The position numbers and the translations under genes are program-made. The notes beneath the pieces were generated by a model. The model searched no databases, was not told where the DNA came from, and was given only the letters and a program-made list of their open reading frames with translations. A stretch of DNA of 64,000 nucleotides, taken from the NCBI GenBank assembly GCA_963703315.1, contig OY969811.1:1568001-1632000 (forward strand), written 5' to 3'. Source of the stretch: an uncultured cyanobacterium. Its GTDB lineage: Bacteria; Cyanobacteriota; Cyanobacteriia; Pseudanabaenales; Pseudanabaenaceae. How positions within the stretch are numbered: position 1 is the first letter of the stretch; each line of letters opens with the position of its first letter. This document shows positions 1 through 64,000 of this stretch, piece after piece.

Positions 1-30
1 AGTAACTGACAAAAGTATAGGAGTTAAAAG

Positions 31-822
31 TTGCTCACTAGCACAAAAAATCCATTAGTAAGGCAACTAAGATCGCTTGGTGAAAGTGCCAAGGATCGCA
101 AAGAGCAAGGTCTCTTTTTAGTGGAAGGAACCCATGCGCTTACTGAAGCGATCGCTACGGCTTATCCACTCTCCATTGTTTGCTGTACCGAAAAATGGAT
201 TGCGGCTAATCCTGATTTATATGATCAAATTGAAGCCGCTACGGATGAAATTGAAAGATTAGAAATAGTATCTGAAGAAGTTCTCCAAGCGATCGCCACT
301 ACTAAAAACCCTGATGGCGTAATTGCGGCAGCGCCCCTGCCATCGCAGGAAGTAGCCAAAATCACAACTTTGGGCTTAGCCCTCGAAACAATTCAAGATC
401 CCGGAAATATCGGTTCAATTGTGCGATCGGCAGTTGCGGTAGGCATTGATGGCATTTTGGTAAGCAGTGATAGTGTGGATTTGACCAATCCCAAAATTAT
501 TCGTGCTACCGCGGGGCAATGGTTTCGATGCACCATGCAAACCTCTACCAATATTGCTGATGATATTCGCAAATTACAATCACAAGGTGTGAAAGTGATT
601 GCGACTTTAGCCAATGCTCAGAAAACCTATTGGGATTATGACTTTACGCAACCAACGGTGATTTTGTTAGGTAATGAAGGGAACGGACTATCGGCAGAAT
701 TAATTGAACTAGCCGATGAAGCGATATCGATTCCTCAGAGCGATCGGGTGGAATCTTTAAATGTGTCTATTTGTGCAGCATTATTGCTTTACGAAGCAAA
801 ACGTCAAAGATCAATCCAATAG
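31..822 (+). CDS. TrmH/SpoU family RNA methyltransferase
   Basis: SPOUT motifs IQDPGNIGSIVRSA, ILLGNEGNGL, VESLNVS. Confidence 0.92.
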   Translation: MLTSTKNPLVRQLRSLGESAKDRKEQGLFLVEGTHALTEAIATAYPLSIVCCTEKWIAANPDLYDQIEAATDEIERLEIVSEEVLQAIATTKNPDGVIAAAPLPSQEVAKITTLGLALETIQDPGNIGSIVRSAVAVGIDGILVSSDSVDLTNPKIIRATAGQWFRCTMQTSTNIADDIRKLQSQGVKVIATLANAQKTYWDYDFTQPTVILLGNEGNGLSAELIELADEAISIPQSDRVESLNVSICAALLLYEAKRQRSIQ

Positions 823-864
823 TAGCGTTGTGGCGCTTTGCGCCACAACGCTACTATTGGATTG
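812..864. repeat. Perfect palindrome (25-bp arms, 3-nt loop) overlapping the methyltransferase stop codon
   Basis: caatccaatagtagcgttgtggcgc-ttt-gcgccacaacgctactattggattg. Confidence 0.9.
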
Positions 865-926
865 TTTCCCCTGCCGAAGGCGGGGGAAACAATCCTCTGT
901 AACTCGCTTGCTTGAAAAGCGCTATA
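859..926 (-). repeat. Partial inverted copy of the short palindromic (MITE/REP-like) element at 48999-49093
   Basis: Reverse complement reads tatagcgcttttcaagcaagcgagttacagaggattgtttcccc..., near-identical to 48999 onward. Confidence 0.85.
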
Positions 927-932
927 TTGAAT

Positions 933-2243
933 TTAGTCACTTCTAAGGGCTTGAATGGGATCTAACTTGGCGGCGCTACGCGCAGGAATTACTCCCGCCA
1001 CTAATCCCACAATCATTGATAAACCAAAACCTGCGCCCACAGCCCAGATTGATACCAAAAAGGGAAATTGAAAAATAGTCGCCGAAGTATAGGCGATCGC
1101 TACTCCAAATCCAATCCCCACAATCCCCCCCAGTCCCGACACTAAAATCGCTTCCGTGAGAAATTGATTGAGAATTGCCGCTCGCGTTGCACCTAATGCT
1201 TTACGCACCCCAATTTCGCGAGTACGTTCCACCACTGACACCAGCATAATATTAGCGATACCAATACCACCAACGATTAAGGATATGGCAGCGATCGCCC
1301 CGACCATCAAAGTTAACAGACCAACAATGTTAGAAAAAGCATTAACGATATCAGTCTGATTGACAATCCGAAAGTCATCAGGCTGCGGCGGATAAATCTT
1401 ATGGCGCAATCGCAACAGATTGGTTAATTGGAACTGAGCCGCTTCAATTTCTGCTTCATCTAAAGCCTGTACCCAAAATCCATTGACCGCAATACCTTGC
1501 AAAGCATTATTACCCACCTGTCGCGCTGACATATTTTTTAACGGGATATATACGCGATCATCCTGATCGGCTCCACCCGCAGCCCCCTTAGTTTCCATGA
1601 CACCGATGACTTGATACTGCTCACCCTGTATCCGAATCCGTTCACCGATCGCATTAGCCCGACCAAATAAATCAGACCGAACTTTGGAGCCAAGTACCAC
1701 TACTGATTTTGCTTCATCAATATCTTCTTGTTCAAAATATCTTCCTTCCGTTGGAAAGGTATTGCGAATTGGCGAATAGTTAACATCCGTACCAATTACT
1801 GTTGTCGAAGTATTTTGACCACCATAAGAAACTTGGCGACTACGTTGCAAATATGCCGATACTAATTTTACCGCAGGTGCTTTTGCCACAGCCTGAGCAT
1901 CTTCTAACGTCAAAGTAGAAGCGGAGCCACCACCCTGATTAATGCCGCCCGTCCTTGCAGAACCTGTCAAGACATTAATCGAATTTGTGCCAAGTGCCTG
2001 TAGCTGATTTTCGGTTGACTTTTGGATACCTTGCCCAATGGAGGTAATCGCAATTACTGCCGCAATCCCAATCACCACGCCCAGCATCGTTAGAGCCGTT
2101 CGTAGGCGATTATTCCATAAGGATTCCGAAGCCATTGTCAGGATCTCGGAAAAAGGAACTTTCGCTACTTGAATCCGCGACTTAGCTAAGGGTTTGGCTG
2201 GCGATCGGGCTATAGGCTGTGACTTGGGGATGATTTTTTGCAT
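933..2243 (-). CDS. MacB/FtsX-family ABC transporter permease
   Basis: LRTALTMLGVVIGIA, VGGIGIANIMLVSVVERTREIGVRKALGA, AAKLDPIQALR. Confidence 0.92.
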   Translation of the reverse strand: MQKIIPKSQPIARSPAKPLAKSRIQVAKVPFSEILTMASESLWNNRLRTALTMLGVVIGIAAVIAITSIGQGIQKSTENQLQALGTNSINVLTGSARTGGINQGGGSASTLTLEDAQAVAKAPAVKLVSAYLQRSRQVSYGGQNTSTTVIGTDVNYSPIRNTFPTEGRYFEQEDIDEAKSVVVLGSKVRSDLFGRANAIGERIRIQGEQYQVIGVMETKGAAGGADQDDRVYIPLKNMSARQVGNNALQGIAVNGFWVQALDEAEIEAAQFQLTNLLRLRHKIYPPQPDDFRIVNQTDIVNAFSNIVGLLTLMVGAIAAISLIVGGIGIANIMLVSVVERTREIGVRKALGATRAAILNQFLTEAILVSGLGGIVGIGFGVAIAYTSATIFQFPFLVSIWAVGAGFGLSMIVGLVAGVIPARSAAKLDPIQALRSD

Positions 2244-2284
2244 AATTCTTTTGCATAGTTCTTTTGCATAGTATTTATCTTGGA

Positions 2285-3694
2285 CTAACCACGTTGTCTT
2301 TGTGGTGAAGGCGATAACCCCGGAATCCCTCTAGGCTCAGTGCGTGGACGTGAACCTTCAGGGAAAGAAACAAAGATTTTCTCATCACCTGTTAAGCCAG
2401 ATTTAACTTCTGTCTTATCATCAACGGTGATCCCTGTTTCAATTTGGGTAAATATCGGCGTAGCGCTTTGATCAGTCTTGACATACACGCCTGTACCGCC
2501 CTGCTGACGCACGATCGCCACAGTGGGTACAACTAGCACATCCTTTAATGCACCAGCTTTAAACTCTAGACTGGCATTCATCCCTGCCCGCAACATTTGC
2601 TTTTCTTTTGAAGTAATTTCTGCTTTGACTTCAAAACTGGTGACATTTTGATTAACGATCGCCTGTGGTGAGATCGATACGACACGACCTGTAAATTTTT
2701 TGTTGGGATAAGCATCTACTTGCAACGTGACTTCTTGACCGACTGCAATCTGAGCAATATTTGCCTCCGCAACGTTTGCCACAACTTGATTATTGCTAGC
2801 AAGGGCGAGAATCGAAGATGCTGTTGCAGAACTCACCGCACTGCCTGAAGTTGTCGGTGTCACAAAGGCTCCGGGATCAGCATATTTCCTGACCACGATG
2901 CCATCAAAGGGCGCACGGATAATCGTATCTTCTAATTGTGATTGCACACTTTGCAGAGAACCCGCCGCCGCCACCACCTGAGCCTGTGCGCGATCGATTT
3001 CTTCAGGACGTGAGCCTTCCTGTTGCAAGGATAAGGCTGCTTGTGCCTGTGTGACTCTAGCTCGATTGGCTTCCATCGTGGTTCTGGCAGCATCGAGATC
3101 CCGCGAGGCGATCGCCCCTTCTTTATAAAGCTGTTGGTTTTGTTTAAATACGATTTCTGATTGTTCGAGCGTGGCTTGGGCATTGGTCAGATTGGCACGA
3201 GCTTGGGCAATATCCTGAGAACGATTACCTGCTCTTAATAAATCTAAACTTGCTTGGGCGGCGGCAAGTTGACCATCAGCCTGCGTAATCTGTCCTAAAG
3301 TATTGGACTCATCCATATAGGCAAGGATTTGCCCTGTCGTGACATTCTGTCCTTCTTTGACTAAAAGGCTTTTGAGTCTGCCAGAGCTTTTGGGGCTAAC
3401 GTTAATGGATTTTTCAGGTTGAATTGTGCCATTAGCCGTGACAATAATTGGTAAGTCGGTACGTCTGATCGCAATTACGCGATCGCGTTTACGGCTGGCT
3501 TGATTATTAGCTGGTGCAGTTAGTTGAGTATAAGCATAGTAGCCACCACCACCAACTGCCATCAAGATAAAGACAATGGCAATCCGCCATCTCCAACGCC
3601 CGATGAACGTTTTCTTAGGTTGATCCAAATCAACAGGTTCCCGATCTTCGGGCAAATCCACTTCCTTGGGTTCTAGCTGTTTCTCTGTTTGCAT
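2285..3694 (-). CDS. Efflux RND/ABC periplasmic adaptor (HlyD/MacA family)
   Basis: N-terminal TM helix, lipoyl half motifs (GRLKSLLVKEGQ, IRAPFDG) and coiled coil; ATG at 3694 preferred over the upstream start at 3742. Confidence 0.9.
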   Translation of the reverse strand: MQTEKQLEPKEVDLPEDREPVDLDQPKKTFIGRWRWRIAIVFILMAVGGGGYYAYTQLTAPANNQASRKRDRVIAIRRTDLPIIVTANGTIQPEKSINVSPKSSGRLKSLLVKEGQNVTTGQILAYMDESNTLGQITQADGQLAAAQASLDLLRAGNRSQDIAQARANLTNAQATLEQSEIVFKQNQQLYKEGAIASRDLDAARTTMEANRARVTQAQAALSLQQEGSRPEEIDRAQAQVVAAAGSLQSVQSQLEDTIIRAPFDGIVVRKYADPGAFVTPTTSGSAVSSATASSILALASNNQVVANVAEANIAQIAVGQEVTLQVDAYPNKKFTGRVVSISPQAIVNQNVTSFEVKAEITSKEKQMLRAGMNASLEFKAGALKDVLVVPTVAIVRQQGGTGVYVKTDQSATPIFTQIETGITVDDKTEVKSGLTGDEKIFVSFPEGSRPRTEPRGIPGLSPSPQRQRG

Positions 3695-3843
3695 AAGAGT
3701 CGCGTCAATGGTTAATGGCTTTAGACACTTATACTCGATCAAACGTTCACTTTGCTAAAAAACGATTTTTGGTGGCGAGGCTACACCCCGTTACCAAAAA
3801 TCGAATTCTTTGTTAAATCGCATAACCCTTATAGCTTTGCAAT

Positions 3844-4737
3844 ATGCAAAATAAATCCGCCCGTTTCTACGCATTTCTCTCAATTGGAGCCGCACTATTA
3901 ACGATCGCCTTGAAATTAGGCGCTTACTTTTTAACTAATTCCGTTGGTTTTTTATCCGATGCGATGGAATCAGGTGTGAATCTAGTCGCAGCGCTTGGTG
4001 CAGTATGGGCGATCACTTATGCCGCTAAGCCTCCAGACGAAGAACACACCTTTGGGCATTCTAAAGCTGAATATTTTTCTAGTGGATTTGAAGGTGGATT
4101 AATTTTAGTGGCGGCTGTGAGTATTGCGATCGCCGCAATTCCCCGACTATTTAATCCTCAGCCATTGGAGCAAATTAGTTTAGGCTTAGTCTTGTCGTTA
4201 GCTGCATCAGCGATTAATGGAGGACTGGCGCTGATATTACTAAAAGCAGGAAAACGTCTGCACTCAATTACTTTACGAGCCGATGCCCATCACTTACTCA
4301 CCGATGTCTGGACTTCCGTAGGGGTAATTTTAGGCATCCTCTTAGTATCTGCAACTGGTTGGTTAATTCTCGATCCTATAATTGCCTTACTAGTCGCTGC
4401 CAATATTGTTTGGACTGGAGTTAAGCTAATCCAAGAAAGTGGTTCTGCACTATTAGATGCTTCTATTCCTTTGCTAGAGAGACAAATGATCGATGAAATT
4501 TTATCTCCTTACGATCGCCACAAAATCCAGTTTCACGCGATTCGTACCCGCATTGCAGGCACAAGAAGATTTGTATATTTTCATATTTTAGTGCCTGGAG
4601 CTTGGACTGTGCAAGAAGGTCATGATTTATGCGAAGAAATTGAGTCGAAGATTAGCGCCTCTCTTCCCAATATCAAAGTTTTTACGCATTTAGAACCTTT
4701 AGAAGATCCAAAATCATGGACTGATCAGGACTTATAA
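3844..4737 (+). CDS. Cation diffusion facilitator (FieF-like) transporter
   Basis: SDAMES, HTFGHSKAEY, ADAHHLLTD, C-terminal THLEP. Confidence 0.92.
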   Translation: MQNKSARFYAFLSIGAALLTIALKLGAYFLTNSVGFLSDAMESGVNLVAALGAVWAITYAAKPPDEEHTFGHSKAEYFSSGFEGGLILVAAVSIAIAAIPRLFNPQPLEQISLGLVLSLAASAINGGLALILLKAGKRLHSITLRADAHHLLTDVWTSVGVILGILLVSATGWLILDPIIALLVAANIVWTGVKLIQESGSALLDASIPLLERQMIDEILSPYDRHKIQFHAIRTRIAGTRRFVYFHILVPGAWTVQEGHDLCEEIESKISASLPNIKVFTHLEPLEDPKSWTDQDL

Positions 4738-4779
4738 AAAAAGAAGCTATCAGTTTTTTCGGATCTTTCGCATCTTTTT

Positions 4780-5670
4780 TTAGAGTTGATTCGTAGTGAA
4801 GGTATCACACTGATCGATCTTGCCAGTTTCTAAACCTTTCTTAAACCAAGTTACCCTCTGTTGGGAAGTGCCATGCGTGAAAGATTCTGGAGTAACATGA
4901 CCACCCTTAGATTGTTTTTGTAAATAGTCATCACCAATTTGAGTGGCAGTGTTAAGAGCCTTGGTAATGTCCTGATCACTGATCAAACCACGTTGAGCCG
5001 TGAAATGTCCCCAAATCCCTGCCAAACAATCTGCTTGCAGTTCTTGGCGTACCGACAGTTCATTAGCCTTAGCTTTGCTAGAACTAGCTTTTAACTGCCT
5101 GACTTTACTGGATGTACCGCGCAAAGTTTGGATATGATGTCCGACCTCATGGGCGATCGCATAAGCTCTGGCAAAGTCAGCATCATTACCTGCTGTAGCT
5201 TCAAGATATTTAAAAAATCCCATATCTAAATACACCTTCTTATCCGCAGGACAATAAAAAGGACCTGACGAAGTACTAGCCGCGCCACAGGCTGATTTTA
5301 CCGAGCCATCAAATAAGACCAATTTTGGGGCTTGATAGTTAGTTTTTAGCTGTTCTTTAAAGATTTTCGCCCAAGTATCCTCTGTATCGCCAAGAACTGA
5401 TTTGACAAAGGCAGAGTCACGATCTTTAGCGGGTTGTTTGACTAAGCCTTGGGGTGCAGGTTGCTGCGTATTCGAGAGAAAACCTAAAAGCTGAGCAGGA
5501 TTCACCTTGAACAATAGCCCCAGAACTACGGCGATCGCTACACCGCCAGCCCCTAATCCTCCTAAGCCTCCTAGCATTCCCAGAGGTGATGAAGATGGGC
5601 TAGACGAACTAGACGAGCCATCACGTTCATCCTCTACGTTATCACTCTCACGCATTTCATCCCATTTCAT
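4780..5670 (-). CDS. Neutral zinc metallopeptidase (YpfJ family)
   Basis: GPFYCPAD, AHEVGHH (HExxH), ELQADC, SFTHGTS. Confidence 0.92.
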   Translation of the reverse strand: MKWDEMRESDNVEDERDGSSSSSSPSSSPLGMLGGLGGLGAGGVAIAVVLGLLFKVNPAQLLGFLSNTQQPAPQGLVKQPAKDRDSAFVKSVLGDTEDTWAKIFKEQLKTNYQAPKLVLFDGSVKSACGAASTSSGPFYCPADKKVYLDMGFFKYLEATAGNDADFARAYAIAHEVGHHIQTLRGTSSKVRQLKASSSKAKANELSVRQELQADCLAGIWGHFTAQRGLISDQDITKALNTATQIGDDYLQKQSKGGHVTPESFTHGTSQQRVTWFKKGLETGKIDQCDTFTTNQL

Positions 5671-5700
5671 AGTTCTTCATCCTGTAGGTATGCCAATTTT

Positions 5701-5753
5701 ATATTATCGAAGAGAGATGCGCCGCGAAGCGGCGCATCTCTCTTCGATAATAT
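5701..5753. repeat. Perfect palindrome (25-bp arms, GAA loop)
   Basis: atattatcgaagagagatgcgccgc-gaa-gcggcgcatctctcttcgataatat. Confidence 0.9.
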
Positions 5754-5754
5754 T

Positions 5755-6555
5755 CTAAGCGCCCATGCCCGAATATTGCTTGATGCCTTTACGCCATAGC
5801 CAGCGATTGATCACAAAGGCAAGTCCCATCCATGCTGTCATTACGCCTAGTCCTTGCCAAATATTCACGGCTTTACCCACCAAGATCGCCGCAGGAAAGT
5901 ACACCATATAAGGAAATGGTGTAAACATCACAATCTCTCTTACTAAGGGGGGAAATACTTCTAAAGGTGCAATGATGCCTGATAGGAATATGTAGCATAG
6001 GAACCAAAGCTGCTCGATCGCACTAGCCCGTTCTGTCCAAAAGCACAGCAGCCCAAAATCATACTGAATCAAAAAGCGCAACATAAAGGCGATCGCTACG
6101 AGTAATGTCGCTATTAGTCCTGTAGACAATGAGGGAATCCAGAAGGATTGGGGGTAGAGAACAAAAAAGAGCGCAATCAACACCACCAACATCGGTAATC
6201 TCGCAACTCGCTCCGCAATGTGGTTCATCAAATGATGCCAAAAGGGATCGAGGGGTTGCAATAAACGGTGCGAAAGTTGTCCTGAAACAAGTTCCTTCTC
6301 AAAGTCCCAAATCACCCACACAATATTAAACTGACGGACTACAAATACTGCTAAGAAGTAACGGATAAATTCTAAAGCTGTAAAGCCGAAGTTAGCAGTT
6401 TCTGACGCTTTGAGCCATGCTCCCATCAAAATAAATGGCAAAGAATTTGACAATAACCAAATAAAAAGCTCTGCCCGATATTCGAGCATATAGGCATAGT
6501 AGGTGACAAATAATGTCTTGGTGACGCGGAGTATGTATCTAAGCTGAAGCTGCAT
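5755..6555 (-). CDS. ABC-2 type transporter permease (DUF990-like)
   Basis: YRAE motif, about 6 TM helices, C-terminal GIKQYSGMGA. Confidence 0.85.
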   Translation of the reverse strand: MQLQLRYILRVTKTLFVTYYAYMLEYRAELFIWLLSNSLPFILMGAWLKASETANFGFTALEFIRYFLAVFVVRQFNIVWVIWDFEKELVSGQLSHRLLQPLDPFWHHLMNHIAERVARLPMLVVLIALFFVLYPQSFWIPSLSTGLIATLLVAIAFMLRFLIQYDFGLLCFWTERASAIEQLWFLCYIFLSGIIAPLEVFPPLVREIVMFTPFPYMVYFPAAILVGKAVNIWQGLGVMTAWMGLAFVINRWLWRKGIKQYSGMGA

Positions 6556-6602
6556 AGGTTTATCAGTTTAGAGAGTTGCGCTTACTTTGCAGCGCAACTC
6601 TC

Positions 6603-7106
6603 CTATGAGTTAATAATGGAAGAAGATGCTTCTGATAAATGATGCGAATATTGATTGATTAGTTCAATATCAGTCGTTTGCCAGACTTTACAATCTTGAC
6701 AGTGATGGGCAACCAGCAAACCCCATAATTTGCCCTTAGTCAACACTGGAGCAACTAAATTTGAGCGTACTTGCAATGTTCTCAAAAAATCTCGATGACA
6801 AGCATTAATCGGTGCTGTCTCGATATCTTCGGTAGAATAGATGCGTCCTGCTAAATAAAGCGATGCATATTCAACATTGAAGCAATCATCAGCCCCTGTT
6901 GAACCAATAATCGAATATTTATGATCACTAATTGCTTCAAAGGTGACTTGTCCTTTCCATTGTGTGTAGAAATAATACAAAACCACGCGATCGACATTAA
7001 GCTGATCTCTAAGTTGGTGCAGCGTATCACTAACAACTTGATCTTGTTGTAGTTTATTAGTAATCCGACTTAAAACTGAACTCAAATCACGATTGGCATT
7101 ATTCAT
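6603..7106 (-). CDS. Stand-alone GAF protein, cyanobacteriochrome-like (DXCF type)
   Basis: DRVVLY, DDCF, ACH, LWGLLVAHHC motifs. Confidence 0.8.
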   Translation of the reverse strand: MNNANRDLSSVLSRITNKLQQDQVVSDTLHQLRDQLNVDRVVLYYFYTQWKGQVTFEAISDHKYSIIGSTGADDCFNVEYASLYLAGRIYSTEDIETAPINACHRDFLRTLQVRSNLVAPVLTKGKLWGLLVAHHCQDCKVWQTTDIELINQYSHHLSEASSSIINS

Positions 7107-7267
7107 TGTGGCAATAGAAATGATTAAGTCTGGGAAATTCAGTAAAATTAAGTCTGTACAAAGCAGTCAAAATGCTAAAGCATGGTCTGATTTGACTTAA
7201 AACAGTCGATGATGACCGATCAAGAGATTGCTATTCTAGTTCATATTATCTAGCTAAGAGTCTCCAA

Positions 7268-8113
7268 TTGCCTAAAGAATATCGCACCACAGGAATAAAT
7301 CTTAAGGGGATGCCGTTAGGTGAAAGCGATCGCCTATTAACGATCCTGACTAAAGAGCATGGCTTGATCCGAGCCGTTGTCGCTGGAGCCAGAAAACATC
7401 GCTCGGCAATGGCAGGGCGATCGGGCTTATTTGTGGTTAATGATTTGCAGATTTCAGTGGGGCGGACGATGGAGCGCGTTAAAAATGCCGAAATGTTACA
7501 ATCCTTTGTCGGTTTAGGGAAAACTTTAGCTAAGCTTACTGCTGCCCAATATCTATGCGAACTTGCCCTGATGCAAGCATTAACGGCTCAGCCCCAAGAG
7601 GAATTATTTTTGTTGTTAGTCGAGCATCTGGAGCGCATTCAGGAAGCTGAAAATCAAAACGTGTTAGCGCATTTAAATCATGGGATCTATCACCTATTGG
7701 CGATCGCAGGTTTTGCCCCTCAAGTACATAGCTGTTGCCTGAGCCAAAGTCCCGTGATTGCCGATCGCGAAAACCAAAAGTGGAAAGCAGGATTTAGCAT
7801 TGTCGGTGGTGGGGTGATTAACCTCGAAATAACCGATCTTGCCAGTGACGGTAATCCGAACGGCGATCGCCCTGATCAGGCTGAAACAATCACTAGTGAA
7901 GCGATGCATAACCGCATTAGTCACTACCTCAATGCACCTGAACTTATTGCTATGCAAGAACTCGCACAAACAGATTTAGCAGATAATATTTTAGAAGCAC
8001 CCGTAACTAATTGGCTAACAGTTGAAAGATTGTTACGAGCCTATGCACAGTATCATTTTGATAGACCAATCCAGTCATCTGCCTTGATTGACAACTGTTT
8101 TTTTAATATATGA
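7268..8113 (+). CDS. recO: DNA repair protein RecO
   Basis: GESDRLLTILTKEHGLIRAVVAGARK N-terminus; typical length. Confidence 0.93.
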   Translation: MPKEYRTTGINLKGMPLGESDRLLTILTKEHGLIRAVVAGARKHRSAMAGRSGLFVVNDLQISVGRTMERVKNAEMLQSFVGLGKTLAKLTAAQYLCELALMQALTAQPQEELFLLLVEHLERIQEAENQNVLAHLNHGIYHLLAIAGFAPQVHSCCLSQSPVIADRENQKWKAGFSIVGGGVINLEITDLASDGNPNGDRPDQAETITSEAMHNRISHYLNAPELIAMQELAQTDLADNILEAPVTNWLTVERLLRAYAQYHFDRPIQSSALIDNCFFNI

Positions 8114-9507
8114 CCCATTTATTCGATCCACCTACCCCCAATCTGCCAGAACACTCCGATCATCACGCTACTGCCCACAAAGAAAATGGTAAAGAAAACG
8201 GTGATGCCGTAGTCACTACAGATTCAGAAATCAATGTAGAAGTCGATTCTAAATCTGTTCTTCGCAATCCTAACTTTTTATCACTGTGGAGTGGGCAGGT
8301 TTTTTCCCAGATTGCGGACAAGATTTTTTTAGTACTCGTGATTGCGATCGTGTCTACACAATTTCAGCAGGAGGGCGAAACGATTAGCGGTTGGGTCTCC
8401 GCAGTCATGGTGTCATTCACAATTCCCGCGATTTTATTTGGGTCGATCGCTGGTGTATATGTTGATCGTTGGAATAAAAAAACAGTTCTAGTTAGTTCCA
8501 ATATCCTGCGCGGAGTCTTGGTTCTCAGTATTCCCTTACTACTGTGGGTCACCAAAAACAGTGTCTTGCCTTGGGGCGCACCGACAGGATTTTGGGGCTT
8601 ATTATGTATCACCTTTCTCGTCTCTACCTTTACGCAGTTCTTTACCCCTGCCGAACAGTCCGCGATTACCCTTGTAGTTGAAAAACCTAAGCTATTAGCC
8701 GCCAATTCCCTCTACACGACCACGATTATGGCGGCGTTGATTTTAGGCTTTGCTCTCGGTGAGCCACTTTTAGCTTTGGCTGATCATCTTTGGCATAATT
8801 TCGGTCAGGAAATTTTAGTAGGTGGTAGTTATTTATTAGCAGGAATCATCTTAATTTTATTGAAAACAGGTGAAACCAAAGAGGATTTACATCGTGATAG
8901 TTTTCATCTCTGGAATGACATCAAAGAGGGCTTGCAATATCTCAATCACAAAAAGACTTCCCTATCAGCGCTAATCCAATTAATTTGTACCTTTTCGATC
9001 ATCGCGGCGCTCACAGTATTGGCAGTCCGTCTAGCGGAAGTGATGCCCGAAATCAAATCGGAGCAGTTTGGCTTTTTGTTAGCAGTAGCCAGTTTAGGAA
9101 TGGCGATCGGGGCGGTGATTGTTGCTAAAATTGGGCATATTTTTAGTCGTCAAACCCTTGCTCTGATTGGCTCGGTTGGGATGTGTTTGTTTTTAGTGAT
9201 GTTGGCAGTTTTTAGCGATCGCTTTTGGTTGGGACTGACTGCGATCGCGGGTACTGGCATTTTTGCAGGTTTATGCGTAATTCCGATGCAGACCGTGATT
9301 CAAGAAGAAACTCCTGAAGATGTGCGTGGTAAAGTTTTTGGTTTACAAAATAATGCGGTGAATATTGCCCTCAGTCTGCCACTATCCGTAGCGGGAATTG
9401 CAGAATCGTATTTTGGCTTACAAGAAGTAATTTTTTCCCTCAGTGCGATCGCGCTGATTACGGGAATACTTACTTGGTACATTGCTCGTCAATTAGTCGA
9501 GCCGTAA
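8110..9507 (+). CDS. MFS transporter
   Basis: GVYVDRWNKK motif A, about 12 TM helices; overlaps the recO stop. Confidence 0.9.
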   Translation: MTHLFDPPTPNLPEHSDHHATAHKENGKENGDAVVTTDSEINVEVDSKSVLRNPNFLSLWSGQVFSQIADKIFLVLVIAIVSTQFQQEGETISGWVSAVMVSFTIPAILFGSIAGVYVDRWNKKTVLVSSNILRGVLVLSIPLLLWVTKNSVLPWGAPTGFWGLLCITFLVSTFTQFFTPAEQSAITLVVEKPKLLAANSLYTTTIMAALILGFALGEPLLALADHLWHNFGQEILVGGSYLLAGIILILLKTGETKEDLHRDSFHLWNDIKEGLQYLNHKKTSLSALIQLICTFSIIAALTVLAVRLAEVMPEIKSEQFGFLLAVASLGMAIGAVIVAKIGHIFSRQTLALIGSVGMCLFLVMLAVFSDRFWLGLTAIAGTGIFAGLCVIPMQTVIQEETPEDVRGKVFGLQNNAVNIALSLPLSVAGIAESYFGLQEVIFSLSAIALITGILTWYIARQLVEP

Positions 9508-9595
9508 ATATAAAACCAAAAACCTGTGGCGCATACTGCGCCACAGGTTTTTGGTTTTTATCTAAGCTACTTAACAATTTCTGCAATCCTAAAGC

Positions 9596-11107
9596 TCAAC
9601 CTAAAAATAGCTTATAGGCAGGATTTTGGCTTTCATCCCAATAACGATAACCGAGCGTTTCCAGAAATGCTTGCCACTCTTCCATCTCTGTGGGTGGAAC
9701 TTGTACACCGACGACAATTCTGCCGTAGTCAGCGCCATTATTACGATAATGGAATAAGCTAATATTCCAATTAGGACTCATCGAACCGACAAACTTCATT
9801 AAGGCTCCTGGACGCTCAGGAAACTCAAAGCGATAGAGTAACTCATGATCAGCAAGAGGCGATCGCCCACCAACCATGTGACGCAAATGCAGTTTAGTGA
9901 GTTCATCATCAGTTAACTCGATCGCCATAAATCCATTTTCAGCAAACGACTTCGATAGGTTTGCCGCATCTGCACGATTGATAATTTGAATACCAGTAAA
10001 GATATGAGCAATTTCTTGATCAGCGATGCGATAGCTAAATTCAGTGAGGTTACGCTTACCCAAAAGTTCACAGAACTTCCGTAAGCTTCCTGCCTGTTCA
10101 GGAATCGTGACTGCAAAAATGGCTTCACGATGTTCGCCGAGTTCTGCCCGTTCTGCCACAAAGCGCAAACGGTCAAAGTTCATATTTGCACCACAGGCGA
10201 TCGCAACAAGGGTTTGACCTTCGATACCTTCCCTTTCGACATAAGCTTTTGCACCAGCGATCGCTAAAGCCCCAGCAGGTTCTAAAATTGAGCGCGTATC
10301 TTCAAAAACATCCTTAATTGCTGCACAGGTATCATCCGTATCAACAAGTAAAATTTCATCGACATATTGCTGACAAAGGCGGAATGTTTCTTGTCCAACT
10401 TCGCGCACGGCTACACCATCGGCAAACAATCCTACTTGATCGAGGCGTACCCGATGTCCTGCTTGCAGCGATCGCGACATTCCATCAGAATCCACTGGTT
10501 CTACACCAATAATTTTAATCTCAGGACGCAAGCGCTTCACATAGGCAGCCACGCCCGAAATCAGTCCACCACCACCGATCGCTACAAAAATCGCATGAAT
10601 CGGTTTCTGACATTGTCGCAAAATCTCCATCCCAATCGTTCCCTGACCTGCAATCACATCGGGATCATCAAAGGGATGGATAAAGGTTAAATTCTTTTCA
10701 GCTTCCAATTGACGCGCGTAGGTATATGCATCATCATAGGTATCACCATGCAGAACGACTTCCCCCCCACGCATTTTGACAGCGTTTACTTTCACCAGTG
10801 GCGTAGTTACGGGCATGACGATAATCGCCTTTGTGCCTAATTCACGAGCGCTGAGAGCAACCCCTTGAGCATGGTTGCCTGCGGATGCAGCAATCACTCC
10901 ATTAGCCAGCAAATCGGGTGGAAGTTGCGCCATTTTGTTATAAGCACCGCGCAATTTAAAAGAGAAAACCGACTGCATATCTTCTCTTTTTAGCAATAGT
11001 CGATTATTTAATCGTGCCGATAAATTGGGAGCAAATTCTAATGGTGTTTCTTGCGCGACATCATACACGCGAGCTTTGAGGATTCGTTCTAAATAGTCAG
11101 ATTGCAT
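9596..11107 (-). CDS. ilvA: Threonine ammonia-lyase, biosynthetic
   Basis: SFKLRGA PLP lysine, ASAGNHAQG, C-terminal ACT-like domains. Confidence 0.97.
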   Translation of the reverse strand: MQSDYLERILKARVYDVAQETPLEFAPNLSARLNNRLLLKREDMQSVFSFKLRGAYNKMAQLPPDLLANGVIAASAGNHAQGVALSARELGTKAIIVMPVTTPLVKVNAVKMRGGEVVLHGDTYDDAYTYARQLEAEKNLTFIHPFDDPDVIAGQGTIGMEILRQCQKPIHAIFVAIGGGGLISGVAAYVKRLRPEIKIIGVEPVDSDGMSRSLQAGHRVRLDQVGLFADGVAVREVGQETFRLCQQYVDEILLVDTDDTCAAIKDVFEDTRSILEPAGALAIAGAKAYVEREGIEGQTLVAIACGANMNFDRLRFVAERAELGEHREAIFAVTIPEQAGSLRKFCELLGKRNLTEFSYRIADQEIAHIFTGIQIINRADAANLSKSFAENGFMAIELTDDELTKLHLRHMVGGRSPLADHELLYRFEFPERPGALMKFVGSMSPNWNISLFHYRNNGADYGRIVVGVQVPPTEMEEWQAFLETLGYRYWDESQNPAYKLFLG

Positions 11108-11317
11108 ACAGGTCGCACAGTGCCGTCAGCTTAGTCATCAATTTGGCAAGCTATAATCTTACTCTCTTTTCCATGCTTTTGTATTTTCGCTAATAATTCG
11201 GTAATCTTAAAGGATGGGCGGCGATTCGCGCCGCCCATCCTTTAGGACGATCCTAGAGATCGCTCCATTATGTATGCTTCGCGTTAAACTTGAGCTAGAA
11301 AAAATTTTTAAAGGCTT

Positions 11318-12796
11318 ATGCACGGCAAATTCCCATTGCATCCCCCCATACGCTTTGGTACTGACGGTTGGAGAGGTATCATTGCTGACGACTTTACCTT
11401 CGATCGCCTAGCCGCAGTTGCTCCCATCGCTGCCCATATCCTGCGCGAAACCTTTGGTTCATCGGGTAGTAACACAATAATTGTGGGGTACGATCGCCGA
11501 TTTATGTCGGATGCTTTTGCCAAAAAGACTGCGGAAGTTGTGGCAGCGATCGGATTTGATGTGTTACTTGCTGATGATTTTGCACCGACACCTGCTTTTA
11601 GTTGGGCAGCTTATGATCGCAAGGCTTTAGGTGCGTTGGTAATTACCGCTAGTCACAACCCTGCTAACTATTCAGGCTTAAAAATCAAAGGTGCATTTGG
11701 TGGATCAGTATCGCCAGATATCACTGCTAAGGTTGAAGCAATTCTTGAACGTGGCGATTTTGTCTATGAAAGCGCTCAGAAAGGCAAAATAGAAACCTTT
11801 GATGCATGGGCAAGCTATAGTCAAGCCTTGCGCGGTAAGGTGAATATCGAGGCGATCAAAGAGGCGATCGCTACAGGAAAGTTGACTGTATTTGCGGATG
11901 TGATGCATGGAGCCGCCGCAGGTGGTTTAGCGAGAATTTTAGAATTGCCAGCCGATGCTGAAGCTAATTTGATTGAAATCAATAGCAATACCGATCCTCT
12001 CTTTGGTGGTGGCGCACCTGAACCTCTACCTCGCTATATTGCTGAACTCTTTCGCCAAGTCAAAACCTATCACCATGAGTATCCCGAAAAAACTTTAGTG
12101 GGATTTGTGTTTGATGGTGATGCCGATCGCATTGCTGCAACTGATAGCGAAGGTAATTTCCTGAGTTCCCAAATTCTAATTCCCATCTTATTGGAACATC
12201 TCGCCAAACATCGCGGCTTTAAAGGCGAATTGATTAAAACCATCAGTGGTTCCGATCTCATGCCCAAGGTTGCCGCCCTATTTGATTTGCCAGTTTATGA
12301 AACTCCCGTTGGTTACAAATATATTGCGGAGAGAATGCTGTCGGGAGTCCCTTGTCTCTTAGGTGGTGAAGAGTCGGGCGGTGTGGGCTATGGCAATCAT
12401 ATTCCTGAACGTGATGCATTACTGTCGGCTTTGTATGTGTTGGAGGCGATCGCGCAATCAGGTAAGGATTTGAGCGTACTTTACAGCGATCTGCAAAAGC
12501 AAACTAATTTCTTCTCTCATTACGATCGCATCGATAAGAAGCTTTCAGGTCTAGCGGCTCGTGAGAAGTTAGTATCTACGCTTCAGCAGTTTTCGCTTAC
12601 CGAAATCGCAGGACGTAAAGTCATTGATACTACATCCCCTGATGGCTTCAAGTTTCGTTTAGCCGATGGCAGTTGGCTATTAATTCGCTTTAGTGGTACT
12701 GAGCCATTATTAAGACTCTATTGTGAAGCGGCTACTCCTGAACTTGTCCATAAAACTCTAAATTGGATTTCCAATTGGGCAGAGCAGTTTAACTAA
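11318..12796 (+). CDS. Phosphoglucomutase/phosphomannomutase
   Basis: FGTDGWRG, TASHNP, DGDADR, GEESGG, RFSGTEP. Confidence 0.95.
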   Translation: MHGKFPLHPPIRFGTDGWRGIIADDFTFDRLAAVAPIAAHILRETFGSSGSNTIIVGYDRRFMSDAFAKKTAEVVAAIGFDVLLADDFAPTPAFSWAAYDRKALGALVITASHNPANYSGLKIKGAFGGSVSPDITAKVEAILERGDFVYESAQKGKIETFDAWASYSQALRGKVNIEAIKEAIATGKLTVFADVMHGAAAGGLARILELPADAEANLIEINSNTDPLFGGGAPEPLPRYIAELFRQVKTYHHEYPEKTLVGFVFDGDADRIAATDSEGNFLSSQILIPILLEHLAKHRGFKGELIKTISGSDLMPKVAALFDLPVYETPVGYKYIAERMLSGVPCLLGGEESGGVGYGNHIPERDALLSALYVLEAIAQSGKDLSVLYSDLQKQTNFFSHYDRIDKKLSGLAAREKLVSTLQQFSLTEIAGRKVIDTTSPDGFKFRLADGSWLLIRFSGTEPLLRLYCEAATPELVHKTLNWISNWAEQFN

Positions 12797-12838
12797 AAGA
12801 GAAGTGCGCCGCTTTGCGGCGCACTTCTCTTTTAGTTA
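12790..12838. terminator. Perfect palindrome (23-bp arms) spanning the stop codons of two convergent genes; probable bidirectional terminator
   Basis: taactaaaagagaagtgcgccgc-ttt-gcggcgcacttctcttttagtta. Confidence 0.75.
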
Positions 12839-14127
12839 CCGACAGAAGCAATGTCTTTCAAATCAGGACGGGGCGCATGGGTAAAAAATAGAGTCTCAAA
12901 GGAAGCATCACGATTTCCTAAAGTCTCATAAAAGAAGAACGAGAAGCCATCAAAGACAAGCTCACGACCAATCTTGACCTGACCTTTGATTTGTCGCATA
13001 TCGACATTTTGGACTCTTAAGCCTGTCAAAATACCAATCGCTACAGGAATTCTTCTACGGATTTCCTGTAGTTCTGGACGTTCTAACTCTACTTTGAAAT
13101 TATTAATATCATCGCGATATACCTGCACAATCAACTCATCGATAAGTCCCATATAAACCCAGTTATACCAATCCTGTAAGTGTTTGCGATAGGCAAATTC
13201 TCTAGGGTTAGGGGATAGCGAAATTAGACAGTTAGGCTTGATTGCTTTAACTGACTTGTGGATTTTTCGCATTAAGCTGGTGATGTACTTAGCACGCCAT
13301 TGCATCCATGCAGGATCATTAATATCTTCAGGTGGCAGCCTTCCAAAATGATCTTTCTTATATAAGGCGATCGTGTAATCATCGTAACCAAGCTCGGCGG
13401 GCATGGCAAAATGATCATCAAGTTGAATGCCATCGACATTGTATTTAGTAACAACCTCAACGATGAGATCGATTAGTAATTTTTGAACTTCGGGGCGGGC
13501 AGGGTTTAGCCAAGCAAGGCGATGCTCATTATTTTCTCCATGAAAAAAGAGGTGAGAGCCATCTTTACGTTGGGTAACCCAATCGGGATGTTGGCGCATG
13601 AGAGGCGAACCTTCCTCAGTCATTAAGCCATATTCAAACCAAGGAATCACCGCAAAACCTTGCTCATGACCGCGTTCAATGGTTTCGGCTAGCATATCTC
13701 GATCTTTGAGTTCAGGGATAGGCTCGATCTCTACACCAAAAGACTTTTTCGCAACTTTACTCGGATAGAGTGTGTACCCACCATTCCAAACTGTTGGATA
13801 AATCGTATTAAACTTTAAGCGCTTTAACCTTTGAATCGCTTTTTGAAGGCTCTGGGGTGACAATAAAACATCACTATCAACATTAGTTAGCCAAACTCCT
13901 CGCAATTCTCGGTTATTGGTTGGTCTAATTATTGGTTGGTTAGGTGCTTGCTTGTCTGCTTGATCATTAGTTGATTGATCAATTACGTTACTGGCAGTAT
14001 TAACGTTAGGAGTTTGTGCGATCGCCCAAAAAGGGAAATTGATCATTAGCGCGATCGCCAATCCTAAAAAGGTTAAAACTAGGAAGCGAAAACGCGCTTG
14101 CCAAGATCTGATGTTATTTTGCCCCAT
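12832..14127 (-). CDS. Glycoside hydrolase-like 10 (DUF187) family protein, exported
   Basis: ELRGVWLTN, IPWFEYG, WLNPARPEV, DGIQLDDHF; N-terminal signal-like segment. Confidence 0.88.
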   Translation of the reverse strand: MGQNNIRSWQARFRFLVLTFLGLAIALMINFPFWAIAQTPNVNTASNVIDQSTNDQADKQAPNQPIIRPTNNRELRGVWLTNVDSDVLLSPQSLQKAIQRLKRLKFNTIYPTVWNGGYTLYPSKVAKKSFGVEIEPIPELKDRDMLAETIERGHEQGFAVIPWFEYGLMTEEGSPLMRQHPDWVTQRKDGSHLFFHGENNEHRLAWLNPARPEVQKLLIDLIVEVVTKYNVDGIQLDDHFAMPAELGYDDYTIALYKKDHFGRLPPEDINDPAWMQWRAKYITSLMRKIHKSVKAIKPNCLISLSPNPREFAYRKHLQDWYNWVYMGLIDELIVQVYRDDINNFKVELERPELQEIRRRIPVAIGILTGLRVQNVDMRQIKGQVKIGRELVFDGFSFFFYETLGNRDASFETLFFTHAPRPDLKDIASVGN

Positions 14128-14288
14128 AACAAACGAGCTAGGTTAGCTCTAACTCCTCACATTTAGACTTCAAACGATTTCGTAAAATAATTGTATAACA
14201 ATGCAAAAACATATAAAAGAAAGCTGATCCTTAACACCTCATTCTAAAAAAATTCTTGTAGTTTATTCGCACTCATTGAATAGAACTA

Positions 14289-14469
14289 TAGGGGCAGAGC
14301 ATCCGCAAAACAATCTCTAATTTTTTGGATAATCTTCTTTTGGGAATGCTCTGCCCTCAATCTCGCAACGCAGGGACAAATTATCTATAAAAGCACAGAG
14401 GGCTTAGCATTTGCGGATCAAGATTTCGGTGATGGTTTTAAAATTGTGGCGCAAATGCTAAGCCCCTAC
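14289..14469. repeat. Two REP-like inverted doublets (GTAG type)
   Basis: ggggcagagcat...atgctctgccct and agggcttagcatttgcg...cgcaaatgctaagcccctac. Confidence 0.6.
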
Positions 14470-14542
14470 AGTCTTGCTTTGCTATACATTGCTGTGAAAA
14501 GAGATTGACGGCGCTTTGCACCGTTAATCTCTTTTAGGTTAA

Positions 14543-15028
14543 TTATGAATTTTTGGATTGCGATCCCAACAGATTACGATTTATTTCTAAGATGGGACAT
14601 AACAAATCGGCAATATCTCTGGGTAGAAGCTCTTTGACAACATCTTGCATCACCAGATAAGTAATATTACAGGCTTCTTGTGCGCCAAAGGCTTGCATGA
14701 TTGTCTGAAACCAATATAAAAACTGCTGCCGTAAAAGTTCTGGGTCATCTAATAAAACCGTCATCGCTGAGTGACGGAGAACCCTTAAGGTATCTTGTTT
14801 CCATTTAGCTTGCATATCTTCACCTTTTGGGAAAAGCAAGTTGGGATAGGATGTTTGTAATCTGACCAAAACCGTATCTACAATTTTTTTCTCCACTTCT
14901 TTGATACGGCGATAAGCCTCAATGCGTGAGTCAAAAGAGTTGATATAGGTATCCATAAATTGCAATTCAGCATCGCTAGCATAGCGACCATCAGCATTGG
15001 TTCCTAGTTGTTGCAACTTACTTAACAT
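14543..15028 (-). CDS. Phycobiliprotein-like (globin fold, allophycocyanin-like) protein
   Basis: ADGRYASDAEL N-terminus, about 160 aa, D-x3-LR helix; the bilin-binding Cys appears absent. Confidence 0.75.
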   Translation of the reverse strand: MLSKLQQLGTNADGRYASDAELQFMDTYINSFDSRIEAYRRIKEVEKKIVDTVLVRLQTSYPNLLFPKGEDMQAKWKQDTLRVLRHSAMTVLLDDPELLRQQFLYWFQTIMQAFGAQEACNITYLVMQDVVKELLPRDIADLLCPILEINRNLLGSQSKNS

Positions 15029-15237
15029 AGTTAAACGGCACTCAATTTAATATTGTTTGTGTCTCTGCCGAAGGCAGAGACACAAACGTTTGACGTATAC
15101 ATGATTTTATATGGGTCTGAGCTTGAAACTATCAGCCACTTCAAGCATTATCTCTAGCGATCGCCGATTTTTTGTTACGATTCAGATAAATAATTCACGA
15201 TACACACCTATGCGATCGCTCGCCACCATATTCTGTC

Positions 15238-16899
15238 ATGCTGTCTGACAATGATCACATAGAAGAGCTGTTTCCCGAAGCTGCCCAAAATTGGGATTTA
15301 AATCGGCTGTATGCAGATTTACAAACTGCTAGTGGCAAGGAAATTAAGCCCTTTGAAAAGGCTTGCTTGCGGGGATTACTCTGTCGATATCGTCCGGGGC
15401 AACTTGCCTTTAAATTAGCTTGGACTTCGGGGGCGTTGCGGGTAGAACTCAATAAAAGCTTGTATCGATCGCTAGAGGCGATCGCCGATCAGCCATTGAA
15501 TACTTTGCGGTGGGAAAAAGTACCTGAATGGCTAGAGGCTAAGGGCTATAAGGCTCAGCGTCAAAGTTTGCATGATCCAACGGCTAATTCCCCAGCTAAG
15601 GCCGGGGCAAATTTGGCAGACTGGGGTGAGGCTCCCAATATTCAGACTTTTTATGGACGAACGGAGGAGCTTGCCAAACTAGAGCAATGGATTTTGCGCG
15701 ATCGCTGTCATCTGTTAGCCATTTGTGGTATGGGCGGCATTGGCAAGACGGCTTTGGCGGTGAAACTAGTGGAAAAGATCCAATCACAGTTTGATTGCTT
15801 TATTTGGCGATCGCTAAAGGGGGCGCAACCAACTGCTCAATTAATTGCCGATCTATTGCAATTTCTGAATAATTCTCAACAAACGGGCTGTAGTATTTCC
15901 GTTTCCGATCTCTTAGAAGTTTTGCGGCAAAAGCGTTGTTTGATCGTGCTAGATGACTTTGAGGCAACGCTCCAAGATGGCGAACTGGTGGGAGCCTATC
16001 GTCAAGGCTGCGAATCCCATGCCGAACTATTGCAGCGTGTTGGTTCTGAACGTCATCAAAGTACGTTGATTTTGATTGGGCGCGAACAACCAAAAGAAAT
16101 TTCGATGCATCAAGGGGAAGATCAACCGATTCGCTATTACAAGGTCAATGGATTACAACGTCAAGAGGCTTTTGAATTACTGAGAGCGCGAGGATTTACG
16201 GGTTCTGAAAATGGATTAGATGCATTGGTGCAGCAATATCGAGGTAATCCTTCCGCTTTACGGATTGTGGCGGGGACAATTCAAGAATTATTTAATGGCA
16301 ATGTTTCAGAATTCCTCAAGCAGACGGCGCTGGCACTAGGTGACGTATTACGCACGCTGCTCTATCAACAGTTTGAACGCCTCTCGAAATTAGAAAAAGA
16401 TGTGTTGTATTGGCTAGCGATCAAGCATCGTCCTGTATCCCTCTCCACTTTGCGCTCGGAAATGAATTTACAAGCCTCTGGTTCGGAATTAATTGATGCT
16501 CTGGAGTCATTGCGCTGGCGATCGCTGATCGAGAAAATTTCAGAACAGGATGAGGTGATGTTTTTGCTAGAGCCTGTGGTGTTGAAATATGTGAATCGTC
16601 AGTTTGTCGATGAGATCAGCAAAGAAATTACGGCGATCGCTACCCAACAAAATCTGAAATCAATTAATTTATTACAAAGTCATGTCCTTGTGGAAGATCA
16701 CGCTCCTGACTCGATTCGAGCGATGCAGATTCGGTTAGTTCTCAAACCAATTAAGGATAAGCTGCATAAAGCGATCGCTCAGAATAATATCGAACTAGAA
16801 TCTCTCAGAGAAAGTTTAGCTAGTCAACACCAAGGACAATCAACGGAAGGCAATAGCTACACTGAAGTTAACCTCGCCCTAATCGGTTTATGGTGGTAG
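15238..16899 (+). CDS. NB-ARC (STAND) NTPase with N-terminal HTH-like domain
   Basis: DWGEAP, FYGR, Walker A GMGGIGKT, Walker B LIVLDD, GNP motif. Confidence 0.88.
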   Translation: MLSDNDHIEELFPEAAQNWDLNRLYADLQTASGKEIKPFEKACLRGLLCRYRPGQLAFKLAWTSGALRVELNKSLYRSLEAIADQPLNTLRWEKVPEWLEAKGYKAQRQSLHDPTANSPAKAGANLADWGEAPNIQTFYGRTEELAKLEQWILRDRCHLLAICGMGGIGKTALAVKLVEKIQSQFDCFIWRSLKGAQPTAQLIADLLQFLNNSQQTGCSISVSDLLEVLRQKRCLIVLDDFEATLQDGELVGAYRQGCESHAELLQRVGSERHQSTLILIGREQPKEISMHQGEDQPIRYYKVNGLQRQEAFELLRARGFTGSENGLDALVQQYRGNPSALRIVAGTIQELFNGNVSEFLKQTALALGDVLRTLLYQQFERLSKLEKDVLYWLAIKHRPVSLSTLRSEMNLQASGSELIDALESLRWRSLIEKISEQDEVMFLLEPVVLKYVNRQFVDEISKEITAIATQQNLKSINLLQSHVLVEDHAPDSIRAMQIRLVLKPIKDKLHKAIAQNNIELESLRESLASQHQGQSTEGNSYTEVNLALIGLWW

Positions 16900-16938
16900 A
16901 TTACAGCGCAAAGCCCTATAATCATAAAAAAGAAAAGC

Positions 16939-18626
16939 ATGATCATGCTTTTCTTTTTTATGATTTCACCTATGCCACGATTTCAGAGCCGACTTTTTAA
17001 TTGGATTGATCAATCATTGCCTGCTCAAATAGGACGCAGTGCAAGGAGATTTCTCGATCAAAAATTTGGGCAACTGTCAGGACTACCGATCCAAGAGCTA
17101 CCACGTTTGCTTGCGTATCAAGCTGCGAAGGCAATGCTCTATCCTGTGTACTTGATTGCATCGACCGCAAAACGGGTTTTCCCCATACTTTCTGGTAGCA
17201 AGACAGAAATTAGTAATCAATTGCGATCGCAGCCAGACGTAACTGGGCTTTTGCCAGAGTTTACTCAGGAGGCTGAGAATCTAAACAATGCATTTGAGCA
17301 AGCGATTGATCAGGTAATTGAGAAAACATCTGAGCAAACTAGTGATCTACCTAAGCCAGAAATTCCATTACTTTTACGCCCCTTAGCCAAATTTTTGAAC
17401 TGGCTTGATCGCACTAAGATTCATTTAGATCAAAGTATTTCCGCCATCATTAAGCGACCATCAACTCAAATCACAAATCCATCCCTTTCGGAATTAGAGA
17501 CAAAGCTGATTGCAAATCGGATTTTTGCAGAAATTTGGCAGCAACAGGTTGAGCAAAATTCTATTAAAGAAAGTAATGGTTTATCGGAAAGCATCTCTCT
17601 TGGTAAAAATAATAGATTAGAGCAACTACGGAGATTAATCGAAGCCGCGATCTCCTATTTCTTTGGTAATCAGGTTGGCAATCAATCTAGTCATCAATTT
17701 GAGAACTCTCATACTCAAGATGAGAGTTTACCTAATGATGCTGATCTTTCAGAACTATCAGGAACAGCATCTCCTGATGACAAGACTTTGCCTAGTCGCC
17801 CCAAATTAAGTCGAAAACCAAGATCAACGAGTTCCATCAAGGAAAATGCTCCCTTGACGAAAACCGTTAATCTAGATCGATTGCGTGAAATCATTGCGGC
17901 AGCGATCGCCTATTTCATTGGTAAGCGATCGCTTGATGGCGATGTCCAAGATATAGATATAAATAATGCTCTAAATAATGTAAAGGGCAATCAGACAGAT
18001 TCGCTGACAGGTGAAGTTGCTACTAAAATCCAAAAAAATTCTGCGGGGGATCCCCAAAATGCTAATTCTAATTCGCTCAAAAATGATGATCAATTGGAAC
18101 GGCTCCAAAAACTGATTGAACAAGCGATCGCCTATTTCTTTGGACAACAGTTAAAGAAGCCAACTCTAGAAGAAGTCACAGATATCTCTCCAAGTGAAGA
18201 AGCTTGGCTGACAATGGAAGATGTATTTGGTGATGATAATGGTCCTGGCCTCTGCCCCTAGAATATGAGTCAGTTGCCTTCACGCAGTCATCAAATTCCA
18301 ATGCAATCCATTCATCAGGGGAGTTACAGAATTTTGAAACTACGACCTCGCAAATTTCTCAAGATCGTCTAGAAGAGAGTCTCGTTTTTGAGGAAGACTT
18401 ATTAACATATCAACAGCAAAACTCAGATCCAGATTGCGATCGCCCTCTCAAGGCATGGATTGAGGCAAATGCGACTATTCTAGGCTATGCTTACAATCCT
18501 GTGATGACTGTAATTCTTTGGATTGATGCGATCGTGCTTAAAATTGAAGATCTAATTATTGCGATTTGGAAAGGATTAATTAACTTCCCCAAACGAGTAC
18601 TTCATTTTATTCGCTACGGTAAATGA
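16939..18626 (+). pseudogene. Cyanobacterial hypothetical protein split by a frameshift near 18246
   Basis: The ORF stops at 18261, but another frame continues open (WPLPLEYES...AWIEANATILGY...LWIDAIVLKIED...RYGK) to TGA at 18626. Confidence 0.7.
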
Positions 18627-18680
18627 CAGGAATATAGCAGTTAGCGCAAAGCGCTGAGAGTCTTGTGACACCTTAACTGC

Positions 18681-19547
18681 TTATTCCCACGACGTTAAGC
18701 ATTCTTTCATGGCACGATCCATAATTTGACGATCTGCGTGATAGCGGCGACCATGCCCAGGTAAAACCCATTCAAACGAATAGGTTGCTAATTTTTGCAT
18801 TGATCGCCCTAGCTCTTCCCACGAATACCAACAAGCATTCTCAAATGCAATCAACCGATTGAGCCGATGAGACCATGCCAGATGATCGCCTGAAAACAAA
18901 TATTTCTGCTTATAAAGTAAAACCGTATGCCCCTTAGTATGTCCAGCCACAGGAATAATTAGCAGATCGTCGGCGATCGCAATGGGATCTGTGCCAGTTA
19001 ATTGCATTTCAATATTTTTTGTACCAATACCAATGTCATCTTGATGCAAAATGCGATCGCATCCAAAATGGTCGTGAAATTTCTGATGGTCAGCGACATC
19101 ATCACGATGGGTCAGGTACAAATAACGTATTCCTCCCATTGCTTCTAGTTGTTTTACCAATGGTGTGTTAAAACGTGGCGAATCGATCAAAATATTGCCT
19201 TCAGGATGCACAATTAAATAACTTGCCGCACCATAGGATGATTCCGCGTGATAGCCACAATGGAATACATTTTGCTCGATCTCAATAGGAAAACTTTGCT
19301 GCGCCGCTTGGATATCATGGGGCTTTTCGACTGTGGCAATAGAAGCAGTTGGGCATGATAGCAACGCTTGTAAGGCTTTCAGTCTTTCGATTTCATTTAT
19401 GGGTTGATGATAAACGACGGATTGAGATGAGATTTGATGAAATATTTCTGGAGCCATCCATCGACAGGTATCACAATCAATACAGGTGCTATCAACATAA
19501 AAATCACCACTGACATTGTGAGGTAGTCGTCGTTCAATTTTTGCCAT
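18681..19547 (-). CDS. MBL-fold metallo-hydrolase with N-terminal ferredoxin domain
   Basis: CIDCDTC...CP ferredoxin motif; THRDD, GHTKGH, SGDH, PGHG. Confidence 0.88.
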   Translation of the reverse strand: MAKIERRLPHNVSGDFYVDSTCIDCDTCRWMAPEIFHQISSQSVVYHQPINEIERLKALQALLSCPTASIATVEKPHDIQAAQQSFPIEIEQNVFHCGYHAESSYGAASYLIVHPEGNILIDSPRFNTPLVKQLEAMGGIRYLYLTHRDDVADHQKFHDHFGCDRILHQDDIGIGTKNIEMQLTGTDPIAIADDLLIIPVAGHTKGHTVLLYKQKYLFSGDHLAWSHRLNRLIAFENACWYSWEELGRSMQKLATYSFEWVLPGHGRRYHADRQIMDRAMKECLTSWE

Positions 19548-19577
19548 AACAATATTGATTGTGCATTGTGCCTATAG

Positions 19578-19603
19578 TAAACTTAGTCTATAAACTTAGT
19601 CTA
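19578..19603. promoter_or_regulatory. Putative TA autoregulatory operator (tandem 13-bp near-palindrome)
   Basis: TAAACTTAGTCTA twice, 10 bp upstream of the antitoxin ATG. Confidence 0.6.
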
Positions 19604-19613
19604 GTATATTTAT

Positions 19614-19859
19614 ATGGAAACTGTTAATATTCATCAGGCTAAAACCAATCTTTCTCGTCTTTTGTCAAGGGTAGAACTTGGAGAAGAGATTGTTATTTCT
19701 AACCGAGGTGTTCCCGTTGCTAAGCTAGTTCCATTTTGTACTTCTGCTAATCGCAAAGCTAGTTTAGGAATAGATCGGGGACGCTTTATCGTGCCTGAAG
19801 ACTTTAACGCTCCTTTGCCAGAAGAGATTTTGTCAGCATTTGAGGGGTGTGAAGGGTGA
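19614..19859 (+). CDS. Phd/YefM family antitoxin
   Basis: VNIHQAKTNLSRLL...GEEIVI...PVAKLVP. Confidence 0.92.
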   Translation: METVNIHQAKTNLSRLLSRVELGEEIVISNRGVPVAKLVPFCTSANRKASLGIDRGRFIVPEDFNAPLPEEILSAFEGCEG

Positions 19860-20257
19860 AACTTTTAATGGATACTCATTGCTGGTTGTGGTGGTTTGCC
19901 CAGCCAGAGCGTTTGAGTGAGGAGGCGATCGCTTGCATAGTCGATGAAGCTAATGAAGTGTGGTTTTCAGTGGCAAGTGTCTGGGAAATGGGTATCAAAG
20001 TGGCAATCGGCAAGTTGCCATTACCAGAACCAGTAGATAGCTATGTATCAAGTCGCATGGTGCAATTGGGGGCGCGATCGCTCGATATTTCAGTCAGTCA
20101 TGCCTTACAAGCTGCGGCTTTGCCTTTACATCATCGCGATCCATTCGACAGAATGTTGATTGCACAGGCTCAACTAGAAAATATGACGATTGTGACGGCT
20201 GATAATATGTTTAGTCAATATCAAGACGTTTCTATTCTTTGGGCAGCAAATTCATAA
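19856..20257 (+). CDS. vapC: VapC family PIN toxin
   Basis: LLMDTH, SVWE, HRDPFDRMLIAQA; GTGA overlap with the antitoxin. Confidence 0.92.
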   Translation: MKLLMDTHCWLWWFAQPERLSEEAIACIVDEANEVWFSVASVWEMGIKVAIGKLPLPEPVDSYVSSRMVQLGARSLDISVSHALQAAALPLHHRDPFDRMLIAQAQLENMTIVTADNMFSQYQDVSILWAANS

Positions 20258-20261
20258 AGCA

Positions 20262-21092
20262 TCATAGTCTAGGAGGTGCTGAATCAGAAATCTCTGGTGG
20301 TCGGTTCTGATTCATGTTGTGAAGCGTGACAGGATCTGACCCACGAAATCCAATGAGACGATATTTCTTTGTGTAGGTGGGTGCAATCTCTGGGGCTTCT
20401 ACCCATTCATTGGTAGCCACAAAATCTTGTGAAGAATTTCCGCTTAAGCCTGTGCCAACAGGCTTAGACCGACTTGCACCAGCAGCCGATTTAGAATCTT
20501 CCTCTCTAGCCTGAGATGATGCAGGAGCATTTGGAGTTTTAGGTAAAGTATTTAGCGCGATCGCATCTCTACGTTTGATTGGCATAAACTTTACTTCGAT
20601 TAAACCTAGATCAGGGTTATTGACTCCGCCATTTTGATCTAGTCCAAGATTACCTTCTTCTAAAACGATAAATTGTTTGGCGATCGCGTATGGTCTTTCT
20701 AAGGTGACAGAGCGATCGCAGATCAATCCATCAATAATCGAGACACCATCGATTTTGACGCTAACCGCACTGGCATAGCTAGGCGAGTTAATTTCAATTT
20801 TATAGGTTTCGCGAATACCGACATTGATATAGCCTCTGGCATCGGCTCGGCGAATATTCCCATTTTGATTAATGGCGATCGATACAGGCGAATTTTGAGA
20901 AGTATAAGTTATTGAAGGCACAGAGGCTAGAGTCTCTGGATTACCTGTGTTGTTTCTATTCTCGATCTTCTCATCACTTACACGATTGGAAATCGCTGAT
21001 GAGTTATTCCCACGAGCATAACCAACAATAAAAATACCACCAACCAATACAGAACAAATTGCCAAGATTCGCAGCTTTGATGAGGTAAACAT
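20262..21092 (-). CDS. Hypothetical exported or membrane-anchored protein
   Basis: 276-aa ORF with an N-terminal hydrophobic segment. Confidence 0.65.
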   Translation of the reverse strand: MFTSSKLRILAICSVLVGGIFIVGYARGNNSSAISNRVSDEKIENRNNTGNPETLASVPSITYTSQNSPVSIAINQNGNIRRADARGYINVGIRETYKIEINSPSYASAVSVKIDGVSIIDGLICDRSVTLERPYAIAKQFIVLEEGNLGLDQNGGVNNPDLGLIEVKFMPIKRRDAIALNTLPKTPNAPASSQAREEDSKSAAGASRSKPVGTGLSGNSSQDFVATNEWVEAPEIAPTYTKKYRLIGFRGSDPVTLHNMNQNRPPEISDSAPPRL

Positions 21093-21180
21093 ATAAGAAG
21101 CCTCAGATTTCGATTACCTTTAATTTACGCTAATTAGCCTTGAGATCTTTCGTGGTTACAAATTTAGTAACGAAATAGCT

Positions 21181-21283
21181 AAGTTGCTAGGTGCAATTAA
21201 ATATAAAACCCCAAAAGCTGTGGCGCACGCGCAGTGTGCGCCACAGCTTTTGGCTCTGTTTTTTAATTATGCCCCACTACTTA
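21181..21283. repeat. Palindromic MITE/REPIN-like element related to 36565-36668
   Basis: aagttgctagg...caaaagctgtggcgcac-gcgca-gtgtgcgccacagcttttg...aattatgccccactactta. Confidence 0.6.
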
Positions 21284-21856
21284 TGGATTAACTTCCTGCT
21301 CTGTCCAGTTGCCTTGCTCGTCCCGTATATATATCCAGCGATTTTGAGGTGTACCGCGCAGTTCAAGGCGATCGACTTCGACAGGTTCTAGCAATAGCAA
21401 GCAAAAATAAGGCAAAGGTTGATCGGCACTCGGTGGAGCGACTTCAGGAAAATCAATACGTGGTTCTCTGGGATGCGCCCATGCAAATTGCAGCCACGCA
21501 GGTTCTGATAATGCTTGCCATGCAGACTTTCGGGCAGATTGCAACTCTAAATCTGGACATTCCTGATCAATTAACGTGAGTTTGCCTAAAATCCGAAATT
21601 GCGATCGCGTTTTTGGAAAATACCAACTTATTTCCGCCCAAGGATTTGCTGCAATTTGAGCCGCTTTTTGACTACGAATATCCGTAACGATTTTGAGACA
21701 ATCTTGGTAGCGATCGCTATTTTCTAAAAATCCTCTAAATACAACTGTGCGATTGCGAGGACGATGATCTAAACCAATTGTGGCTAATTGAAAAAACCTT
21801 GCTTCGGGTTGATTACGGTGCTGATGTAAACTTCGAGCTAGATGCGATCGCCACAT
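21281..21856 (-). CDS. FMN-binding pyridoxamine 5'-phosphate oxidase-related protein
   Basis: QLATI, PRNRTVVFRGF, TDIRSQK, QFRI, C-terminal VNP. Confidence 0.88.
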   Translation of the reverse strand: MWRSHLARSLHQHRNQPEARFFQLATIGLDHRPRNRTVVFRGFLENSDRYQDCLKIVTDIRSQKAAQIAANPWAEISWYFPKTRSQFRILGKLTLIDQECPDLELQSARKSAWQALSEPAWLQFAWAHPREPRIDFPEVAPPSADQPLPYFCLLLLEPVEVDRLELRGTPQNRWIYIRDEQGNWTEQEVNP

Positions 21857-21912
21857 AAAACCATTTAGAATAGAACTGTGCTTAGCACAGTTCTATTCTA
21901 AATGGTTTTATG
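21854..21912. repeat. 59-bp perfect palindrome forming the entire divergent intergenic region, including both start codons
   Basis: cataaaaccatttagaatagaactgtgc-tta-gcacagttctattctaaatggttttatg. Confidence 0.92.
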
Positions 21913-23961
21913 GCGAATTTGTGGATTGAGGGTGGTAGTCGTAGTGGCAAGACTGAACGAGTGGTTCAGCAGTTTTGTGACTGGGCAGAAACTGACTTTG
22001 CCAAAAAAGCTAATCCTCAAGCAGCTTCCCAAAAGGTTTTAGTTTTAACCGTTGATTCTGAGCAAAGACGCAAACTGAGCGATCACCTGATTGTCACCAC
22101 GCATGGGCGCTATCCTGTCACTGCGGTTACACCCTTGAGCTTTTTTCGCGATGAAGTGCGTTTATTTTGGACATTATTAGTCAAAAACCTTAACTTAAAG
22201 GCTCAGTTTCCTCTGCTTCTAAGAGTTGAAAATGAGCAGGAACTCACCAATCAAGTCTGGAAAGATCGCCTTGAAATGGGAACTCTGCAAAGGTCGGGAA
22301 TTGGACAGGAAAGGCTGGTACGCAGATTGTTAGATTTATTTTTGTTAGCCGCCTATAGTGGTCGAGAGATTACCGAAATTCCGACAATTCTCAATGCAGG
22401 TATTGAAACTAATCCCTTAGAATCTGCTCTTGATAATGGAGAACAAAATTCTCTATCCACAAGTTCCGTATTAGAGCAATGGCAAGAAATCGGGGAAGCT
22501 TTGCAAGAATGGCGGGACTATTGCTGGGAAAGAGGCTTGCTGACCTATGGCATTATTACCGATTTATTTGCCCATCATTTACTTCCAAATCTTCAATATC
22601 AACGAAGACTCAAGCAACGATTTCAATATATGATCGTTGACCGTGCCGATGAAATGCCAGCGATCACTTGTGATTTGTGCAAGTTTCTATTACAAAATGG
22701 CGCTCAAGGAATGGTTACGTTTAATCCTGATGGATCGGCAAGACTAGGACTAGGTGGTGATCCTGAATATTGGCAAGAAATTAAATCTGAATGTGAAGTA
22801 ATCAAGTTACCCCATGCCCAAAACACGTTAGGCGATGAAATTGGAGCATCAGTTTTAGAAGTTGTCCGCGAACCAATTTTACAGTTTATCGAACCCTATC
22901 CACAGGTTTATGCGATTGAATCAGTTTCTCGCGCCAAACTGTTCCGTAATGTTGCGGAAACGATCGCCTCAGCGATCGCTTCAGGTGAGATAAAAGCCAA
23001 CGAAATCGCCATTATTGCCCCCGGATTAGATAACATCGCCAAATATGCGATCGCCGAAATTCTCCGTAAAAAAGAAATCAATGTTAATCCCCTTAACGAT
23101 CAACGCCCCTTATCCTATTCTGCCCAAGTGCGATCGCTGCTTACTCTGATCACATTGGTCTATCCCAATCTTGGTAAATTAGTAAGTCGCGATCACATTG
23201 CCGAAATGTTGGTTGTGCTGATCGAGGCGATCGATCCAGTTCGGGCAGGAATGCTAGCTGACTATTGCTTTGCACCACATCCAGAGCATCCACAACTACT
23301 AGCATCAGAAACCTATAACCAATGGAATCGCCTCGGTTATGAAGCAACACAAGCCTATGCTCAATTACGAAAATGGATTGAACAACAATCACCTAAAGAC
23401 ACACCACTTCTATTCATAGATCGGGCAATTCAAGCCTTTTTTAAACCCCGTAAACTCAGCTATGAAAGTACTTCCACCTTACAATCATTAATCGAAACTG
23501 CTCAATATTATTGGCAGCTTGGCTATCGCCTCGATCAAGAAGATCCCATTATTCTCGAAAATTTTATTCAACTGATTCGACAAGGCACTGTCACTGCTAA
23601 TCCTTATGCCCCCAATCTCCCCCAAGATAGCGTTGTCCTTGCTACGATCTTCCAATACCGCATGGCAAGACTTTCCCACCGTTGGCAATTTTGGCTAGAT
23701 GCTAGTTCTGACCTTTGGCTACAGGGTGGAGCCGCATCTCTATTTGGTGCGCCACTCTTTCTCAAAGGTTGGCATGGAAAACTATGGACGACTGAGGATC
23801 AAAGCAAAGCCGATATGCAACGCTTAGAGAAGTTAATCAGAGATTTGCTCGATCGCACTGATGAGCGTCTATATCTCTGTCACAGCGAACTTAGTACTAA
23901 TGGTCAAATCCAAAATGGAGTCTTGAGTCCATTAATTGAGGTTAGTAGCACAAATTCATGA
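21910..23961 (+). CDS. Cyanobacterial P-loop protein, degenerate UvrD/AddB-like
   Basis: N-terminal EGGSRSGKT Walker A-like motif, IVDRADE Walker B-like motif, EIAIIAP. Confidence 0.7.
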   Translation: MANLWIEGGSRSGKTERVVQQFCDWAETDFAKKANPQAASQKVLVLTVDSEQRRKLSDHLIVTTHGRYPVTAVTPLSFFRDEVRLFWTLLVKNLNLKAQFPLLLRVENEQELTNQVWKDRLEMGTLQRSGIGQERLVRRLLDLFLLAAYSGREITEIPTILNAGIETNPLESALDNGEQNSLSTSSVLEQWQEIGEALQEWRDYCWERGLLTYGIITDLFAHHLLPNLQYQRRLKQRFQYMIVDRADEMPAITCDLCKFLLQNGAQGMVTFNPDGSARLGLGGDPEYWQEIKSECEVIKLPHAQNTLGDEIGASVLEVVREPILQFIEPYPQVYAIESVSRAKLFRNVAETIASAIASGEIKANEIAIIAPGLDNIAKYAIAEILRKKEINVNPLNDQRPLSYSAQVRSLLTLITLVYPNLGKLVSRDHIAEMLVVLIEAIDPVRAGMLADYCFAPHPEHPQLLASETYNQWNRLGYEATQAYAQLRKWIEQQSPKDTPLLFIDRAIQAFFKPRKLSYESTSTLQSLIETAQYYWQLGYRLDQEDPIILENFIQLIRQGTVTANPYAPNLPQDSVVLATIFQYRMARLSHRWQFWLDASSDLWLQGGAASLFGAPLFLKGWHGKLWTTEDQSKADMQRLEKLIRDLLDRTDERLYLCHSELSTNGQIQNGVLSPLIEVSSTNS

Positions 23962-23967
23962 AAAAAG

Positions 23968-24198
23968 ATGCATTTTGGAAGCCCGAATGCTCGCTATTTA
24001 AAAAAGGCGATTAAGTCAGCCGATCGGGTTGTTGTTGCTTGGGGAAATAACGGGAAGTTAATGCAACGCGATCGCCTTGTTTTAGAGTTGCTATCTAAAC
24101 AAAATATTCAACCTCACTGTTTAGGAATCACAAAATCAGGCTATTCGCGTCATTCGCTATACATTCTGTGTAGTAAGCAATTGAGGGTTTGCAGGTGA
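23968..24198 (+). pseudogene. C-terminal fragment of a DUF1643-family protein
   Basis: VVVAWGNNG and CLGITKSG-SRHSLY resemble the DUF1643 C-terminus; N-terminal half missing. Confidence 0.65.
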
Positions 24199-24287
24199 TT
24201 TGCTAAACGAAACTCACTCCATGCTTCATAACACAAAATTTCATTTATACTAGGGTTTGGGATCAATATGTATCGTAGTAATCTAGT

Positions 24288-26402
24288 ATGCATTTCAAAT
24301 TTTCTCCAAGTATCCTTAGCAGACTAGGAGAAGAACTAATTCCTAATCCTGATCAGGGTATTTTGGAGCTAGTCAAAAACTCTTATGATGCAGATGCTAC
24401 AGTGTGTGAGATCGAGTTACTAAATACCGAGGAGATCGGTGGCAGTATTGTGATCTCCGATAACGGTATGGGGATGGATCTTGAAACTCTTCAAAGTGGC
24501 TGGTTAGTTATTGGAAAATCTGAAAAAGAGGCGGCTAGTGATCGCACATCTCTTAATAGATTGAGAGTAGGATCTAAAGGTTTAGGGAGGCTTGCCGCAT
24601 TACGACTAGGAACTCATGTAGAACTCACCACACGACCAAAAAGTGAATCAAACATAGAATATTCCGTTAGTATGTGCTGGGATGATTTTAACAATGTTGA
24701 TTCTGTGGAAAAAGTAATTTTTTCTCCCACAACTAAGCCAACAGAGTGTAGACATGGAACAAAAATTGTAGTTAGTAATTTGAACGTAAAAATAGGTAAG
24801 CGAGAGGTTAATAGACTTGCAAGAGAGTTATTACTACTAGCCGATCCTTTTGACACTAACACATCGTTTCGACCTAAGTTAATTGGAACTGGATTTACGG
24901 ACTTAGAAAAGCAAGTCAATGAACAATTTTTTGAAGATGCCGAATTCTTTCTTAAAGCATCTCTTGACAAGAATGGATATGCTTCTGCTCAGTTAGTGGA
25001 TTGGAAAGGTTCTACTGTCGCTATAGCTTCACATTCTGATATTAGTAAATATCGACAACAATTAGATATAAATGAGGGATTACCAGATGGAACAAATTTA
25101 TCTATGGATAGTCCTTATCAAAACTCTGTACCTGCTAACTTTGAACTGTGGATTTTTCAACTTAATCCACAAAGCTTTTCCACTAAAAATCGTGAAGATA
25201 ATTCTCGGCAAATCCGCAGATGGTTGGCAGAAGTTGGTGGTGTACATCTGTATCATCGAGGATTGAGAGTTGCTCCTTATGGAGATAAGGGTGATGATTG
25301 GCTAAAAATCAATTTGTCGAGATCTCGGAATCCTCAAGTCCGCCCTTCAACAAGCACCGTCATTGGTAGGGTTATTGCAGAAGATGCAAATAGTCTCTTG
25401 TTACAAAAAACAAATCGTCTGGGATTTCTAGAAAATGAAACTTTTCTTAATCTGCAACAATTTGCAATGAATACACTTGAATGGATTGCAAATTTTCGTT
25501 TGCAAACAGTAGAAGTAAAACAGGAACAGGTAAAAAGACAAATAAAACCTAAGATTGCTGAAGCTAAGAAAAACATAGAAGATATTATTACTACTTATAT
25601 TCCAGAACCAAAACCTAGAGAAAAAACACTATTAGCAGTAGAAGATTATGACAAGGTCAGAGAAGAAGAGGTGGAAGTCTTAAATGTTGAACTACAACTA
25701 TATCGTAGCTTAGCAACAGCAGGGACTACTGCTGCTATCTTTGCTCATGAATCTGGCAGAGAAATTAACACCTTAAAAGGTCAAGTTGGTATTTTAAATG
25801 CAAAAATGCAGAAATATGTAGAAACCGAAATATATCTCAAGTATTTTGCAAAAACCTTTACAAATATTCAAAAACTAGCTGGTTCGGTTCAAGGCTTTGC
25901 TAAATATCCAATTTATCTATTAAAAAAAGAAAAGCGATCACAAGGAAAAGTTGAAATACATCAAGTGATAAATGATGTAATCAGCTTGTTTGATCCTTTT
26001 CTCGAAAGTTCTAATACTACTATTGAGTTAGATAGAGTAAATGCTGAACTTAATTTGCGAGGAAGTACGGCTCTCGTAGAGGCAATTTTAATTAATCTAA
26101 TTACTAATGCAATTAATGCTTTTAATACTAAAGATGCACCTATTCAAAATCGCAAGATTGTAATCCGAACTGAATCAAATGAAGACTTTATTTGGCTAAG
26201 AGTTATGGATAATGCTTTGGGTATTCAAGGGCTTACAATAGATGAAATCTGGCTGGCTGGCAAAACCACCACGAGATCGGGTACTGGGTTAGGATTGAAA
26301 ATAGCAAAAGACTCAGTTATAGATTTGGGAGGACAAATTAGTGCCGTTGCCAATGGTCAACTAGGTGGGGCAGAGTTTATCGTTCAGTTACCTTTAAAGT
26401 AG
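24288..26402 (+). CDS. MORC/MutL-like GHKL ATPase fused to a C-terminal histidine kinase
   Basis: N-terminal ELVKNSYDA, DNGMGM, GSKGLGRLA, GTKI; C-terminal H-box FAHE, N-box NLITNAINA, DNALG, GTGLGL. Confidence 0.88.
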   Translation: MHFKFSPSILSRLGEELIPNPDQGILELVKNSYDADATVCEIELLNTEEIGGSIVISDNGMGMDLETLQSGWLVIGKSEKEAASDRTSLNRLRVGSKGLGRLAALRLGTHVELTTRPKSESNIEYSVSMCWDDFNNVDSVEKVIFSPTTKPTECRHGTKIVVSNLNVKIGKREVNRLARELLLLADPFDTNTSFRPKLIGTGFTDLEKQVNEQFFEDAEFFLKASLDKNGYASAQLVDWKGSTVAIASHSDISKYRQQLDINEGLPDGTNLSMDSPYQNSVPANFELWIFQLNPQSFSTKNREDNSRQIRRWLAEVGGVHLYHRGLRVAPYGDKGDDWLKINLSRSRNPQVRPSTSTVIGRVIAEDANSLLLQKTNRLGFLENETFLNLQQFAMNTLEWIANFRLQTVEVKQEQVKRQIKPKIAEAKKNIEDIITTYIPEPKPREKTLLAVEDYDKVREEEVEVLNVELQLYRSLATAGTTAAIFAHESGREINTLKGQVGILNAKMQKYVETEIYLKYFAKTFTNIQKLAGSVQGFAKYPIYLLKKEKRSQGKVEIHQVINDVISLFDPFLESSNTTIELDRVNAELNLRGSTALVEAILINLITNAINAFNTKDAPIQNRKIVIRTESNEDFIWLRVMDNALGIQGLTIDEIWLAGKTTTRSGTGLGLKIAKDSVIDLGGQISAVANGQLGGAEFIVQLPLK

Positions 26403-26412
26403 GATAATTTAT

Positions 26413-27132
26413 ATGCAAATTCAGCAAATTCGTAAAGTCGCGATCGTAGATGACACACAGAGTGCTAGGGAAGAGCTAGCTGAAACTCTTGAAATAGTCG
26501 GGTTTGAACCTTTTATAGTTGAAAATTCTTGGACTGAAATTAATTCTTTAGTAGAACATATCCAAGCAAATTCTCAGGCGGTTATTTGCGATCATCGGCT
26601 TTCTGATAGTGGGTTAGCTTCATTTACAGGGGCTGAATTAATGCCTTCACTTTATAAAAACAAATTTCCATTTCTCCTAATAACTCAATACACTGATCAG
26701 GATATTAATGATTCTATTCGTAAATATAGAGATAAAATTCCTATCGTCTTGAAACGAGAGGAGCTAATTGATTTATATGATATAAATACTATTGGTAATA
26801 AAATCAAAAAAGGACTTGAAACTTGTTCTCAAGAGTTTCAAAATATCATGTCGTCAACACGCCGACCTCATAGAACGTTTATCCATATCGTTAACATTAA
26901 TAATGGTCTTGTAGAGGCATTTGTTCCAAGCTGGAATCCTTACCATGCAGTGAGCTTCCCACTATCACTAATATCAGAAGAGTTTTCCTCTAATATAGAG
27001 TCTCGTCTTAAACAAAAAGAAGATACTTGGTTAATTGCTTGCGTTAATACAGGAGCAGAAAAAGCAGATGACCTTTACTTTACAAAATTTGAAGTCGCAC
27101 CAGAGTTAGATGAAAATGATGGACTTGCCTAG
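26413..27132 (+). CDS. Response regulator receiver protein with an uncharacterised C-terminal domain
   Basis: VAIVDD, ICDH (putative phospho-Asp), LIT; 10 bp after the kinase stop. Confidence 0.8.
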   Translation: MQIQQIRKVAIVDDTQSAREELAETLEIVGFEPFIVENSWTEINSLVEHIQANSQAVICDHRLSDSGLASFTGAELMPSLYKNKFPFLLITQYTDQDINDSIRKYRDKIPIVLKREELIDLYDINTIGNKIKKGLETCSQEFQNIMSSTRRPHRTFIHIVNINNGLVEAFVPSWNPYHAVSFPLSLISEEFSSNIESRLKQKEDTWLIACVNTGAEKADDLYFTKFEVAPELDENDGLA

Positions 27133-28108
27133 ATTAATAGTTTTAGATGTCGCTCATGGTAACTGCTCAATTCTTCAGGATACCGAAGGTACTATTGTCA
27201 TTGACTGCGCTCATGGTGATACGTTGATTGAAACCCTTCGGCATCTTAAGATTTCGCAAGTTGATCGCATCATGATTTCTCATGCCGATCAAGATCACTT
27301 CAAGGGATTTATCGATTTACTTGCAGATGAATCAATAACCGTAAAATATGTTCATCTCAATCCTGACCCAAAGAAAGAAACTCTGGTTTTTAGAGCTTTA
27401 CGTCGAGCCATTGGAGAGGCAAAGGAACGGAATGGTACAACTCATGAATTACTACATACAGGAATGATGGGTAAACTAGATATTGGAGAAGTTAGGATTG
27501 AAATTCTCTCTCCAAGTATAGATATCATGGGCTATTCAGGTGGTCAAGATTTACAAGGAAGAAACTTAACATCTAATTCTGTGTCAGCAGTTATTCGGCT
27601 TGTTTATAAATCTCGCGGAGTAGCACTTCTTGCAGGAGATATTGATCAGGTAGGTTTAGATAATTTACTCAATAATAGATATGAAGTTGAATCTGACATT
27701 CTTGTTTTCCCTCATCATGGAGGTAATACAGGTACAGGTAAAAGCACAGAAAACCATGAATTTACTATCAAATTGTGCCAACAAGTAAAACCAAATTTAG
27801 TGATCTTCTCAACTGGTAGAAGGGATAAAGAACCACATTATCCTCGCCAAGAAATTGTACAATCTTTACTTGCTATACTTCCCGATGTACATATTATGTG
27901 TACTCAGCTTGCTAAAACTTGCTCTGCCGAGATATTAACAATTCCTGCTCACTTAAACAAACTTCCATCAAGAGGGCAAGACGATAATCACTGCTGTGGT
28001 GGAACAGTTGTCATCAATTTAAGTGAAACTGAAACAACTTATGCTCCAAACAGTGATCATCGTCAATTTGTCAAAGAAAATATAGTTTCTGCTTTGTGTA
28101 TGCGTTGA
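27110..28108 (+). CDS. ComEC/Rec2-like metallo-beta-lactamase-fold hydrolase (putative nuclease)
   Basis: DVAHGN, ID, SHADQDH, LLAGD, FPHHG, HYP; overlaps the receiver gene. Confidence 0.88.
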   Translation: MKMMDLPRLIVLDVAHGNCSILQDTEGTIVIDCAHGDTLIETLRHLKISQVDRIMISHADQDHFKGFIDLLADESITVKYVHLNPDPKKETLVFRALRRAIGEAKERNGTTHELLHTGMMGKLDIGEVRIEILSPSIDIMGYSGGQDLQGRNLTSNSVSAVIRLVYKSRGVALLAGDIDQVGLDNLLNNRYEVESDILVFPHHGGNTGTGKSTENHEFTIKLCQQVKPNLVIFSTGRRDKEPHYPRQEIVQSLLAILPDVHIMCTQLAKTCSAEILTIPAHLNKLPSRGQDDNHCCGGTVVINLSETETTYAPNSDHRQFVKENIVSALCMR

Positions 28109-28131
28109 GAACAGCGATCGCATTTAAGAGC

Positions 28132-28308
28132 AACGGCAAACCCTCCCTAGAATGAATTATGGAACGCGATCGCCTCACCCGCGACAAACATAAAACATAG
28201 CGGAATTACCAACAATCCCAACGACCAATCAAGCGATCGCGCTACATCCTCGACCTCGTTAAGTGCGAGTCGGTTAAAATCGTGAATACCTTACCACCAT
28301 TACAGGAG
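28132..28308 (+). pseudogene. Repeat copy 1: degraded 3' end of a type ISP restriction-modification gene
   Basis: Across frames translates NGKPSLE*IMER-RLTRDK / SGITNNPND / RYILDLVK / ESVKIVNTLPPL. Confidence 0.75.
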
Positions 28309-28320
28309 AACAGACACACC

Positions 28321-28542
28321 ATGCTTAAACCGATCACCCTTCAAGTCGAAGCCCCCATCGCCGAGGCATATCAAAATATAACCCCAGAAAATCGTCAAGC
28401 CTTGCAAACACTTGTCAGCATCTTTTTACAATGTATTTCCCCACCAACCCCACTACAAAAAGTAGTCCAAGAGATTCGTTTAGAAGCACAACAAAATGGA
28501 CTTACTCCCGAAATCTTAGAGGAAATCCTCAAGGATGACTAA
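28321..28542 (+). CDS. Putative antitoxin
   Basis: Small ORF ending GLTPEILEEIL, overlapping the downstream PIN gene; ATG at 28321. Confidence 0.75.
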   Translation: MLKPITLQVEAPIAEAYQNITPENRQALQTLVSIFLQCISPPTPLQKVVQEIRLEAQQNGLTPEILEEILKDD

Positions 28543-28966
28543 ACTAAGATTAGTAATCGATACCAACATCTTGATCAGTGGCTTAATGTCTGTAAATTCT
28601 TTGCCCCAGCAGGTTTTCGACTATGCCACATCTCAAGCAATACTCCTGATATCAGATGAAGTTCAATCAGAAATAGAAAACGTCATCAGCCGCCCAAAAC
28701 TCCAAAAATACATCACCTTAGAAAGACGTACTACATTTTTAAGTGAGTTAAGTCAGCAGGTCGAAAGAGTCACAATCAACCAGCAAATTCGAGCCTGTCG
28801 AGATCCCAAAGATGACAAGTTCCTAGAGTTAGCTGTCTGCGGTGAAGCTAACTACATCATTACAGGCGATGCCGATCTTTTAGATTTACATCCATTCCAA
28901 AATATTTCTATCCTTAAAGCCGCTAGTTTTTTAACTGCGATCGCGCTACATCCTCGACCTCGTTAA
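28535..28966 (+). CDS. PIN-family toxin
   Basis: VIDTN, CRDPKDDKFLELA, ITGDADLL; C-terminus runs into repeat copy 2. Confidence 0.9.
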   Translation: MTKLRLVIDTNILISGLMSVNSLPQQVFDYATSQAILLISDEVQSEIENVISRPKLQKYITLERRTTFLSELSQQVERVTINQQIRACRDPKDDKFLELAVCGEANYIITGDADLLDLHPFQNISILKAASFLTAIALHPRPR

Positions 28967-29037
28967 GTGCGATCGCGAGTGTCAGCATCGAGTCAGTTAA
29001 AATAATTAATAGCTTGCCCCCATTGCAGAAAAAGTAA
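28937..29037 (+). repeat. Repeat copy 2: type ISP 3'-end remnant
   Basis: gcgatcgcgctacatcctcgacctcgttaagtgcgatcgc...; encodes RYILDLVK / IASVSIESVKIINSLPPLQKK*. Confidence 0.85.
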
Positions 29038-29080
29038 ACTCAACCTTGCATAATCTAGAATTTATTTGAGGTAAACCATT

Positions 29081-29395
29081 ATGTTGCAACTAGAAATCAA
29101 ATCCGATGCACCCGATCTCGAAATCGTCCAAAACCTAGTCAGAGCCGCGATTGATGCAGAAATCAAAAACTTACAGCGATCGCTAGATAAAACTAATAAA
29201 TTTTTAAAAGAATTTGAAACCAAATATCAAATCTCCTCCGACCTTTTTCTCAGTGATTGGACTGCTGAAGACCTCAAAGGTGGTGACGAAGAATATGTGA
29301 GTTGGGCAGGTGAAGCCAAAATCAAGAAGAGACTAACTAGTTCTCTACAAAAGTTACAAGCGATCGAATATGTTACTCAACAACTATCAATCTAA
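29081..29395 (+). CDS. Putative antitoxin-like small protein
   Basis: FETKYQISS...EEYVSWAGE pattern; overlaps the downstream toxin-like remnant. Confidence 0.6.
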   Translation: MLQLEIKSDAPDLEIVQNLVRAAIDAEIKNLQRSLDKTNKFLKEFETKYQISSDLFLSDWTAEDLKGGDEEYVSWAGEAKIKKRLTSSLQKLQAIEYVTQQLSI

Positions 29396-29559
29396 CATCA
29401 TCTCCATTATTCAAAAATATGTAAATGATGGATGGATTCTATCCTTTAACTTTTCTGTTGATCCTAGATCATAAACATATCAAAGATAAAATCATTTCCT
29501 CTGAAATTCCAGATATTGAGCAAGTGATCCTAGAAATTATTACCGATTATTTAAGTTAA
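29370..29559 (+). pseudogene. Internally deleted DUF6516/TumE-like toxin gene
   Basis: MLLNNYQS...FSVDPRS* joined out of frame to HKHIKDKIISSEIPDIEQVILEI. Confidence 0.55.
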
Positions 29560-29564
29560 ATCCC

Positions 29565-29698
29565 TTATAGAAAGCGATCGCCTCACCCGTGATAAAGATC
29601 GCACTACATCCTCGACCTCGTTAAGTGCGATCGTCCGCGTAAGTGTCGAGTCCGTTAAAATTGTGAATAGCTTGCCACCATTGAATGAACGCATATAA
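29565..29698 (+). repeat. Repeat copy 3: type ISP 3'-end remnant
   Basis: Encodes DRLTRDKD / YILDLVK / IVRVSVESVKIVNSLPPLNERI*. Confidence 0.85.
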
Positions 29699-29771
29699 TC
29701 GCCATGATATAGAGCAAACTTATAGTTACGCTATACTAGCTAATGATTCCAACTTTCGCAGGATTGGGAAA

Positions 29772-30029
29772 ATGAACATTGCTTTAAAGCCAGAACAGGA
29801 AAATTTTATTCTCGCCAAACTTCAAGATGGCAAGTATCAGAGTGTTGACTCTCTCCTAGCTTTTGCATTTCAACTACTAGAAGAACATGAAGCCAAACAA
29901 CAAAAGTTGAGCGAACTAAGAAAAAAAATTGCTGAAGGAATGGAGCAAATCAAACAAGGCGATGTCGTTGATGGTGAATTAGTATTTCAACAATTACAGG
30001 TCAAACTAGAGCAGATGAGTCAAAAATAA
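29772..30029 (+). CDS. parD: ParD-like ribbon-helix-helix antitoxin
   Basis: MNIALKPEQENFI...GKYQS...LRKKIAEG; ATG at 29772. Confidence 0.82.
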   Translation: MNIALKPEQENFILAKLQDGKYQSVDSLLAFAFQLLEEHEAKQQKLSELRKKIAEGMEQIKQGDVVDGELVFQQLQVKLEQMSQK

Positions 30030-30041
30030 AAAAGATTCATT

Positions 30042-30353
30042 ATGTCTAGCTACTCCTTCTCAAAAATAGCCATCAAAGATCTAGACGATATCTGCACATT
30101 TATTGGACAGATCAATCCAAAAGCTGCGAGTAATCTATTTGATAATATTCGTCAAAAATGTAAGCTCGTTGCTAGTTTCCCCAACATGGGCAAAAACTAC
30201 ACTTGGATTGCTGCCAATTTGCGTGGTTTCACAATAGATGATTACATCGTCTTTTACTATCCTCGTAACGATGGCATTGATATCATTCGAGTGATATCTG
30301 GGAAACGAGATCTTGAGTCCATATTTGAAGAATTTACTGATGAAAATAATTAG
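30042..30353 (+). CDS. parE: ParE/RelE family toxin
   Basis: AIKDLDDI, FPNMG, YIVFY, IIRVISGKRD. Confidence 0.9.
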   Translation: MSSYSFSKIAIKDLDDICTFIGQINPKAASNLFDNIRQKCKLVASFPNMGKNYTWIAANLRGFTIDDYIVFYYPRNDGIDIIRVISGKRDLESIFEEFTDENN

Positions 30354-30363
30354 TATCTTTTTA

Positions 30364-30534
30364 CGATGCCGATCTTTTAGATTTACATCCATTTCAAAAT
30401 ATTTCTATCATTAAAGCCGCTAGTTTTTTAACTGTGATCGCGCTACATTCTTGACCTCGTTAAGTGCGATCGCGCGAGTAAGTGTGGAGTCCGTTAAAAT
30501 TGTGAATAGCTTACTACCATTGAATGAGAGATAG
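30364..30534 (+). repeat. Duplicated PIN-gene 3' end plus repeat copy 4 (type ISP 3'-end remnant)
   Basis: 30364-30479 is near-identical to 28867-28980; then encodes IARVSVESVKIVNSLLPLNER*. Confidence 0.85.
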
Positions 30535-30608
30535 AAAATTTTGCTATAATTCACCATAATGGCACTTCATGAATTGCCCCTTACCATTACTAAAAACATC
30601 AACCCACC

Positions 30609-30767
30609 ATGAAAGCCTCTTTAATCAAGATCAAAAAACCTAGCAAAGAAGACCTCCTTGCTTTCCGCCGTTCTTCTCAAAAAATGGCTGAATTATTAAA
30701 AGCTCACGGCATTAGCGAAGACGACATCATTGCCGAATTTAACGCTCTGCGTAAACAAGCAAGATGA
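30609..30767 (+). CDS. Small putative antitoxin (52 aa, below the ORF-track cutoff)
   Basis: MKASLIKIKKPSKEDLLAFRRSSQKMAELLKAHGISEDDIIAEFNALRKQAR, directly before a PIN remnant. Confidence 0.6.
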   Translation: MKASLIKIKKPSKEDLLAFRRSSQKMAELLKAHGISEDDIIAEFNALRKQAR

Positions 30768-30927
30768 AGCGCAAAGACGCATTAAAGCAAGAGATCCTAA
30801 CGATTGGGAAGTGGTTGCCTTAGCCATGCACTTTGATTGTCCAATTTGGACAGAAGACAAAGACTTTTTTGGAATTGGCATCGCCACATGGAACAGCCAA
30901 AACGTAGAAATTTATCTTATGCAATGA
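30764..30927 (+). pseudogene. C-terminal half of a PIN-domain toxin
   Basis: RDPNDWEVVALA...IWTEDKDFFG; the N-terminal DTN/DAN motif is missing. Confidence 0.7.
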
Positions 30928-30978
30928 TTAGTAATCGATACCAATCACTGAGATTAGCGATCGCTATTACAAAAACAA

Positions 30979-31455
30979 CTAACCTTCAGGCAAAAAATCC
31001 TCATCTAGCGTTTGCTCAGGAGTAAAGGGAGACTCAATTGGGAAAGTGGCGATCGCTAATCCTGTTTCGGCACTAGCTAACTTCCTTGCACTTAGATAGC
31101 ACTCAGCAAACTCCTGCAAAAAATATCGCTTCAAGCTAGGACTATATTTAAAGGCTTTGTGCAATCTGAGGCGATGTTCGATAATCGTATAACGCCAACT
31201 ATTAGAGCGCTTAGCAGGCTGATATTTATATTTGAGAAGATGCATCAGCAAAACTTCTAAATTACTTTCGATCGCTTGTTTTTGACTGCCACCCATTCCT
31301 TCAAGTTCTGTAACTAAATTCTCAATATCTATCCCTGCAAAATTTTGCGATCGCAACAAATCAACTGCTTGATCTAACCAAAGAGCATAGTCTTGCTCAT
31401 ACAACGCTCCATGATTAGCCGCATCTGTAACTGTATTAGAGAAAGTAACAGTCAT
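30979..31455 (-). CDS. DUF29 domain protein
   Basis: LYEQDYALW, HLLKYKYQ, SNSW, SPSLK, ETGL. Confidence 0.9.
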   Translation of the reverse strand: MTVTFSNTVTDAANHGALYEQDYALWLDQAVDLLRSQNFAGIDIENLVTELEGMGGSQKQAIESNLEVLLMHLLKYKYQPAKRSNSWRYTIIEHRLRLHKAFKYSPSLKRYFLQEFAECYLSARKLASAETGLAIATFPIESPFTPEQTLDEDFLPEG

Positions 31456-31511
31456 ATATATGGTTTAGGCAAATCTTACTGAAAGTATAGCAAATACAAA
31501 TCCCTGTGATT

Positions 31512-32471
31512 CTACGCAAGTGATAGTTCACCCACTGCTTCTAATCGGCTATATTTGCCCACAGAAAGAAAAGACTCTTCTAAAGTCTGAGCAACGGTAG
31601 GATTAATCCATCCTAATTGTTTTAATAAATGGATAGAAGCCGCAATTTTGGCTCTTTTAGATCCATCCATCACCTTGATTGCTAACCCCAAACCTTCACC
31701 AATGCGCCCAATACATTGCACACCTTCTGCACCCGATTTACTGACAATTTCGCCATTAGTGAGACGCATTAGTTCTGTATCAAACTGACCATCTCCAGAA
31801 ACCATTTCAGGATGACGAGTCATAGCGCGAGTGATTCTCTCTAGATGCAATTGATCATGGTTAGAAAGTAACGCATAGAGTCGTGCTAGTTGGCTAATTT
31901 CTAATAGATACGTTGGCACACCGCAATCATCATGGGCGCAGATAAACTCAGCAGCAGGCATATGCAAGAGATCTGCCATTGTACTCAAAATCAGTTTCTG
32001 GACAGGGTGATGGCGATCCATATAAGAAGAAATTTGCCATCCTTGCTGTTTGCAGATGGCGATCATCCCTGCGTGTTTACCAGAACAATTGTGCTGAAGT
32101 GGACTTTTTTGACACTCTGGTACTGGACATTGCAAGGCACTTGGCTCAACGTCACACCGCCAGAGAATGCTAAAAACTTGTCTTGCTTGGGCGATCGTGC
32201 CTTGGTGCGAACCGCAGATAATGGCGAGGTCAGTTTCTGAAAGGTTAAATCGCTGCTGTGCGCCAGATATCGAGATGGGTAACGCTTGAATTGGTTTGAG
32301 ACAAGAACGGGCAAAAGTAGTTGTTTGCGGATCTCCTGCGGCAGAGAGAATCCTTCCCCGCGTATCAACGACCGCCGCTTGGCAAGAGTGGATAGACTCG
32401 ACTATTCCCTCACGTAGTAATTGCACGGTAATTTTGTTAGCGGAAAAACGATTGCGCTTGCCAAGGTTCAT
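31512..32471 (-). CDS. L-asparaginase II family protein
   Basis: RSCLKPIQA, HNCSGKHAG, DDCGVP, SKSGAEG. Confidence 0.9.
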   Translation of the reverse strand: MNLGKRNRFSANKITVQLLREGIVESIHSCQAAVVDTRGRILSAAGDPQTTTFARSCLKPIQALPISISGAQQRFNLSETDLAIICGSHQGTIAQARQVFSILWRCDVEPSALQCPVPECQKSPLQHNCSGKHAGMIAICKQQGWQISSYMDRHHPVQKLILSTMADLLHMPAAEFICAHDDCGVPTYLLEISQLARLYALLSNHDQLHLERITRAMTRHPEMVSGDGQFDTELMRLTNGEIVSKSGAEGVQCIGRIGEGLGLAIKVMDGSKRAKIAASIHLLKQLGWINPTVAQTLEESFLSVGKYSRLEAVGELSLA

Positions 32472-32561
32472 AAGTTACTGCTTTAGGATCGCCATCATAA
32501 TCCTACGGTAAGGTTAAGATATGTGTGAAGATATGTAACAATTATAGATATAAGTACATAT

Positions 32562-33464
32562 ATGGTTTTAGCAAGTACAGAAGCGATCGCTGGACAATAT
32601 TGGCTTTGGCGCGATCAAAAAATTTATTTTGTCAAAGCGGGGAATAATTCTCAACGCCCCCCATTACTTTTAGTGCATGGTTTTGGTGCATCTACCGATC
32701 ATTGGCGCAAGAATATTGCGGAACTCAGCCAAGAGTTTGAAGTATATGCGATCGATTTGTTAGGCTTTGGGCGATCGCAAAAACCCGCATGGCAATATAG
32801 CGGCGATCTGTGGCGCAATCAACTCCATGATTTTATTAGCGAAAAAATTCAACGCCCGACCATAATCGCTGGCAACTCCCTCGGTGGTTACGCCTCGTTA
32901 TGCGTTGCGGCTGAGCATCCTCAATCAGTGGCAGGGATTATCCTGCTCAATAGTGCAGGTCCCTTCACCGATACTAATCCTCTTGGCGCAAAAAAGGTAA
33001 ATCCCATCCAAAAAGCAATTAGTAAGACTCTTCAAGGAGTTTTGCGTCAACCTGGGGCAAACCAATTACTGTTTGCCTTTGTGCGTCAAAAATCACGCAT
33101 TCGTAGTACTTTGAAAAAAGTATATCTAGATCAATCTGCTGTCACTGAGCAATTAGTTGAAGATATTTATCGTCCTTCTTGCGATGAAGGGGCTGCCCAA
33201 GTTTTTGCATCAGTTTTTAGCACCCCTCAAGGCAAAAAAGTAGATGAATTACTAGGAGCGATGACCTGTCCCTTATTAGTAATTTGGGGTGAAGGTGATC
33301 CGTGGATGAATGCCCGTGCGAGGGGCGCGAAATTTCGAGAGTTCTATGCTTCTCTCACCGAACATTACATTCAATCTGGGCATTGTCCTCACGATGAAAG
33401 CCCAGAGGCGGTCAATGCACTAATCAGATCTTGGTACGCATCAACCTTCCTAGTGAATAATTAG
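32562..33464 (+). CDS. Alpha/beta hydrolase
   Basis: HGFGAS, DLLGFG, GNSLGG, GHCPHDE. Confidence 0.92.
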   Translation: MVLASTEAIAGQYWLWRDQKIYFVKAGNNSQRPPLLLVHGFGASTDHWRKNIAELSQEFEVYAIDLLGFGRSQKPAWQYSGDLWRNQLHDFISEKIQRPTIIAGNSLGGYASLCVAAEHPQSVAGIILLNSAGPFTDTNPLGAKKVNPIQKAISKTLQGVLRQPGANQLLFAFVRQKSRIRSTLKKVYLDQSAVTEQLVEDIYRPSCDEGAAQVFASVFSTPQGKKVDELLGAMTCPLLVIWGEGDPWMNARARGAKFREFYASLTEHYIQSGHCPHDESPEAVNALIRSWYASTFLVNN

Positions 33465-33516
33465 AGTTGTGCGGCAAAGCCGCACAACTCTAATTATTTG
33501 ATTTATTAAGAAATAA

Positions 33517-33873
33517 ATGGCAACTTGGCAATGTATTAGTGGATGTGGGGCTTGTTGTAATCTCGATCCGAGCGATCGCCCTGATCTTGCAGATTACCTC
33601 ACCCCCGCAGAATTACAGCAGTATTTGAGCATGGTTGGTGTTGATGGTTGGTGTATTAACTTCGATCGCCTAAATCGCCAATGTTTAATTTACGAACAAC
33701 GTCCTCGCTTCTGTCGCGTAGAGACAGAGACTTTTTACGATATGTTTGGCATTGAGCCAGAAGAACTAGATGAATTTGCGATCGCCTGTTGTGAAGAACA
33801 CATCGAATCTATTTATGGCGAGAAATCATTGGAAATATTACGTTTTGAGCAAGCAATCACGAAAAAACTTTAG
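33517..33873 (+). CDS. YkgJ family cysteine cluster protein
   Basis: Cxxx[17 protein letters not shown]. Confidence 0.9.
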
Positions 33874-34855
33874 TTTTTAGAGGCTTGATATAAACCTCTT
33901 TTTTAGGATGTAAACCTAGACGATCAAAGCGATCTCGCTCTAGTTTGACAATCAATCTTTGATCGTCTTTGAGAACTAGTTCTGCTTGACCTTCCCAACC
34001 AAGGTTATAGGCATAGCTGACAGTCGCAGGAGCAAAACTGGTAGCGGGTTCTGATTGAATGACTAAATCATGGGGACGCAAGAATACTTGATGATGGTCT
34101 TCAATTTCGAGATGGGGGAAGTGGCGACGCGCACTCGAAATGATATTGGTTTCACCGATAAAGCGCATCACAAATTCGGAAGCAGGATGATCGTAGATTT
34201 CCGCAGGTGTGCCAATCTGCTCGACTTTACCATGATTCATAATCACCACGCGATCGGCAACTTCCATTGCTTCTTCTTGGTCGTGAGTCACAAAAATTGT
34301 CGTTACATGAACTTGATCATGAAGGTCACGGAGCCATGTGCGTAATTCTTTGCGAACCTTGGCATCTAAAGCACCAAATGGTTCATCTAGTAATAGAGTT
34401 TTCGGTTGAGCAGCTAGCGATCGCGCTAGGGCAACTCTCTGACGCTGACCACCTGAGAGTTGCGAAGGATAGCGATCGCCTAAGCCTCTAAGTTGAATCA
34501 GTTCTAGCAGTTCTTCAACTTTTTCTTTTACTTTCGATTTAGAAATTTTGCGAATGTTTAAACCAAAGGCAATATTTTGGCGAATGGTCAAATGCTTAAA
34601 CAAGGCATAGTGCTGAAATACAAAGCCAATTTGACGTTCTTGCACCGATCTAAAGGTGGCATCTTCATTCTCGATCCAGACCTGACCGCGATCGGGCGTT
34701 TCCAAACCTGCCATGATGCGTAATAGTGTCGATTTACCTGAACCAGAAGGACCTAGCAGTGCCACAAGAGAGTCGCTTTCCACTTCTAGACTAACGTGAT
34801 CAACTGCCTGAAAATCGCCAAATCTCTTAGAAATATCTTGAACCAGAATGCTCAT
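33857..34855 (-). CDS. cysA: Sulfate/thiosulfate ABC transporter ATP-binding protein
   Basis: [44 protein letters not shown]-like C-terminus. Confidence 0.92.
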
Positions 34856-34908
34856 TGTGCCTCACAGCATCAAAAATAAGTGACTTAAAATAGTCTTAAC
34901 ATTAAAAG

Positions 34909-34938
34909 TACTATATGTCTATGTAATTACCGTAGATT
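34909..34938 (+). promoter_or_regulatory. Putative sulfur-regulon motif, copy A
   Basis: TACTAT-N13-TACCGTAGATT, aligned with 36698 and 37955. Confidence 0.5.
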
Positions 34939-34963
34939 ATACGGTAAACTACAGTTAATTAAC

Positions 34964-35893
34964 TTGATGAACCCACCAATGCAAGTACCTGAGATCAAAG
35001 CTGTGAATGATTTGCGATCGCCTCATGACCAAATAAATAGCCAAATTAGCAACCAAATAAATCGCAAAAGCGATCGCCAAAATGCTGACTTTGCCATGTT
35101 TCAGCTTGTAATGGCATTGATCTTATGCACCGCTTTTGTCTGTTGCTTTTTTGTGGTGGTGAATGCAGGGGAACGCGGCGTATTGATGCAATTTGGTAAA
35201 GTCCAGTTGCAAATTCTGGATGAGGGTATTCATCCGATTATCCCGATCGCCCAAACCGTGAAAAAGATGAGTGTACGGGTGCAGAAACAAGAAATTTCGG
35301 CTGAAGCTTCATCTAAGGATTTGCAAGAAGTATTTACGGATGTGGCGCTAAATTGGCACATTATTCCTGCACAAGCGAATGTAATTTTTCAAGAAATTGG
35401 CGATCAAGTGGCAATCATTGATCGGATTATTGATCCTGCGGTGGAAGAGGTTTTAAAAGCAGTGATGGCGGAATATACTGCCGAAGAAATCATTACTAAA
35501 CGTGGCAATGTCAAAAATGAGGTGGATACGCTGTTAACTTCGCGATTATCGGGCTATCACATTGCAGTTGATGATATTTCTCTAGTTCATGTGCATTTTT
35601 CGCAACGTTTTAGTGATGCGGTGGAAGCGAAACAAATCGCCGAGCAGGATGCGAAACGTGCCGATTTTATTGCCCTCAAAGCGATTAAAGAAGCAGAGGC
35701 GAAAGTCAATCTAGCGCGGGGTGAAGGTGAAGCTCAAAGAATTTTGCGAGAAACTTTATCTCCTGAGTTATTACAAAAACAGGCGATCGATAAGTGGAAT
35801 GGCAATTTGCCTTTAGTCGTTGGTGAAGGCAATAGAAGAGTATTAGATGTCAATCGTTTGATTGAGAGCAATATCCCTAAAGGTTTACCCTAA
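34964..35893 (+). CDS. Prohibitin/SPFH (band 7) family protein
   Basis: AGERGV, SKDLQ, AVEAKQIAEQ, DKWNG; true start may be downstream. Confidence 0.9.
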   Translation: MMNPPMQVPEIKAVNDLRSPHDQINSQISNQINRKSDRQNADFAMFQLVMALILCTAFVCCFFVVVNAGERGVLMQFGKVQLQILDEGIHPIIPIAQTVKKMSVRVQKQEISAEASSKDLQEVFTDVALNWHIIPAQANVIFQEIGDQVAIIDRIIDPAVEEVLKAVMAEYTAEEIITKRGNVKNEVDTLLTSRLSGYHIAVDDISLVHVHFSQRFSDAVEAKQIAEQDAKRADFIALKAIKEAEAKVNLARGEGEAQRILRETLSPELLQKQAIDKWNGNLPLVVGEGNRRVLDVNRLIESNIPKGLP

Positions 35894-36445
35894 ATCAACA
35901 CCTTCATAAATTGCGGCAATGGGAATCTCGATATTAATACTTTGGAATTCAATGGTTTCGCCTGTCGTATAGGTTTGTAATAGCCAGAATTTGCGATCGC
36001 GACGGCGAAATACTTCTACTCGTTGTTCCCATTGACTAACTAATACATATTCTTGTAAAGACTCAATAGTTTGATAATGGGCGAATTTCACACCACGATC
36101 TTTTGCTTCTGTCGATTCCGACAGCACCTCAATAATCAGGCATGGATAGTTTTTATGCTTTTTATTCAGGCGATCGCGTTCATCACAGGTCACTAGCAAA
36201 TCGGGATAGTAATAAATATTTTTTGTAGTTATCTCAACCTTCATATCTGAAGAAAAAGATCTACATTGACTACCTCGCAATTTAGGCACAAGAATCGTAG
36301 TGAAATTATCAGTGATCACAATATGACTTTCACTAGCTCCAGCCATTGCATAAATTAGTTCATTAACATACTCATGCTTTTCTTCTTGCTGTTCTTCCCA
36401 TTGCAAATATTCATCAGCAGAAAAATAGTTGGCGATCGCAATCAT
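35885..36445 (-). CDS. Uma2 family (PD-(D/E)xK-like) protein
   Basis: AMAGASESH, YYPD, IIEVLSEST, EYVLV. Confidence 0.9.
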   Translation of the reverse strand: MIAIANYFSADEYLQWEEQQEEKHEYVNELIYAMAGASESHIVITDNFTTILVPKLRGSQCRSFSSDMKVEITTKNIYYYPDLLVTCDERDRLNKKHKNYPCLIIEVLSESTEAKDRGVKFAHYQTIESLQEYVLVSQWEQRVEVFRRRDRKFWLLQTYTTGETIEFQSINIEIPIAAIYEGVDLG

Positions 36446-36564
36446 CGTTTTTCTCTGGTAACAGATAAGAATATTTTCTCATAAGGGTTCTGCAAAAGAA
36501 CCAGATTTTTTGTGGCATGGCTTTGCCATGCCACAAAAAATCTAAAAATCAAACTGTAATATTT

Positions 36565-36668
36565 TAAGTAGCTCAGCATAGTTAAAACTCAAAACCAGAG
36601 CTTGCGCCGCCTGCTACGCAGGCGGCACAAGCTTCTAGGTTTTAAGTTTACTTATGCCTAGCTACTTA
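36565..36668. repeat. Palindromic MITE/REPIN-like element, left flank of the sulfurtransferase gene
   Basis: Terminal inverted repeats taagtagct...agctactta; near-identical direct copy at 37743-37848. Confidence 0.88.
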
Positions 36669-36697
36669 GGGGCAGTTCGGGATGATAGAATAAAAAC

Positions 36698-36727
36698 TAC
36701 TGTATCTACACAGTAATATAGTAGATT
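36698..36727 (+). promoter_or_regulatory. Putative sulfur-regulon motif, copy B
   Basis: TACTGT-N13-TATAGTAGATT. Confidence 0.5.
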
Positions 36728-36764
36728 AAGGCTGTCTAAGCTTTGTTCATTCCCCAAAAACACC

Positions 36765-37742
36765 ATGACCATGATCCGCAAAAACTCTAGAGCAAAGTCG
36801 CTCAGATTTAGGTTTAAACCTCTCGCCTTTATTGCCGCCGCCGTTATGTCTATTGTGGCGATCGCATTTTTCTCATTTTCTCCTCTCGCTGCTCAAAATT
36901 CAGCCACTAAAATCACCTTTGTTCCACCTAGTTGGGTCAGTGCCAATGCCAGCGATCCCAACCTCCGCATTTTAGATGTCAGATGGAATCCTCTCGACTA
37001 TTTCAAAGAACACTTGCCTAATGCCGTCAACTTTGCTGATAACTTAGTGCGAGTTCCTAAAGATGGCTTGCCAGTTCAACTACTTGATTCTGATAAGTTG
37101 GCAGATCTGCTAGCAAAAGCTGGTGTGACTGACAAAAGCAAAGTGCTAGTTTACTCCGAAGGCAATAATGTACTTGGTTCCAGTCAGATTGCCTATGCTC
37201 TAGAACGGATTGGCTTTAAAGGAGAAGTATCGATCCTTGATGGGGGCTTCAATGGTTATAAAGATGATAAGGCTCCCATTACCAAAGCTTTCCCAAAATA
37301 TAAGACAGGTAAGCTGAGTGTCAAAGATGACAAAAATATTCGTGTCACTCTATCTCAAGTAAAGGACTTAATTGGGAAGCCAAATGTAAGGTTTATTGAT
37401 CCTCGTCCTGCTAATGCCTTTGCTGGTGAAGTCGATCTCTTTGTTCGCAATGGTCACATTCCTGGTGCGCGGAATATCCCGTGGCCGACCTTTACCGATC
37501 TCCAAAATCCTCACAAACTCAAGCCTTTAAGCGAAATCGAAAAGATTCTTGCTGATAAGAAAATCAATAAATCACAGGACATTATTATTACTTGCACCAC
37601 AGGAAGAGAAGCTTCGTTGCAATATGTTGTCTTGAAGCATCTGCTGGGCTATCCCAAAGTAAGAGTATATGAAGGTTCTTGGACAGAATATAGTCAATCT
37701 GATTTGCCTGTAGAAACTGGTGCAGAACGTCCATTGACATAG
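36765..37742 (+). CDS. Exported tandem-domain rhodanese/sulfurtransferase (RhdA-like)
   Basis: Signal peptide; ILDVR, LDGG, GHIPGA, catalytic CTTG, YEGSWTEY. Confidence 0.9.
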   Translation: MTMIRKNSRAKSLRFRFKPLAFIAAAVMSIVAIAFFSFSPLAAQNSATKITFVPPSWVSANASDPNLRILDVRWNPLDYFKEHLPNAVNFADNLVRVPKDGLPVQLLDSDKLADLLAKAGVTDKSKVLVYSEGNNVLGSSQIAYALERIGFKGEVSILDGGFNGYKDDKAPITKAFPKYKTGKLSVKDDKNIRVTLSQVKDLIGKPNVRFIDPRPANAFAGEVDLFVRNGHIPGARNIPWPTFTDLQNPHKLKPLSEIEKILADKKINKSQDIIITCTTGREASLQYVVLKHLLGYPKVRVYEGSWTEYSQSDLPVETGAERPLT

Positions 37743-37848
37743 TAAGTAGCTCTCAGCATAGTTAAAACCCAAAACCAGAGCTTGTGCCGCCCGCGTAGCG
37801 GGCGGCACAAGCTTCTAGGTTTTAAGTTTACTTATGCCTAGCTACTTA
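37743..37848. repeat. Palindromic MITE/REPIN-like element, right flank of the sulfurtransferase gene
   Basis: Direct copy of 36565-36668. Confidence 0.88.
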
Positions 37849-37954
37849 TTTAGCATCTGCCGTTAATCCTAAAAACAGAAAAAGAGTCAGCCATTTGGTT
37901 GACTCTTATTTTTATTTGCAGTATTTGCTGCAAATATACAAAGCTAGTATAAAA

Positions 37955-37984
37955 TACGGTAATTACATGATAATACCGTAGATT
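37955..37984 (+). promoter_or_regulatory. Putative sulfur-regulon motif, copy C
   Basis: TACGGT-N13-TACCGTAGATT. Confidence 0.5.
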
Positions 37985-37985
37985 T

Positions 37986-38453
37986 ATGCCAGCTTTAAAA
38001 AATCTTGAAACAACTACCGAGCCAAGTTTAGCGATCGCCCCATTATCAGATCTAAATCCTGTAAAACCTCTTTCTAAGAGCATTTCCCAAAAAATTAAGG
38101 GTGGAATTTTCCTAGCAGTGGGATATTTGCTGTCGCCTCTGTGCTGGTGGAATGACTTGATTATTAATTTGCCGATCGCCTATGGATTTGGCTATGTGAT
38201 TAGTCTTTGGCATTCAGAGTGGTTTTTCCCTGCGGCGATCGCGGGTTATTGGCTGTCAAATCTGGTTGGTATCGTGTTAATGCAGATAGGGGCAAAGGAT
38301 GTCCTGCAAAATACGGTAAAGAAGCGTAGTTTCAAGCAAGAAATTTTTTCGGGTGTCCTGACTTCGACGGCTTACACAGTTGCGATCGTGGCGCTAGTTT
38401 ATTTTCATGTCCTCGACCTGAGCGCGATTTTACCGATTGAGGTTCAACTATGA
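37986..38453 (+). CDS. Hypothetical membrane protein
   Basis: LSPLCWWND motif, TM helices; overlaps the TauE gene start. Confidence 0.75.
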   Translation: MPALKNLETTTEPSLAIAPLSDLNPVKPLSKSISQKIKGGIFLAVGYLLSPLCWWNDLIINLPIAYGFGYVISLWHSEWFFPAAIAGYWLSNLVGIVLMQIGAKDVLQNTVKKRSFKQEIFSGVLTSTAYTVAIVALVYFHVLDLSAILPIEVQL

Positions 38454-39244
38454 ATTATTTTTTGCTCACAGGCTTTAGTTTTGTCGTCGGTACAGTCGTG
38501 GGTTTGACAGGAATTGGTGGTGCTTCTCTGATTACACCAATGTTGATTTTTGTGTTTAATGTCCCTGCGGCGATCGCGGTTGGTTCGGATATTGTTGCCG
38601 CCACGATGATGAAGGCTGTCGCCAGTGTCAGCCATTGGCGACAGGGAACTCTGGATTTTAAGGTAGTGAAATGGCTAGCCTTTGGCAGTGTTCCAGGGGC
38701 ATTGTTAGGAGTAATCATTCTCCATTTAATTCAGTCCTATGGATGGAGCTTGGATTCATTTTTGTTGCCTTCCATCGGCACAATGATTTTATTTGTGACG
38801 ATCGCAGGTTTATTCCAATTAGGACTATCTACTTTTGCGCCTAATCTATCTCTCCCCACATTTCCCACCTTTGATCTAGAAACCACCAATGGCAAAATTA
38901 AGACTGTGGCGATCGGCTTTGTTTTGGGCTGTATGGTGGGCTTAACTAGCGTTTCCTCTGGTTCTCTATTTGCGCTAGTGTTGATGACTTTCTTTAAGCT
39001 AGATTCGCGAAAATTGGTAGGAACTGACATCACCCAAGCCGCAATCTTACTAGGCTTCACATCCTTAGGTCATCTCAGTCTCGGTACTGTCGATTGGCAT
39101 ATTGTCATTCCCATTTGGATTGGTTCTGTCCCCGGAGTTCTCTTAGGCTCCAAGCTTTGTCAATTAGCACCACAAAAGGCTTTGCGCTATCTGATCTTTG
39201 TAATTTTACTCACCGTTAGCTGGAAATTAATCCATTCTGCTTAG
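38450..39244 (+). CDS. Sulfite exporter TauE/SafE family protein
   Basis: GLTGIGGASLITP, AVGSD, GLTSVSSG, LVGTD. Confidence 0.9.
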   Translation: MNYFLLTGFSFVVGTVVGLTGIGGASLITPMLIFVFNVPAAIAVGSDIVAATMMKAVASVSHWRQGTLDFKVVKWLAFGSVPGALLGVIILHLIQSYGWSLDSFLLPSIGTMILFVTIAGLFQLGLSTFAPNLSLPTFPTFDLETTNGKIKTVAIGFVLGCMVGLTSVSSGSLFALVLMTFFKLDSRKLVGTDITQAAILLGFTSLGHLSLGTVDWHIVIPIWIGSVPGVLLGSKLCQLAPQKALRYLIFVILLTVSWKLIHSA

Positions 39245-39370
39245 AATTATCTTAGTTATGGCTTACGCAAATTTTGTGTAAGTCCTACTAGTGATATTTT
39301 AGGCGGCTAGTGTTAGTTTCTTGAGCAAGGTGAATGCTAAGCTATAGGTGATGCTCGTTGCGATAAGCCC

Positions 39371-40594
39371 ATGTTTACTGAAGTTCAAATCGAGAACTAC
39401 AAGTCAATCCAAAGTCTCAAGATAGGTTTGGGTCGGGTTAATGTGTTTATTGGTGAAAATGGTTGTGGTAAGAGCAATATTTTAGAGGCGATCGCTTTAG
39501 CTGGTGCGGCAGCAGGGAATAAGTTAGACAACGAATTTTTAGCTCCTAGAGGGATTAGAGTTACTGAACCAGAATTTATGCGATCGGCTTTTGATAAAGA
39601 GAATGTTACAAAAGCAATCAAGATAAATCTAAATATCAGCAATGATATTCCACTAAATGTTGAAATACAGAATGATAACCAAACTTATTCCAGTTGGCGT
39701 GTTGTCAATCAAAAATCGGTGAATCTCTTTCTACAATCACCTAAATCCGAAAGTTTTTTAATTGATATTAGTCCAGAATTTGAAAATAATATTAAACAAA
39801 TAGCTGAAGATACAATCAAAGCTCAATTAAAAGAGATGAACATAGATATTTCTAATAGACAAGAAATAATTGATTCATTCAAAAATAGTTTCAAAAATGT
39901 GGCTTTAAACTTTTTAAATATTGTAAGTCAAGAGAATTTAAAGCTAAGAGATTTTTTAATATTTACACCTGAATACTCCTCGCTGCGAACTTTTGAACAA
40001 GAAGGACAAATTCAACCACTAGGAAATAGTGGAGAAGGATTACTCAAGCTTTTACAAGTTTTAAATGATAATCCAGATAAAATCAATGAGATTAAGCAGA
40101 GACTTGAGCTTATTGATTGGTTTGATGATTTTAAAATACCTAATTCTGATTTGGAAAGGGTAATTAAAATTAAAGATAGATATTTAGATAAAGAATTACC
40201 TTATTTCAATCAGAGAAGCTCTAATGAAGGATTTTTGTTTTTGATGTTTTACTTTGCTTTGTTTGTCAGTGACGATACACCTAAATTCTTTGCAATTGAC
40301 AACATTGAAAATGCACTAAATCCTAAACTATGTACAAGACTAATCCAAGAATTAGTAGAACTTGCAAAAAAATATGATAAACAAGTTATATTCACAACTC
40401 ATAATCCTGCTATCTTAGATGGTCTAGATCTAAACGATGATGAGCAACGTCTTTTTGCAATTTATCGAAATATGGACGGTCATACCCAAGCTAAGCGTAT
40501 AGCTCCACTGGAACCTTTAGATGATGGTGAAATTGTGCCTTTGTCAGAGGCTTTTATAAATGGTTATATTGGCGGACTACCGAAAAATTTTTAA
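39371..40594 (+). CDS. AAA_21/AAA_15-type (ABC/SMC-like) ATPase
   Basis: IENYKSI, GENGCGKS, SNEG, IDNIENALNP, TTHNP. Confidence 0.88.
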   Translation: MFTEVQIENYKSIQSLKIGLGRVNVFIGENGCGKSNILEAIALAGAAAGNKLDNEFLAPRGIRVTEPEFMRSAFDKENVTKAIKINLNISNDIPLNVEIQNDNQTYSSWRVVNQKSVNLFLQSPKSESFLIDISPEFENNIKQIAEDTIKAQLKEMNIDISNRQEIIDSFKNSFKNVALNFLNIVSQENLKLRDFLIFTPEYSSLRTFEQEGQIQPLGNSGEGLLKLLQVLNDNPDKINEIKQRLELIDWFDDFKIPNSDLERVIKIKDRYLDKELPYFNQRSSNEGFLFLMFYFALFVSDDTPKFFAIDNIENALNPKLCTRLIQELVELAKKYDKQVIFTTHNPAILDGLDLNDDEQRLFAIYRNMDGHTQAKRIAPLEPLDDGEIVPLSEAFINGYIGGLPKNF

Positions 40595-40595
40595 T

Positions 40596-41222
40596 ATGTA
40601 TACATTTGGCGCAATTGTAGAAGGGATAACTGATTATCCTATTATTAATAGTATTTTGATGGGATATTTTAATGACAGTAAAATTGATATTAACCTGATT
40701 AGTCCTATAAACTTTCAAGTGTCATCCAATTACGACAAAGTATTTAAAAGCTGTAAACCAGAAAAATTAAAACGAGCTTTTCTAGCAAACAAATATATTA
40801 TTATTCATGTCGATACTGATGTATCCGAAAGTTTTGGCGTTTCACATTACGAAGATAATCAACCACTTTCTCCGCAACAATTGATTGATAAAACAGTAGA
40901 TAAATTTAAACAAAAAATGGGGGAAGAATTTTATAATCAGTATGGACATCGAATTATTTTTGCGATCGCTGTGCATTCAATAGAATGTTGGTTATTTCCG
41001 CTATTGGCTTCTGATGACCAAAGTTCACAAACTGAGAATTGTTATAAAGTCTTAGAGAAAACAGTTCCAAGTTTCAGAAAAGACTATGGATATTATCAAG
41101 AAATCACCGAGAGATACCGCAATCACGATGCTTTATTAAAGCTCTATCCTAAAAATCCTAGCTTAAAGTTTTTTATTGAGCAACTTGCCAGCAAAAATAT
41201 TGAAATTTCTGAAGAATCGTGA
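40596..41222 (+). CDS. TOPRIM-like (DUF4276/RloB-like) partner of the AAA ATPase
   Basis: VEGITD, HVDTD, SIECW, NPSL; ATG 1 bp after the ATPase stop. Confidence 0.65.
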   Translation: MYTFGAIVEGITDYPIINSILMGYFNDSKIDINLISPINFQVSSNYDKVFKSCKPEKLKRAFLANKYIIIHVDTDVSESFGVSHYEDNQPLSPQQLIDKTVDKFKQKMGEEFYNQYGHRIIFAIAVHSIECWLFPLLASDDQSSQTENCYKVLEKTVPSFRKDYGYYQEITERYRNHDALLKLYPKNPSLKFFIEQLASKNIEISEES

Positions 41223-41235
41223 TTTAGAAATATAA

Positions 41236-41535
41236 TTATCCTTTCAACTCATTAGCCATAGAGCTAACTTGAGAAAACAAAGAAGAAGCTGCTTGCACTA
41301 ATTGCCCAAATCCTGTTATAACCAATTGCCCAAAATCAGTTAGGCTTTGCCAAATATCTACCCCAACATAAACCTTTAAGTAAATTGCCACCAATACCAG
41401 TGAAATAGCCGCGATCGCAAATTTACCGACTAACTTCGCTAGTAGTTCCAAAATTGCTGAGGTTGCCCAGATAGCGGCTCCAAGTGCGATCACACCAAGA
41501 ATTAAGCTAAGAGTTTGATTTGTTTCCATATACAA
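41236..41535 (-). CDS. Small hypothetical membrane protein
   Basis: Two hydrophobic helices. Confidence 0.6.
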   Translation of the reverse strand: MYMETNQTLSLILGVIALGAAIWATSAILELLAKLVGKFAIAAISLVLVAIYLKVYVGVDIWQSLTDFGQLVITGFGQLVQAASSLFSQVSSMANELKG

Positions 41536-41601
41536 GATTCTCCAATTTAGGTAAGTATAGCGTTTTTGAATTTATCGTAGACATCAGCAAAAGTGCTATG
41601 C

Positions 41602-42228
41602 CTAATGAAACAAAGGAAGTAACTGATAAGTTTCGCTTTCGTAAATAATGTAAATTCCTAAAGCAATCAATACAAAAGGCACGATCGCATCACTATATTG
41701 TGAGAGAAATTTGGCGATCGCATGGTGACTGCTGATACTTTTGGCGGCATAACACCAAACCATGATCAGAATCAAAAAAGTAGCGATCGTGATCGAAAGA
41801 GAAATAGCATTGCTACTGGCAAATAAAGGAACATAAATGCCAATATTGTCCCCCCCATTCGCAAAGGTCACCGCCGCCACATGATAGCTCTGCGGCGCAA
41901 TCAAAGGTGATTTTCCCTGCTCAGGAATCGCGCAAGTTTGCACAGTTACTTCTTCTTGGTGCTTGAATAGATGTTTGATACCGATCGCGATCGGTAATAG
42001 TCCTAATAAACCAATCCATTTATGGTCAATAATTAAGCCGCCAAAGTACCCCGGTAAACTGGCGAGAATCAAAGCGACAAAGCCTAGATATTGACCAATG
42101 AGAATATGACGTGGACGAAATTTATCATCGACTTGAGCAAAAAAAATCGTGAGAATGAGAATATCATCGATATTAGTGGCGGTAAAAGCGGCGATCGCAA
42201 TTCCCACAGTACCGATGATCAATTCCAT
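41602..42228 (-). CDS. CadD-family (cadmium resistance) transporter 1
   Basis: ATNIDD, GQYLGF, ANGGDNIGIYVPLF. Confidence 0.9.
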   Translation of the reverse strand: MELIIGTVGIAIAAFTATNIDDILILTIFFAQVDDKFRPRHILIGQYLGFVALILASLPGYFGGLIIDHKWIGLLGLLPIAIGIKHLFKHQEEVTVQTCAIPEQGKSPLIAPQSYHVAAVTFANGGDNIGIYVPLFASSNAISLSITIATFLILIMVWCYAAKSISSHHAIAKFLSQYSDAIVPFVLIALGIYIIYESETYQLLPLFH

Positions 42229-42395
42229 ATTTTTACCTCAAGCTAATAGACAAGTAGAGTTCGTATTCATTTTATCGCTAGTTCAGCAACCTTTGAGATT
42301 GCAAGGCACAAACCCCTTATATAACGGTCAATTTGCGGTGTTTGAGAGTGCTGTAAGATTATTTTTCTGGACTTATTGATGTTTTTAGAGACCGC

Positions 42396-43328
42396 ATGAC
42401 GCTCGAACAATTACGCATTTTTTTAGCAGTTGCTGAACATTTACATTTCACCCGTGCCGCCGAAGAACTCTACATCACGCAACCTGCGGTCAGCGCTGCC
42501 GTTCAAAGTTTGGAAGAGAGTTATGGAGTCAGACTTTTTCATCGGATTGGTCGCCATATCGAAATCACGGAGGCGGGGATCTTGTTACAAGCAGAAGCGA
42601 AGGATATTCTCGATCGCGTCAAGTTGATGGAGAGAGGCTTGCGCGAGCTAAATGATTTGCAACGGGGAGAATTAAAACTAGGAACAAGTCTCACGATTGG
42701 TAACTATTGGCTACCTGCCAAAATCAGCCAATTTCAGGAGCGATATCCAAATATTAATATCAAATGTACTTTAGCGAATACTGAAGAAATTTGTGATGGA
42801 ACCGTTGCGGGTTTATTTGATATAGGTTTAGTGGAAGCAGAAGTCAAACCTTCGCTACAAAAAATCTTGGACAAAGAAGAAATTGGTAGCGATCGCCTAT
42901 TAATTGTGGTTGGGAAATCTCATCCTTGGTATAACCGCCAACAAATTACGGTTGATGAATTAACGGAAACTGCGTGGGTGATGCGGGAATCTGGATCAGG
43001 GACACAGCAAGTATTTGAACAGGCTTTGCAAAACTGGGGGATCGATCTTGCTCAGTTGAAGATTATGTTAGTGCTGAGCAGTGGCGAAATGGTGAAATCA
43101 GCGATCGAAAGTAGTCTGAGGGCGGCGGCAATTTCGGAACTCATGGTACAAAAAGAATTTCAATTAGGAACATTACGTCCTGTAAAAGTGGTGAATGGAG
43201 ATCGCACTAATCCCCTTGATATAGCGCCCCTTGAGATTGCACGAACATTTCTAAAACTCAAACATAACAAGCGTTTTCAAACAAGGATCGCCAAAGTCTT
43301 TGGCGAAATTTTACTGCAACAATCGTAG
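42396..43328 (+). CDS. LysR family transcriptional regulator
   Basis: HFTRAAEELYITQPAVS HTH; RESGSGT. Confidence 0.95.
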   Translation: MTLEQLRIFLAVAEHLHFTRAAEELYITQPAVSAAVQSLEESYGVRLFHRIGRHIEITEAGILLQAEAKDILDRVKLMERGLRELNDLQRGELKLGTSLTIGNYWLPAKISQFQERYPNINIKCTLANTEEICDGTVAGLFDIGLVEAEVKPSLQKILDKEEIGSDRLLIVVGKSHPWYNRQQITVDELTETAWVMRESGSGTQQVFEQALQNWGIDLAQLKIMLVLSSGEMVKSAIESSLRAAAISELMVQKEFQLGTLRPVKVVNGDRTNPLDIAPLEIARTFLKLKHNKRFQTRIAKVFGEILLQQS

Positions 43329-43336
43329 CCAAACAT

Positions 43337-43999
43337 CTAGACAGGCAAGAGTAATTTGTAAGACTGAGCTTTAACGAAAATAGAGAGTCCTAAATAAATC
43401 AAGATTAAAGGACAAATCTTACTGCCATAGCGAGCGACCAAAGCCGAAATTCCGGGAAAACGGGTCAAGCTATAGGAGCAGCAACACCAGAAACCAACAG
43501 TCATGTAGCACATGGTCAAAATTACCCCAAGGCTAGGTAAGCTGCTGCTAGCAAACAACGGCACATAGACGGCAATATTGTTACCACCATTAGAGACATG
43601 GACGGCAGTAACTCGATGGGTTTTGGGATCGCGCAGGGTTGACCATAATGATTGCTTGATGCGAGGTCTACCAACTTCTGTATGTACTTTCTCTACTTCT
43701 TCAACAATATCGTGATCACCATCATCGCCTTTGCCGAGTAATTGATTGATGCCAATGATGATTGGTAAGCAACCAAGCAGACCGAGCCACATATCGGGAA
43801 TCACCAGACCGACGAAGAAGCCAATCATACTGATGCCAACTAAGATTGTGAATCCTAGAAATTCCCCAGCGACAACATGACGAGGACGAAAAGTACGACT
43901 TACTTTTCCAAAAAATGATGTGAGGTAAATATTATCGTCAAGGGTGGTTGCTACTGCTACTGCGATTCCTGTGGCGATCGTTCCTTCTAACCAACTCAT
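43337..43999 (-). CDS. CadD-family transporter 2 (divergent)
   Basis: ATTLDD, GEFLGF, SNGGNNIAVYVPLF. Confidence 0.88.
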   Translation of the reverse strand: MSWLEGTIATGIAVAVATTLDDNIYLTSFFGKVSRTFRPRHVVAGEFLGFTILVGISMIGFFVGLVIPDMWLGLLGCLPIIIGINQLLGKGDDGDHDIVEEVEKVHTEVGRPRIKQSLWSTLRDPKTHRVTAVHVSNGGNNIAVYVPLFASSSLPSLGVILTMCYMTVGFWCCCSYSLTRFPGISALVARYGSKICPLILIYLGLSIFVKAQSYKLLLPV

Positions 44000-44056
44000 C
44001 TTGAATCTTTCCTTTTTGACTTCTTTTGTGTATTAATTTCATCCTATCTGTCTCTT

Positions 44057-44105
44057 CCAATAGAAACAAATGTTCTTTTTTGTTGAAATGATAAACAAAG
44101 GTTAT
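44057..44105 (-). promoter_or_regulatory. Putative LysR-controlled promoter block for CadD 2
   Basis: ATAA-N7-TTAT box; 36/49 identical to 44318-44366 in inverted orientation. Confidence 0.65.
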
Positions 44106-44317
44106 GGATAAATTCTACGGATCAACAATATGTAGACATACTTTTTTAATACACAAATAAACCAGTCATGATTTAGCTGCTAATCAAAATTAAGTATTTG
44201 CTATAAACTTTACTGAATAAAGCTTTCAATAAGTGGTTACTATATTTAGTGGCGATCGCTTAATCATAAAAATTACAAAATTTAGATGTCATTCTTGTTG
44301 CTCAAATCACACAATCA

Positions 44318-44366
44318 ATTACTTAAAGTTATCGTTTTAAAAAGAAAGAACATTTGATTTTATCGG
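44318..44366 (+). promoter_or_regulatory. Putative LysR-controlled promoter block for CadD 3
   Basis: ATTA-N7-TTAT followed by the shared AAAGAACATTTG. Confidence 0.65.
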
Positions 44367-44461
44367 TTGTAATCTCTATATTGATGACATCGCAAATACA
44401 GATTTTCCTAAAGAGAATTCCCCTCTTTTAACTGAAGGATTCCGTTAATTAGAAATAAATT

Positions 44462-45184
44462 ATGAATGCTCTACTAACCTCAATTCCCACCGCACTTACC
44501 GCCTTTACTGCCACCAATCTGGATGACGTGTTGATTCTGTTACTTTTTTTCTCCCAAGTCAGCACGTCATTTCGGAAACGGCATATTGTTCTCGGTCAGT
44601 ACCTCGGCTTTGGGGCGCTGGTAGTGGCTAGCCTCTCTGGATACTTTGGCGGCTTACTCATGCCTAGAGATTGGATTGGGATGTTAGGAATATTACCAAT
44701 TGCGATCGGGCTAAATCGCTTGTTTATTCCTGAATCTGAGGAGACAGAAGCAGAAAATCAACCTGAACCATCAAATTCTTGGTTATCTAATTTACTTTCT
44801 CCCCAAGTCTATAGTGTGGCTGCGGTCACCTTTGCCAATGGCGGTGACAATGTGGGGATTTATGTTCCTCTCTTTGCCAGTGCCACGTGGGAGAGCTTAC
44901 TCGTCATCCTCAGTGTCTTCTTCTCGATGGTGGGCGTGTGGTGCTATACGGCTTATCGATTAATCCAAGTTCCTGCGATCGCTGATGCACTCAACCGTTA
45001 TGGTAACTACCTTGTGCCATTTGTATTGATTGGTTTAGGCATCTTGATCATGATTGATAGTCATACCTTAGAAAATCGTGGTTTAGCTGTCCTTAGTCTC
45101 GTCATTGGTGGATTAGTTGTGCTGAATCTTGGTCGCAATATCTCTGAACTAAACACTAAAGATCCTCAACTAGATCGCATTTAA
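44462..45184 (+). CDS. CadD-family transporter 3
   Basis: ATNLDD, GQYLGF, ANGGDNVGIYVPLF. Confidence 0.9.
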   Translation: MNALLTSIPTALTAFTATNLDDVLILLLFFSQVSTSFRKRHIVLGQYLGFGALVVASLSGYFGGLLMPRDWIGMLGILPIAIGLNRLFIPESEETEAENQPEPSNSWLSNLLSPQVYSVAAVTFANGGDNVGIYVPLFASATWESLLVILSVFFSMVGVWCYTAYRLIQVPAIADALNRYGNYLVPFVLIGLGILIMIDSHTLENRGLAVLSLVIGGLVVLNLGRNISELNTKDPQLDRI

Positions 45185-45188
45185 TCAA

Positions 45189-45779
45189 ATGTCCACTTAC
45201 TTTACCAATAGAAAAACCATGAAACTCATTCAAACTCTACTCGTTACCTTAGTGGTGCTGTTTAATTTAGCGATCGCCCAACCATCTTTCGCCGATAAGC
45301 CACCTGTGACTCGCAATCCTGACTATATCTCAGTTACTGAAGAACTAGCCAAGGCAACCGATCCCACTGAAATTGCCAAACTTCAGTTTGAGAAATACAT
45401 CATCGAAACAGGTGAGTCCTTTGCGGAATGTCGTAATTTAACCAATGCGCCTCTAATTGTTTACGGCAAAAAATCTAAACTCGATCAGTCTACTTTTGAC
45501 AATGCCCTCTATGTGCTACCTGCTGGCAAAACCACGAATGAAGATTGGAACTGTCAAGGGATTTATCTAGCTAATGGCTTGAATAATGATGGTCAACCTG
45601 TTGCCGTCAAAATCGTGACTGGCACTCAATTAGTCGCCAAATCTAACCCTGAAACTGGAGCATTAGAACTAAATATTCCTGCTGCGAATATCTTCAAGTC
45701 TGGAGATGTTAATTGGTCAATTCCTGATACTGCTGAAGCCTTGGCAGCAGTGCAACCAACCCAAGCTCCATTAGACTAA
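45189..45779 (+). CDS. Exported hypothetical protein
   Basis: Signal peptide ending PSFA; two Cys (CRN, WNC); apparently operonic with CadD 3. Confidence 0.75.
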   Translation: MSTYFTNRKTMKLIQTLLVTLVVLFNLAIAQPSFADKPPVTRNPDYISVTEELAKATDPTEIAKLQFEKYIIETGESFAECRNLTNAPLIVYGKKSKLDQSTFDNALYVLPAGKTTNEDWNCQGIYLANGLNNDGQPVAVKIVTGTQLVAKSNPETGALELNIPAANIFKSGDVNWSIPDTAEALAAVQPTQAPLD

Positions 45780-45812
45780 TAATTTTTATACTGCTTTGCG
45801 CTCAAACCTGAA

Positions 45813-45865
45813 CCAAGAATTTTTGTAAAAGTGTTGCGAAGCAACACTTTTACAAAAATTCTTGG
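45813..45865. repeat. Perfect palindrome (25-bp arms, GAA loop)
   Basis: ccaagaatttttgtaaaagtgttgc-gaa-gcaacacttttacaaaaattcttgg. Confidence 0.9.
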
Positions 45866-46086
45866 GGTTCATTTGATCGGAAATTGCTGTAAGAAAGGAA
45901 GTGCCGCGCTATGCGCGGCACTTCCTTTCGGTTCTACATTCCACGCTTTATAACCGTCATTTAGATAAGCCTCTAATCTCCTGTAGGTAAGGATTTTTAA
46001 TCTTTTTACACAGGAGATTTTTCCTATATAATCTTGAGAAGAAATGCTTGCTAAACAAGAAATATAGAAGATCCCCAAGTCCTACG

Positions 46087-46515
46087 ATGCAGCTATTGTT
46101 CAAACCAAAAAAAGATATTGATGAGAAAACCCTTTTAGGTAAGCAAAACCCTAATCGTGTCCGCGATCATTTAGCAAATGAAAGAACTTATTTGTCATGG
46201 ATGCGAATGGCGATCGCCCTATTAGGGGTGGGTGTAATCGTCGTCCGTCTTCGCATTTTACGTCCACCGATGCTGCCTGCCCCCGGAAATGGTTGGCGAT
46301 TAGGATTAGCATTTGCGGTGATTGGACTTTTAACTGTATGGCTTTCCACACATCATTATTTTGCTGTCCGCCACGACATTGACGCAGACACATTTGATCC
46401 GCCCGATCGCTGGGTTGTCTTATTCAGTCTGGCAATCACTTTGATCGGTGCAGCCGTAATCTACTACGTTTTTGCGGCTCCCCTCGAACAAATGGGTTTA
46501 GTTATTCCCGATTGA
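46087..46515 (+). CDS. DUF202 (YidH) membrane protein
   Basis: RDHLANERTYLSWMR. Confidence 0.9.
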   Translation: MQLLFKPKKDIDEKTLLGKQNPNRVRDHLANERTYLSWMRMAIALLGVGVIVVRLRILRPPMLPAPGNGWRLGLAFAVIGLLTVWLSTHHYFAVRHDIDADTFDPPDRWVVLFSLAITLIGAAVIYYVFAAPLEQMGLVIPD

Positions 46516-47593
46516 ATGGAATCAAAATCGAGATCTTAGTCCCTAAATCTTCTTGGCTATGAATATCGATATGACCTCCATAAAACTCAACTAAGGTCTT
46601 GGCTAGTGATAAGCCTAGACCCATACCTTGCTGTTCGTAAAACTGGCGCTCAAATTGAATAAATGCGCCAATACTACTAATTTGCTGTTGATTCATGCCA
46701 CGCCCATGATCTTGGATGACAAAGCTCCATTGATTTTCCATTACATTACTCGTGACAACAACTTTGCTTCCTTTAGGGGAATATTTGAAAGCATTATCAA
46801 TTAACTCTTCCGTAATTTTAACTAAATCTTCTGAAGAAATATCGAGATCAAATTCTGTGAGACTTAACTCTAAGTCTTCTAGGCGATCGCCTTCTCTAGC
46901 TTTGCGATCGGCAATATTGCTAATCAGCATTTGACTATTGCACGGATAGCTAGCTGTAAATCTGGACTGACCCTGCGATCGCATGACCAATAACTTGGCA
47001 TAGAGCAAGTAGTTTTGGATGAGTCGATGGAGTCGCTGAGCAGAATGATGAATTCCTTGAGCATATTCATGAATTTCCGTAGGCAGCATCTCTTCACTTT
47101 GCATCACCATCAGTTCTGACAGACCCATAATGCCTGAGAGGGGAGTCTGTAACTCATGGGGCAGCGATAGAGTAATGCTACTCCGTAAGGCTTCCATCCT
47201 ATCTTCCATGTGTTGAGTGATCGCCTTTTGTTTACCTAGACGCACGGCGATCGCTTGGAGTAATTCATCTCTTGTGCAGGGCTTTTCTAAATAATCATCT
47301 GCACCCAGTGCCATGCCACGACGATTACTCCGACGATCCATCATCGAAGTCAAAAACAAAAAAGGTACAGTCTTTAGCTCTTTATCTTTCCGTACCTGCT
47401 CAAGGACTTCATAACCGTTCAGGATTGGCATCATCACATCACAAAGAATTAAATCGGGCTGTTTTTGACTTGCCAGATTGACACCTTTTTCACCATTTTC
47501 GGCAGTAATTACCTCAAATCCTTCTACCAAAAGCAGATCTTCTAAGGACTCACGAATTAAGTCTTCATCTTCGATAACTAATATGCGTGTCAT
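46502..47593 (-). CDS. Hybrid response regulator/histidine kinase
   Basis: REC domain (IEDE, CDVMMP), HELQTP, NAFKY, GMGLGL. Confidence 0.92.
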   Translation of the reverse strand: MTRILVIEDEDLIRESLEDLLLVEGFEVITAENGEKGVNLASQKQPDLILCDVMMPILNGYEVLEQVRKDKELKTVPFLFLTSMMDRRSNRRGMALGADDYLEKPCTRDELLQAIAVRLGKQKAITQHMEDRMEALRSSITLSLPHELQTPLSGIMGLSELMVMQSEEMLPTEIHEYAQGIHHSAQRLHRLIQNYLLYAKLLVMRSQGQSRFTASYPCNSQMLISNIADRKAREGDRLEDLELSLTEFDLDISSEDLVKITEELIDNAFKYSPKGSKVVVTSNVMENQWSFVIQDHGRGMNQQQISSIGAFIQFERQFYEQQGMGLGLSLAKTLVEFYGGHIDIHSQEDLGTKISILIPFNRE

Positions 47594-47691
47594 ACTTTTG
47601 TTTGCTTTTATTCATATATTACCCACTAATTATTCTTAGATTACTTAAGCTCAGATTAAATTTACATCTGTCGCCAGTCTTGTTAAGACAC

Positions 47692-47744
47692 AAACCCCAG
47701 AAGTGAGTGGCGGCGCAAAGCGCCGCCACTCACTTCTGGGGTTT
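47692..47744. repeat. Perfect palindrome (25-bp arms, AAA loop)
   Basis: aaaccccagaagtgagtggcggcgc-aaa-gcgccgccactcacttctggggttt. Confidence 0.9.
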
Positions 47745-47771
47745 TGTGGTGCGGCTTTGCCGAACCACAAA

Positions 47772-48872
47772 CTATCCTTTACGGTTATGGTCTAGCAAAA
47801 TTGTAAAAATTGCGCCTTTCGGTTGATTGTTCGTTACAGAAATTGAGCCTTGATGAGCCTCAATGATCATTTTGCAAAAAGATAGCCCTAAGCCTATTTG
47901 GGAAACTCCCAGTACAATATTACCGACTTCATACTTTTCAAAAATTACTTGTTTCTGCTCTGGGCTGACTCCCATTCCACTATCAATTACTTGAATTTGA
48001 ATTAAATCTTGGCGATCAGGATTTTGGGGTAAACGTTCTATTTTGATCATAATTGAACTTTGCTGCGGAGAGAACTTAATTGCGTTGTCCACTAAGTTGT
48101 CTAATACGCGGCGAATTAAAGGAATATCACCATAAATATAGGCTGGCTCTGGGGGGAATTCTCCTAGTAGTTGAATTTGCTTATTAATGGCTATTGGTTT
48201 CAAATCGTAGATGACCGATTTTGCCATTTCCGTAATATTGATCGCTGTACAATTGAGGATCAGTCTATTGGCTTCAATTCTACCTATGGTCAAAATATCA
48301 TCAATCAGCAGACGCATTTGCTCAATCGTATACTTAATCTGATTCATTCTCTTCTTAGCGCGTTCAGGCATCTCTAAACCCTTGAGAGAATCACAGCCTA
48401 GTAAGATCCCAATTAAAGGATTGCGAAGATCATGAACAATGGTTTGCATCATTTCTTCACGCAAAGTCATCGTATTTTGAATGAGATCATATTGAGCCTT
48501 GATTCGCAACATCGATCGCACACGGGCGCGGAGTTCAGTGCTATTAATCGGTTTGCTAATAAAATCATCGGCTCCTGCATCGAGACAACGGGCTAAATCT
48601 TCTTTGTCGGAGAGGGCAGTAATGATAATAATCGGAATATGTTGCCATTGACGATTATTTTTGAGATGCTGACAGACCTCAATGCCGTCCATTTCTGGCA
48701 TCATTACATCTAGTAAAATCAGGTCAGGGTTAATTGTGGCAAGAGACGCGATCGCATTTGCCCCATTGTTTTGATGATGAAGCACATATCCTTCTTTAAA
48801 TAGCAAAATTTCAATTACATCAAAATTAGCTGGTTCATCATCTACGACTAAAATAACTGGTTTATTTCCCAT
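47772..48872 (-). CDS. Hybrid response regulator/histidine kinase
   Basis: VVDD, LDVMMP, HDLRNP, NAIKF, GLGL; ATG at 48872 preferred. Confidence 0.92.
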   Translation of the reverse strand: MGNKPVILVVDDEPANFDVIEILLFKEGYVLHHQNNGANAIASLATINPDLILLDVMMPEMDGIEVCQHLKNNRQWQHIPIIIITALSDKEDLARCLDAGADDFISKPINSTELRARVRSMLRIKAQYDLIQNTMTLREEMMQTIVHDLRNPLIGILLGCDSLKGLEMPERAKKRMNQIKYTIEQMRLLIDDILTIGRIEANRLILNCTAINITEMAKSVIYDLKPIAINKQIQLLGEFPPEPAYIYGDIPLIRRVLDNLVDNAIKFSPQQSSIMIKIERLPQNPDRQDLIQIQVIDSGMGVSPEQKQVIFEKYEVGNIVLGVSQIGLGLSFCKMIIEAHQGSISVTNNQPKGAIFTILLDHNRKG

Positions 48873-48998
48873 ACTTTTTATATATAAGCTAGGATTGCCT
48901 AACACTTGTCTAGTAGATCAACTCTAAAACCGATGACACAAGCTGCGCGATCGCCACAGGTGTTTGGGTTTTATATTTTAATTATGCCTACTCACTTA

Positions 48999-49093
48999 TA
49001 TAGCGCTTTTCAAGCAAGCGAGGTACAGAGGATTGTTTCCCCGCCGAAGGCGGGGAAACAATCCCGTACTTCACTAGACTGTGAAACGCTATA
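48999..49093. repeat. Short palindromic MITE/REP-like element with tatagcg...cgctata ends
   Basis: Central hairpin ggattgtttccccgcc-gaa-ggcggggaaacaatcc; partial copy at 859-926. Confidence 0.8.
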
Positions 49094-49174
49094 TAGACAT
49101 GGTTAACTGACTGCACTTTCTATTTTGACAGGTTTTCATTTACCATGACTTAAGATATTTCGCGGAATCAGCCC

Positions 49175-50761
49175 ATGACTTCAGATGTCAAAACCTTAGC
49201 AGCGATCGATGTTGGTACAAATTCCATTCACATGGTGATTGTGCAGATCCAGACTTCAATCCCTAGTTTTAGTGTAATTGAGTCCGAAAAGGCAACCGTG
49301 AGACTAGGGGAACGCTGCGCTCAAACAGGGAATTTGACTGAAGACGCAATGCGGCGATCGCTGGAAGCTTTAAAACGATGTCAGGAGATTTGTCGTACCT
49401 TTAAGGTTGAGGAGATCATCGCAGTTGCCACGAGTGCCACTCGCGAGGCTCCTAATGGTCATGATTTTATACGGCGCATTTCTGAAGAATTAGGCTTACA
49501 TATTGAAGTTATTTCTGGTCAAGAGGAAGCCCGCCGCATTTATTTGGGCGTAATTTCTGCGATGAATCTTAAAGATGAGCCACATCTATTAGTTGATATT
49601 GGTGGTGGTTCGACGGAAATTATTTTAGGGGATGGTCGCGATCCGATGTATCTCAGTAGTACGAAGATTGGCGCAGTCCGTTTAACAGATTTATTTGTGA
49701 AGAGCGATCCCATTTCGCCAACGGAATACGATCGCCTCTTGGGTTATATTTTGGGTTCGATTGAGCGTCCGACCGATGACTTGCGATTGTTACTTAAAGA
49801 TAAACTGGAAGGCAAGACCTTAAAGGCGATCGGCACATCAGGTACGATTGAGACTCTGGCAACTCTCCATGCTAAAGAAAAAACAGGTGTTGTTCCTAAT
49901 CCTCTCCAAGGTTATGAGATTCCTTTTGCAGATTTAGAAAATCTGGTCTGGCGCTTACGTCGGGCAACTTTGGAGGAACGCACGGCAATGGTACGGCAAA
50001 AGCGAGCCGAAATTATTTTAGCAGGGGCGTTAGTTCTCTTAGAAACGATGCGGCTCTTGGGAGTGCCGAAAATCACCCTCTGTCAGCGAGCTTTGCGTGA
50101 AGGATTGGTTGTCGATTGGATGATCCGTCATGGCTATATCGAGGATGGCTGGAAATATCAAAGCTCGATTCGCGATCGCAGCATTCTCAAGCTAGCGAAT
50201 AAATATGGCATTAATCTCCAATATGCGAACCAAGTAGCTGACCATGCTCTCAGTCTGTTTGACCAGACTAAGGGAATCTTTCATGAATGGGATGAGGAAG
50301 ATCGTCATTTGCTCTGGGCGGCGGCAATCTTACATAATTCAGGACATCATGTCAGTCATGATGCTCACCACAAGCATTCCTACTATCTGATTCGCAATGG
50401 TGAATTATTGGGTTATACCGAGTCAGAAATTGAGGCGATCGCCAATCTTGCCCGCTATCACCGTAAGAGTGAACCCAAGAAAAAGCATGACAATTTTCAA
50501 CGTCTAGACAGTGAGCGTCAAAAATCATTCATTCGTCAAGCCAGTACATTTTTACGTCTAGCCACAGCCCTAGATCGGCGGCAAATAGGGGCGATCGCCG
50601 CGATTCATGTAGTTTGCAATCCGCGCACCCGTGCCTGCTCCTTACAACTCACGCCCAAACAAGCTAACGATCCCTGTACCTTAGAGCTTTGGAGTCTTGA
50701 TTATAAAAAGCAACCCTTTGAAGCCCAATTTAACGTTACGCTGTCAGTATCCTTATGTTAG
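49175..50761 (+). CDS. ppx: Exopolyphosphatase Ppx/GppA with HD domain
   Basis: IDVGTNS, ATSATREAPN, DIGGGSTE, LREG, ARYHRK. Confidence 0.93.
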   Translation: MTSDVKTLAAIDVGTNSIHMVIVQIQTSIPSFSVIESEKATVRLGERCAQTGNLTEDAMRRSLEALKRCQEICRTFKVEEIIAVATSATREAPNGHDFIRRISEELGLHIEVISGQEEARRIYLGVISAMNLKDEPHLLVDIGGGSTEIILGDGRDPMYLSSTKIGAVRLTDLFVKSDPISPTEYDRLLGYILGSIERPTDDLRLLLKDKLEGKTLKAIGTSGTIETLATLHAKEKTGVVPNPLQGYEIPFADLENLVWRLRRATLEERTAMVRQKRAEIILAGALVLLETMRLLGVPKITLCQRALREGLVVDWMIRHGYIEDGWKYQSSIRDRSILKLANKYGINLQYANQVADHALSLFDQTKGIFHEWDEEDRHLLWAAAILHNSGHHVSHDAHHKHSYYLIRNGELLGYTESEIEAIANLARYHRKSEPKKKHDNFQRLDSERQKSFIRQASTFLRLATALDRRQIGAIAAIHVVCNPRTRACSLQLTPKQANDPCTLELWSLDYKKQPFEAQFNVTLSVSLC

Positions 50762-50807
50762 ATAGGGTTGGCGCTTTGCGCCAACCCTATCTGTTGAGAT
50801 TTACATT

Positions 50808-52784
50808 ATGGAAGGGTCTCTGTCTTTAATCATAATCATTGCGATCGCCGCAGGTATTTTTGCCCGTGTCGTCGCGAATTTTTTTCGAGTGCCGAGCATT
50901 GTCTTTCTGCTGATTTTTGGGGTGGCTTTAGGGGGAAATGGTTTAAATCTAGTCCAGCCACGCCTATTAGGAGACGGTTTAGAAGCGATTGTATCGATTT
51001 CTGTTGCCCTAATTTTGTTCGATGGAGGACTAAATTTACAACTTAAAGAACTAGGCAAGGTTTCTGCGAGTTTACGCAATTTAATCACCATTGGCACGCT
51101 GATTACTTTAATTGGTGGGGGCATCGCTGCCTATTGGTTTAGTGAATTTCCTTGGACGATCGCCTTTTTATATGCGGCTTTAGTCGTAGTGACAGGACCC
51201 ACTGTCGTTAATCCGATCATTGAAGAAGTCGGACTTGATCGCCGCCTTGCCACAATTCTCGAAGGAGAGGGTGTACTCATCGATGCGATCGGTTCTGTAT
51301 TAGCCGTCGTGATTCTCGATGTCGCGTTAAAGCCAACTTCCAGTGCCTTTGAAGTTGTCACGGATTTGGGATTAAGGTTAGGTATCGGCGGTGTGCTAGG
51401 GGCGATCGCGGGATGGTTACTGGGCAAGTTTTTGCAACGTGCCACATTTCTGGCAGAAGATACTAAAAGCGCCGTAGTTGTAGCCGCAGTATTAGCACTA
51501 TTCGGAATCGCTCAAGAAATCCAAAGTGAATCAGGTTTAACCGCCGTAGTGATGATGGGACTGATTCTACGGGCTTCAGAAATCCCCAATAGTCGCGCCC
51601 TCCTCAAGTTTAAAAGTCAATTAGTAGCGCTGATCGTTTCGGTTCTATTTATCTTACTCTCCGCAAATCTCTCTATTCCCAGTATCTTTGCGCTGGGATG
51701 GGATGGGGTCAAAACCGTTCTCTTTTTGATGTTTGTGGTGCGACCGATTAATGTCATTGTCAGTACATGGAATAGTAGCTTTACATGGCGACAAAAGGCT
51801 TTCCTGTCATGGTGTGCGCCTAGAGGCATTGTGGCAGCATCGGTGGCTTCTCTCTTTTCGATTTTGTTAACCGAACGTGGTGTTAATGGTGGTGAATCCA
51901 TTAAAGCGCTAGTTTTTTTGACGATCGCCATGACCGTATTTTTGCAAGGACTTTCTGCAAAATTAGTGGCAAAGTTGTTAGGTCTAAATCAAGGTGATAT
52001 CTCTGGTTTGGTGATTGTGGGCAGTAATCCCATTGGCATTCTTGTCGCCCGACTCTTTCAAGCCAATGGTCAGCGCGTGGCGCTCATCGATACCAATGCC
52101 GAGCTTTGCAAGCAAGCGGCGGAATACGATATTCCTGCTTTCGTGAGTAATGGGCTGGATGCCAAGTCCTTAGCTGAGGCAGGATTAGATTCTGTAGGAA
52201 CCTTTGTTGCCTTGACGATTAATACCGATGTGAATATTGTGATTGCTCAAATCGCTGCCAAAGAGTTCAATCCACCCAAAGTTTTTGCGGTTTATATTAA
52301 AGATGCTGAGGGCGATCGCAATGAACCAACGGAAATTCAACAGGCTTTTAGTACTAGAGTTCCCATCAAAACATGGAATCAATATATTCTGCAACGCGAA
52401 GTTAGAGTTGGAGAGTTTCTGCTCACGGCGGCAGAAATAGAAGAACAATTAAATCGTTTTAATACGATGTTTAATTCAGGGATATTACTCCCATTGCTGT
52501 TTGAGCGTAAAGGTCAATTACAAATCGTATCGGCGGCTATGTCATGGGAAAAAGGCGATCGCATTGTCTATTTGCTGTATACACCTAAAGCTTTACCTCC
52601 TGCTCAATTTGAGGTTCTACCACCTAATACGCTAGACATTACGCCAGTTGTGCTATCGGATCTGGATATTGCTCAAAAGACAAATGATTTGTATGGCTCT
52701 GGTGTCAACAATAACAAAGATAATGAACTTACATCTAGTTCTGATTATTTCTTGAAAATGGCAAAGGAGATTCTTAAAAAGTGA
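50808..52784 (+). CDS. Cation:proton antiporter (CPA1) with TrkA-N domain
   Basis: ILFDGG, VTGPTV, EGVLID, APRGIVAA; C-terminal Rossmann-like domain. Confidence 0.9.
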   Translation: MEGSLSLIIIIAIAAGIFARVVANFFRVPSIVFLLIFGVALGGNGLNLVQPRLLGDGLEAIVSISVALILFDGGLNLQLKELGKVSASLRNLITIGTLITLIGGGIAAYWFSEFPWTIAFLYAALVVVTGPTVVNPIIEEVGLDRRLATILEGEGVLIDAIGSVLAVVILDVALKPTSSAFEVVTDLGLRLGIGGVLGAIAGWLLGKFLQRATFLAEDTKSAVVVAAVLALFGIAQEIQSESGLTAVVMMGLILRASEIPNSRALLKFKSQLVALIVSVLFILLSANLSIPSIFALGWDGVKTVLFLMFVVRPINVIVSTWNSSFTWRQKAFLSWCAPRGIVAASVASLFSILLTERGVNGGESIKALVFLTIAMTVFLQGLSAKLVAKLLGLNQGDISGLVIVGSNPIGILVARLFQANGQRVALIDTNAELCKQAAEYDIPAFVSNGLDAKSLAEAGLDSVGTFVALTINTDVNIVIAQIAAKEFNPPKVFAVYIKDAEGDRNEPTEIQQAFSTRVPIKTWNQYILQREVRVGEFLLTAAEIEEQLNRFNTMFNSGILLPLLFERKGQLQIVSAAMSWEKGDRIVYLLYTPKALPPAQFEVLPPNTLDITPVVLSDLDIAQKTNDLYGSGVNNNKDNELTSSSDYFLKMAKEILKK

Positions 52785-52800
52785 TAAGCACTTCCCAGTT

Positions 52801-52904
52801 AATACCAAAACTAAAAATGGCTACGCCATTTTTAGTTTTAAAAACCCTTACTAGGTTTGGTTTTTAATTCACAAAAGTGTTGTCACACTTTCGTGAATTG
52901 GTAT
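52801..52904. repeat. Double-hairpin repeat element (inverted copy at 55764-55867)
   Basis: aaaatggctacgccatttt and ttcacaaaagtgttgtcacactttcgtgaa hairpins joined by a conserved linker. Confidence 0.85.
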
Positions 52905-52909
52905 AAACT

Positions 52910-52962
52910 ACCCAAACGCGTAAAGTTGCGCCCCACAGGGGCGCAACTTTACGCGTTTGGGT
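52910..52962. repeat. Perfect palindrome (25-bp arms, ACA loop)
   Basis: acccaaacgcgtaaagttgcgcccc-aca-ggggcgcaactttacgcgtttgggt. Confidence 0.9.
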
Positions 52963-52975
52963 TTGGTCTATCTAC

Positions 52976-53776
52976 TTACTTCTTCAAGACTAATCCTAAA
53001 ATCAATAATATGGAACCTACTGACAAGCAACCAACCATTCCATAGAAAAACCCTTTCACTGCATTTGCCGTAGACTTCGCCAGTTCCTCTTCACTCTTGA
53101 GAGAAATAATAAACTTCTTATCTGATTGCATCGGTTTACGAAGTGTGACTTGACCGCCATCATCTGCCGCCGTGCCAATCACCAACACCTCGCGATCGCA
53201 GGGCAAAATTGACTCCGTATAACGATAACCGAGCGTACGTCTACCACCACCCATACCCGCGCCGATCGCTAAACTAAAGCCCCCAAACGATATCGATGAG
53301 CCGCCAGAATGCTCTTGGCGAAACTCATCTAATACTGGTACTGTGTCAATATTGCCGCCATCAGGATTCACTAAAAGGTCGCCCGAATTGTCTTGCAAAG
53401 TAAAGGGAATTGATTGGCTATTGCTAGAAACCGTTTCGGAACTACGCCGAGTTTCGGTGCGGGTTTTGCCTTCGCTATCCGTAGTTGTTTGTTGCTCCTC
53501 GTATTCCCTGACAACGCGCATCGTGTAATGGACACAGGGTTGTTGCTTCAATTCAGAAATCAAAGGGCGATCGCTACGAATAATGCCACGGACTTTCACA
53601 TATTCCCGCAAATTCCCACTGCCGATTTCACCAGCGATTTCCCTCGCAATTCTTTGCAAATCCGATACAGTTGAGGAAGTTGCTAAACGGATACTTTGTA
53701 ACTTTGTGCTGTAGTTCTGTTGGACAAAAAAGAAAATGATGCCAATCACAATGAGAATACCGCCAAAAATTGCCAT
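52976..53776 (-). CDS. GIDE-domain membrane protein (E3 ligase family-like, no RING)
   Basis: TM helix at each end; PLISEL-CVHY, PFTLQD-SG, GYRYTESIL. Confidence 0.75.
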   Translation of the reverse strand: MAIFGGILIVIGIIFFFVQQNYSTKLQSIRLATSSTVSDLQRIAREIAGEIGSGNLREYVKVRGIIRSDRPLISELKQQPCVHYTMRVVREYEEQQTTTDSEGKTRTETRRSSETVSSNSQSIPFTLQDNSGDLLVNPDGGNIDTVPVLDEFRQEHSGGSSISFGGFSLAIGAGMGGGRRTLGYRYTESILPCDREVLVIGTAADDGGQVTLRKPMQSDKKFIISLKSEEELAKSTANAVKGFFYGMVGCLSVGSILLILGLVLKK

Positions 53777-54398
53777 AATCTTGCAGAATTGATATGTTTT
53801 TGCGATCGCTTTAAAATTAACACATAGCGGTTTTCATTTTGCCCTAGACAAAATAAAAACTCCCAAGTCTTTACTGTAATTAGTTTTTTGTTTTATACCT
53901 GTCGCCCTGTGTACTAGCTAACTCTTGCCTTACTATAAAATTCTAAAATCTGTAGCGTGGGTCACAGGTTTTAAATCTGATTTTTAAATGTGGCGAGGTA
54001 CTTCTAGTAATTCTATATTTAGTGAAATACACATAATTTTTACACTCTTTTAGGAAATAAGTAAGACTTCAGCTATGGTGATCTGACTTTATCAGCGATC
54101 GCTTTATACGCTGGAGTTGCATCATTGCGAAGCTTGTATTATCTATACATCTTAACTAACTAGTGACCCCGCTCCGCACAGCACTTTTTTATAGATTCTA
54201 TAAATATTGTCCTATAGCTGATGTATAACATTTATATAACCTCTATATATCTTTTTGATAACTAAACCGTCCTCAAGATTGGTTTCTAAACAATTAAAAA
54301 CGTGAATAATATCTATACAGTACTTCACTAAGATTTCTTAGTAAGAACTCGTATTTTTTAGGTACTGCTATTTAATACTTTAATAAAAGGAAATTGTT

Positions 54399-55706
54399 AT
54401 GTTTTGGACAGCAGATCGCATTTACTCTCAAGGTATTGAGCAAGCACAGCAAAGAATTTACGAGTTCTTTTTAGAGATAGTACGTCGTAAATCACCAGAA
54501 AAAGTTCTCGAAGATTTCAAACATTTATTTATTAATTTTAGTGATAGTCATAATCTGGAAATTACTCAAGCACTTGACCAGATTTTGACCTCCTATGATG
54601 AAAAAGAATTCTTTTATACCCTAAGGCGTTGCTGCTATATTCTGATCAATAACTGGACAGTTACTAATAATCGAATTCATATCCAATCTCTAATTGATAT
54701 TTGCAAACATCCTTCAATCTATCGTAAGACAACCTCTATCAAAATTAGAACCCTGAGAGCTTGGTTGCAGCTATTTATCAAGAGTGAAGACTTTCAAGCA
54801 TTAAAACTGTTTGTTCTGCATACCGATGAGCATAACTATCAAGATCAGAATTGGAGTAATCGTTTTGCGTCCTACCTGTTAGCTTATCAGTACACAAATC
54901 CAACTAGTTCTCTGGAGCAGAGGCAAGCAGCAAACCTGTTATCTCAAAAGATGAAAGAGAAATTCAAGTTTGATTTGGCTATGTATACTGCTCGTCTAGG
55001 TACACCATCTCCTCACTCAAATCAACAAAAGAATCCCACTAGTCTCAACAACAATATCCTGAATCTTGTGACATTAATGCTTACCAAAAAAAGCATTCTC
55101 AACTGCCAAGAGTTAGCTACTAATCTTCTTAACAATATCCATAGTCTATCCTATCGCGATTTCAAGATGAAGTTTCTGGAGTATCTTGATTTTGCGATCG
55201 CTGATTCAGAAATATCTGAGACAGTGCAAATTAAGCTGCATGATGGCTTATTAAAATTAGAGCCAAATCGTCATCATGATCTTGTTAGTACTCCTTTAAT
55301 GTTTAAATCTGCTAAGTATGTACTCAGTGAAGTTACGATCAATGATCATGGACAGCCTACAGAGTTATTTAATATTTTGCTGCACCATACAAATCCTCTT
55401 AACTTTGTAGTGTTGCTACTCAAGCTCTCATTAATGCATGAGTCTTTTCGTCCACATTTAGAACTCAGAGTTGCCACCATTATCAAGTACTACAGTCAAT
55501 ATAGTGAATCAAAATGTAAATCGGTGATTGCCTTTATCGATATGCTCAACATTGCGTTGGCAGTTTATGCTGGTGAAACTCGCTACAACATTGTCCGCAT
55601 GAACTCCTATACATCAACAACTGTAAAAGAGAGCGATAATCAATTAGATTCCCAGATTTCTAAATTCAATACTAAAGAATATCGAATTTTTTCACAGGTT
55701 CGATAA
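54399..55706 (+). CDS. Conserved cyanobacterial hypothetical protein
   Basis: 435-aa ORF; LRRCCYILINNW, KFDLAMYTAR. Confidence 0.75.
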   Translation: MFWTADRIYSQGIEQAQQRIYEFFLEIVRRKSPEKVLEDFKHLFINFSDSHNLEITQALDQILTSYDEKEFFYTLRRCCYILINNWTVTNNRIHIQSLIDICKHPSIYRKTTSIKIRTLRAWLQLFIKSEDFQALKLFVLHTDEHNYQDQNWSNRFASYLLAYQYTNPTSSLEQRQAANLLSQKMKEKFKFDLAMYTARLGTPSPHSNQQKNPTSLNNNILNLVTLMLTKKSILNCQELATNLLNNIHSLSYRDFKMKFLEYLDFAIADSEISETVQIKLHDGLLKLEPNRHHDLVSTPLMFKSAKYVLSEVTINDHGQPTELFNILLHHTNPLNFVVLLLKLSLMHESFRPHLELRVATIIKYYSQYSESKCKSVIAFIDMLNIALAVYAGETRYNIVRMNSYTSTTVKESDNQLDSQISKFNTKEYRIFSQVR

Positions 55707-55763
55707 TTTCGATAATTTTTATCTATAACCCCTCCCTAGACCGCCCCTTTGCAAGGGTGAATT

Positions 55764-55867
55764 ATACCAATTCACAAAAGTGTCGTCACACTTTTGTGAA
55801 TTGAAAGCCAAACCCAGTAAGGTTTTTAAAAACACGAAATGGCTACGCCATTTTGTGTTTTGGTATT
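55764..55867. repeat. Double-hairpin repeat element (inverted copy of 52801-52904)
   Basis: Same two hairpins in reversed order with a reverse-complement linker. Confidence 0.85.
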
Positions 55868-56051
55868 AAAGGGGGGTTTTTGAGACTTGTGTCTTAGTAC
55901 AGGACAAATATCCTTGTGTTGTTCAAAAAGATCTAGACTGTGGGCTGGCTTAGCGGCTAGATTTGGTTGATAGTGCTAAAGTTGATACGGTCAGCCTAAA
56001 GCGCCGCCTGTTCCAGTATGTAGATCTAAGGTTTGTAGGGTTTATAAAATA

Positions 56052-57977
56052 ATGTTGCAAGAGATTCAATTACCTGTCGTTGCCGATGCCAAAAAGTGGA
56101 CTATTCAAGACAGTGAGACACTTTATCGCATCAATGGCTGGGGAGAACCTTATTTCAGTATTAATGAAGCTGGTCATGTAACTGTATCTCCTAAGGGCGA
56201 TCGCGGTGGTTGTATTGACCTGTTTGAATTGGTAAATGATCTTAAGCAAAGGGGATTGCGATCGCCGATCTTAGTCAGATTTTCGGATATTCTCGCCGAT
56301 CGCATTGAGCGTTTAAATTCAACTTTTGCTAAGGCGATCGCCCGCTATAACTATAATGGCGTTTATCGTGGCGTTTTTCCTGTCAAGGTCAATCAGCAAA
56401 GGCAATTGGTGGAAGAAATTGCCAAGTATGGGAAACCTTTCCAATTTGGTCTGGAAGCAGGTTCTAAACCCGAATTATTGATTGCGCTTGCCACCTTACG
56501 CACCCCCGGTTCACTGCTGATTTGTAACGGTTACAAAGATGCTGAGTATATTGAGACTGCCCTATTAGCAAGAAAGTTGGGACAAAATACGATCATTGTG
56601 ATCGAGCAGTTGGAAGAAGTGGAGATGATCATCCGTGCCGCGACTAAGCTGGGAATTGCGCCTGTGGTTGGTGTTCGCGCTAAACTCAGTGCGAAAGGTC
56701 TAGGACATTGGGAAGACTCCACAGGCGATCGCGCTAAGTTTGGGCTAAGTATGTGGGAAATCTTGGAAACCGTTGAACAATTGGAAGCGGCAAATATGCT
56801 GGATTCACTCAAATTGTTGCATTTCCATATCGGTTCTCAAATTAGTAATATCAGCACGATCAAAGATGCCTTAAGAGAGGCAGGACAAATCTATGTGCAG
56901 CTTACAGCAATGGGCGCACCGATGGGACATCTTGATGTTGGTGGTGGTTTGGGTGTGGATTACGATGGTTCCAAAACTAATTTCTACGCTTCCAAAAACT
57001 ACAGTATGCAGAACTATGCCTACGATATCGTTGCGGCGATTAAGGATGCTTGTACTGAAAAGGGAATCCCTGTACCTACATTAACTAGTGAAAGTGGTCG
57101 GGCGATCGCTTCCCATCAATCGGTCTTGATTTTTGATGTAGTGGGCATTAGTGGTACTCCTAACCAACCCATTGAACCATTAAAAGAAGATGAGCATTTA
57201 ATTGTGCGGAATCTTTTTGAAGCCTTGGAAAACATCAATGAGAATAACTATCAAGAGATTTATCATGATGCTGTCCAGTTCAATCAGGAGGCAATTAGTT
57301 TATTCACTTTTGGCTATCTCACCCTGAAACAACGCGCCAGAGTTGAGCGACTTTTCTGGGAATGTTGCGATCGCATTCTCAAGGTGACTCGCAAACTAAA
57401 CTATGTGCCTGACGATCTCGAAGACTTAGAGAGAGCAATGGCACTGACCTACTATTGCAATTTCTCGGTATTTCAATCTGCACCCGACAGTTGGGCGATC
57501 GATCAACTCTTCCCCATCATGCCGATTCATCGCCTTAATGAGGAACCAGTCTGTCGTGGCACGATTGCTGATCTCACCTGTGACAGTGATGGCAAAATTG
57601 ATCGCTTTATCGATTTGCGCGATGTTAAGTCTGTTCTCGAACTACATCCGTTTATCGCTGAAGAACCTTACTTTCTTGCCCTCTTCCTCGGTGGAGCCTA
57701 TCAAGAAATTCTTGGCGATTTGCATAATCTCTTTGGCGATACTGATGCCGTACATATTCATGCAACGCCCACAGGCTATAAGGTTGAACACGTAATCAAA
57801 GGCGATTCGATGACTGAAGTTCTCGAATATGTGCAGTACAATCGTGATGCCATGCTAGAGAATATTCGGCAAGAAACCGAGCGTGCGCTCCAAGAGAAAC
57901 AAATCACTCTTGATGAAGCAAGATTATTTCTCCAAAAATACGAGCATTGCCTAAATGGATATACCTATCTCAGCTAA
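56052..57977 (+). CDS. speA: Biosynthetic arginine decarboxylase
   Basis: FPVKVNQ, EAGSKPEL, HFHIGSQI, DVGGGLG, TCDSDG. Confidence 0.97.
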   Translation: MLQEIQLPVVADAKKWTIQDSETLYRINGWGEPYFSINEAGHVTVSPKGDRGGCIDLFELVNDLKQRGLRSPILVRFSDILADRIERLNSTFAKAIARYNYNGVYRGVFPVKVNQQRQLVEEIAKYGKPFQFGLEAGSKPELLIALATLRTPGSLLICNGYKDAEYIETALLARKLGQNTIIVIEQLEEVEMIIRAATKLGIAPVVGVRAKLSAKGLGHWEDSTGDRAKFGLSMWEILETVEQLEAANMLDSLKLLHFHIGSQISNISTIKDALREAGQIYVQLTAMGAPMGHLDVGGGLGVDYDGSKTNFYASKNYSMQNYAYDIVAAIKDACTEKGIPVPTLTSESGRAIASHQSVLIFDVVGISGTPNQPIEPLKEDEHLIVRNLFEALENINENNYQEIYHDAVQFNQEAISLFTFGYLTLKQRARVERLFWECCDRILKVTRKLNYVPDDLEDLERAMALTYYCNFSVFQSAPDSWAIDQLFPIMPIHRLNEEPVCRGTIADLTCDSDGKIDRFIDLRDVKSVLELHPFIAEEPYFLALFLGGAYQEILGDLHNLFGDTDAVHIHATPTGYKVEHVIKGDSMTEVLEYVQYNRDAMLENIRQETERALQEKQITLDEARLFLQKYEHCLNGYTYLS

Positions 57978-58001
57978 CCCTAATACAGACTTGCTGTAGC
58001 T

Positions 58002-58133
58002 GTAGGATGTGTTAGCGATCGCGTAACGCATCATTCCATCATTGGCAGTGATTGAGTAGCTGAATAATGTGTTAGCGATTGTGTAACGTATTGCGGTTAT
58101 TGAGTGCGTTACGCTGACGCTAACACACCCTAC
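58002..58133. repeat. GTAG-family REP cluster (inverted doublet plus a degenerate middle unit)
   Basis: gtaggatgtgttagcgatcgcgtaacgcatc ... gtgcgttacgctgacgctaacacaccctac. Confidence 0.75.
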
Positions 58134-58510
58134 GCTCGATTGCTGAGATTACTGATCGTTTGATTTAGTGTTTTTAATTCTTGCAAAATCTCTCGCAATA
58201 GCCGATTAGTCTCATTTTGAACTGGCTCTTGTACTTGAATTGTCACTTGCTTCATTTTCAAGACATCCCGCGCAAATCTTGAAACTTCCGTAGGGTGAAA
58301 TAACAACGGTTCGCGATCGCTTTGCCGCAGTTCTGGATTTAGCCTTTGCGGATCGTAGGGCAGATTTAGCTGACCTTGATTAGGGTCAGTATTGGCATAC
58401 CGATATACCGAAGCACGCGATCGCCCCAAAGCCTTTTGGATAGCTTCTACATCCATTAACTCATAGGTTTTATCAGTACTAAGATCAGATGCAGAAAATG
58501 GTAGGCTCAT
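58130..58510 (-). CDS. Conserved cyanobacterial HTH-like protein
   Basis: ALGRSRASVYRY HTH-like segment; C-terminal coiled coil. Confidence 0.75.
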   Translation of the reverse strand: MSLPFSASDLSTDKTYELMDVEAIQKALGRSRASVYRYANTDPNQGQLNLPYDPQRLNPELRQSDREPLLFHPTEVSRFARDVLKMKQVTIQVQEPVQNETNRLLREILQELKTLNQTISNLSNRA

Positions 58511-58659
58511 AGCAAATTTCTAGAGATTTAGCTCTTAATTATAGTCTTATTTAGAGTCTACTAGTCTCAAATTCTTGATGCCTATCAAGAATTTGGTTGT
58601 TATGTCATTGAAAACCCTAAAACCTGTGGCGCACGCGCAGCGTGCGCCACAGGTTTCTG

Positions 58660-59016
58660 CTATTTTTTCGATAATAATTCGGTAATAAACAACTCAACTG
58701 CTTTCAGATTTTCCCGCATATCATCCGTTATTTCTAACATTGAGTCTGAATGCTGCTCAGGATGCAAATCTTCGAGTTGAACTGCTAAAGCCTTGATGGG
58801 AATTGCGCCCACATTACTGCTTGATCCCTTAATATGATGCGCTTCAGCCATTATTTGGGGGCGATCGCTAAGGGCGATCGCCTCACGAATTATCGTGATT
58901 CTTTGCAAGACATCCTCTACATATACCTGCAAAACCTCAATCTCAAACTCAATATCGCCCTCTGATATTTGGTTGAGTTGTACGAGGTCAATGGCATGGT
59001 TTAGTTGCTGACTCAT
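58660..59016 (-). CDS. Hpt domain protein
   Basis: AHHIKGSSSNVGA. Confidence 0.9.
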   Translation of the reverse strand: MSQQLNHAIDLVQLNQISEGDIEFEIEVLQVYVEDVLQRITIIREAIALSDRPQIMAEAHHIKGSSSNVGAIPIKALAVQLEDLHPEQHSDSMLEITDDMRENLKAVELFITELLSKK

Positions 59017-59185
59017 ATAGATTTACAGCTTTACATCACTGGATGAGGCTAGTTTAAGCTTGTATTTGGCTAATCTTACAGGCGATCGCATTATCAATGT
59101 TAGAATACAGGTAAATGTAAAGATTTGCAAAGCTCCTATTTATTAAAAATTTACTAACAACTAAACAAGACGAGTCATATCGACC

Positions 59186-60367
59186 ATGCGTATCATTTTA
59201 ATGACAGGAAAAGGCGGAGTTGGTAAAACTTCCGTAGCAGCAGCCACAGGACTACGCTGTGCTGAATTGGGTTATAAAACTCTAGTTTTAAGTACCGATC
59301 CTGCCCACTCCCTTGCTGATAGCTTTATGGTTGAGTTAGGTCATGATCCTAAAGAAGTCCGTCCCAATCTCTGGGGTGCAGAACTAGACGCATTACGAGA
59401 GCTAGAGGGGAACTGGGGTGCTGTTAAACGCTATATCAGTGAAGTTTTACAAGCACGTGGACTAGAGGGTGTACAGGCGGAAGAGCTAGCAATTTTGCCG
59501 GGGATGGATGAGATTTTTGGCTTGGTACGTGTCAAACGTCACTATGACGAAAAAGAATTTGATGTACTAGTGATTGACTCAGCGCCAACAGGAACCGCTC
59601 TACGTCTACTTTCTCTCCCTGAAGTGGCAGGTTGGTATATGCGGAAATTTTATAAACCACTGCAAGGCATGGCACAGGTTTTAAACCCTGTATTTGAGCC
59701 TATTTTTAAGCGTGTGACTGGATTCTCTTTGCCAAATAAAGAAGTCATGGACGCGCCCTACGAGTTTTATGAAGAACTAGAAGCTCTTGAGAAAATTCTC
59801 ACAGACAATACCACTACTACCGTCAGACTGGTGACCAATCCCGAAAAGATGGTGATCAATGAGTCCTTGAGAGCGCATTCCTATCTCAGTCTCTACAATG
59901 TCGCCACAGACATGGTAATTGCCAATCGGATTATTCCTGAAGAGGTACAAGATCCGTTCTTTAAGGCTTGGAAAGATAATCAGAAGCAATATTGCGAACA
60001 AATCCACCGTGATTTTCATCCTCTACCCATCAAACAAATTCCTCTCTATGCAGAGGAAATGTGCGGAATTGAGGCTTTAGAGCGTCTGAAAGAAACTCTC
60101 TATGGCAATGAAGATCCTTCGCAGGTTTACTACAAAGAAAATACGATGCGGGTAGTGGAAGAGAATAAACAGTATCGTCTAGAACTCTATCTACCCGGTG
60201 TGCCGAAAGAGAAGATTGAGTTAACGAAGACTGGTGATGAGCTAAACATTCGCATTGGCAATCATCGCCGTAATTTAGTATTGCCTCAAGCGCTATCTGT
60301 CCTCCAAACTTCTGGCGCAAAAATGGAAGATGATTATCTCAAGATCCGTTTTTCCACTCCTGTCTAA
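59186..60367 (+). CDS. ArsA/GET3/TRC40 family ATPase with C-terminal HSP20-like domain
   Basis: [23 protein letters not shown]-terminal beta-sandwich. Confidence 0.93.
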
Positions 60368-60406
60368 TATCCCATTACGAAAAAGTGCCGCGCAGAGCGC
60401 GGCACT

Positions 60407-60499
60407 ACCGATCGCACTCACATATTTTAAATCAGGTATATCGGCAATATAGGCTTCGTCTTCTTCGCTATAAAAAATGTTGATGTGATAATCTTTCAT
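60407..60499 (-). pseudogene. Truncated duplicate of the hicB-like gene 5' part
   Basis: MKDYHINIFYSEEDEAYIADIPDLKY-SAIG, nearly identical to the start of 60834-61055. Confidence 0.8.
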
Positions 60500-60501
60500 A
60501 G

Positions 60502-60750
60502 TTACAATCCTAGCTCTTGAGCATTTACCCATTCACTTCTGGGGCTGGTCATGACCTCTTGGAGTGAGTCGATATATCCATGTATGGAGTTAAGATAGAT
60601 GGTCTCTTCGATCGCTGCCCAGTCTTCTTTGGAAATTACAACCACGTCATTTTCTGAGCCTTTAATCATGACTGGTTTATGGTTTGCGCTGACTTGATTA
60701 ATTAAGTTATTCAAGTTTGCAGTTGCTTCTTGAAGTAGCAAGTAATCCAT
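60502..60750 (-). CDS. Phd/YefM family antitoxin (orphan)
   Basis: NLNNLINQV-HKPVMI, VVISKEDWAAIEETIYL. Confidence 0.85.
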   Translation of the reverse strand: MDYLLLQEATANLNNLINQVSANHKPVMIKGSENDVVVISKEDWAAIEETIYLNSIHGYIDSLQEVMTSPRSEWVNAQELGL

Positions 60751-60760
60751 AATGCTTCTC

Positions 60761-60790
60761 TATATAATCTATCAATTGATAGATTATATA
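60761..60790. promoter_or_regulatory. 30-bp perfect loopless palindrome, putative antitoxin operator
   Basis: tatataatctatcaattgatagattatata, 10 bp upstream of the antitoxin ATG. Confidence 0.6.
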
Positions 60791-60833
60791 TCATTCGATT
60801 GATAAAGCTAAAATGCCTACGCTGTGATAGTTT

Positions 60834-61055
60834 TTAAGCCACAATTTGATAAATGACGAGGCGATAACGGGGTTTTGGAATTGTTTTGTTTTCTGCTGTA
60901 GCGGCTTCTAGCCATGCAGTTTTGGCAAGAATTACTTCATGGAGTGCTTGTTGTGGAGTTTCACCGATCGCTGAGCAGTATTTTAAGTCAGGGATATCGG
61001 CAATATAGGCTTCGTCGTCTTCGCTGTAGAAAATGTTGATGTGATAGTCTTTCAT
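60834..61055 (-). CDS. hicB: HicB family antitoxin (short)
   Basis: YIADIPDL-CSAIGETPQQAL...IPKP. Confidence 0.88.
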   Translation of the reverse strand: MKDYHINIFYSEDDEAYIADIPDLKYCSAIGETPQQALHEVILAKTAWLEAATAENKTIPKPRYRLVIYQIVA

Positions 61056-61075
61056 GGTTTTTGTTCTACAAGAAT

Positions 61076-61480
61076 TTACGATGTCACCCAGTTTTCAAGT
61101 GCTAGGGCTTGAACTCGATTAAATTCTTTGGTGTTGTTGGTGACTAGGGTTAGGTTTAAACTCAGGGCGTGAGCTGCTATGAGCAAATCCATTGCGCCGA
61201 TGATTTTGCCTGATCGCTCTAGGGTTGCGCGAATGTTTCCGTAAATGGTTGCGGCTTGTTCGTCAAACTGGACAATTTCTAATGGGATTAGGAATTGGTT
61301 AAGGGCGGCGCGATTGCGATCGGGAAATTGGCTTTTGGCGGCTCCATATTCTAGTTCGGCTACGGTGATAGATGAGATGCCGATGTCAAAAGGAGCGATG
61401 GTTTGAAATTTTTCTAAAACGTCTTTGGGCTTGCGTTTGATGATGTAAATGCAAGTATTGGTATCGAGCATATATCTCAT
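61076..61480 (-). CDS. vapC: VapC PIN toxin
   Basis: YMLDTN, ELEYG, DLLIAAHA, LVTNNTKEF. Confidence 0.93.
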   Translation of the reverse strand: MRYMLDTNTCIYIIKRKPKDVLEKFQTIAPFDIGISSITVAELEYGAAKSQFPDRNRAALNQFLIPLEIVQFDEQAATIYGNIRATLERSGKIIGAMDLLIAAHALSLNLTLVTNNTKEFNRVQALALENWVTS

Positions 61481-61710
61481 GAGAATAGCTCCTCTCTTTC
61501 TTGCAATGGAGGCTGTTCTCTAGTTTCCATAAAGTCATCTGAGAAGAGATCGAGGCTATTCCAGAGGGTTTGCCAAGGGTTGTTTTTGGGGATGAGGATG
61601 ATCGCATTACCGACTTTTTTGATATAGACTTCTTCGCCGACTAGTTGAAAACCGTCTGGCAATATGGCTAGTTGTTCGTTGCCTTGCATTCTGAGTTTGG
61701 CTGTGTTCAT
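61477..61710 (-). CDS. vapB: VapB (AbrB-type) antitoxin
   Basis: TAKL...EVYIKKVG...FSDDFM; ATGA overlap with vapC. Confidence 0.9.
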   Translation of the reverse strand: MNTAKLRMQGNEQLAILPDGFQLVGEEVYIKKVGNAIILIPKNNPWQTLWNSLDLFSDDFMETREQPPLQEREELFS

Positions 61711-61722
61711 GGGTTTGTCCTC

Positions 61723-63999
61723 CTAGTTGTATTCTAAGTCAATTCTTCTAAGCCAAGTTTTTACTTCATTTGTGAGTTGTTCACTGGTTTTTTCTCCTGT
61801 GAATGGGCGCATTTGGATTGACTCTGTTAGGCTTTGGCAAAGTTGGTTGATCGCCTCATTAGCACTTTTGCCATAAAGGGCGATCGCTAATTTCTCAAAA
61901 CCAAGCTCAAACTTTAGATTAAGTAATTCACGCTCTAAACAAGCGACATCTTGAACTACTGGAATCCTACGACCGATAGAATTAAAAATTTTGTTGGTTA
62001 ATTTCTTCGCAATTACATTAGGATCGCTTTCTTGTTCGAGATGGCGGATATCGACAACTAAACAGCGTATTTCGGGATGGTCAGCATGACGATCAATTTG
62101 TTCTTGAACTTTATCTATATCAATAAATTGAGAATAAAGATAGCTAATATCTTCTGCTGAACTTAATTTTAATAGACCTAAATTGCTACTACAGGCTTGG
62201 CATATATCATTAAACGTAACGTAGTTAATATTGTCTGTAGTAGCGAGCAAATATTCATATATTCTTTTCATATCAGACTTACAGTAAATAAAATCTGGAT
62301 CTAACATCCCTAATAAATATTCACGCACAAAACATTTTGTTAGTTCTATCCAGTTTTCATCACTAGCAAATTCTTCCAGAAGAAAAAGTATGCGATATCT
62401 ATCTACTTTATCTATATCGGAAATCTTCCAAACTTCATCTAACAATTTCATGAGTTTTTCCAAGATCTCAAGATCACTCATACCTCTTTCTCTTAGTTGA
62501 TAGCAAATATCGACAGTAAATTTATCAGGAGTAATTAAGTCTAAAAGTTCTTGTGTTGTTAAGCTGTCAAGTGACTGATTTTGAATAATGTTTACATTAA
62601 AGCCTAGATCAAATATTGAAGTATGTTTCCAAGGTGTTCTATCAAATTGGATATCTATATGTTTATATGAAGCATCTATAATTGCTAATGTCTGTCCAAG
62701 CTCATTTATATATAATTTTATATTGTTGATAGCCTCTATTTTTTGATTCTTGATTTTTGGAAGATCATTTGTGTTTTCTTCTTCGTTTTTTAAAGCTAAA
62801 TCTAATTCATTTTCATGTCTGCTCAAAATCTCCTCATAAATGGATATCTTGTTTTTTAGCGCTTTAATAGCTAATGGATTTTCTAAACAATTTTTCTTGT
62901 ATAGATTTAGCAAATCATATGTTGATACATTATGTCCAATTAGCATATAGTCGTATGCTAATTGGAAAATCAGTCTTTCCACTATGATTGGATGCTTAGG
63001 ATCTATATTTCCAGCAATCTCAAGAATCATAAATTCTTGAACCATAAGACACTTCAGATAATCTTTCAGATTAGGCGACCAACTTGTATATGAGATTAAA
63101 TCCAATTTATTGTCATCCAAAAACCTCTGACATCTTTTCATTAAATCATTATGTAATTCCTCTAGTTCTAGCCATACGAAATATGAATCCATCTGATAGA
63201 GTATGTTAGATTTTTTCTTTAATTGATAATAAGGAATCAATTTTTCAATCCAATCACACTCAGATCCGTTAAAATAGCTAAATACTTTATTGACAACCTT
63301 TTGAATAAAATCAACTATTTCATCAAAATCATAGAACTCTGATGTCCCCTTCGCTACGAGTACAAATGCTTTTTCCTCATATAAACCATAACAGTCATCT
63401 TTAAAATTAATCAAACTATGTATCAAAGATTGCTTCTGGTTCAGTAAATGTTCTTCGTTTCTACCTAACCAGAAAAGAAAAACTTCAGTCCACTTACCAT
63501 AGAATATACGATAATTTCCTTGAGATATATGATTAGGGTTATGAATCAAGAAGTATGACTGATCATCAATTGCCAAAGCAGCAAAATACTCTTGAAAAGA
63601 TGGATGATAAAAAGCATAAACAGTCTCTAGAGGATTTTCTGCGGCAACACCAATTTCATTTAACCAATTGAGTTTAAGCGCAAGATCGAATAAATCAATA
63701 TCAAACTCTCTGAAAACATTCTCAATAAAAGTCTTAGTCAAACGAAATCGCGAATTTTCGCCATCTATAGCCCGTTTTGCTAATTCTCCCAAAGCTTGAT
63801 TTAGCTGCTCTTCCTGACTGCGAGAAAGTTCAATCTGAGCTTTGCCCTTATTCCATTTATAAAATGCCTCTACAAACCACTCATAAAGCCCTGCCTTAGT
63901 TTCAGGTAGTTCCCCTTGCTTCAACTGCCAACTATAACAAAGCAAAGTCAACCGCAAAGGATTTTTCACCATATCGCGGATACGTTCTTTCCCAGACTG
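61723..63999 (-). CDS. NACHT-domain protein, C-terminal part (5' end beyond the window)
   Basis: NPLRLTLLC, YAFYHPSFQEYFAA winged-helix motif; frame stays open upstream (QSGKERIRD) to the window edge. Confidence 0.85.
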   Translation of the reverse strand, partial: QSGKERIRDMVKNPLRLTLLCYSWQLKQGELPETKAGLYEWFVEAFYKWNKGKAQIELSRSQEEQLNQALGELAKRAIDGENSRFRLTKTFIENVFREFDIDLFDLALKLNWLNEIGVAAENPLETVYAFYHPSFQEYFAALAIDDQSYFLIHNPNHISQGNYRIFYGKWTEVFLFWLGRNEEHLLNQKQSLIHSLINFKDDCYGLYEEKAFVLVAKGTSEFYDFDEIVDFIQKVVNKVFSYFNGSECDWIEKLIPYYQLKKKSNILYQMDSYFVWLELEELHNDLMKRCQRFLDDNKLDLISYTSWSPNLKDYLKCLMVQEFMILEIAGNIDPKHPIIVERLIFQLAYDYMLIGHNVSTYDLLNLYKKNCLENPLAIKALKNKISIYEEILSRHENELDLALKNEEENTNDLPKIKNQKIEAINNIKLYINELGQTLAIIDASYKHIDIQFDRTPWKHTSIFDLGFNVNIIQNQSLDSLTTQELLDLITPDKFTVDICYQLRERGMSDLEILEKLMKLLDEVWKISDIDKVDRYRILFLLEEFASDENWIELTKCFVREYLLGMLDPDFIYCKSDMKRIYEYLLATTDNINYVTFNDICQACSSNLGLLKLSSAEDISYLYSQFIDIDKVQEQIDRHADHPEIRCLVVDIRHLEQESDPNVIAKKLTNKIFNSIGRRIPVVQDVACLERELLNLKFELGFEKLAIALYGKSANEAINQLCQSLTESIQMRPFTGEKTSEQLTNEVKTWLRRIDLEYN

Positions 64000-64000
64000 T

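Follow-up and report, generated by a model that had tools for sequence, protein, structure and literature searches.

A methylase-less cyanobacterial branch of a GHKL-kinase, receiver and ComEC-type hydrolase family: a probable defence system related to Ambrosia

Kinase-gated defence systems and how the cyanobacterial locus compares

Anti-phage systems gated by a kinase have already been published, amongst them Ambrosia (bioRxiv 10.1101/2025.09.30.679545) and Detocs (bioRxiv 10.1101/2023.01.24.525353). Ambrosia of Pseudomonas aeruginosa comprises AbrR-AbrA-AbrB-AbrC-AbrD, all of which are needed, the methylase included; D60A abolishes defence, and the system is induced on infection, its authors favouring transcriptional control (bioRxiv 10.1101/2025.09.30.679545). 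Here we describe three adjacent genes (the trio; Table 1) in a 64-kb stretch of DNA from an uncultured cyanobacterium (the window), encoding a GHKL ATPase-histidine kinase, a response regulator and a metallo-beta-lactamase-fold (MBL) hydrolase of ComEC type. Like Ambrosia, the trio places an HSP90-like ATPase/histidine kinase (AbrB in Ambrosia), a receiver (AbrC) and a nuclease, here a predicted one, in one operon. However, the Ambrosia effector AbrD is an HNH nuclease rather than an MBL, the output of its receiver is a winged helix rather than a predicted OB-fold, its upstream XRE gene AbrR is replaced at the trio by a DUF1643 fragment (considering ORFs of at least 60 aa), and its N6-adenine methylase AbrA has no counterpart in the clade of the trio. 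When compared via Ambrosia-like loci, not the Abr proteins themselves, the kinases are about 27-30% identical, and the receivers are homologous to the receiver domain of gene 2 (probability 97%), with only residues 8-95 aligning in the profile comparison. The methylase family that accompanies the trio family also precedes two kinase-receiver-HNH loci of Ambrosia layout (L145, L151), so that the trio is best placed as a variant on Ambrosia, a validated type. The earlier note had proposed an unnamed new system; while the trio indeed matches no full PADLOC model, the kind of system is not new: the trio belongs to a methylase-less branch of a four-gene family that is sister to Ambrosia-like loci.

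Detocs (DtcA-DtcB-DtcC) resembles the trio in having three genes, no methylase and a His-to-Asp phosphotransfer that directly switches the effector; it differs in that its effector, mostly a PNP ATP nucleosidase, is fused to a receiver and an extra lone receiver serves as buffer, whereas the trio has one receiver and a separate MBL gene, and no GHKL sensor is described for Detocs, the figure legend listing TPRs (bioRxiv 10.1101/2023.01.24.525353). The paraMORC-like HEF_HK (PF19191)/Response_reg_2 (PF19192) loci likewise set a soluble kinase of HATPase_c_3, H-box and HATPase_c beside a receiver, near RM genes; their associations, however, are chiefly with C5 methylases, HNH and Vsr, and the text describing them contains none of 'lactamase', 'MBL', 'ComEC' or 'cyanobact' (PMC8011034). 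Neither Pfam family matched the trio at E 0.1, and the likely positive control L096 (a 477-aa gene after a C5 methylase plus a distant kinase) equally gave no match.

For the effector, the closest precedents are ComEC, whose lactamase domain binds DNA too weakly for its affinity to be detected and gains about seven-fold activity from a tethered but not from a free OB-fold (PMC12455585), and the defence MBLs resembling ComEC, which are latent, protease-activated DNases (PMC12799240; bioRxiv 10.1101/2025.11.14.688446). The trio shares with them the ComEC-type active site, an OB-fold partner (predicted here) and, as we propose, the use of a latent DNase as defence effector. Its MBL differs in being soluble, in being a polypeptide of its own to which the OB domain is not joined, and in a Cys/His C-terminal extension; the operon lacks a gene for a protease, and gating would be by phosphorylation instead of proteolysis.

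Layout of the locus and domain make-up of the proteins

Table 1. Features of the trio locus and its flanks, with positions in the window.
Feature	Position	Strand	Length	Basis
Gene 1: GHKL ATPase (MutL/MORC-like, about residues 1-400), likely coiled-coil linker, DHp (H487) and kinase catalytic domain; soluble	24288..26402	+	704 aa	Pfam, profiles
Gene 2: response regulator with receiver, long helix and C-terminal domain (about 150-230), predicted OB-fold	26413..27132	+	239 aa	AlphaFold2, structural search
Gene 3: ComEC-type MBL-fold hydrolase, predicted DNase, with conserved Cys/His C-terminal extension	27110..28108	+	332 aa	Pfam, NCBIfam, PDB
DUF1643 C-terminal fragment, left edge; flank, outside the system	23968..24198	+		Pfam
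Right flank: four HIP1-containing repeats and TA cassettes; outside the system	28114..30927	+		

The earlier note, made from the DNA alone, had described three tightly coupled genes in an AT-rich block free of HIP1, coding for a protein with two GHKL modules, an H-box and no transmembrane segment, a receiver (DD, D, T) with a non-HTH C-terminal domain, and an MBL-fold hydrolase with an HxDxDH motif. All of this stood up to analysis. According to the ORF calls, a 10-bp gap separates genes 1 and 2 and a 23-bp overlap joins genes 2 and 3. The block has a GC content of 36.4% against 42.2% genome-wide, and HIP1 (GCGATCGC), with 118 sites in the whole window, is absent from 24076-28113; amongst the 8189 sites of the genome (mean spacing 557 bp) there are only 32 gaps as long. 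By its low GC and lack of HIP1 the block thus looks foreign. A promoter scan returned 7 sites against 13.4 in shuffled controls, fewer than expected by chance. In metatranscriptome libraries, contigs about 90% alike span the trio, for example one of 8,812 nt at depth 326 (X6), although contigs cannot show transcription.

To the left, the DUF1643 fragment occupies the place that the methylase holds in relatives; DUF1643 is also found upstream of the trio in Pseudanabaena UWO311 (L007). To the right, HIP1-containing repeats at 28233, 28937, about 29595 and about 30434 alternate with TA cassettes, namely a PIN pair, ParD/ParE and a PIN fragment (Pfam PIN_3 and ParD/ParE matches). Of the RM remnants and TA cassettes that the block had been said to abut, the latter are therefore real, while the RM part is weakly supported, the match being 10 residues at 80% identity (E 0.41) to the C-terminus of the genome's type ISP enzyme. 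An insertion site common with Nostoc was considered and rejected: the 682-aa upstream gene in Nostoc is EF-G and unrelated to the 683-aa gene here.

Gene 1 carries HATPase_c_3 (residues 24-135) and HATPase_c (residues 597-703) around an H-box at H487-E488, and its highest 19-residue hydropathy of 1.48 gives no evident membrane helix. The N-terminal profile matched MutL, MORC3 and MORC2 best in the PDB (E 3e-8 to 1e-6) and the C-terminal part matched kinases (E 2e-37). Residues E27, N31, D58, K97, R377, H487, N603, N607 and D641 are invariant across 80 homologues. In a sequence-level comparison with paraMORC2-5, which have an S5 domain in addition to the N-terminal GHKL ATPase (PMC2292703), the GHKL part matched MutL/MORC, while nothing significant was obtained for the S5 part; paraMORC3 ends in an RE-fold nuclease, gene 1 in a kinase.

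The receiver of gene 2 retains D13, D14, D60 and T91, with the phospho-acceptor D60 kept in 145/150 sequences. The AlphaFold2 model (pLDDT 96.3) gave a receiver-domain structural match of Z 13.2, and the C-terminal domain folded alone (pLDDT 86.8) is modelled as a barrel of five strands with a single main helix. In structural searches it came closest to the OB domains of cold-shock proteins, EF-P/eIF5A and ligases (75 residues aligned at Z 6.6 and rmsd 3.1), and in Foldseek the best E was 0.04, with nothing at 0.001 or better. The tail is thus predicted to be an OB-fold and not a winged helix, on middling scores and for a fold that alone shows no function. A search with 49 members found no Pfam family for it, a credible PDB sequence match was likewise lacking, and the designed proteins OR276/OR277 were set aside as relatives, the match consisting of two weak repeats only. 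In an Atlas search the trio proteins matched only unnamed clusters and the tail alone nothing.

Gene 3 matches Lactamase_B (Pfam, E 1e-10) and ComEC_Rec2 (NCBIfam, E 8e-11), and its top five PDB matches are all ComEC. The active-site motif H58-x-D60-x-D62-H63, together with D177, H202 and H203, is kept in 72/72 homologues, and C264, C271, C296, H317 and C330 of the extension in 66-70 of the 72. Compared with the PADLOC systems that contain an MBL (PDC-M48B, RTasMBL, LmuA), gene 3 reached at best 37.6 bits with no full-length match, and their partner genes are absent from the operon; for 6A-MBL and Avs1a the scores were 27 bits (cut-off 220) and 16 bits (cut-off 420), again with no partner genes in the operon.

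How the receiver might act on the MBL is informed by locus L189. There an unrelated methylase carries the tail domain as an in-frame fusion, an MBL of the same family comes next, and kinase and receiver are both absent. In the two homologous loci examined, the gene after this type of methylase is a PIN gene, and among the matches listed in searches of longer proteins there was no further tail fusion. Since the fusion keeps tail and MBL together, they likely act as a unit, by analogy with the OB and lactamase domains of ComEC. The same locus bears on a scheme in which the phosphorylated receiver would bind operon DNA or mRNA through its cold-shock-like OB domain and so drive MBL expression. The induction of Ambrosia on infection and the RNA-binding cold-shock domains heading the structural matches favour such control, but the joint passage of tail and MBL into a locus free of kinase and receiver, the departure from the winged helix with alignment confined to the receiver portion, and the lack of an XRE gene upstream speak against it, and we judge it unlikely.

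Distribution of the family and the missing methylase

In order to place the trio, we collected 79 full-length family kinases from 43 non-cyanobacterial and 36 cyanobacterial-clade loci. The receiver comes next in 77 of the 79, and the MBL follows in all 69 loci whose downstream sequence runs to 1.5 kb or more. Sequence comparison shows a widespread family of four genes (N6-adenine methylase, GHKL-kinase, receiver and ComEC-type MBL), of which the trio represents the core. In the host phylum, the receiver and MBL profiles match the same 7 of 401 genomes and are adjacent at all 8 places. Across phyla, gene order is fixed and distribution patchy and mobile, with copies on plasmids and in IMG/VR virus records, one in a provirus directly beside a CI-type repressor.

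The cognate methylase adjoins the trio in 38/43 non-cyanobacterial but 0/36 cyanobacterial-clade loci. As the earlier note had stated for this locus, there is no methyltransferase; a profile search found the cognate enzyme neither here nor elsewhere in the host genome, and across the phylum just one of 401 genomes, not one of the 7 carriers, gave a full-length match. The methylase-less clade forms a single branch (support 98/89) under purifying selection (dN/dS 0.11-0.41 in 18/18 gene comparisons) and is therefore no decaying remnant; the absence appears to be a derived loss. That the trio is the inactive leftover of a four-gene system would fit the methylase requirement of Ambrosia and the broken copies in the family (L001, L023, L036, L119; for L119, E. 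coli genomes gave no match with its DNA), yet kinase identity in the clade has fallen to about 50% with catalytic residues retained, which together with the dN/dS values makes this highly improbable.

Cyanobacteria possess resident GATC or CGATCG methylases, and the trio might read such a host-supplied mark, making a methylase of its own redundant. The confinement of the loss to one cyanobacterial clade, in which all loci are HIP1-rich (at least 2.4 sites per 10 kb), and the scarcity of the cognate enzyme in the phylum agree with this. However, the non-cyanobacterial L069 and L070 likewise lack the cognate methylase immediately upstream (290 and 673 bp available), the latter with 2 GATC against 26 expected; and other methylases adjoin the trio in L076 and L119/L228, which suggests that the tie to a methylase is loose. 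We give mark reading little credence, and Dam-like substitution as a general cause of the loss is unsupported outside cyanobacteria.

Regarding function, the sequence evidence makes a role in defence probable. Enrichment in defence islands, raised in the earlier note, was not seen for cyanobacterial copies: PADLOC matches account for 8/116 ORFs within 3.5 kb (4/19 loci) and 4/62 ORFs at least 5 kb away. Methylase-bearing loci have a PADLOC match within 3.5 kb at 9/22, and one cyanobacterial copy lies directly next to a CBASS operon. NCBIfam gave no full membership for the trio proteins, and a literature search, thin in subscription papers, found no account of the MBL version. The cyanobacterial trio could instead serve a DNA-damage or nucleotide-stress checkpoint or be a selfish addiction module: many neighbours are housekeeping genes (EF-G, PutA, BMC-domain genes), in several Nostoc genomes the trio occupies the same place beside EF-G, the missing enrichment fits, and the MBL substrate is a prediction. 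Against such a role stand its sparse occurrence in the phylum, neighbours that vary by locus, the plasmid and prophage copies and a closest validated relative that is anti-phage; we hold it to be improbable.

Proposed mechanism and significance

The best reading of the sequences is a His-Asp relay that switches a nuclease. As a mobile anti-phage or anti-plasmid system, the trio would use its GHKL-kinase to sense invading or abnormal DNA: an ATP-gated MutL/MORC-like clamp would take the position of the sensor domain, and the linker would couple DNA engagement to autophosphorylation of H487, from which the phosphate would pass to D60. Phosphorylation may then free or reposition the OB domain, which would bind the MBL and supply DNA affinity, and the predicted DNase would degrade DNA, most likely regardless of sequence. 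The methylase of the relatives may contribute to sensing or licensing; the cyanobacterial branch would do without it. Judged from sequence, models and the ComEC analogy, post-translational docking of OB domain and MBL is a reading we consider evenly balanced. More tentative, and on the doubtful side, is the full proposal that the regulator acts through an OB-fold subunit which loads DNA onto a separate nuclease of ComEC type, that phosphorylation assembles the pair ComEC has on one chain, and that a MutL/MORC-like clamp drives this by telling foreign from self DNA without its own methylase.

Several observations count against the mechanism. Besides the need of Ambrosia for its methylase, gene 1 has Ala at 643 in the G1 box, as in 6/80 homologues. 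Receivers usually carry Lys at the position where gene 2 has R115 (Arg in 89/150, Lys in 13/150 sequences). Tail-domain genes also occur alone (L034, L035), and one receiver-like gene (L190) lacks an MBL.

The trio offers a minimal three-protein test of the questions posed by Ambrosia-type systems, namely what signal the GHKL-kinase perceives and what purpose the methylase serves, the latter since a whole clade persists without one. If OB docking proves true, phosphorylation would join proteolysis as a gate for MBL DNases, receivers would gain a further type of output, and the case would be strengthened for these receivers acting directly on the nuclease and not on transcription. For filamentous and bloom-forming cyanobacteria, the trio would mean one more defence system.

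The three-gene block and its flanks

A check of open reading frames and domains bore out the earlier note's description of the three genes, their spacing and their motifs (here the trio: a GHKL ATPase-kinase, a receiver and an MBL protein). The block has a GC content of 36.4% against 42.2% for the genome and lies in a HIP1-free interval of 4,046 bp, where about seven sites would be expected from the genome mean spacing of 557 bp; gaps this long number 32 among the genome's 8,189 HIP1 sites. Low GC content and the long HIP1-free interval therefore point to acquisition of the block from outside. HIP1 density and the nearest relatives speak for a cyanobacterial host. The same block, with the same immediate flanks, is found at about 80% DNA identity in Pseudanabaena UWO311 (locus L007). 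The restriction-modification remnant described beside the block has some similarity behind it, albeit weak (E 0.41).

The 683-aa gene upstream of the trio is without homologue in the related loci searched and is therefore not part of the system. Contigs with joints between the repeats downstream of the trio also occur, which may reflect cassette shuffling or assembly ambiguity. Compared with L005 and L007, synonymous divergence is 0.52-0.58 for the kinase, about half that of receiver and MBL (0.88-1.27), a difference suggestive of recombination inside the operon.

Coordinates of the trio, its neighbours and features of related loci (L numbers denote collected loci)
Location	Strand	Feature	Remarks
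Window 24288-28108	+	Trio block
Window 24288-26402	+	Gene 1, GHKL-kinase
Window 26413-27132	+	Gene 2, receiver
Window 27110-28108	+	Gene 3, MBL
		DUF1643 fragment	Left of trio
		TA cassettes	Right of trio
Window 21910-23961		683-aa gene	Upstream of trio; UvrD/GajB similarity weak only
Window 28233-30527		Four HIP1-containing repeats	Between successive TA cassettes; absent elsewhere in genome; weak likeness to 3' end of type ISP restriction gene
L014:11785-15642		CBASS operon (TIR effector, cyclase, TGT, QueC)	Nostoc paludosum; directly adjoins trio
L034:8506-10568		Lone 91-aa tail-domain gene and neighbours	Directly 5' of methylase-like gene and convergent restriction-enzyme-like gene (by eye); near AAA ATPase and HNH-like pair
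L035:10001-10279		Second lone tail-domain copy
L189:4159-7870		Unrelated 890-aa N6 methylase and MBL	Tail domain fused in frame to methylase end
L197:1-1698		Receiver and MBL	Edge of small virus contig; neighbours replication-initiation-protein-like and glycine-rich coat-like (by eye)
L211:1501-3794		Cognate methylase family gene and 331-aa gene	Followed by 331-aa gene in place of kinase

Distribution and apparent loss of the methylase

From plasmids, species genomes, metagenomes and virus records we kept 79 loci with a full-length kinase scoring >600 bits, leaving out truncated or split kinases (e.g. L036, L065, L119), short-flank duplicates and distant kinases. The receiver lies 3' of the kinase in 77 of these, and wherever the downstream sequence reaches 1.5 kb or more (69 loci), an MBL follows. 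Outside the cyanobacterial clade, 38 of 43 loci carry an adjacent cognate N6-adenine methylase; of the other five, L062 lacks any sequence upstream; the 290-673 bp upstream in L063, L069 and L070 contain no end of a methylase gene; and in L076 the methylase is a different one, on the opposite strand. Inside the clade, which was delimited after the first tree with metagenome members assigned from HIP1 density and placement in the tree, the cognate methylase is found in 0 of 36 loci (34 with at least 800 bp upstream). These 36 form one branch of the kinase tree, nested among methylase-bearing rows, with support of 98/89 for its 23 retained rows in a 58-row tree that omitted distant kinases and many close relatives.

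Among 401 genomes of the host's phylum, receiver and MBL profiles match the same seven, host included. The methylase profile matches fully in only one of the 401, which belongs to a different class; no carrier of the trio has such a match. For three genes in six locus pairs (18 comparisons), the dN/dS ratios calculated by a Nei-Gojobori script all lie at 0.11-0.41. Given the single methylase-less clade, these profile searches and the dN/dS values, this cyanobacterial lineage appears to have lost the methylase a single time and has maintained the trio since.

Counting against a defence role, the neighbourhood of the cyanobacterial copies shows no excess of PADLOC matches (E 1e-20 or better, in subsets of loci with enough flank): 8/116 ORFs in 4/19 loci, including what is probably a housekeeping Ser/Thr kinase, against 4/62 ORFs at distances of 5 kb and above. 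Methylase-bearing loci have 13/119 ORFs, in 9/22 loci.

Among mobile contexts, a frameshifted trio in provirus G703 (L119/L228) has a CI-type repressor on one side and, on the other, a convergent gene carrying C5-methylase motifs, and adjoins an integrase-like gene, and the neighbours at L197 suggest a filamentous prophage. L211 is another partner set for the cognate methylase family; its 331-aa gene is, judging by motifs, presumably RelA/SpoT-like.

Domain architecture and a possible mechanism

The N-terminal GHKL ATPase of gene 1 finds its best profile matches in MutL, MORC3 and MORC2, and the C-terminal part is a kinase. E27, N31, D58, K97, R377, H487 (the H-box histidine), N603, N607 and D641 do not vary across 80 homologues. 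Gene 1 shows no evident membrane helix, and an S5 part as in the MORC clamp gives no significant match there. Going by what MutL and MORC proteins do, and by the place of the GHKL clamp as the kinase's only input domain, sensing would occur as this clamp closes on DNA that is foreign or damaged.

Gene 2, whose receiver family comprises 362 clusters at 50% identity (E 1e-30 or better), is predicted with high confidence to fold into a receiver domain, a long helix and a five-strand barrel (the tail domain, about residues 150-230). Predicted alone (pLDDT 86.8), the barrel matches cold-shock, EF-P/eIF5A and DNA-ligase OB domains with middling scores (best Z 6.6, rmsd 3.1, 75 residues), and is thus a predicted OB-fold, which names a fold rather than a function. 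Gene 3 is nearest to the ComEC lactamase-like nuclease; its metal-binding residues are kept in 72 of 72 homologues and its Cys/His tail is conserved.

The locus that tells most about the mechanism is L189, whose genome shares its phylum with a Chloroflexota carrier. There the methylase-tail fusion is followed 3' by an MBL of the same family with a similar short overlap, and neither kinase nor receiver is matched in the 11 kb covered. Since homologous methylases precede a PIN gene instead (both plasmid homologues examined, of three), whereas the fusion precedes the MBL, tail and MBL have in this single case moved as a unit, and L189 is possibly a two-gene methylase-OB/MBL system.

DNA binding by the ComEC lactamase domain is undetectably weak; with an OB-fold in the same chain its activity rises about seven-fold, with a free one it does not (PMC12455585). 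Defence MBLs resembling ComEC are described in PMC12799240 and bioRxiv 10.1101/2025.11.14.688446 as latent DNases opened by proteases; the trio operon encodes none. In the trio, phosphorylation of the receiver aspartate D60 would allow docking of the OB domain on the MBL and the loading of DNA. Counting against this mechanism, the receiver position usual for Lys is mostly Arg in the family, and lone tail-domain genes and one MBL-less receiver occur.

Relation to known systems

Ambrosia, as described in bioRxiv 10.1101/2025.09.30.679545, consists of an XRE protein, N6 methylase, HSP90-like kinase, winged-helix receiver and HNH protein; every gene is required, defence is lost in the D60A mutant, and phage gains no protection from the methylase. 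The requirement for a methylase in Ambrosia is hard to square with an active system that has none. Kinase-receiver-HNH operons of this layout (L145, L151) are preceded by a methylase of the trio family's own methylase family, and their receivers align with that of the trio across the receiver domain only. Distant kinase-receiver-HNH operons at L100, L139, L147 and L153 have an Eco57I-type methylase downstream, not upstream, and are a further Ambrosia-like arrangement.

In the available text of Bellieny-Rabelo et al. (PMC8011034), double-GHKL kinases with receivers lie near restriction-modification genes, with no mention there of MBLs or cyanobacteria; that of Iyer et al. (PMC2292703) defines paraMORCs and does not contain the word 'receiver'. 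Detocs (bioRxiv 10.1101/2023.01.24.525353) gates its effector directly by His-Asp signalling. Our literature search brought up no publication describing the form with an MBL.

The trio is a real, selected and mobile three-gene unit that would work like Ambrosia and Detocs yet belongs to neither, set apart by its MBL effector, the predicted OB-fold output of its receiver and the clade-wide loss of the methylase.

What the first reader, a model, noticed from the sequence alone, without database searches (positions are those of the whole stretch)
28132..30944. Integron-like array of TA cassettes separated by decayed 3' ends of a type ISP RM gene
Seen: four direct copies of an approximately 90-170-bp repeat (28132, 28937, 29565, 30434), each followed by a different two-gene module (antitoxin-PIN, antitoxin-DUF6516-like, parDE, antitoxin-PIN fragment). 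The repeat translates to NGK-LE(W)IMER...DK-SGITN-PND...RYILDLVK-IVRVSVESVKIVNSLPPL, which I recognise as resembling the extreme C-terminus of LlaGI/LlaBIII-type ISP enzymes. Distal parts differ largely by synonymous or conservative changes, and copies 2-4 have their own stop codons, suggesting different once-functional alleles. The core is a HIP1-bounded 40-mer (GCGATCGC-gctacatcctcgacctcgttaagt-GCGATCGC) whose HIP1 sites break the reading frame. No integrase is present. Inference: the RM gene tail acts as a recombination anchor that stacks downstream TA cargo from different strains, an integrase-free, HIP1-assisted cassette array.
Basis: partly seen in the sequence, partly recalled or inferred. 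Interest (0 to 1): 0.82.

Follow-up and report, generated by a model that had tools for sequence, protein, structure and literature searches.

The report
Dead gene tails shuffling toxin-antitoxin cassettes
In this cyanobacterium and many relatives, worn-out ends of a restriction-enzyme gene sit between small toxin-antitoxin gene pairs and appear to serve as shared swap points, so the pairs are stacked, reordered and traded between species without any dedicated integrase.

Summary
The four repeats are real. They are the last 33-60 codons of a type ISP restriction-modification gene: intact genes in relatives end in this sequence, match LlaGI/LlaBIII, and are followed by the same TA pairs. I mapped 100 copies in 60 loci of 38 genomes. 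Cassette number and order vary, including reciprocal orders. The distal part of each copy travels with the downstream TA; the core is linked to neither side. This fits displacement of ISP alleles followed by RecA-type exchange inside the repeat. No attC was found in 61 loci, and no integron integrase in this genome. One correction: the copies are chimeras. Their distal ends derive from different alleles, but 69 of 75 decayed copies share a frame-breaking HIP1-type change absent from 18 intact-type tails. Decayed tails hold 7.0 HIP1/kb, against 0.3 in intact tails and 1.8 genome-wide. Two of the four TA pairs here have broken toxins. The array ends a defence island that is absent at this site in six relatives. 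It works like Vibrio T6SS/Rhs displacement arrays. This scan reported ISP-tail stacks before on other DNA (e1-6827275, e1-6827270). A role for HIP1 is inferred, not shown.

The parts
23944..24198 (+). DUF1643 3' fragment, left end of the island and probable second homology anchor
   Evidence: Pfam PF07799; upstream of the first repeat in 21 of 38 loci with at least 8 kb of upstream DNA
24288..28108 (+). Variable defence slot, here HATPase/histidine kinase (704 aa), receiver protein (239 aa) and metallo-beta-lactamase-fold protein (332 aa)
   Evidence: same trio between DUF1643 and the repeat at another chromosomal site in G013 (L041); other relatives hold Gabija, Lamassu, type IIG RM or NACHT/STAND genes here
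28131..28309 (+). Repeat 1: decayed type ISP 3' end, about 60 codons, two exact HIP1 (28166, 28233), internal deletion, stop lost
28321..28966 (+). Cassette A: 73-aa putative antitoxin + PIN_3 toxin (143 aa, stop inside repeat 2); reading frames intact
   Evidence: PF13470, TIGR00305; the antitoxin has no family hit and its role is inferred from position
28937..29037 (+). Repeat 2: ISP tail with the HIP1-bounded 40-mer (28937-28976) and its own stop
29081..29559 (+). Cassette B: intact 104-aa putative antitoxin + TumE/DUF6516 toxin remnant (internal deletion, premature stop)
   Evidence: intact relatives hit PF20126 TumE; window copy matches positions 1-71 and 259-351 of 351
29561..29698 (+). 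Repeat 3: ISP tail with internal deletion; its 3' end holds the -35 of the best sigma-70-like match (29672-29699, 11 of 12)
29772..30353 (+). Cassette C: ParD + ParE, reading frames intact
   Evidence: PF03693, PF05016, TIGR02606
30364..30433 (+). 69-nt remnant of the cassette A PIN 3' end, carrying the same junction into repeat 4
30434..30534 (+). Repeat 4: ISP tail with one exact HIP1 (30466) and its own stop
30609..30927 (+). Cassette D: putative antitoxin (52 aa; 57 in relatives) + 3' fragment of a PIN_2 toxin
   Evidence: PF10130; matches positions 259-420 of 420 of the intact relative
30979..31455 (-). DUF29 gene closing the island; whole or partial copies recur in related arrays

Best explanation
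A two-stage, integrase-free cassette system. Stage 1 (rare): TA operons first sat directly behind intact type ISP genes. Incoming DNA carrying another ISP allele, or another defence module, with its own TA recombined by homology on the left and by microhomology inside the resident ISP 3' end on the right. That left new module - old ISP tail - old TA. Stage 2 (common): once tails lie between TA pairs, ordinary homologous recombination inside the shared 100-190 bp, by natural transformation or unequal crossing-over, adds, drops and permutes cassettes within and between species. With a DUF1643 fragment as left anchor it also swaps whole defence systems. The dead tail gained up to four HIP1-type sites, which probably favour its uptake or recombination. 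Shown: ISP origin, intact precursors, combinatorial and reciprocal orders, linkage pattern, excess identity between species, HIP1 gain, no attC or IntI. Inferred: the order of events, RecA/transformation as the agent, any effect of HIP1, and activity of the TA pairs.
For: Tail of an intact relative matches LlaBIII/LlaGI at 1e-26, and the whole protein at E=0. Fifteen copies are still continuous with ISP sequence (5 in frames over 1500 aa) and are followed by cassettes A3, B1, C1, D3, F2, G2, H2, other 1. Two-step intermediates ISP-TA1-tail-TA2 occur in L077, L078 and L083, and independently in two other families (L123, L117). Left junctions are specific to the upstream module. The same junction is followed by different cassettes: after A: B3 C3 D4 E6; after B: A3 C3 D1 F1; after F24: five kinds. 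Reciprocal orders: A>E in 4 loci vs E>A in 2; A>B in 2 vs B>A in 1 complete and 2 partial; C>E in 2 vs E>C in 1. In 51 decayed copies from 23 genomes the distal three bins are linked to the downstream cassette (permutation p=0.001 each) and the core to neither side. Cassettes A, B and C are a median 93-94% identical to relatives' copies, against 80-83% for flanking genes and 78-81% for B copies not next to a repeat. ComEC and DprA are present. Homologous HIP1 sites raise integration in Synechococcus PCC 7002 (10.1101/2024.09.10.611283).
Against: No excision, circle or rearrangement was seen in this strain: run X1 matches the window without joints. The permutation test ignores relatedness. Without B-type copies, linkage starts later and is weaker (bins from position 212, p 0.009 and 0.002). 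No upstream linkage was detected in the core (p 0.11). Arrays also share other remnants (PIN 3' end, DUF29, F13 pieces) joined by microhomology, so the tail is not the only anchor. Half the loci (30 of 60) have one copy only. Two of the four toxins here are broken, which fits decay as well as function. How the island reaches new chromosomal sites is unexplained.
Confidence: 0.7

Rival explanations
1. Passive graveyard: one long ancestral ISP-TA cluster with internal duplications eroded by differential deletion. The repeats are scars kept by hitch-hiking with addictive TA pairs or their promoters, and are not used for exchange.
For: Many broken toxins and microhomology deletions; the best promoter match has its -35 in repeat 3; TA loss and toxin pseudogenisation are common in chromosomes (abstract of PMC13617665).
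Against: Reciprocal orders cannot come from one linear order by deletion alone; distal linkage with an unlinked core; cassette identity far above the flanks; promoter-like matches no more frequent than in shuffles (8 vs 7.4 +/- 2.5).
Confidence: 0.15
2. The HIP1-bounded core is a true site for a site-specific recombinase acting in trans (integron integrase, another tyrosine recombinase or a HIP1-specific activity), as in tandem accretion or CALINs.
For: Integron integrases over cut-off in 23 of 48 genus genomes; the decayed core folds as a 9-14 bp hairpin (z -2.9 and -2.3 for copies 2 and 3, top strand) that the intact tail lacks (z +0.6); HIP1 site-specific recombination is cited for PCC 7002 in PMC4390886.
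Against: No attC-like site in 61 array loci, while the same scan finds attC in 3 of 18 IntI loci; no repeat in those 18. No IntI and no serine resolvase in this genome, and its two tyrosine-recombinase loci lie 0.16 and about 1.8 Mb away on the chromosome. Left boundaries range over about 175 nt. No sharp crossover point. Bottom-strand folds and copy 4 are no better than shuffles.
Confidence: 0.1
3. Assembly artefact: identical 36-mers in copies 1 and 2 caused mis-ordering.
For: Contigs of run X1 break at the shared 36-mer, and none spans the whole stretch.
Against: The genome is one contig; X1 covers 28943-31600 in one piece with no difference; the same junctions recur in many other genomes.
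Confidence: 0.03

Closest known systems
Displacement arrays of T6SS effector-immunity modules in Vibrio cholerae, and Rhs C-terminal displacement (Kirchberger 2017, PMC5361080; passages read)
   Same: Arrays proposed to form by homology-facilitated illegitimate recombination with one anchored end, leaving 3' ends of displaced genes, then moved by homologous recombination; no integrase evidence.
   Different: There the retained cargo is the cognate immunity gene of the displaced gene, and order records history. Here the anchor is an RM gene tail, the cargo is unrelated TA pairs, the parent gene is usually gone, orders are reciprocal, and the scar has gained HIP1 sites.
Insertion of RM genes with long target duplication (Furuta 2010, PMC2853133; passages read)
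   Same: Insertions bounded by direct repeats over 30 bp without mobile-element genes, mostly in competent species, with an example in Microcystis.
   Different: There RM genes are the insert and the repeat is a target site. Here the RM gene's own end is the repeat, and up to four copies are stacked.
Integrons and CALINs (definition recalled; abstract of PMC12614218 read)
   Same: Tandem one- or two-gene cassettes, rich in TA pairs, variable in order, each bounded by a short repeat.
   Different: No attC structure, no IntI at the arrays, variable left boundaries, protein-coding origin of the repeat.
Type ISP enzymes LlaGI / LlaBIII (PDB 5ffj, 4xqk)
   Same: The repeat is the extreme C-terminus of this family; intact relatives have the nuclease, helicase, coupler, methylase and specificity domains.
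   Different: The window holds only non-coding tails, with no enzyme.

Membership tests
Type ISP RM gene (origin of the repeat) | Repeat is the 3' end of a single-chain nuclease-helicase-coupler-methylase-TRD gene | tested here: met
   L056, 1694 aa: Mrr_cat_2, ResIII, Helicase_C, ISP_coupler, N6_Mtase, Type_ISP_C; LlaGI/LlaBIII E=0, tail 1e-26; window copies align to its tail
Type ISP RM gene (functional, in the window) | Intact open reading frame | tested here: not met
   Only frameshifted tails of 33-60 codons
Integron / CALIN | attC sites (complementary core and inverse core on a folding strand) | tested here: not met
   My own scan, not IntegronFinder: 0 of 61 array loci; positive in 3 of 18 IntI loci
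Integron / CALIN | Integron integrase linked or in the genome | tested here: not met
   None over cut-off in this genome; present in 23 of 48 genus genomes, but no repeat in the 18 IntI loci fetched
Integron / CALIN | One fixed crossover point | tested here: not met
   Upstream cassette not linked to the core; downstream linkage starts at different points for different cassettes
Displacement array (T6SS/Rhs type) | 3' remnants of displaced alleles stay attached to their original downstream genes | tested here: met
   Distal repeat linked to the downstream TA; intact ISP-TA precursors and ISP-TA1-tail-TA2 intermediates
Displacement array (T6SS/Rhs type) | Retained cargo is the cognate immunity gene of the displaced gene | tested here: not met
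   Cargo is type II TA pairs
Displacement array (T6SS/Rhs type) | Formed by homology-facilitated illegitimate recombination | not testable with these tools
   Microhomology at junctions is consistent; needs transformation experiments
Tandem accretion of integrative elements at a gene 3' end (recalled) | Element-borne integrase and a constant att crossover | tested here: not met
   No integrase in the island; left boundaries vary over about 175 nt
Type II TA systems | Toxicity neutralised by the upstream antitoxin | not testable with these tools
   Family matches only; two of four toxins are broken in the window

The most novel reading that the evidence does not exclude
The dead ISP tail has been domesticated into a dedicated, enzyme-free recombination site. 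HIP1 sites written into it by multi-base changes make it a preferred uptake and crossover signal in natural transformation. Together with the DUF1643 anchor, it forms a genus-wide system that shuffles TA cassettes and swaps whole anti-phage systems between species and chromosomal sites: an integron-like system run by host recombination and HIP1. It would also be a dated natural record of how HIP1 sites are created.
Probability: 0.3. Interest if true: 0.8.

Novelty: new variant of a known kind. Interest (0 to 1): 0.58.

Why it matters
It shows how defence islands and TA clusters can be built and reshuffled between species with no mobile-element enzyme, using a gene scar as shared homology. It also offers a direct handle on the long-open question of what HIP1 does and how it arises: the same 190 bp exists as a HIP1-free coding allele and as a dead allele with up to four HIP1-type sites. 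The two can be compared as recombination anchors in a transformation assay.

Tried and rejected
Integron/CALIN: rejected. Known RNA family: only one chance-level Rfam match in 23000-33000. Dispersed repeat or MITE: rejected. Hairpin as a conserved structure: top strands of copies 2 and 3 fold better than shuffles; copies 1 and 4 and the bottom strands do not, and two HIP1 palindromes pair by construction; my stem-pair count was too crude to use. Promoter inside the tail as the reason for retention: inconclusive, 8 sites vs 7.4 expected. Target-site duplication at the island's ends: none seen, but relatives are only about 80% identical. Circles or excision: contigs only; X1 shows no joints and may be the source sample. 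Joints in X3 (for example 29033 to 28312, 29688 to 30535, 28935 to 29666) come from other strains at 85% likeness and show alternative neighbours, not activity. Phylum survey with a 70-aa tail: 48 of 401 genomes match; it misses frameshifted tails, so it cannot show that arrays are rare outside the genus. Literature searches returned no paper describing ISP-tail TA arrays; supplements were not read. Look-ups of earlier findings by place and by sequence returned nothing.
Full report
Observation. The four direct copies are present at the stated places. A profile built from related copies finds only these four in the genome, plus a weak hit in a separate, split type ISP gene 1.2 Mb away. The genome is HIP1-rich (8189 sites in 4.57 Mb). 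Relatives carry photosystem genes beside the arrays, so the host is a cyanobacterium. Cassettes A (putative antitoxin + PIN_3) and C (ParD + ParE) are intact. B has an internally deleted TumE toxin and D keeps only the 3' part of a PIN_2 toxin. Both exact HIP1 ends of the 40-mer occur only in copy 2. A 69-nt remnant of the A toxin gene precedes copy 4.

Origin of the repeat. In relatives the same sequence ends intact genes, for example L056 (1694 aa) with all type ISP domains. That protein matches LlaGI and LlaBIII at E=0, and its last 100 residues match at 1e-26. The window copies align to this tail. Fifteen of 100 copies are still continuous with ISP sequence, five of them in frames over 1500 aa. 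They are followed directly by cassettes A, B, C, D, F, G or H.

Distribution. The repeat is in 35 of 47 other genomes of the genus. I fetched the loci of the hits, though not every weak one, and mapped 100 copies in 60 loci of 38 genomes. Thirty loci have one copy, 23 have two, 4 have three and 3 have four (eight labels corrected by hand). The left junction of a copy is specific to the module upstream, yet the same junction is followed by different cassettes. Reciprocal orders occur: A then E (L043, L054, L067, L092) and E then A (L041, L071); A then B (window, L064) and B then A (L077; leader only in L040, L055); C then E (L044, L070) and E then C (L043). One ancestral order plus deletions cannot give this. 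Two other cyanobacterial families show the simple form: ISP gene, small module, second tail copy (L123, 58 nt at 93%; L117, 275 nt at 91%).

Where exchange happens. I used the 51 decayed copies from 23 genomes with assignable neighbours and near-full core and distal parts; the other 49 were left out. Pairs sharing the downstream cassette differ 3.5-7.2 points less in the three distal bins (p=0.001, 1000 permutations) and not in the two core bins. No bin is linked to the upstream module (lowest p 0.056). Without B-type copies, linkage begins only in the last two bins. Crossovers are therefore spread over the core and beyond, as expected for homologous recombination. The test ignores kinship and overstates significance. 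Cassettes A, B and C are a median 92.8, 94.0 and 93.5% identical to relatives' copies (13, 18 and 8 genomes or loci). The two flanking genes give 80 and 83%, and 269 non-island blocks give 82.6%. The D antitoxin is intermediate at 84.8%, and B copies not next to a repeat are 78-81%. This points to recent transfer between species.

HIP1. Intact-type tails hold 1 exact HIP1 in 3479 nt; decayed copies hold 64 in 9110 nt (7.0/kb; genome 1.79/kb). Four positions have been converted, each by two or three changes, two of them with a one-base indel. At one position 69 of 75 decayed copies and 0 of 18 intact-type copies carry the change. The copies are thus chimeras of a shared dead core and allele-specific distal ends. 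Neutral mutation of the tail at the observed 14.7% divergence gives two or more such motifs in 42 of 20000 trials, whereas 11 of 12 near-full-length decayed copies have two to four; these copies are related and count as few events. Of 24 hand-listed junction types, 8 lie at the two left HIP1 positions, 7 if one without the HIP1 state is dropped (p 0.015 and 0.044). This is modest, and HIP1 could have arisen after the junction. Homologous HIP1 sites raise integration up to 7-fold, and over 100-fold when methylated, in Synechococcus PCC 7002 (10.1101/2024.09.10.611283; abstract and parts 1 and 3 of 4 read). A one-step ratchet model for HIP1 gain is in PMC4390886 (passages and part 1 of section 3.4 read). 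PMC13756078 (abstract only) proposes HIP1 as an uptake sequence.

Context. The array closes a 7.5-kb island: DUF1643 fragment, kinase-receiver-MBL trio, array, DUF29. The two flanking genes are adjacent in six relatives (G007, G008, G014, G015, G026, G030) among 15 junctions fetched; the other nine have different neighbours. Related islands have 21 different right flanks among 49 mappable loci. A DUF1643 gene or fragment lies upstream in 21 of 38 loci with enough sequence. The slot between it and the first repeat holds Gabija, Lamassu, type IIG RM, DzbA-like, NucC-like, caspase-STAND or NACHT genes in different genomes. How the island reaches new sites is unexplained.

Recombinases. This genome has no integron integrase over cut-off and no serine resolvase, and its two tyrosine-recombinase loci are far from the array. 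ComEC and DprA are present. Integron integrases occur in 23 of 48 genus genomes. Eighteen of those loci, fetched from 38 listed matches, hold no repeat. My attC scan finds sites in 3 of them and in 0 of 61 array loci.

Reads. Contigs of X1 match the window but break at the 36-mer shared by copies 1 and 2. X1 may be the source sample and shows no joints. X3 shows alternative neighbours from other strains. No circle or transcript was shown.

Mechanism. Most likely (0.7): displacement of ISP alleles by one-sided homologous insertion created tail-TA units, and host homologous recombination inside the tails now shuffles them, probably favoured by HIP1. Passive erosion (0.15) and a site-specific recombinase in trans (0.1) fit worse.

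Comparison. [quoted passage not shown] It is a member of neither, and it is not an integron or CALIN (definitions recalled; PMC12614218 abstract only). PMC13617665 (abstract only) documents TA clustering and erosion. Eight literature searches found no description of ISP-tail TA arrays; the library is incomplete and supplements were not read. Earlier notes of this scan describe ISP-tail stacks in sponge symbionts and an smc-tail array. They gave me the first two papers as leads and the term displacement array; they are not independent evidence. New here are the TA-only cargo, reciprocal shuffling with mapped linkage, the two-anchor defence slot and the HIP1 gain. Verdict: new variant of a known kind, interest 0.58.

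Noticed in passing
G000:C1:2831558-2835324 (L072:5558-10474): A second, distant type ISP-like gene is split by an inserted DUF6883 + DUF4926 pair and followed by HicA/HicB-like and nucleotidyltransferase modules, so TA genes gather at another ISP gene in the same genome.
   Followed up: partly
Aligned orthologous DNA outside the islands: At 1516 HIP1 sites the orthologue is identical in 76%, and three differences (5.1%) are more common than two (3.6%). 170 control octamers fall off steadily (35, 18, 11%). This hints that HIP1 is gained or lost in multi-base jumps; the control set is small and the sites are not independent.
   Followed up: partly
window 24288-28108: HATPase/histidine kinase + receiver + MBL-fold trio in the defence slot, with weak matches to restriction enzyme, Lamassu A and retron MBL models; also in G013 at another site. 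A candidate uncharacterised defence system.
   Followed up: partly
L033:9358-13096; L052:5714-9447: A MazG_C + 5-hmdU kinase helical domain + IrrE-like peptidase + HTH module fills the same slot on the opposite strand in two genomes.
   Followed up: no
L133, L134, L139: True integrons with canonical attC sites exist in the genus, but 15 of 18 fetched IntI loci showed no attC in my scan.
   Followed up: no
L032, L036, L039, L053, L077, L078, L083, L084, L093: psbA copies flank 9 islands, some on both sides, and hisS flanks 10; repeated psbA genes may provide homology for island insertion.
   Followed up: no
window 36565-36668 and 37752-37848: Two 97-nt palindromic REP-like repeats (93% alike) flank a sulfurtransferase-like gene; perfect hairpins also lie at 21854-21912 and 33456-33498.
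   Followed up: no
window 19614-20257: Another antitoxin-PIN-like pair outside the array (named from the sequence only).
   Followed up: no
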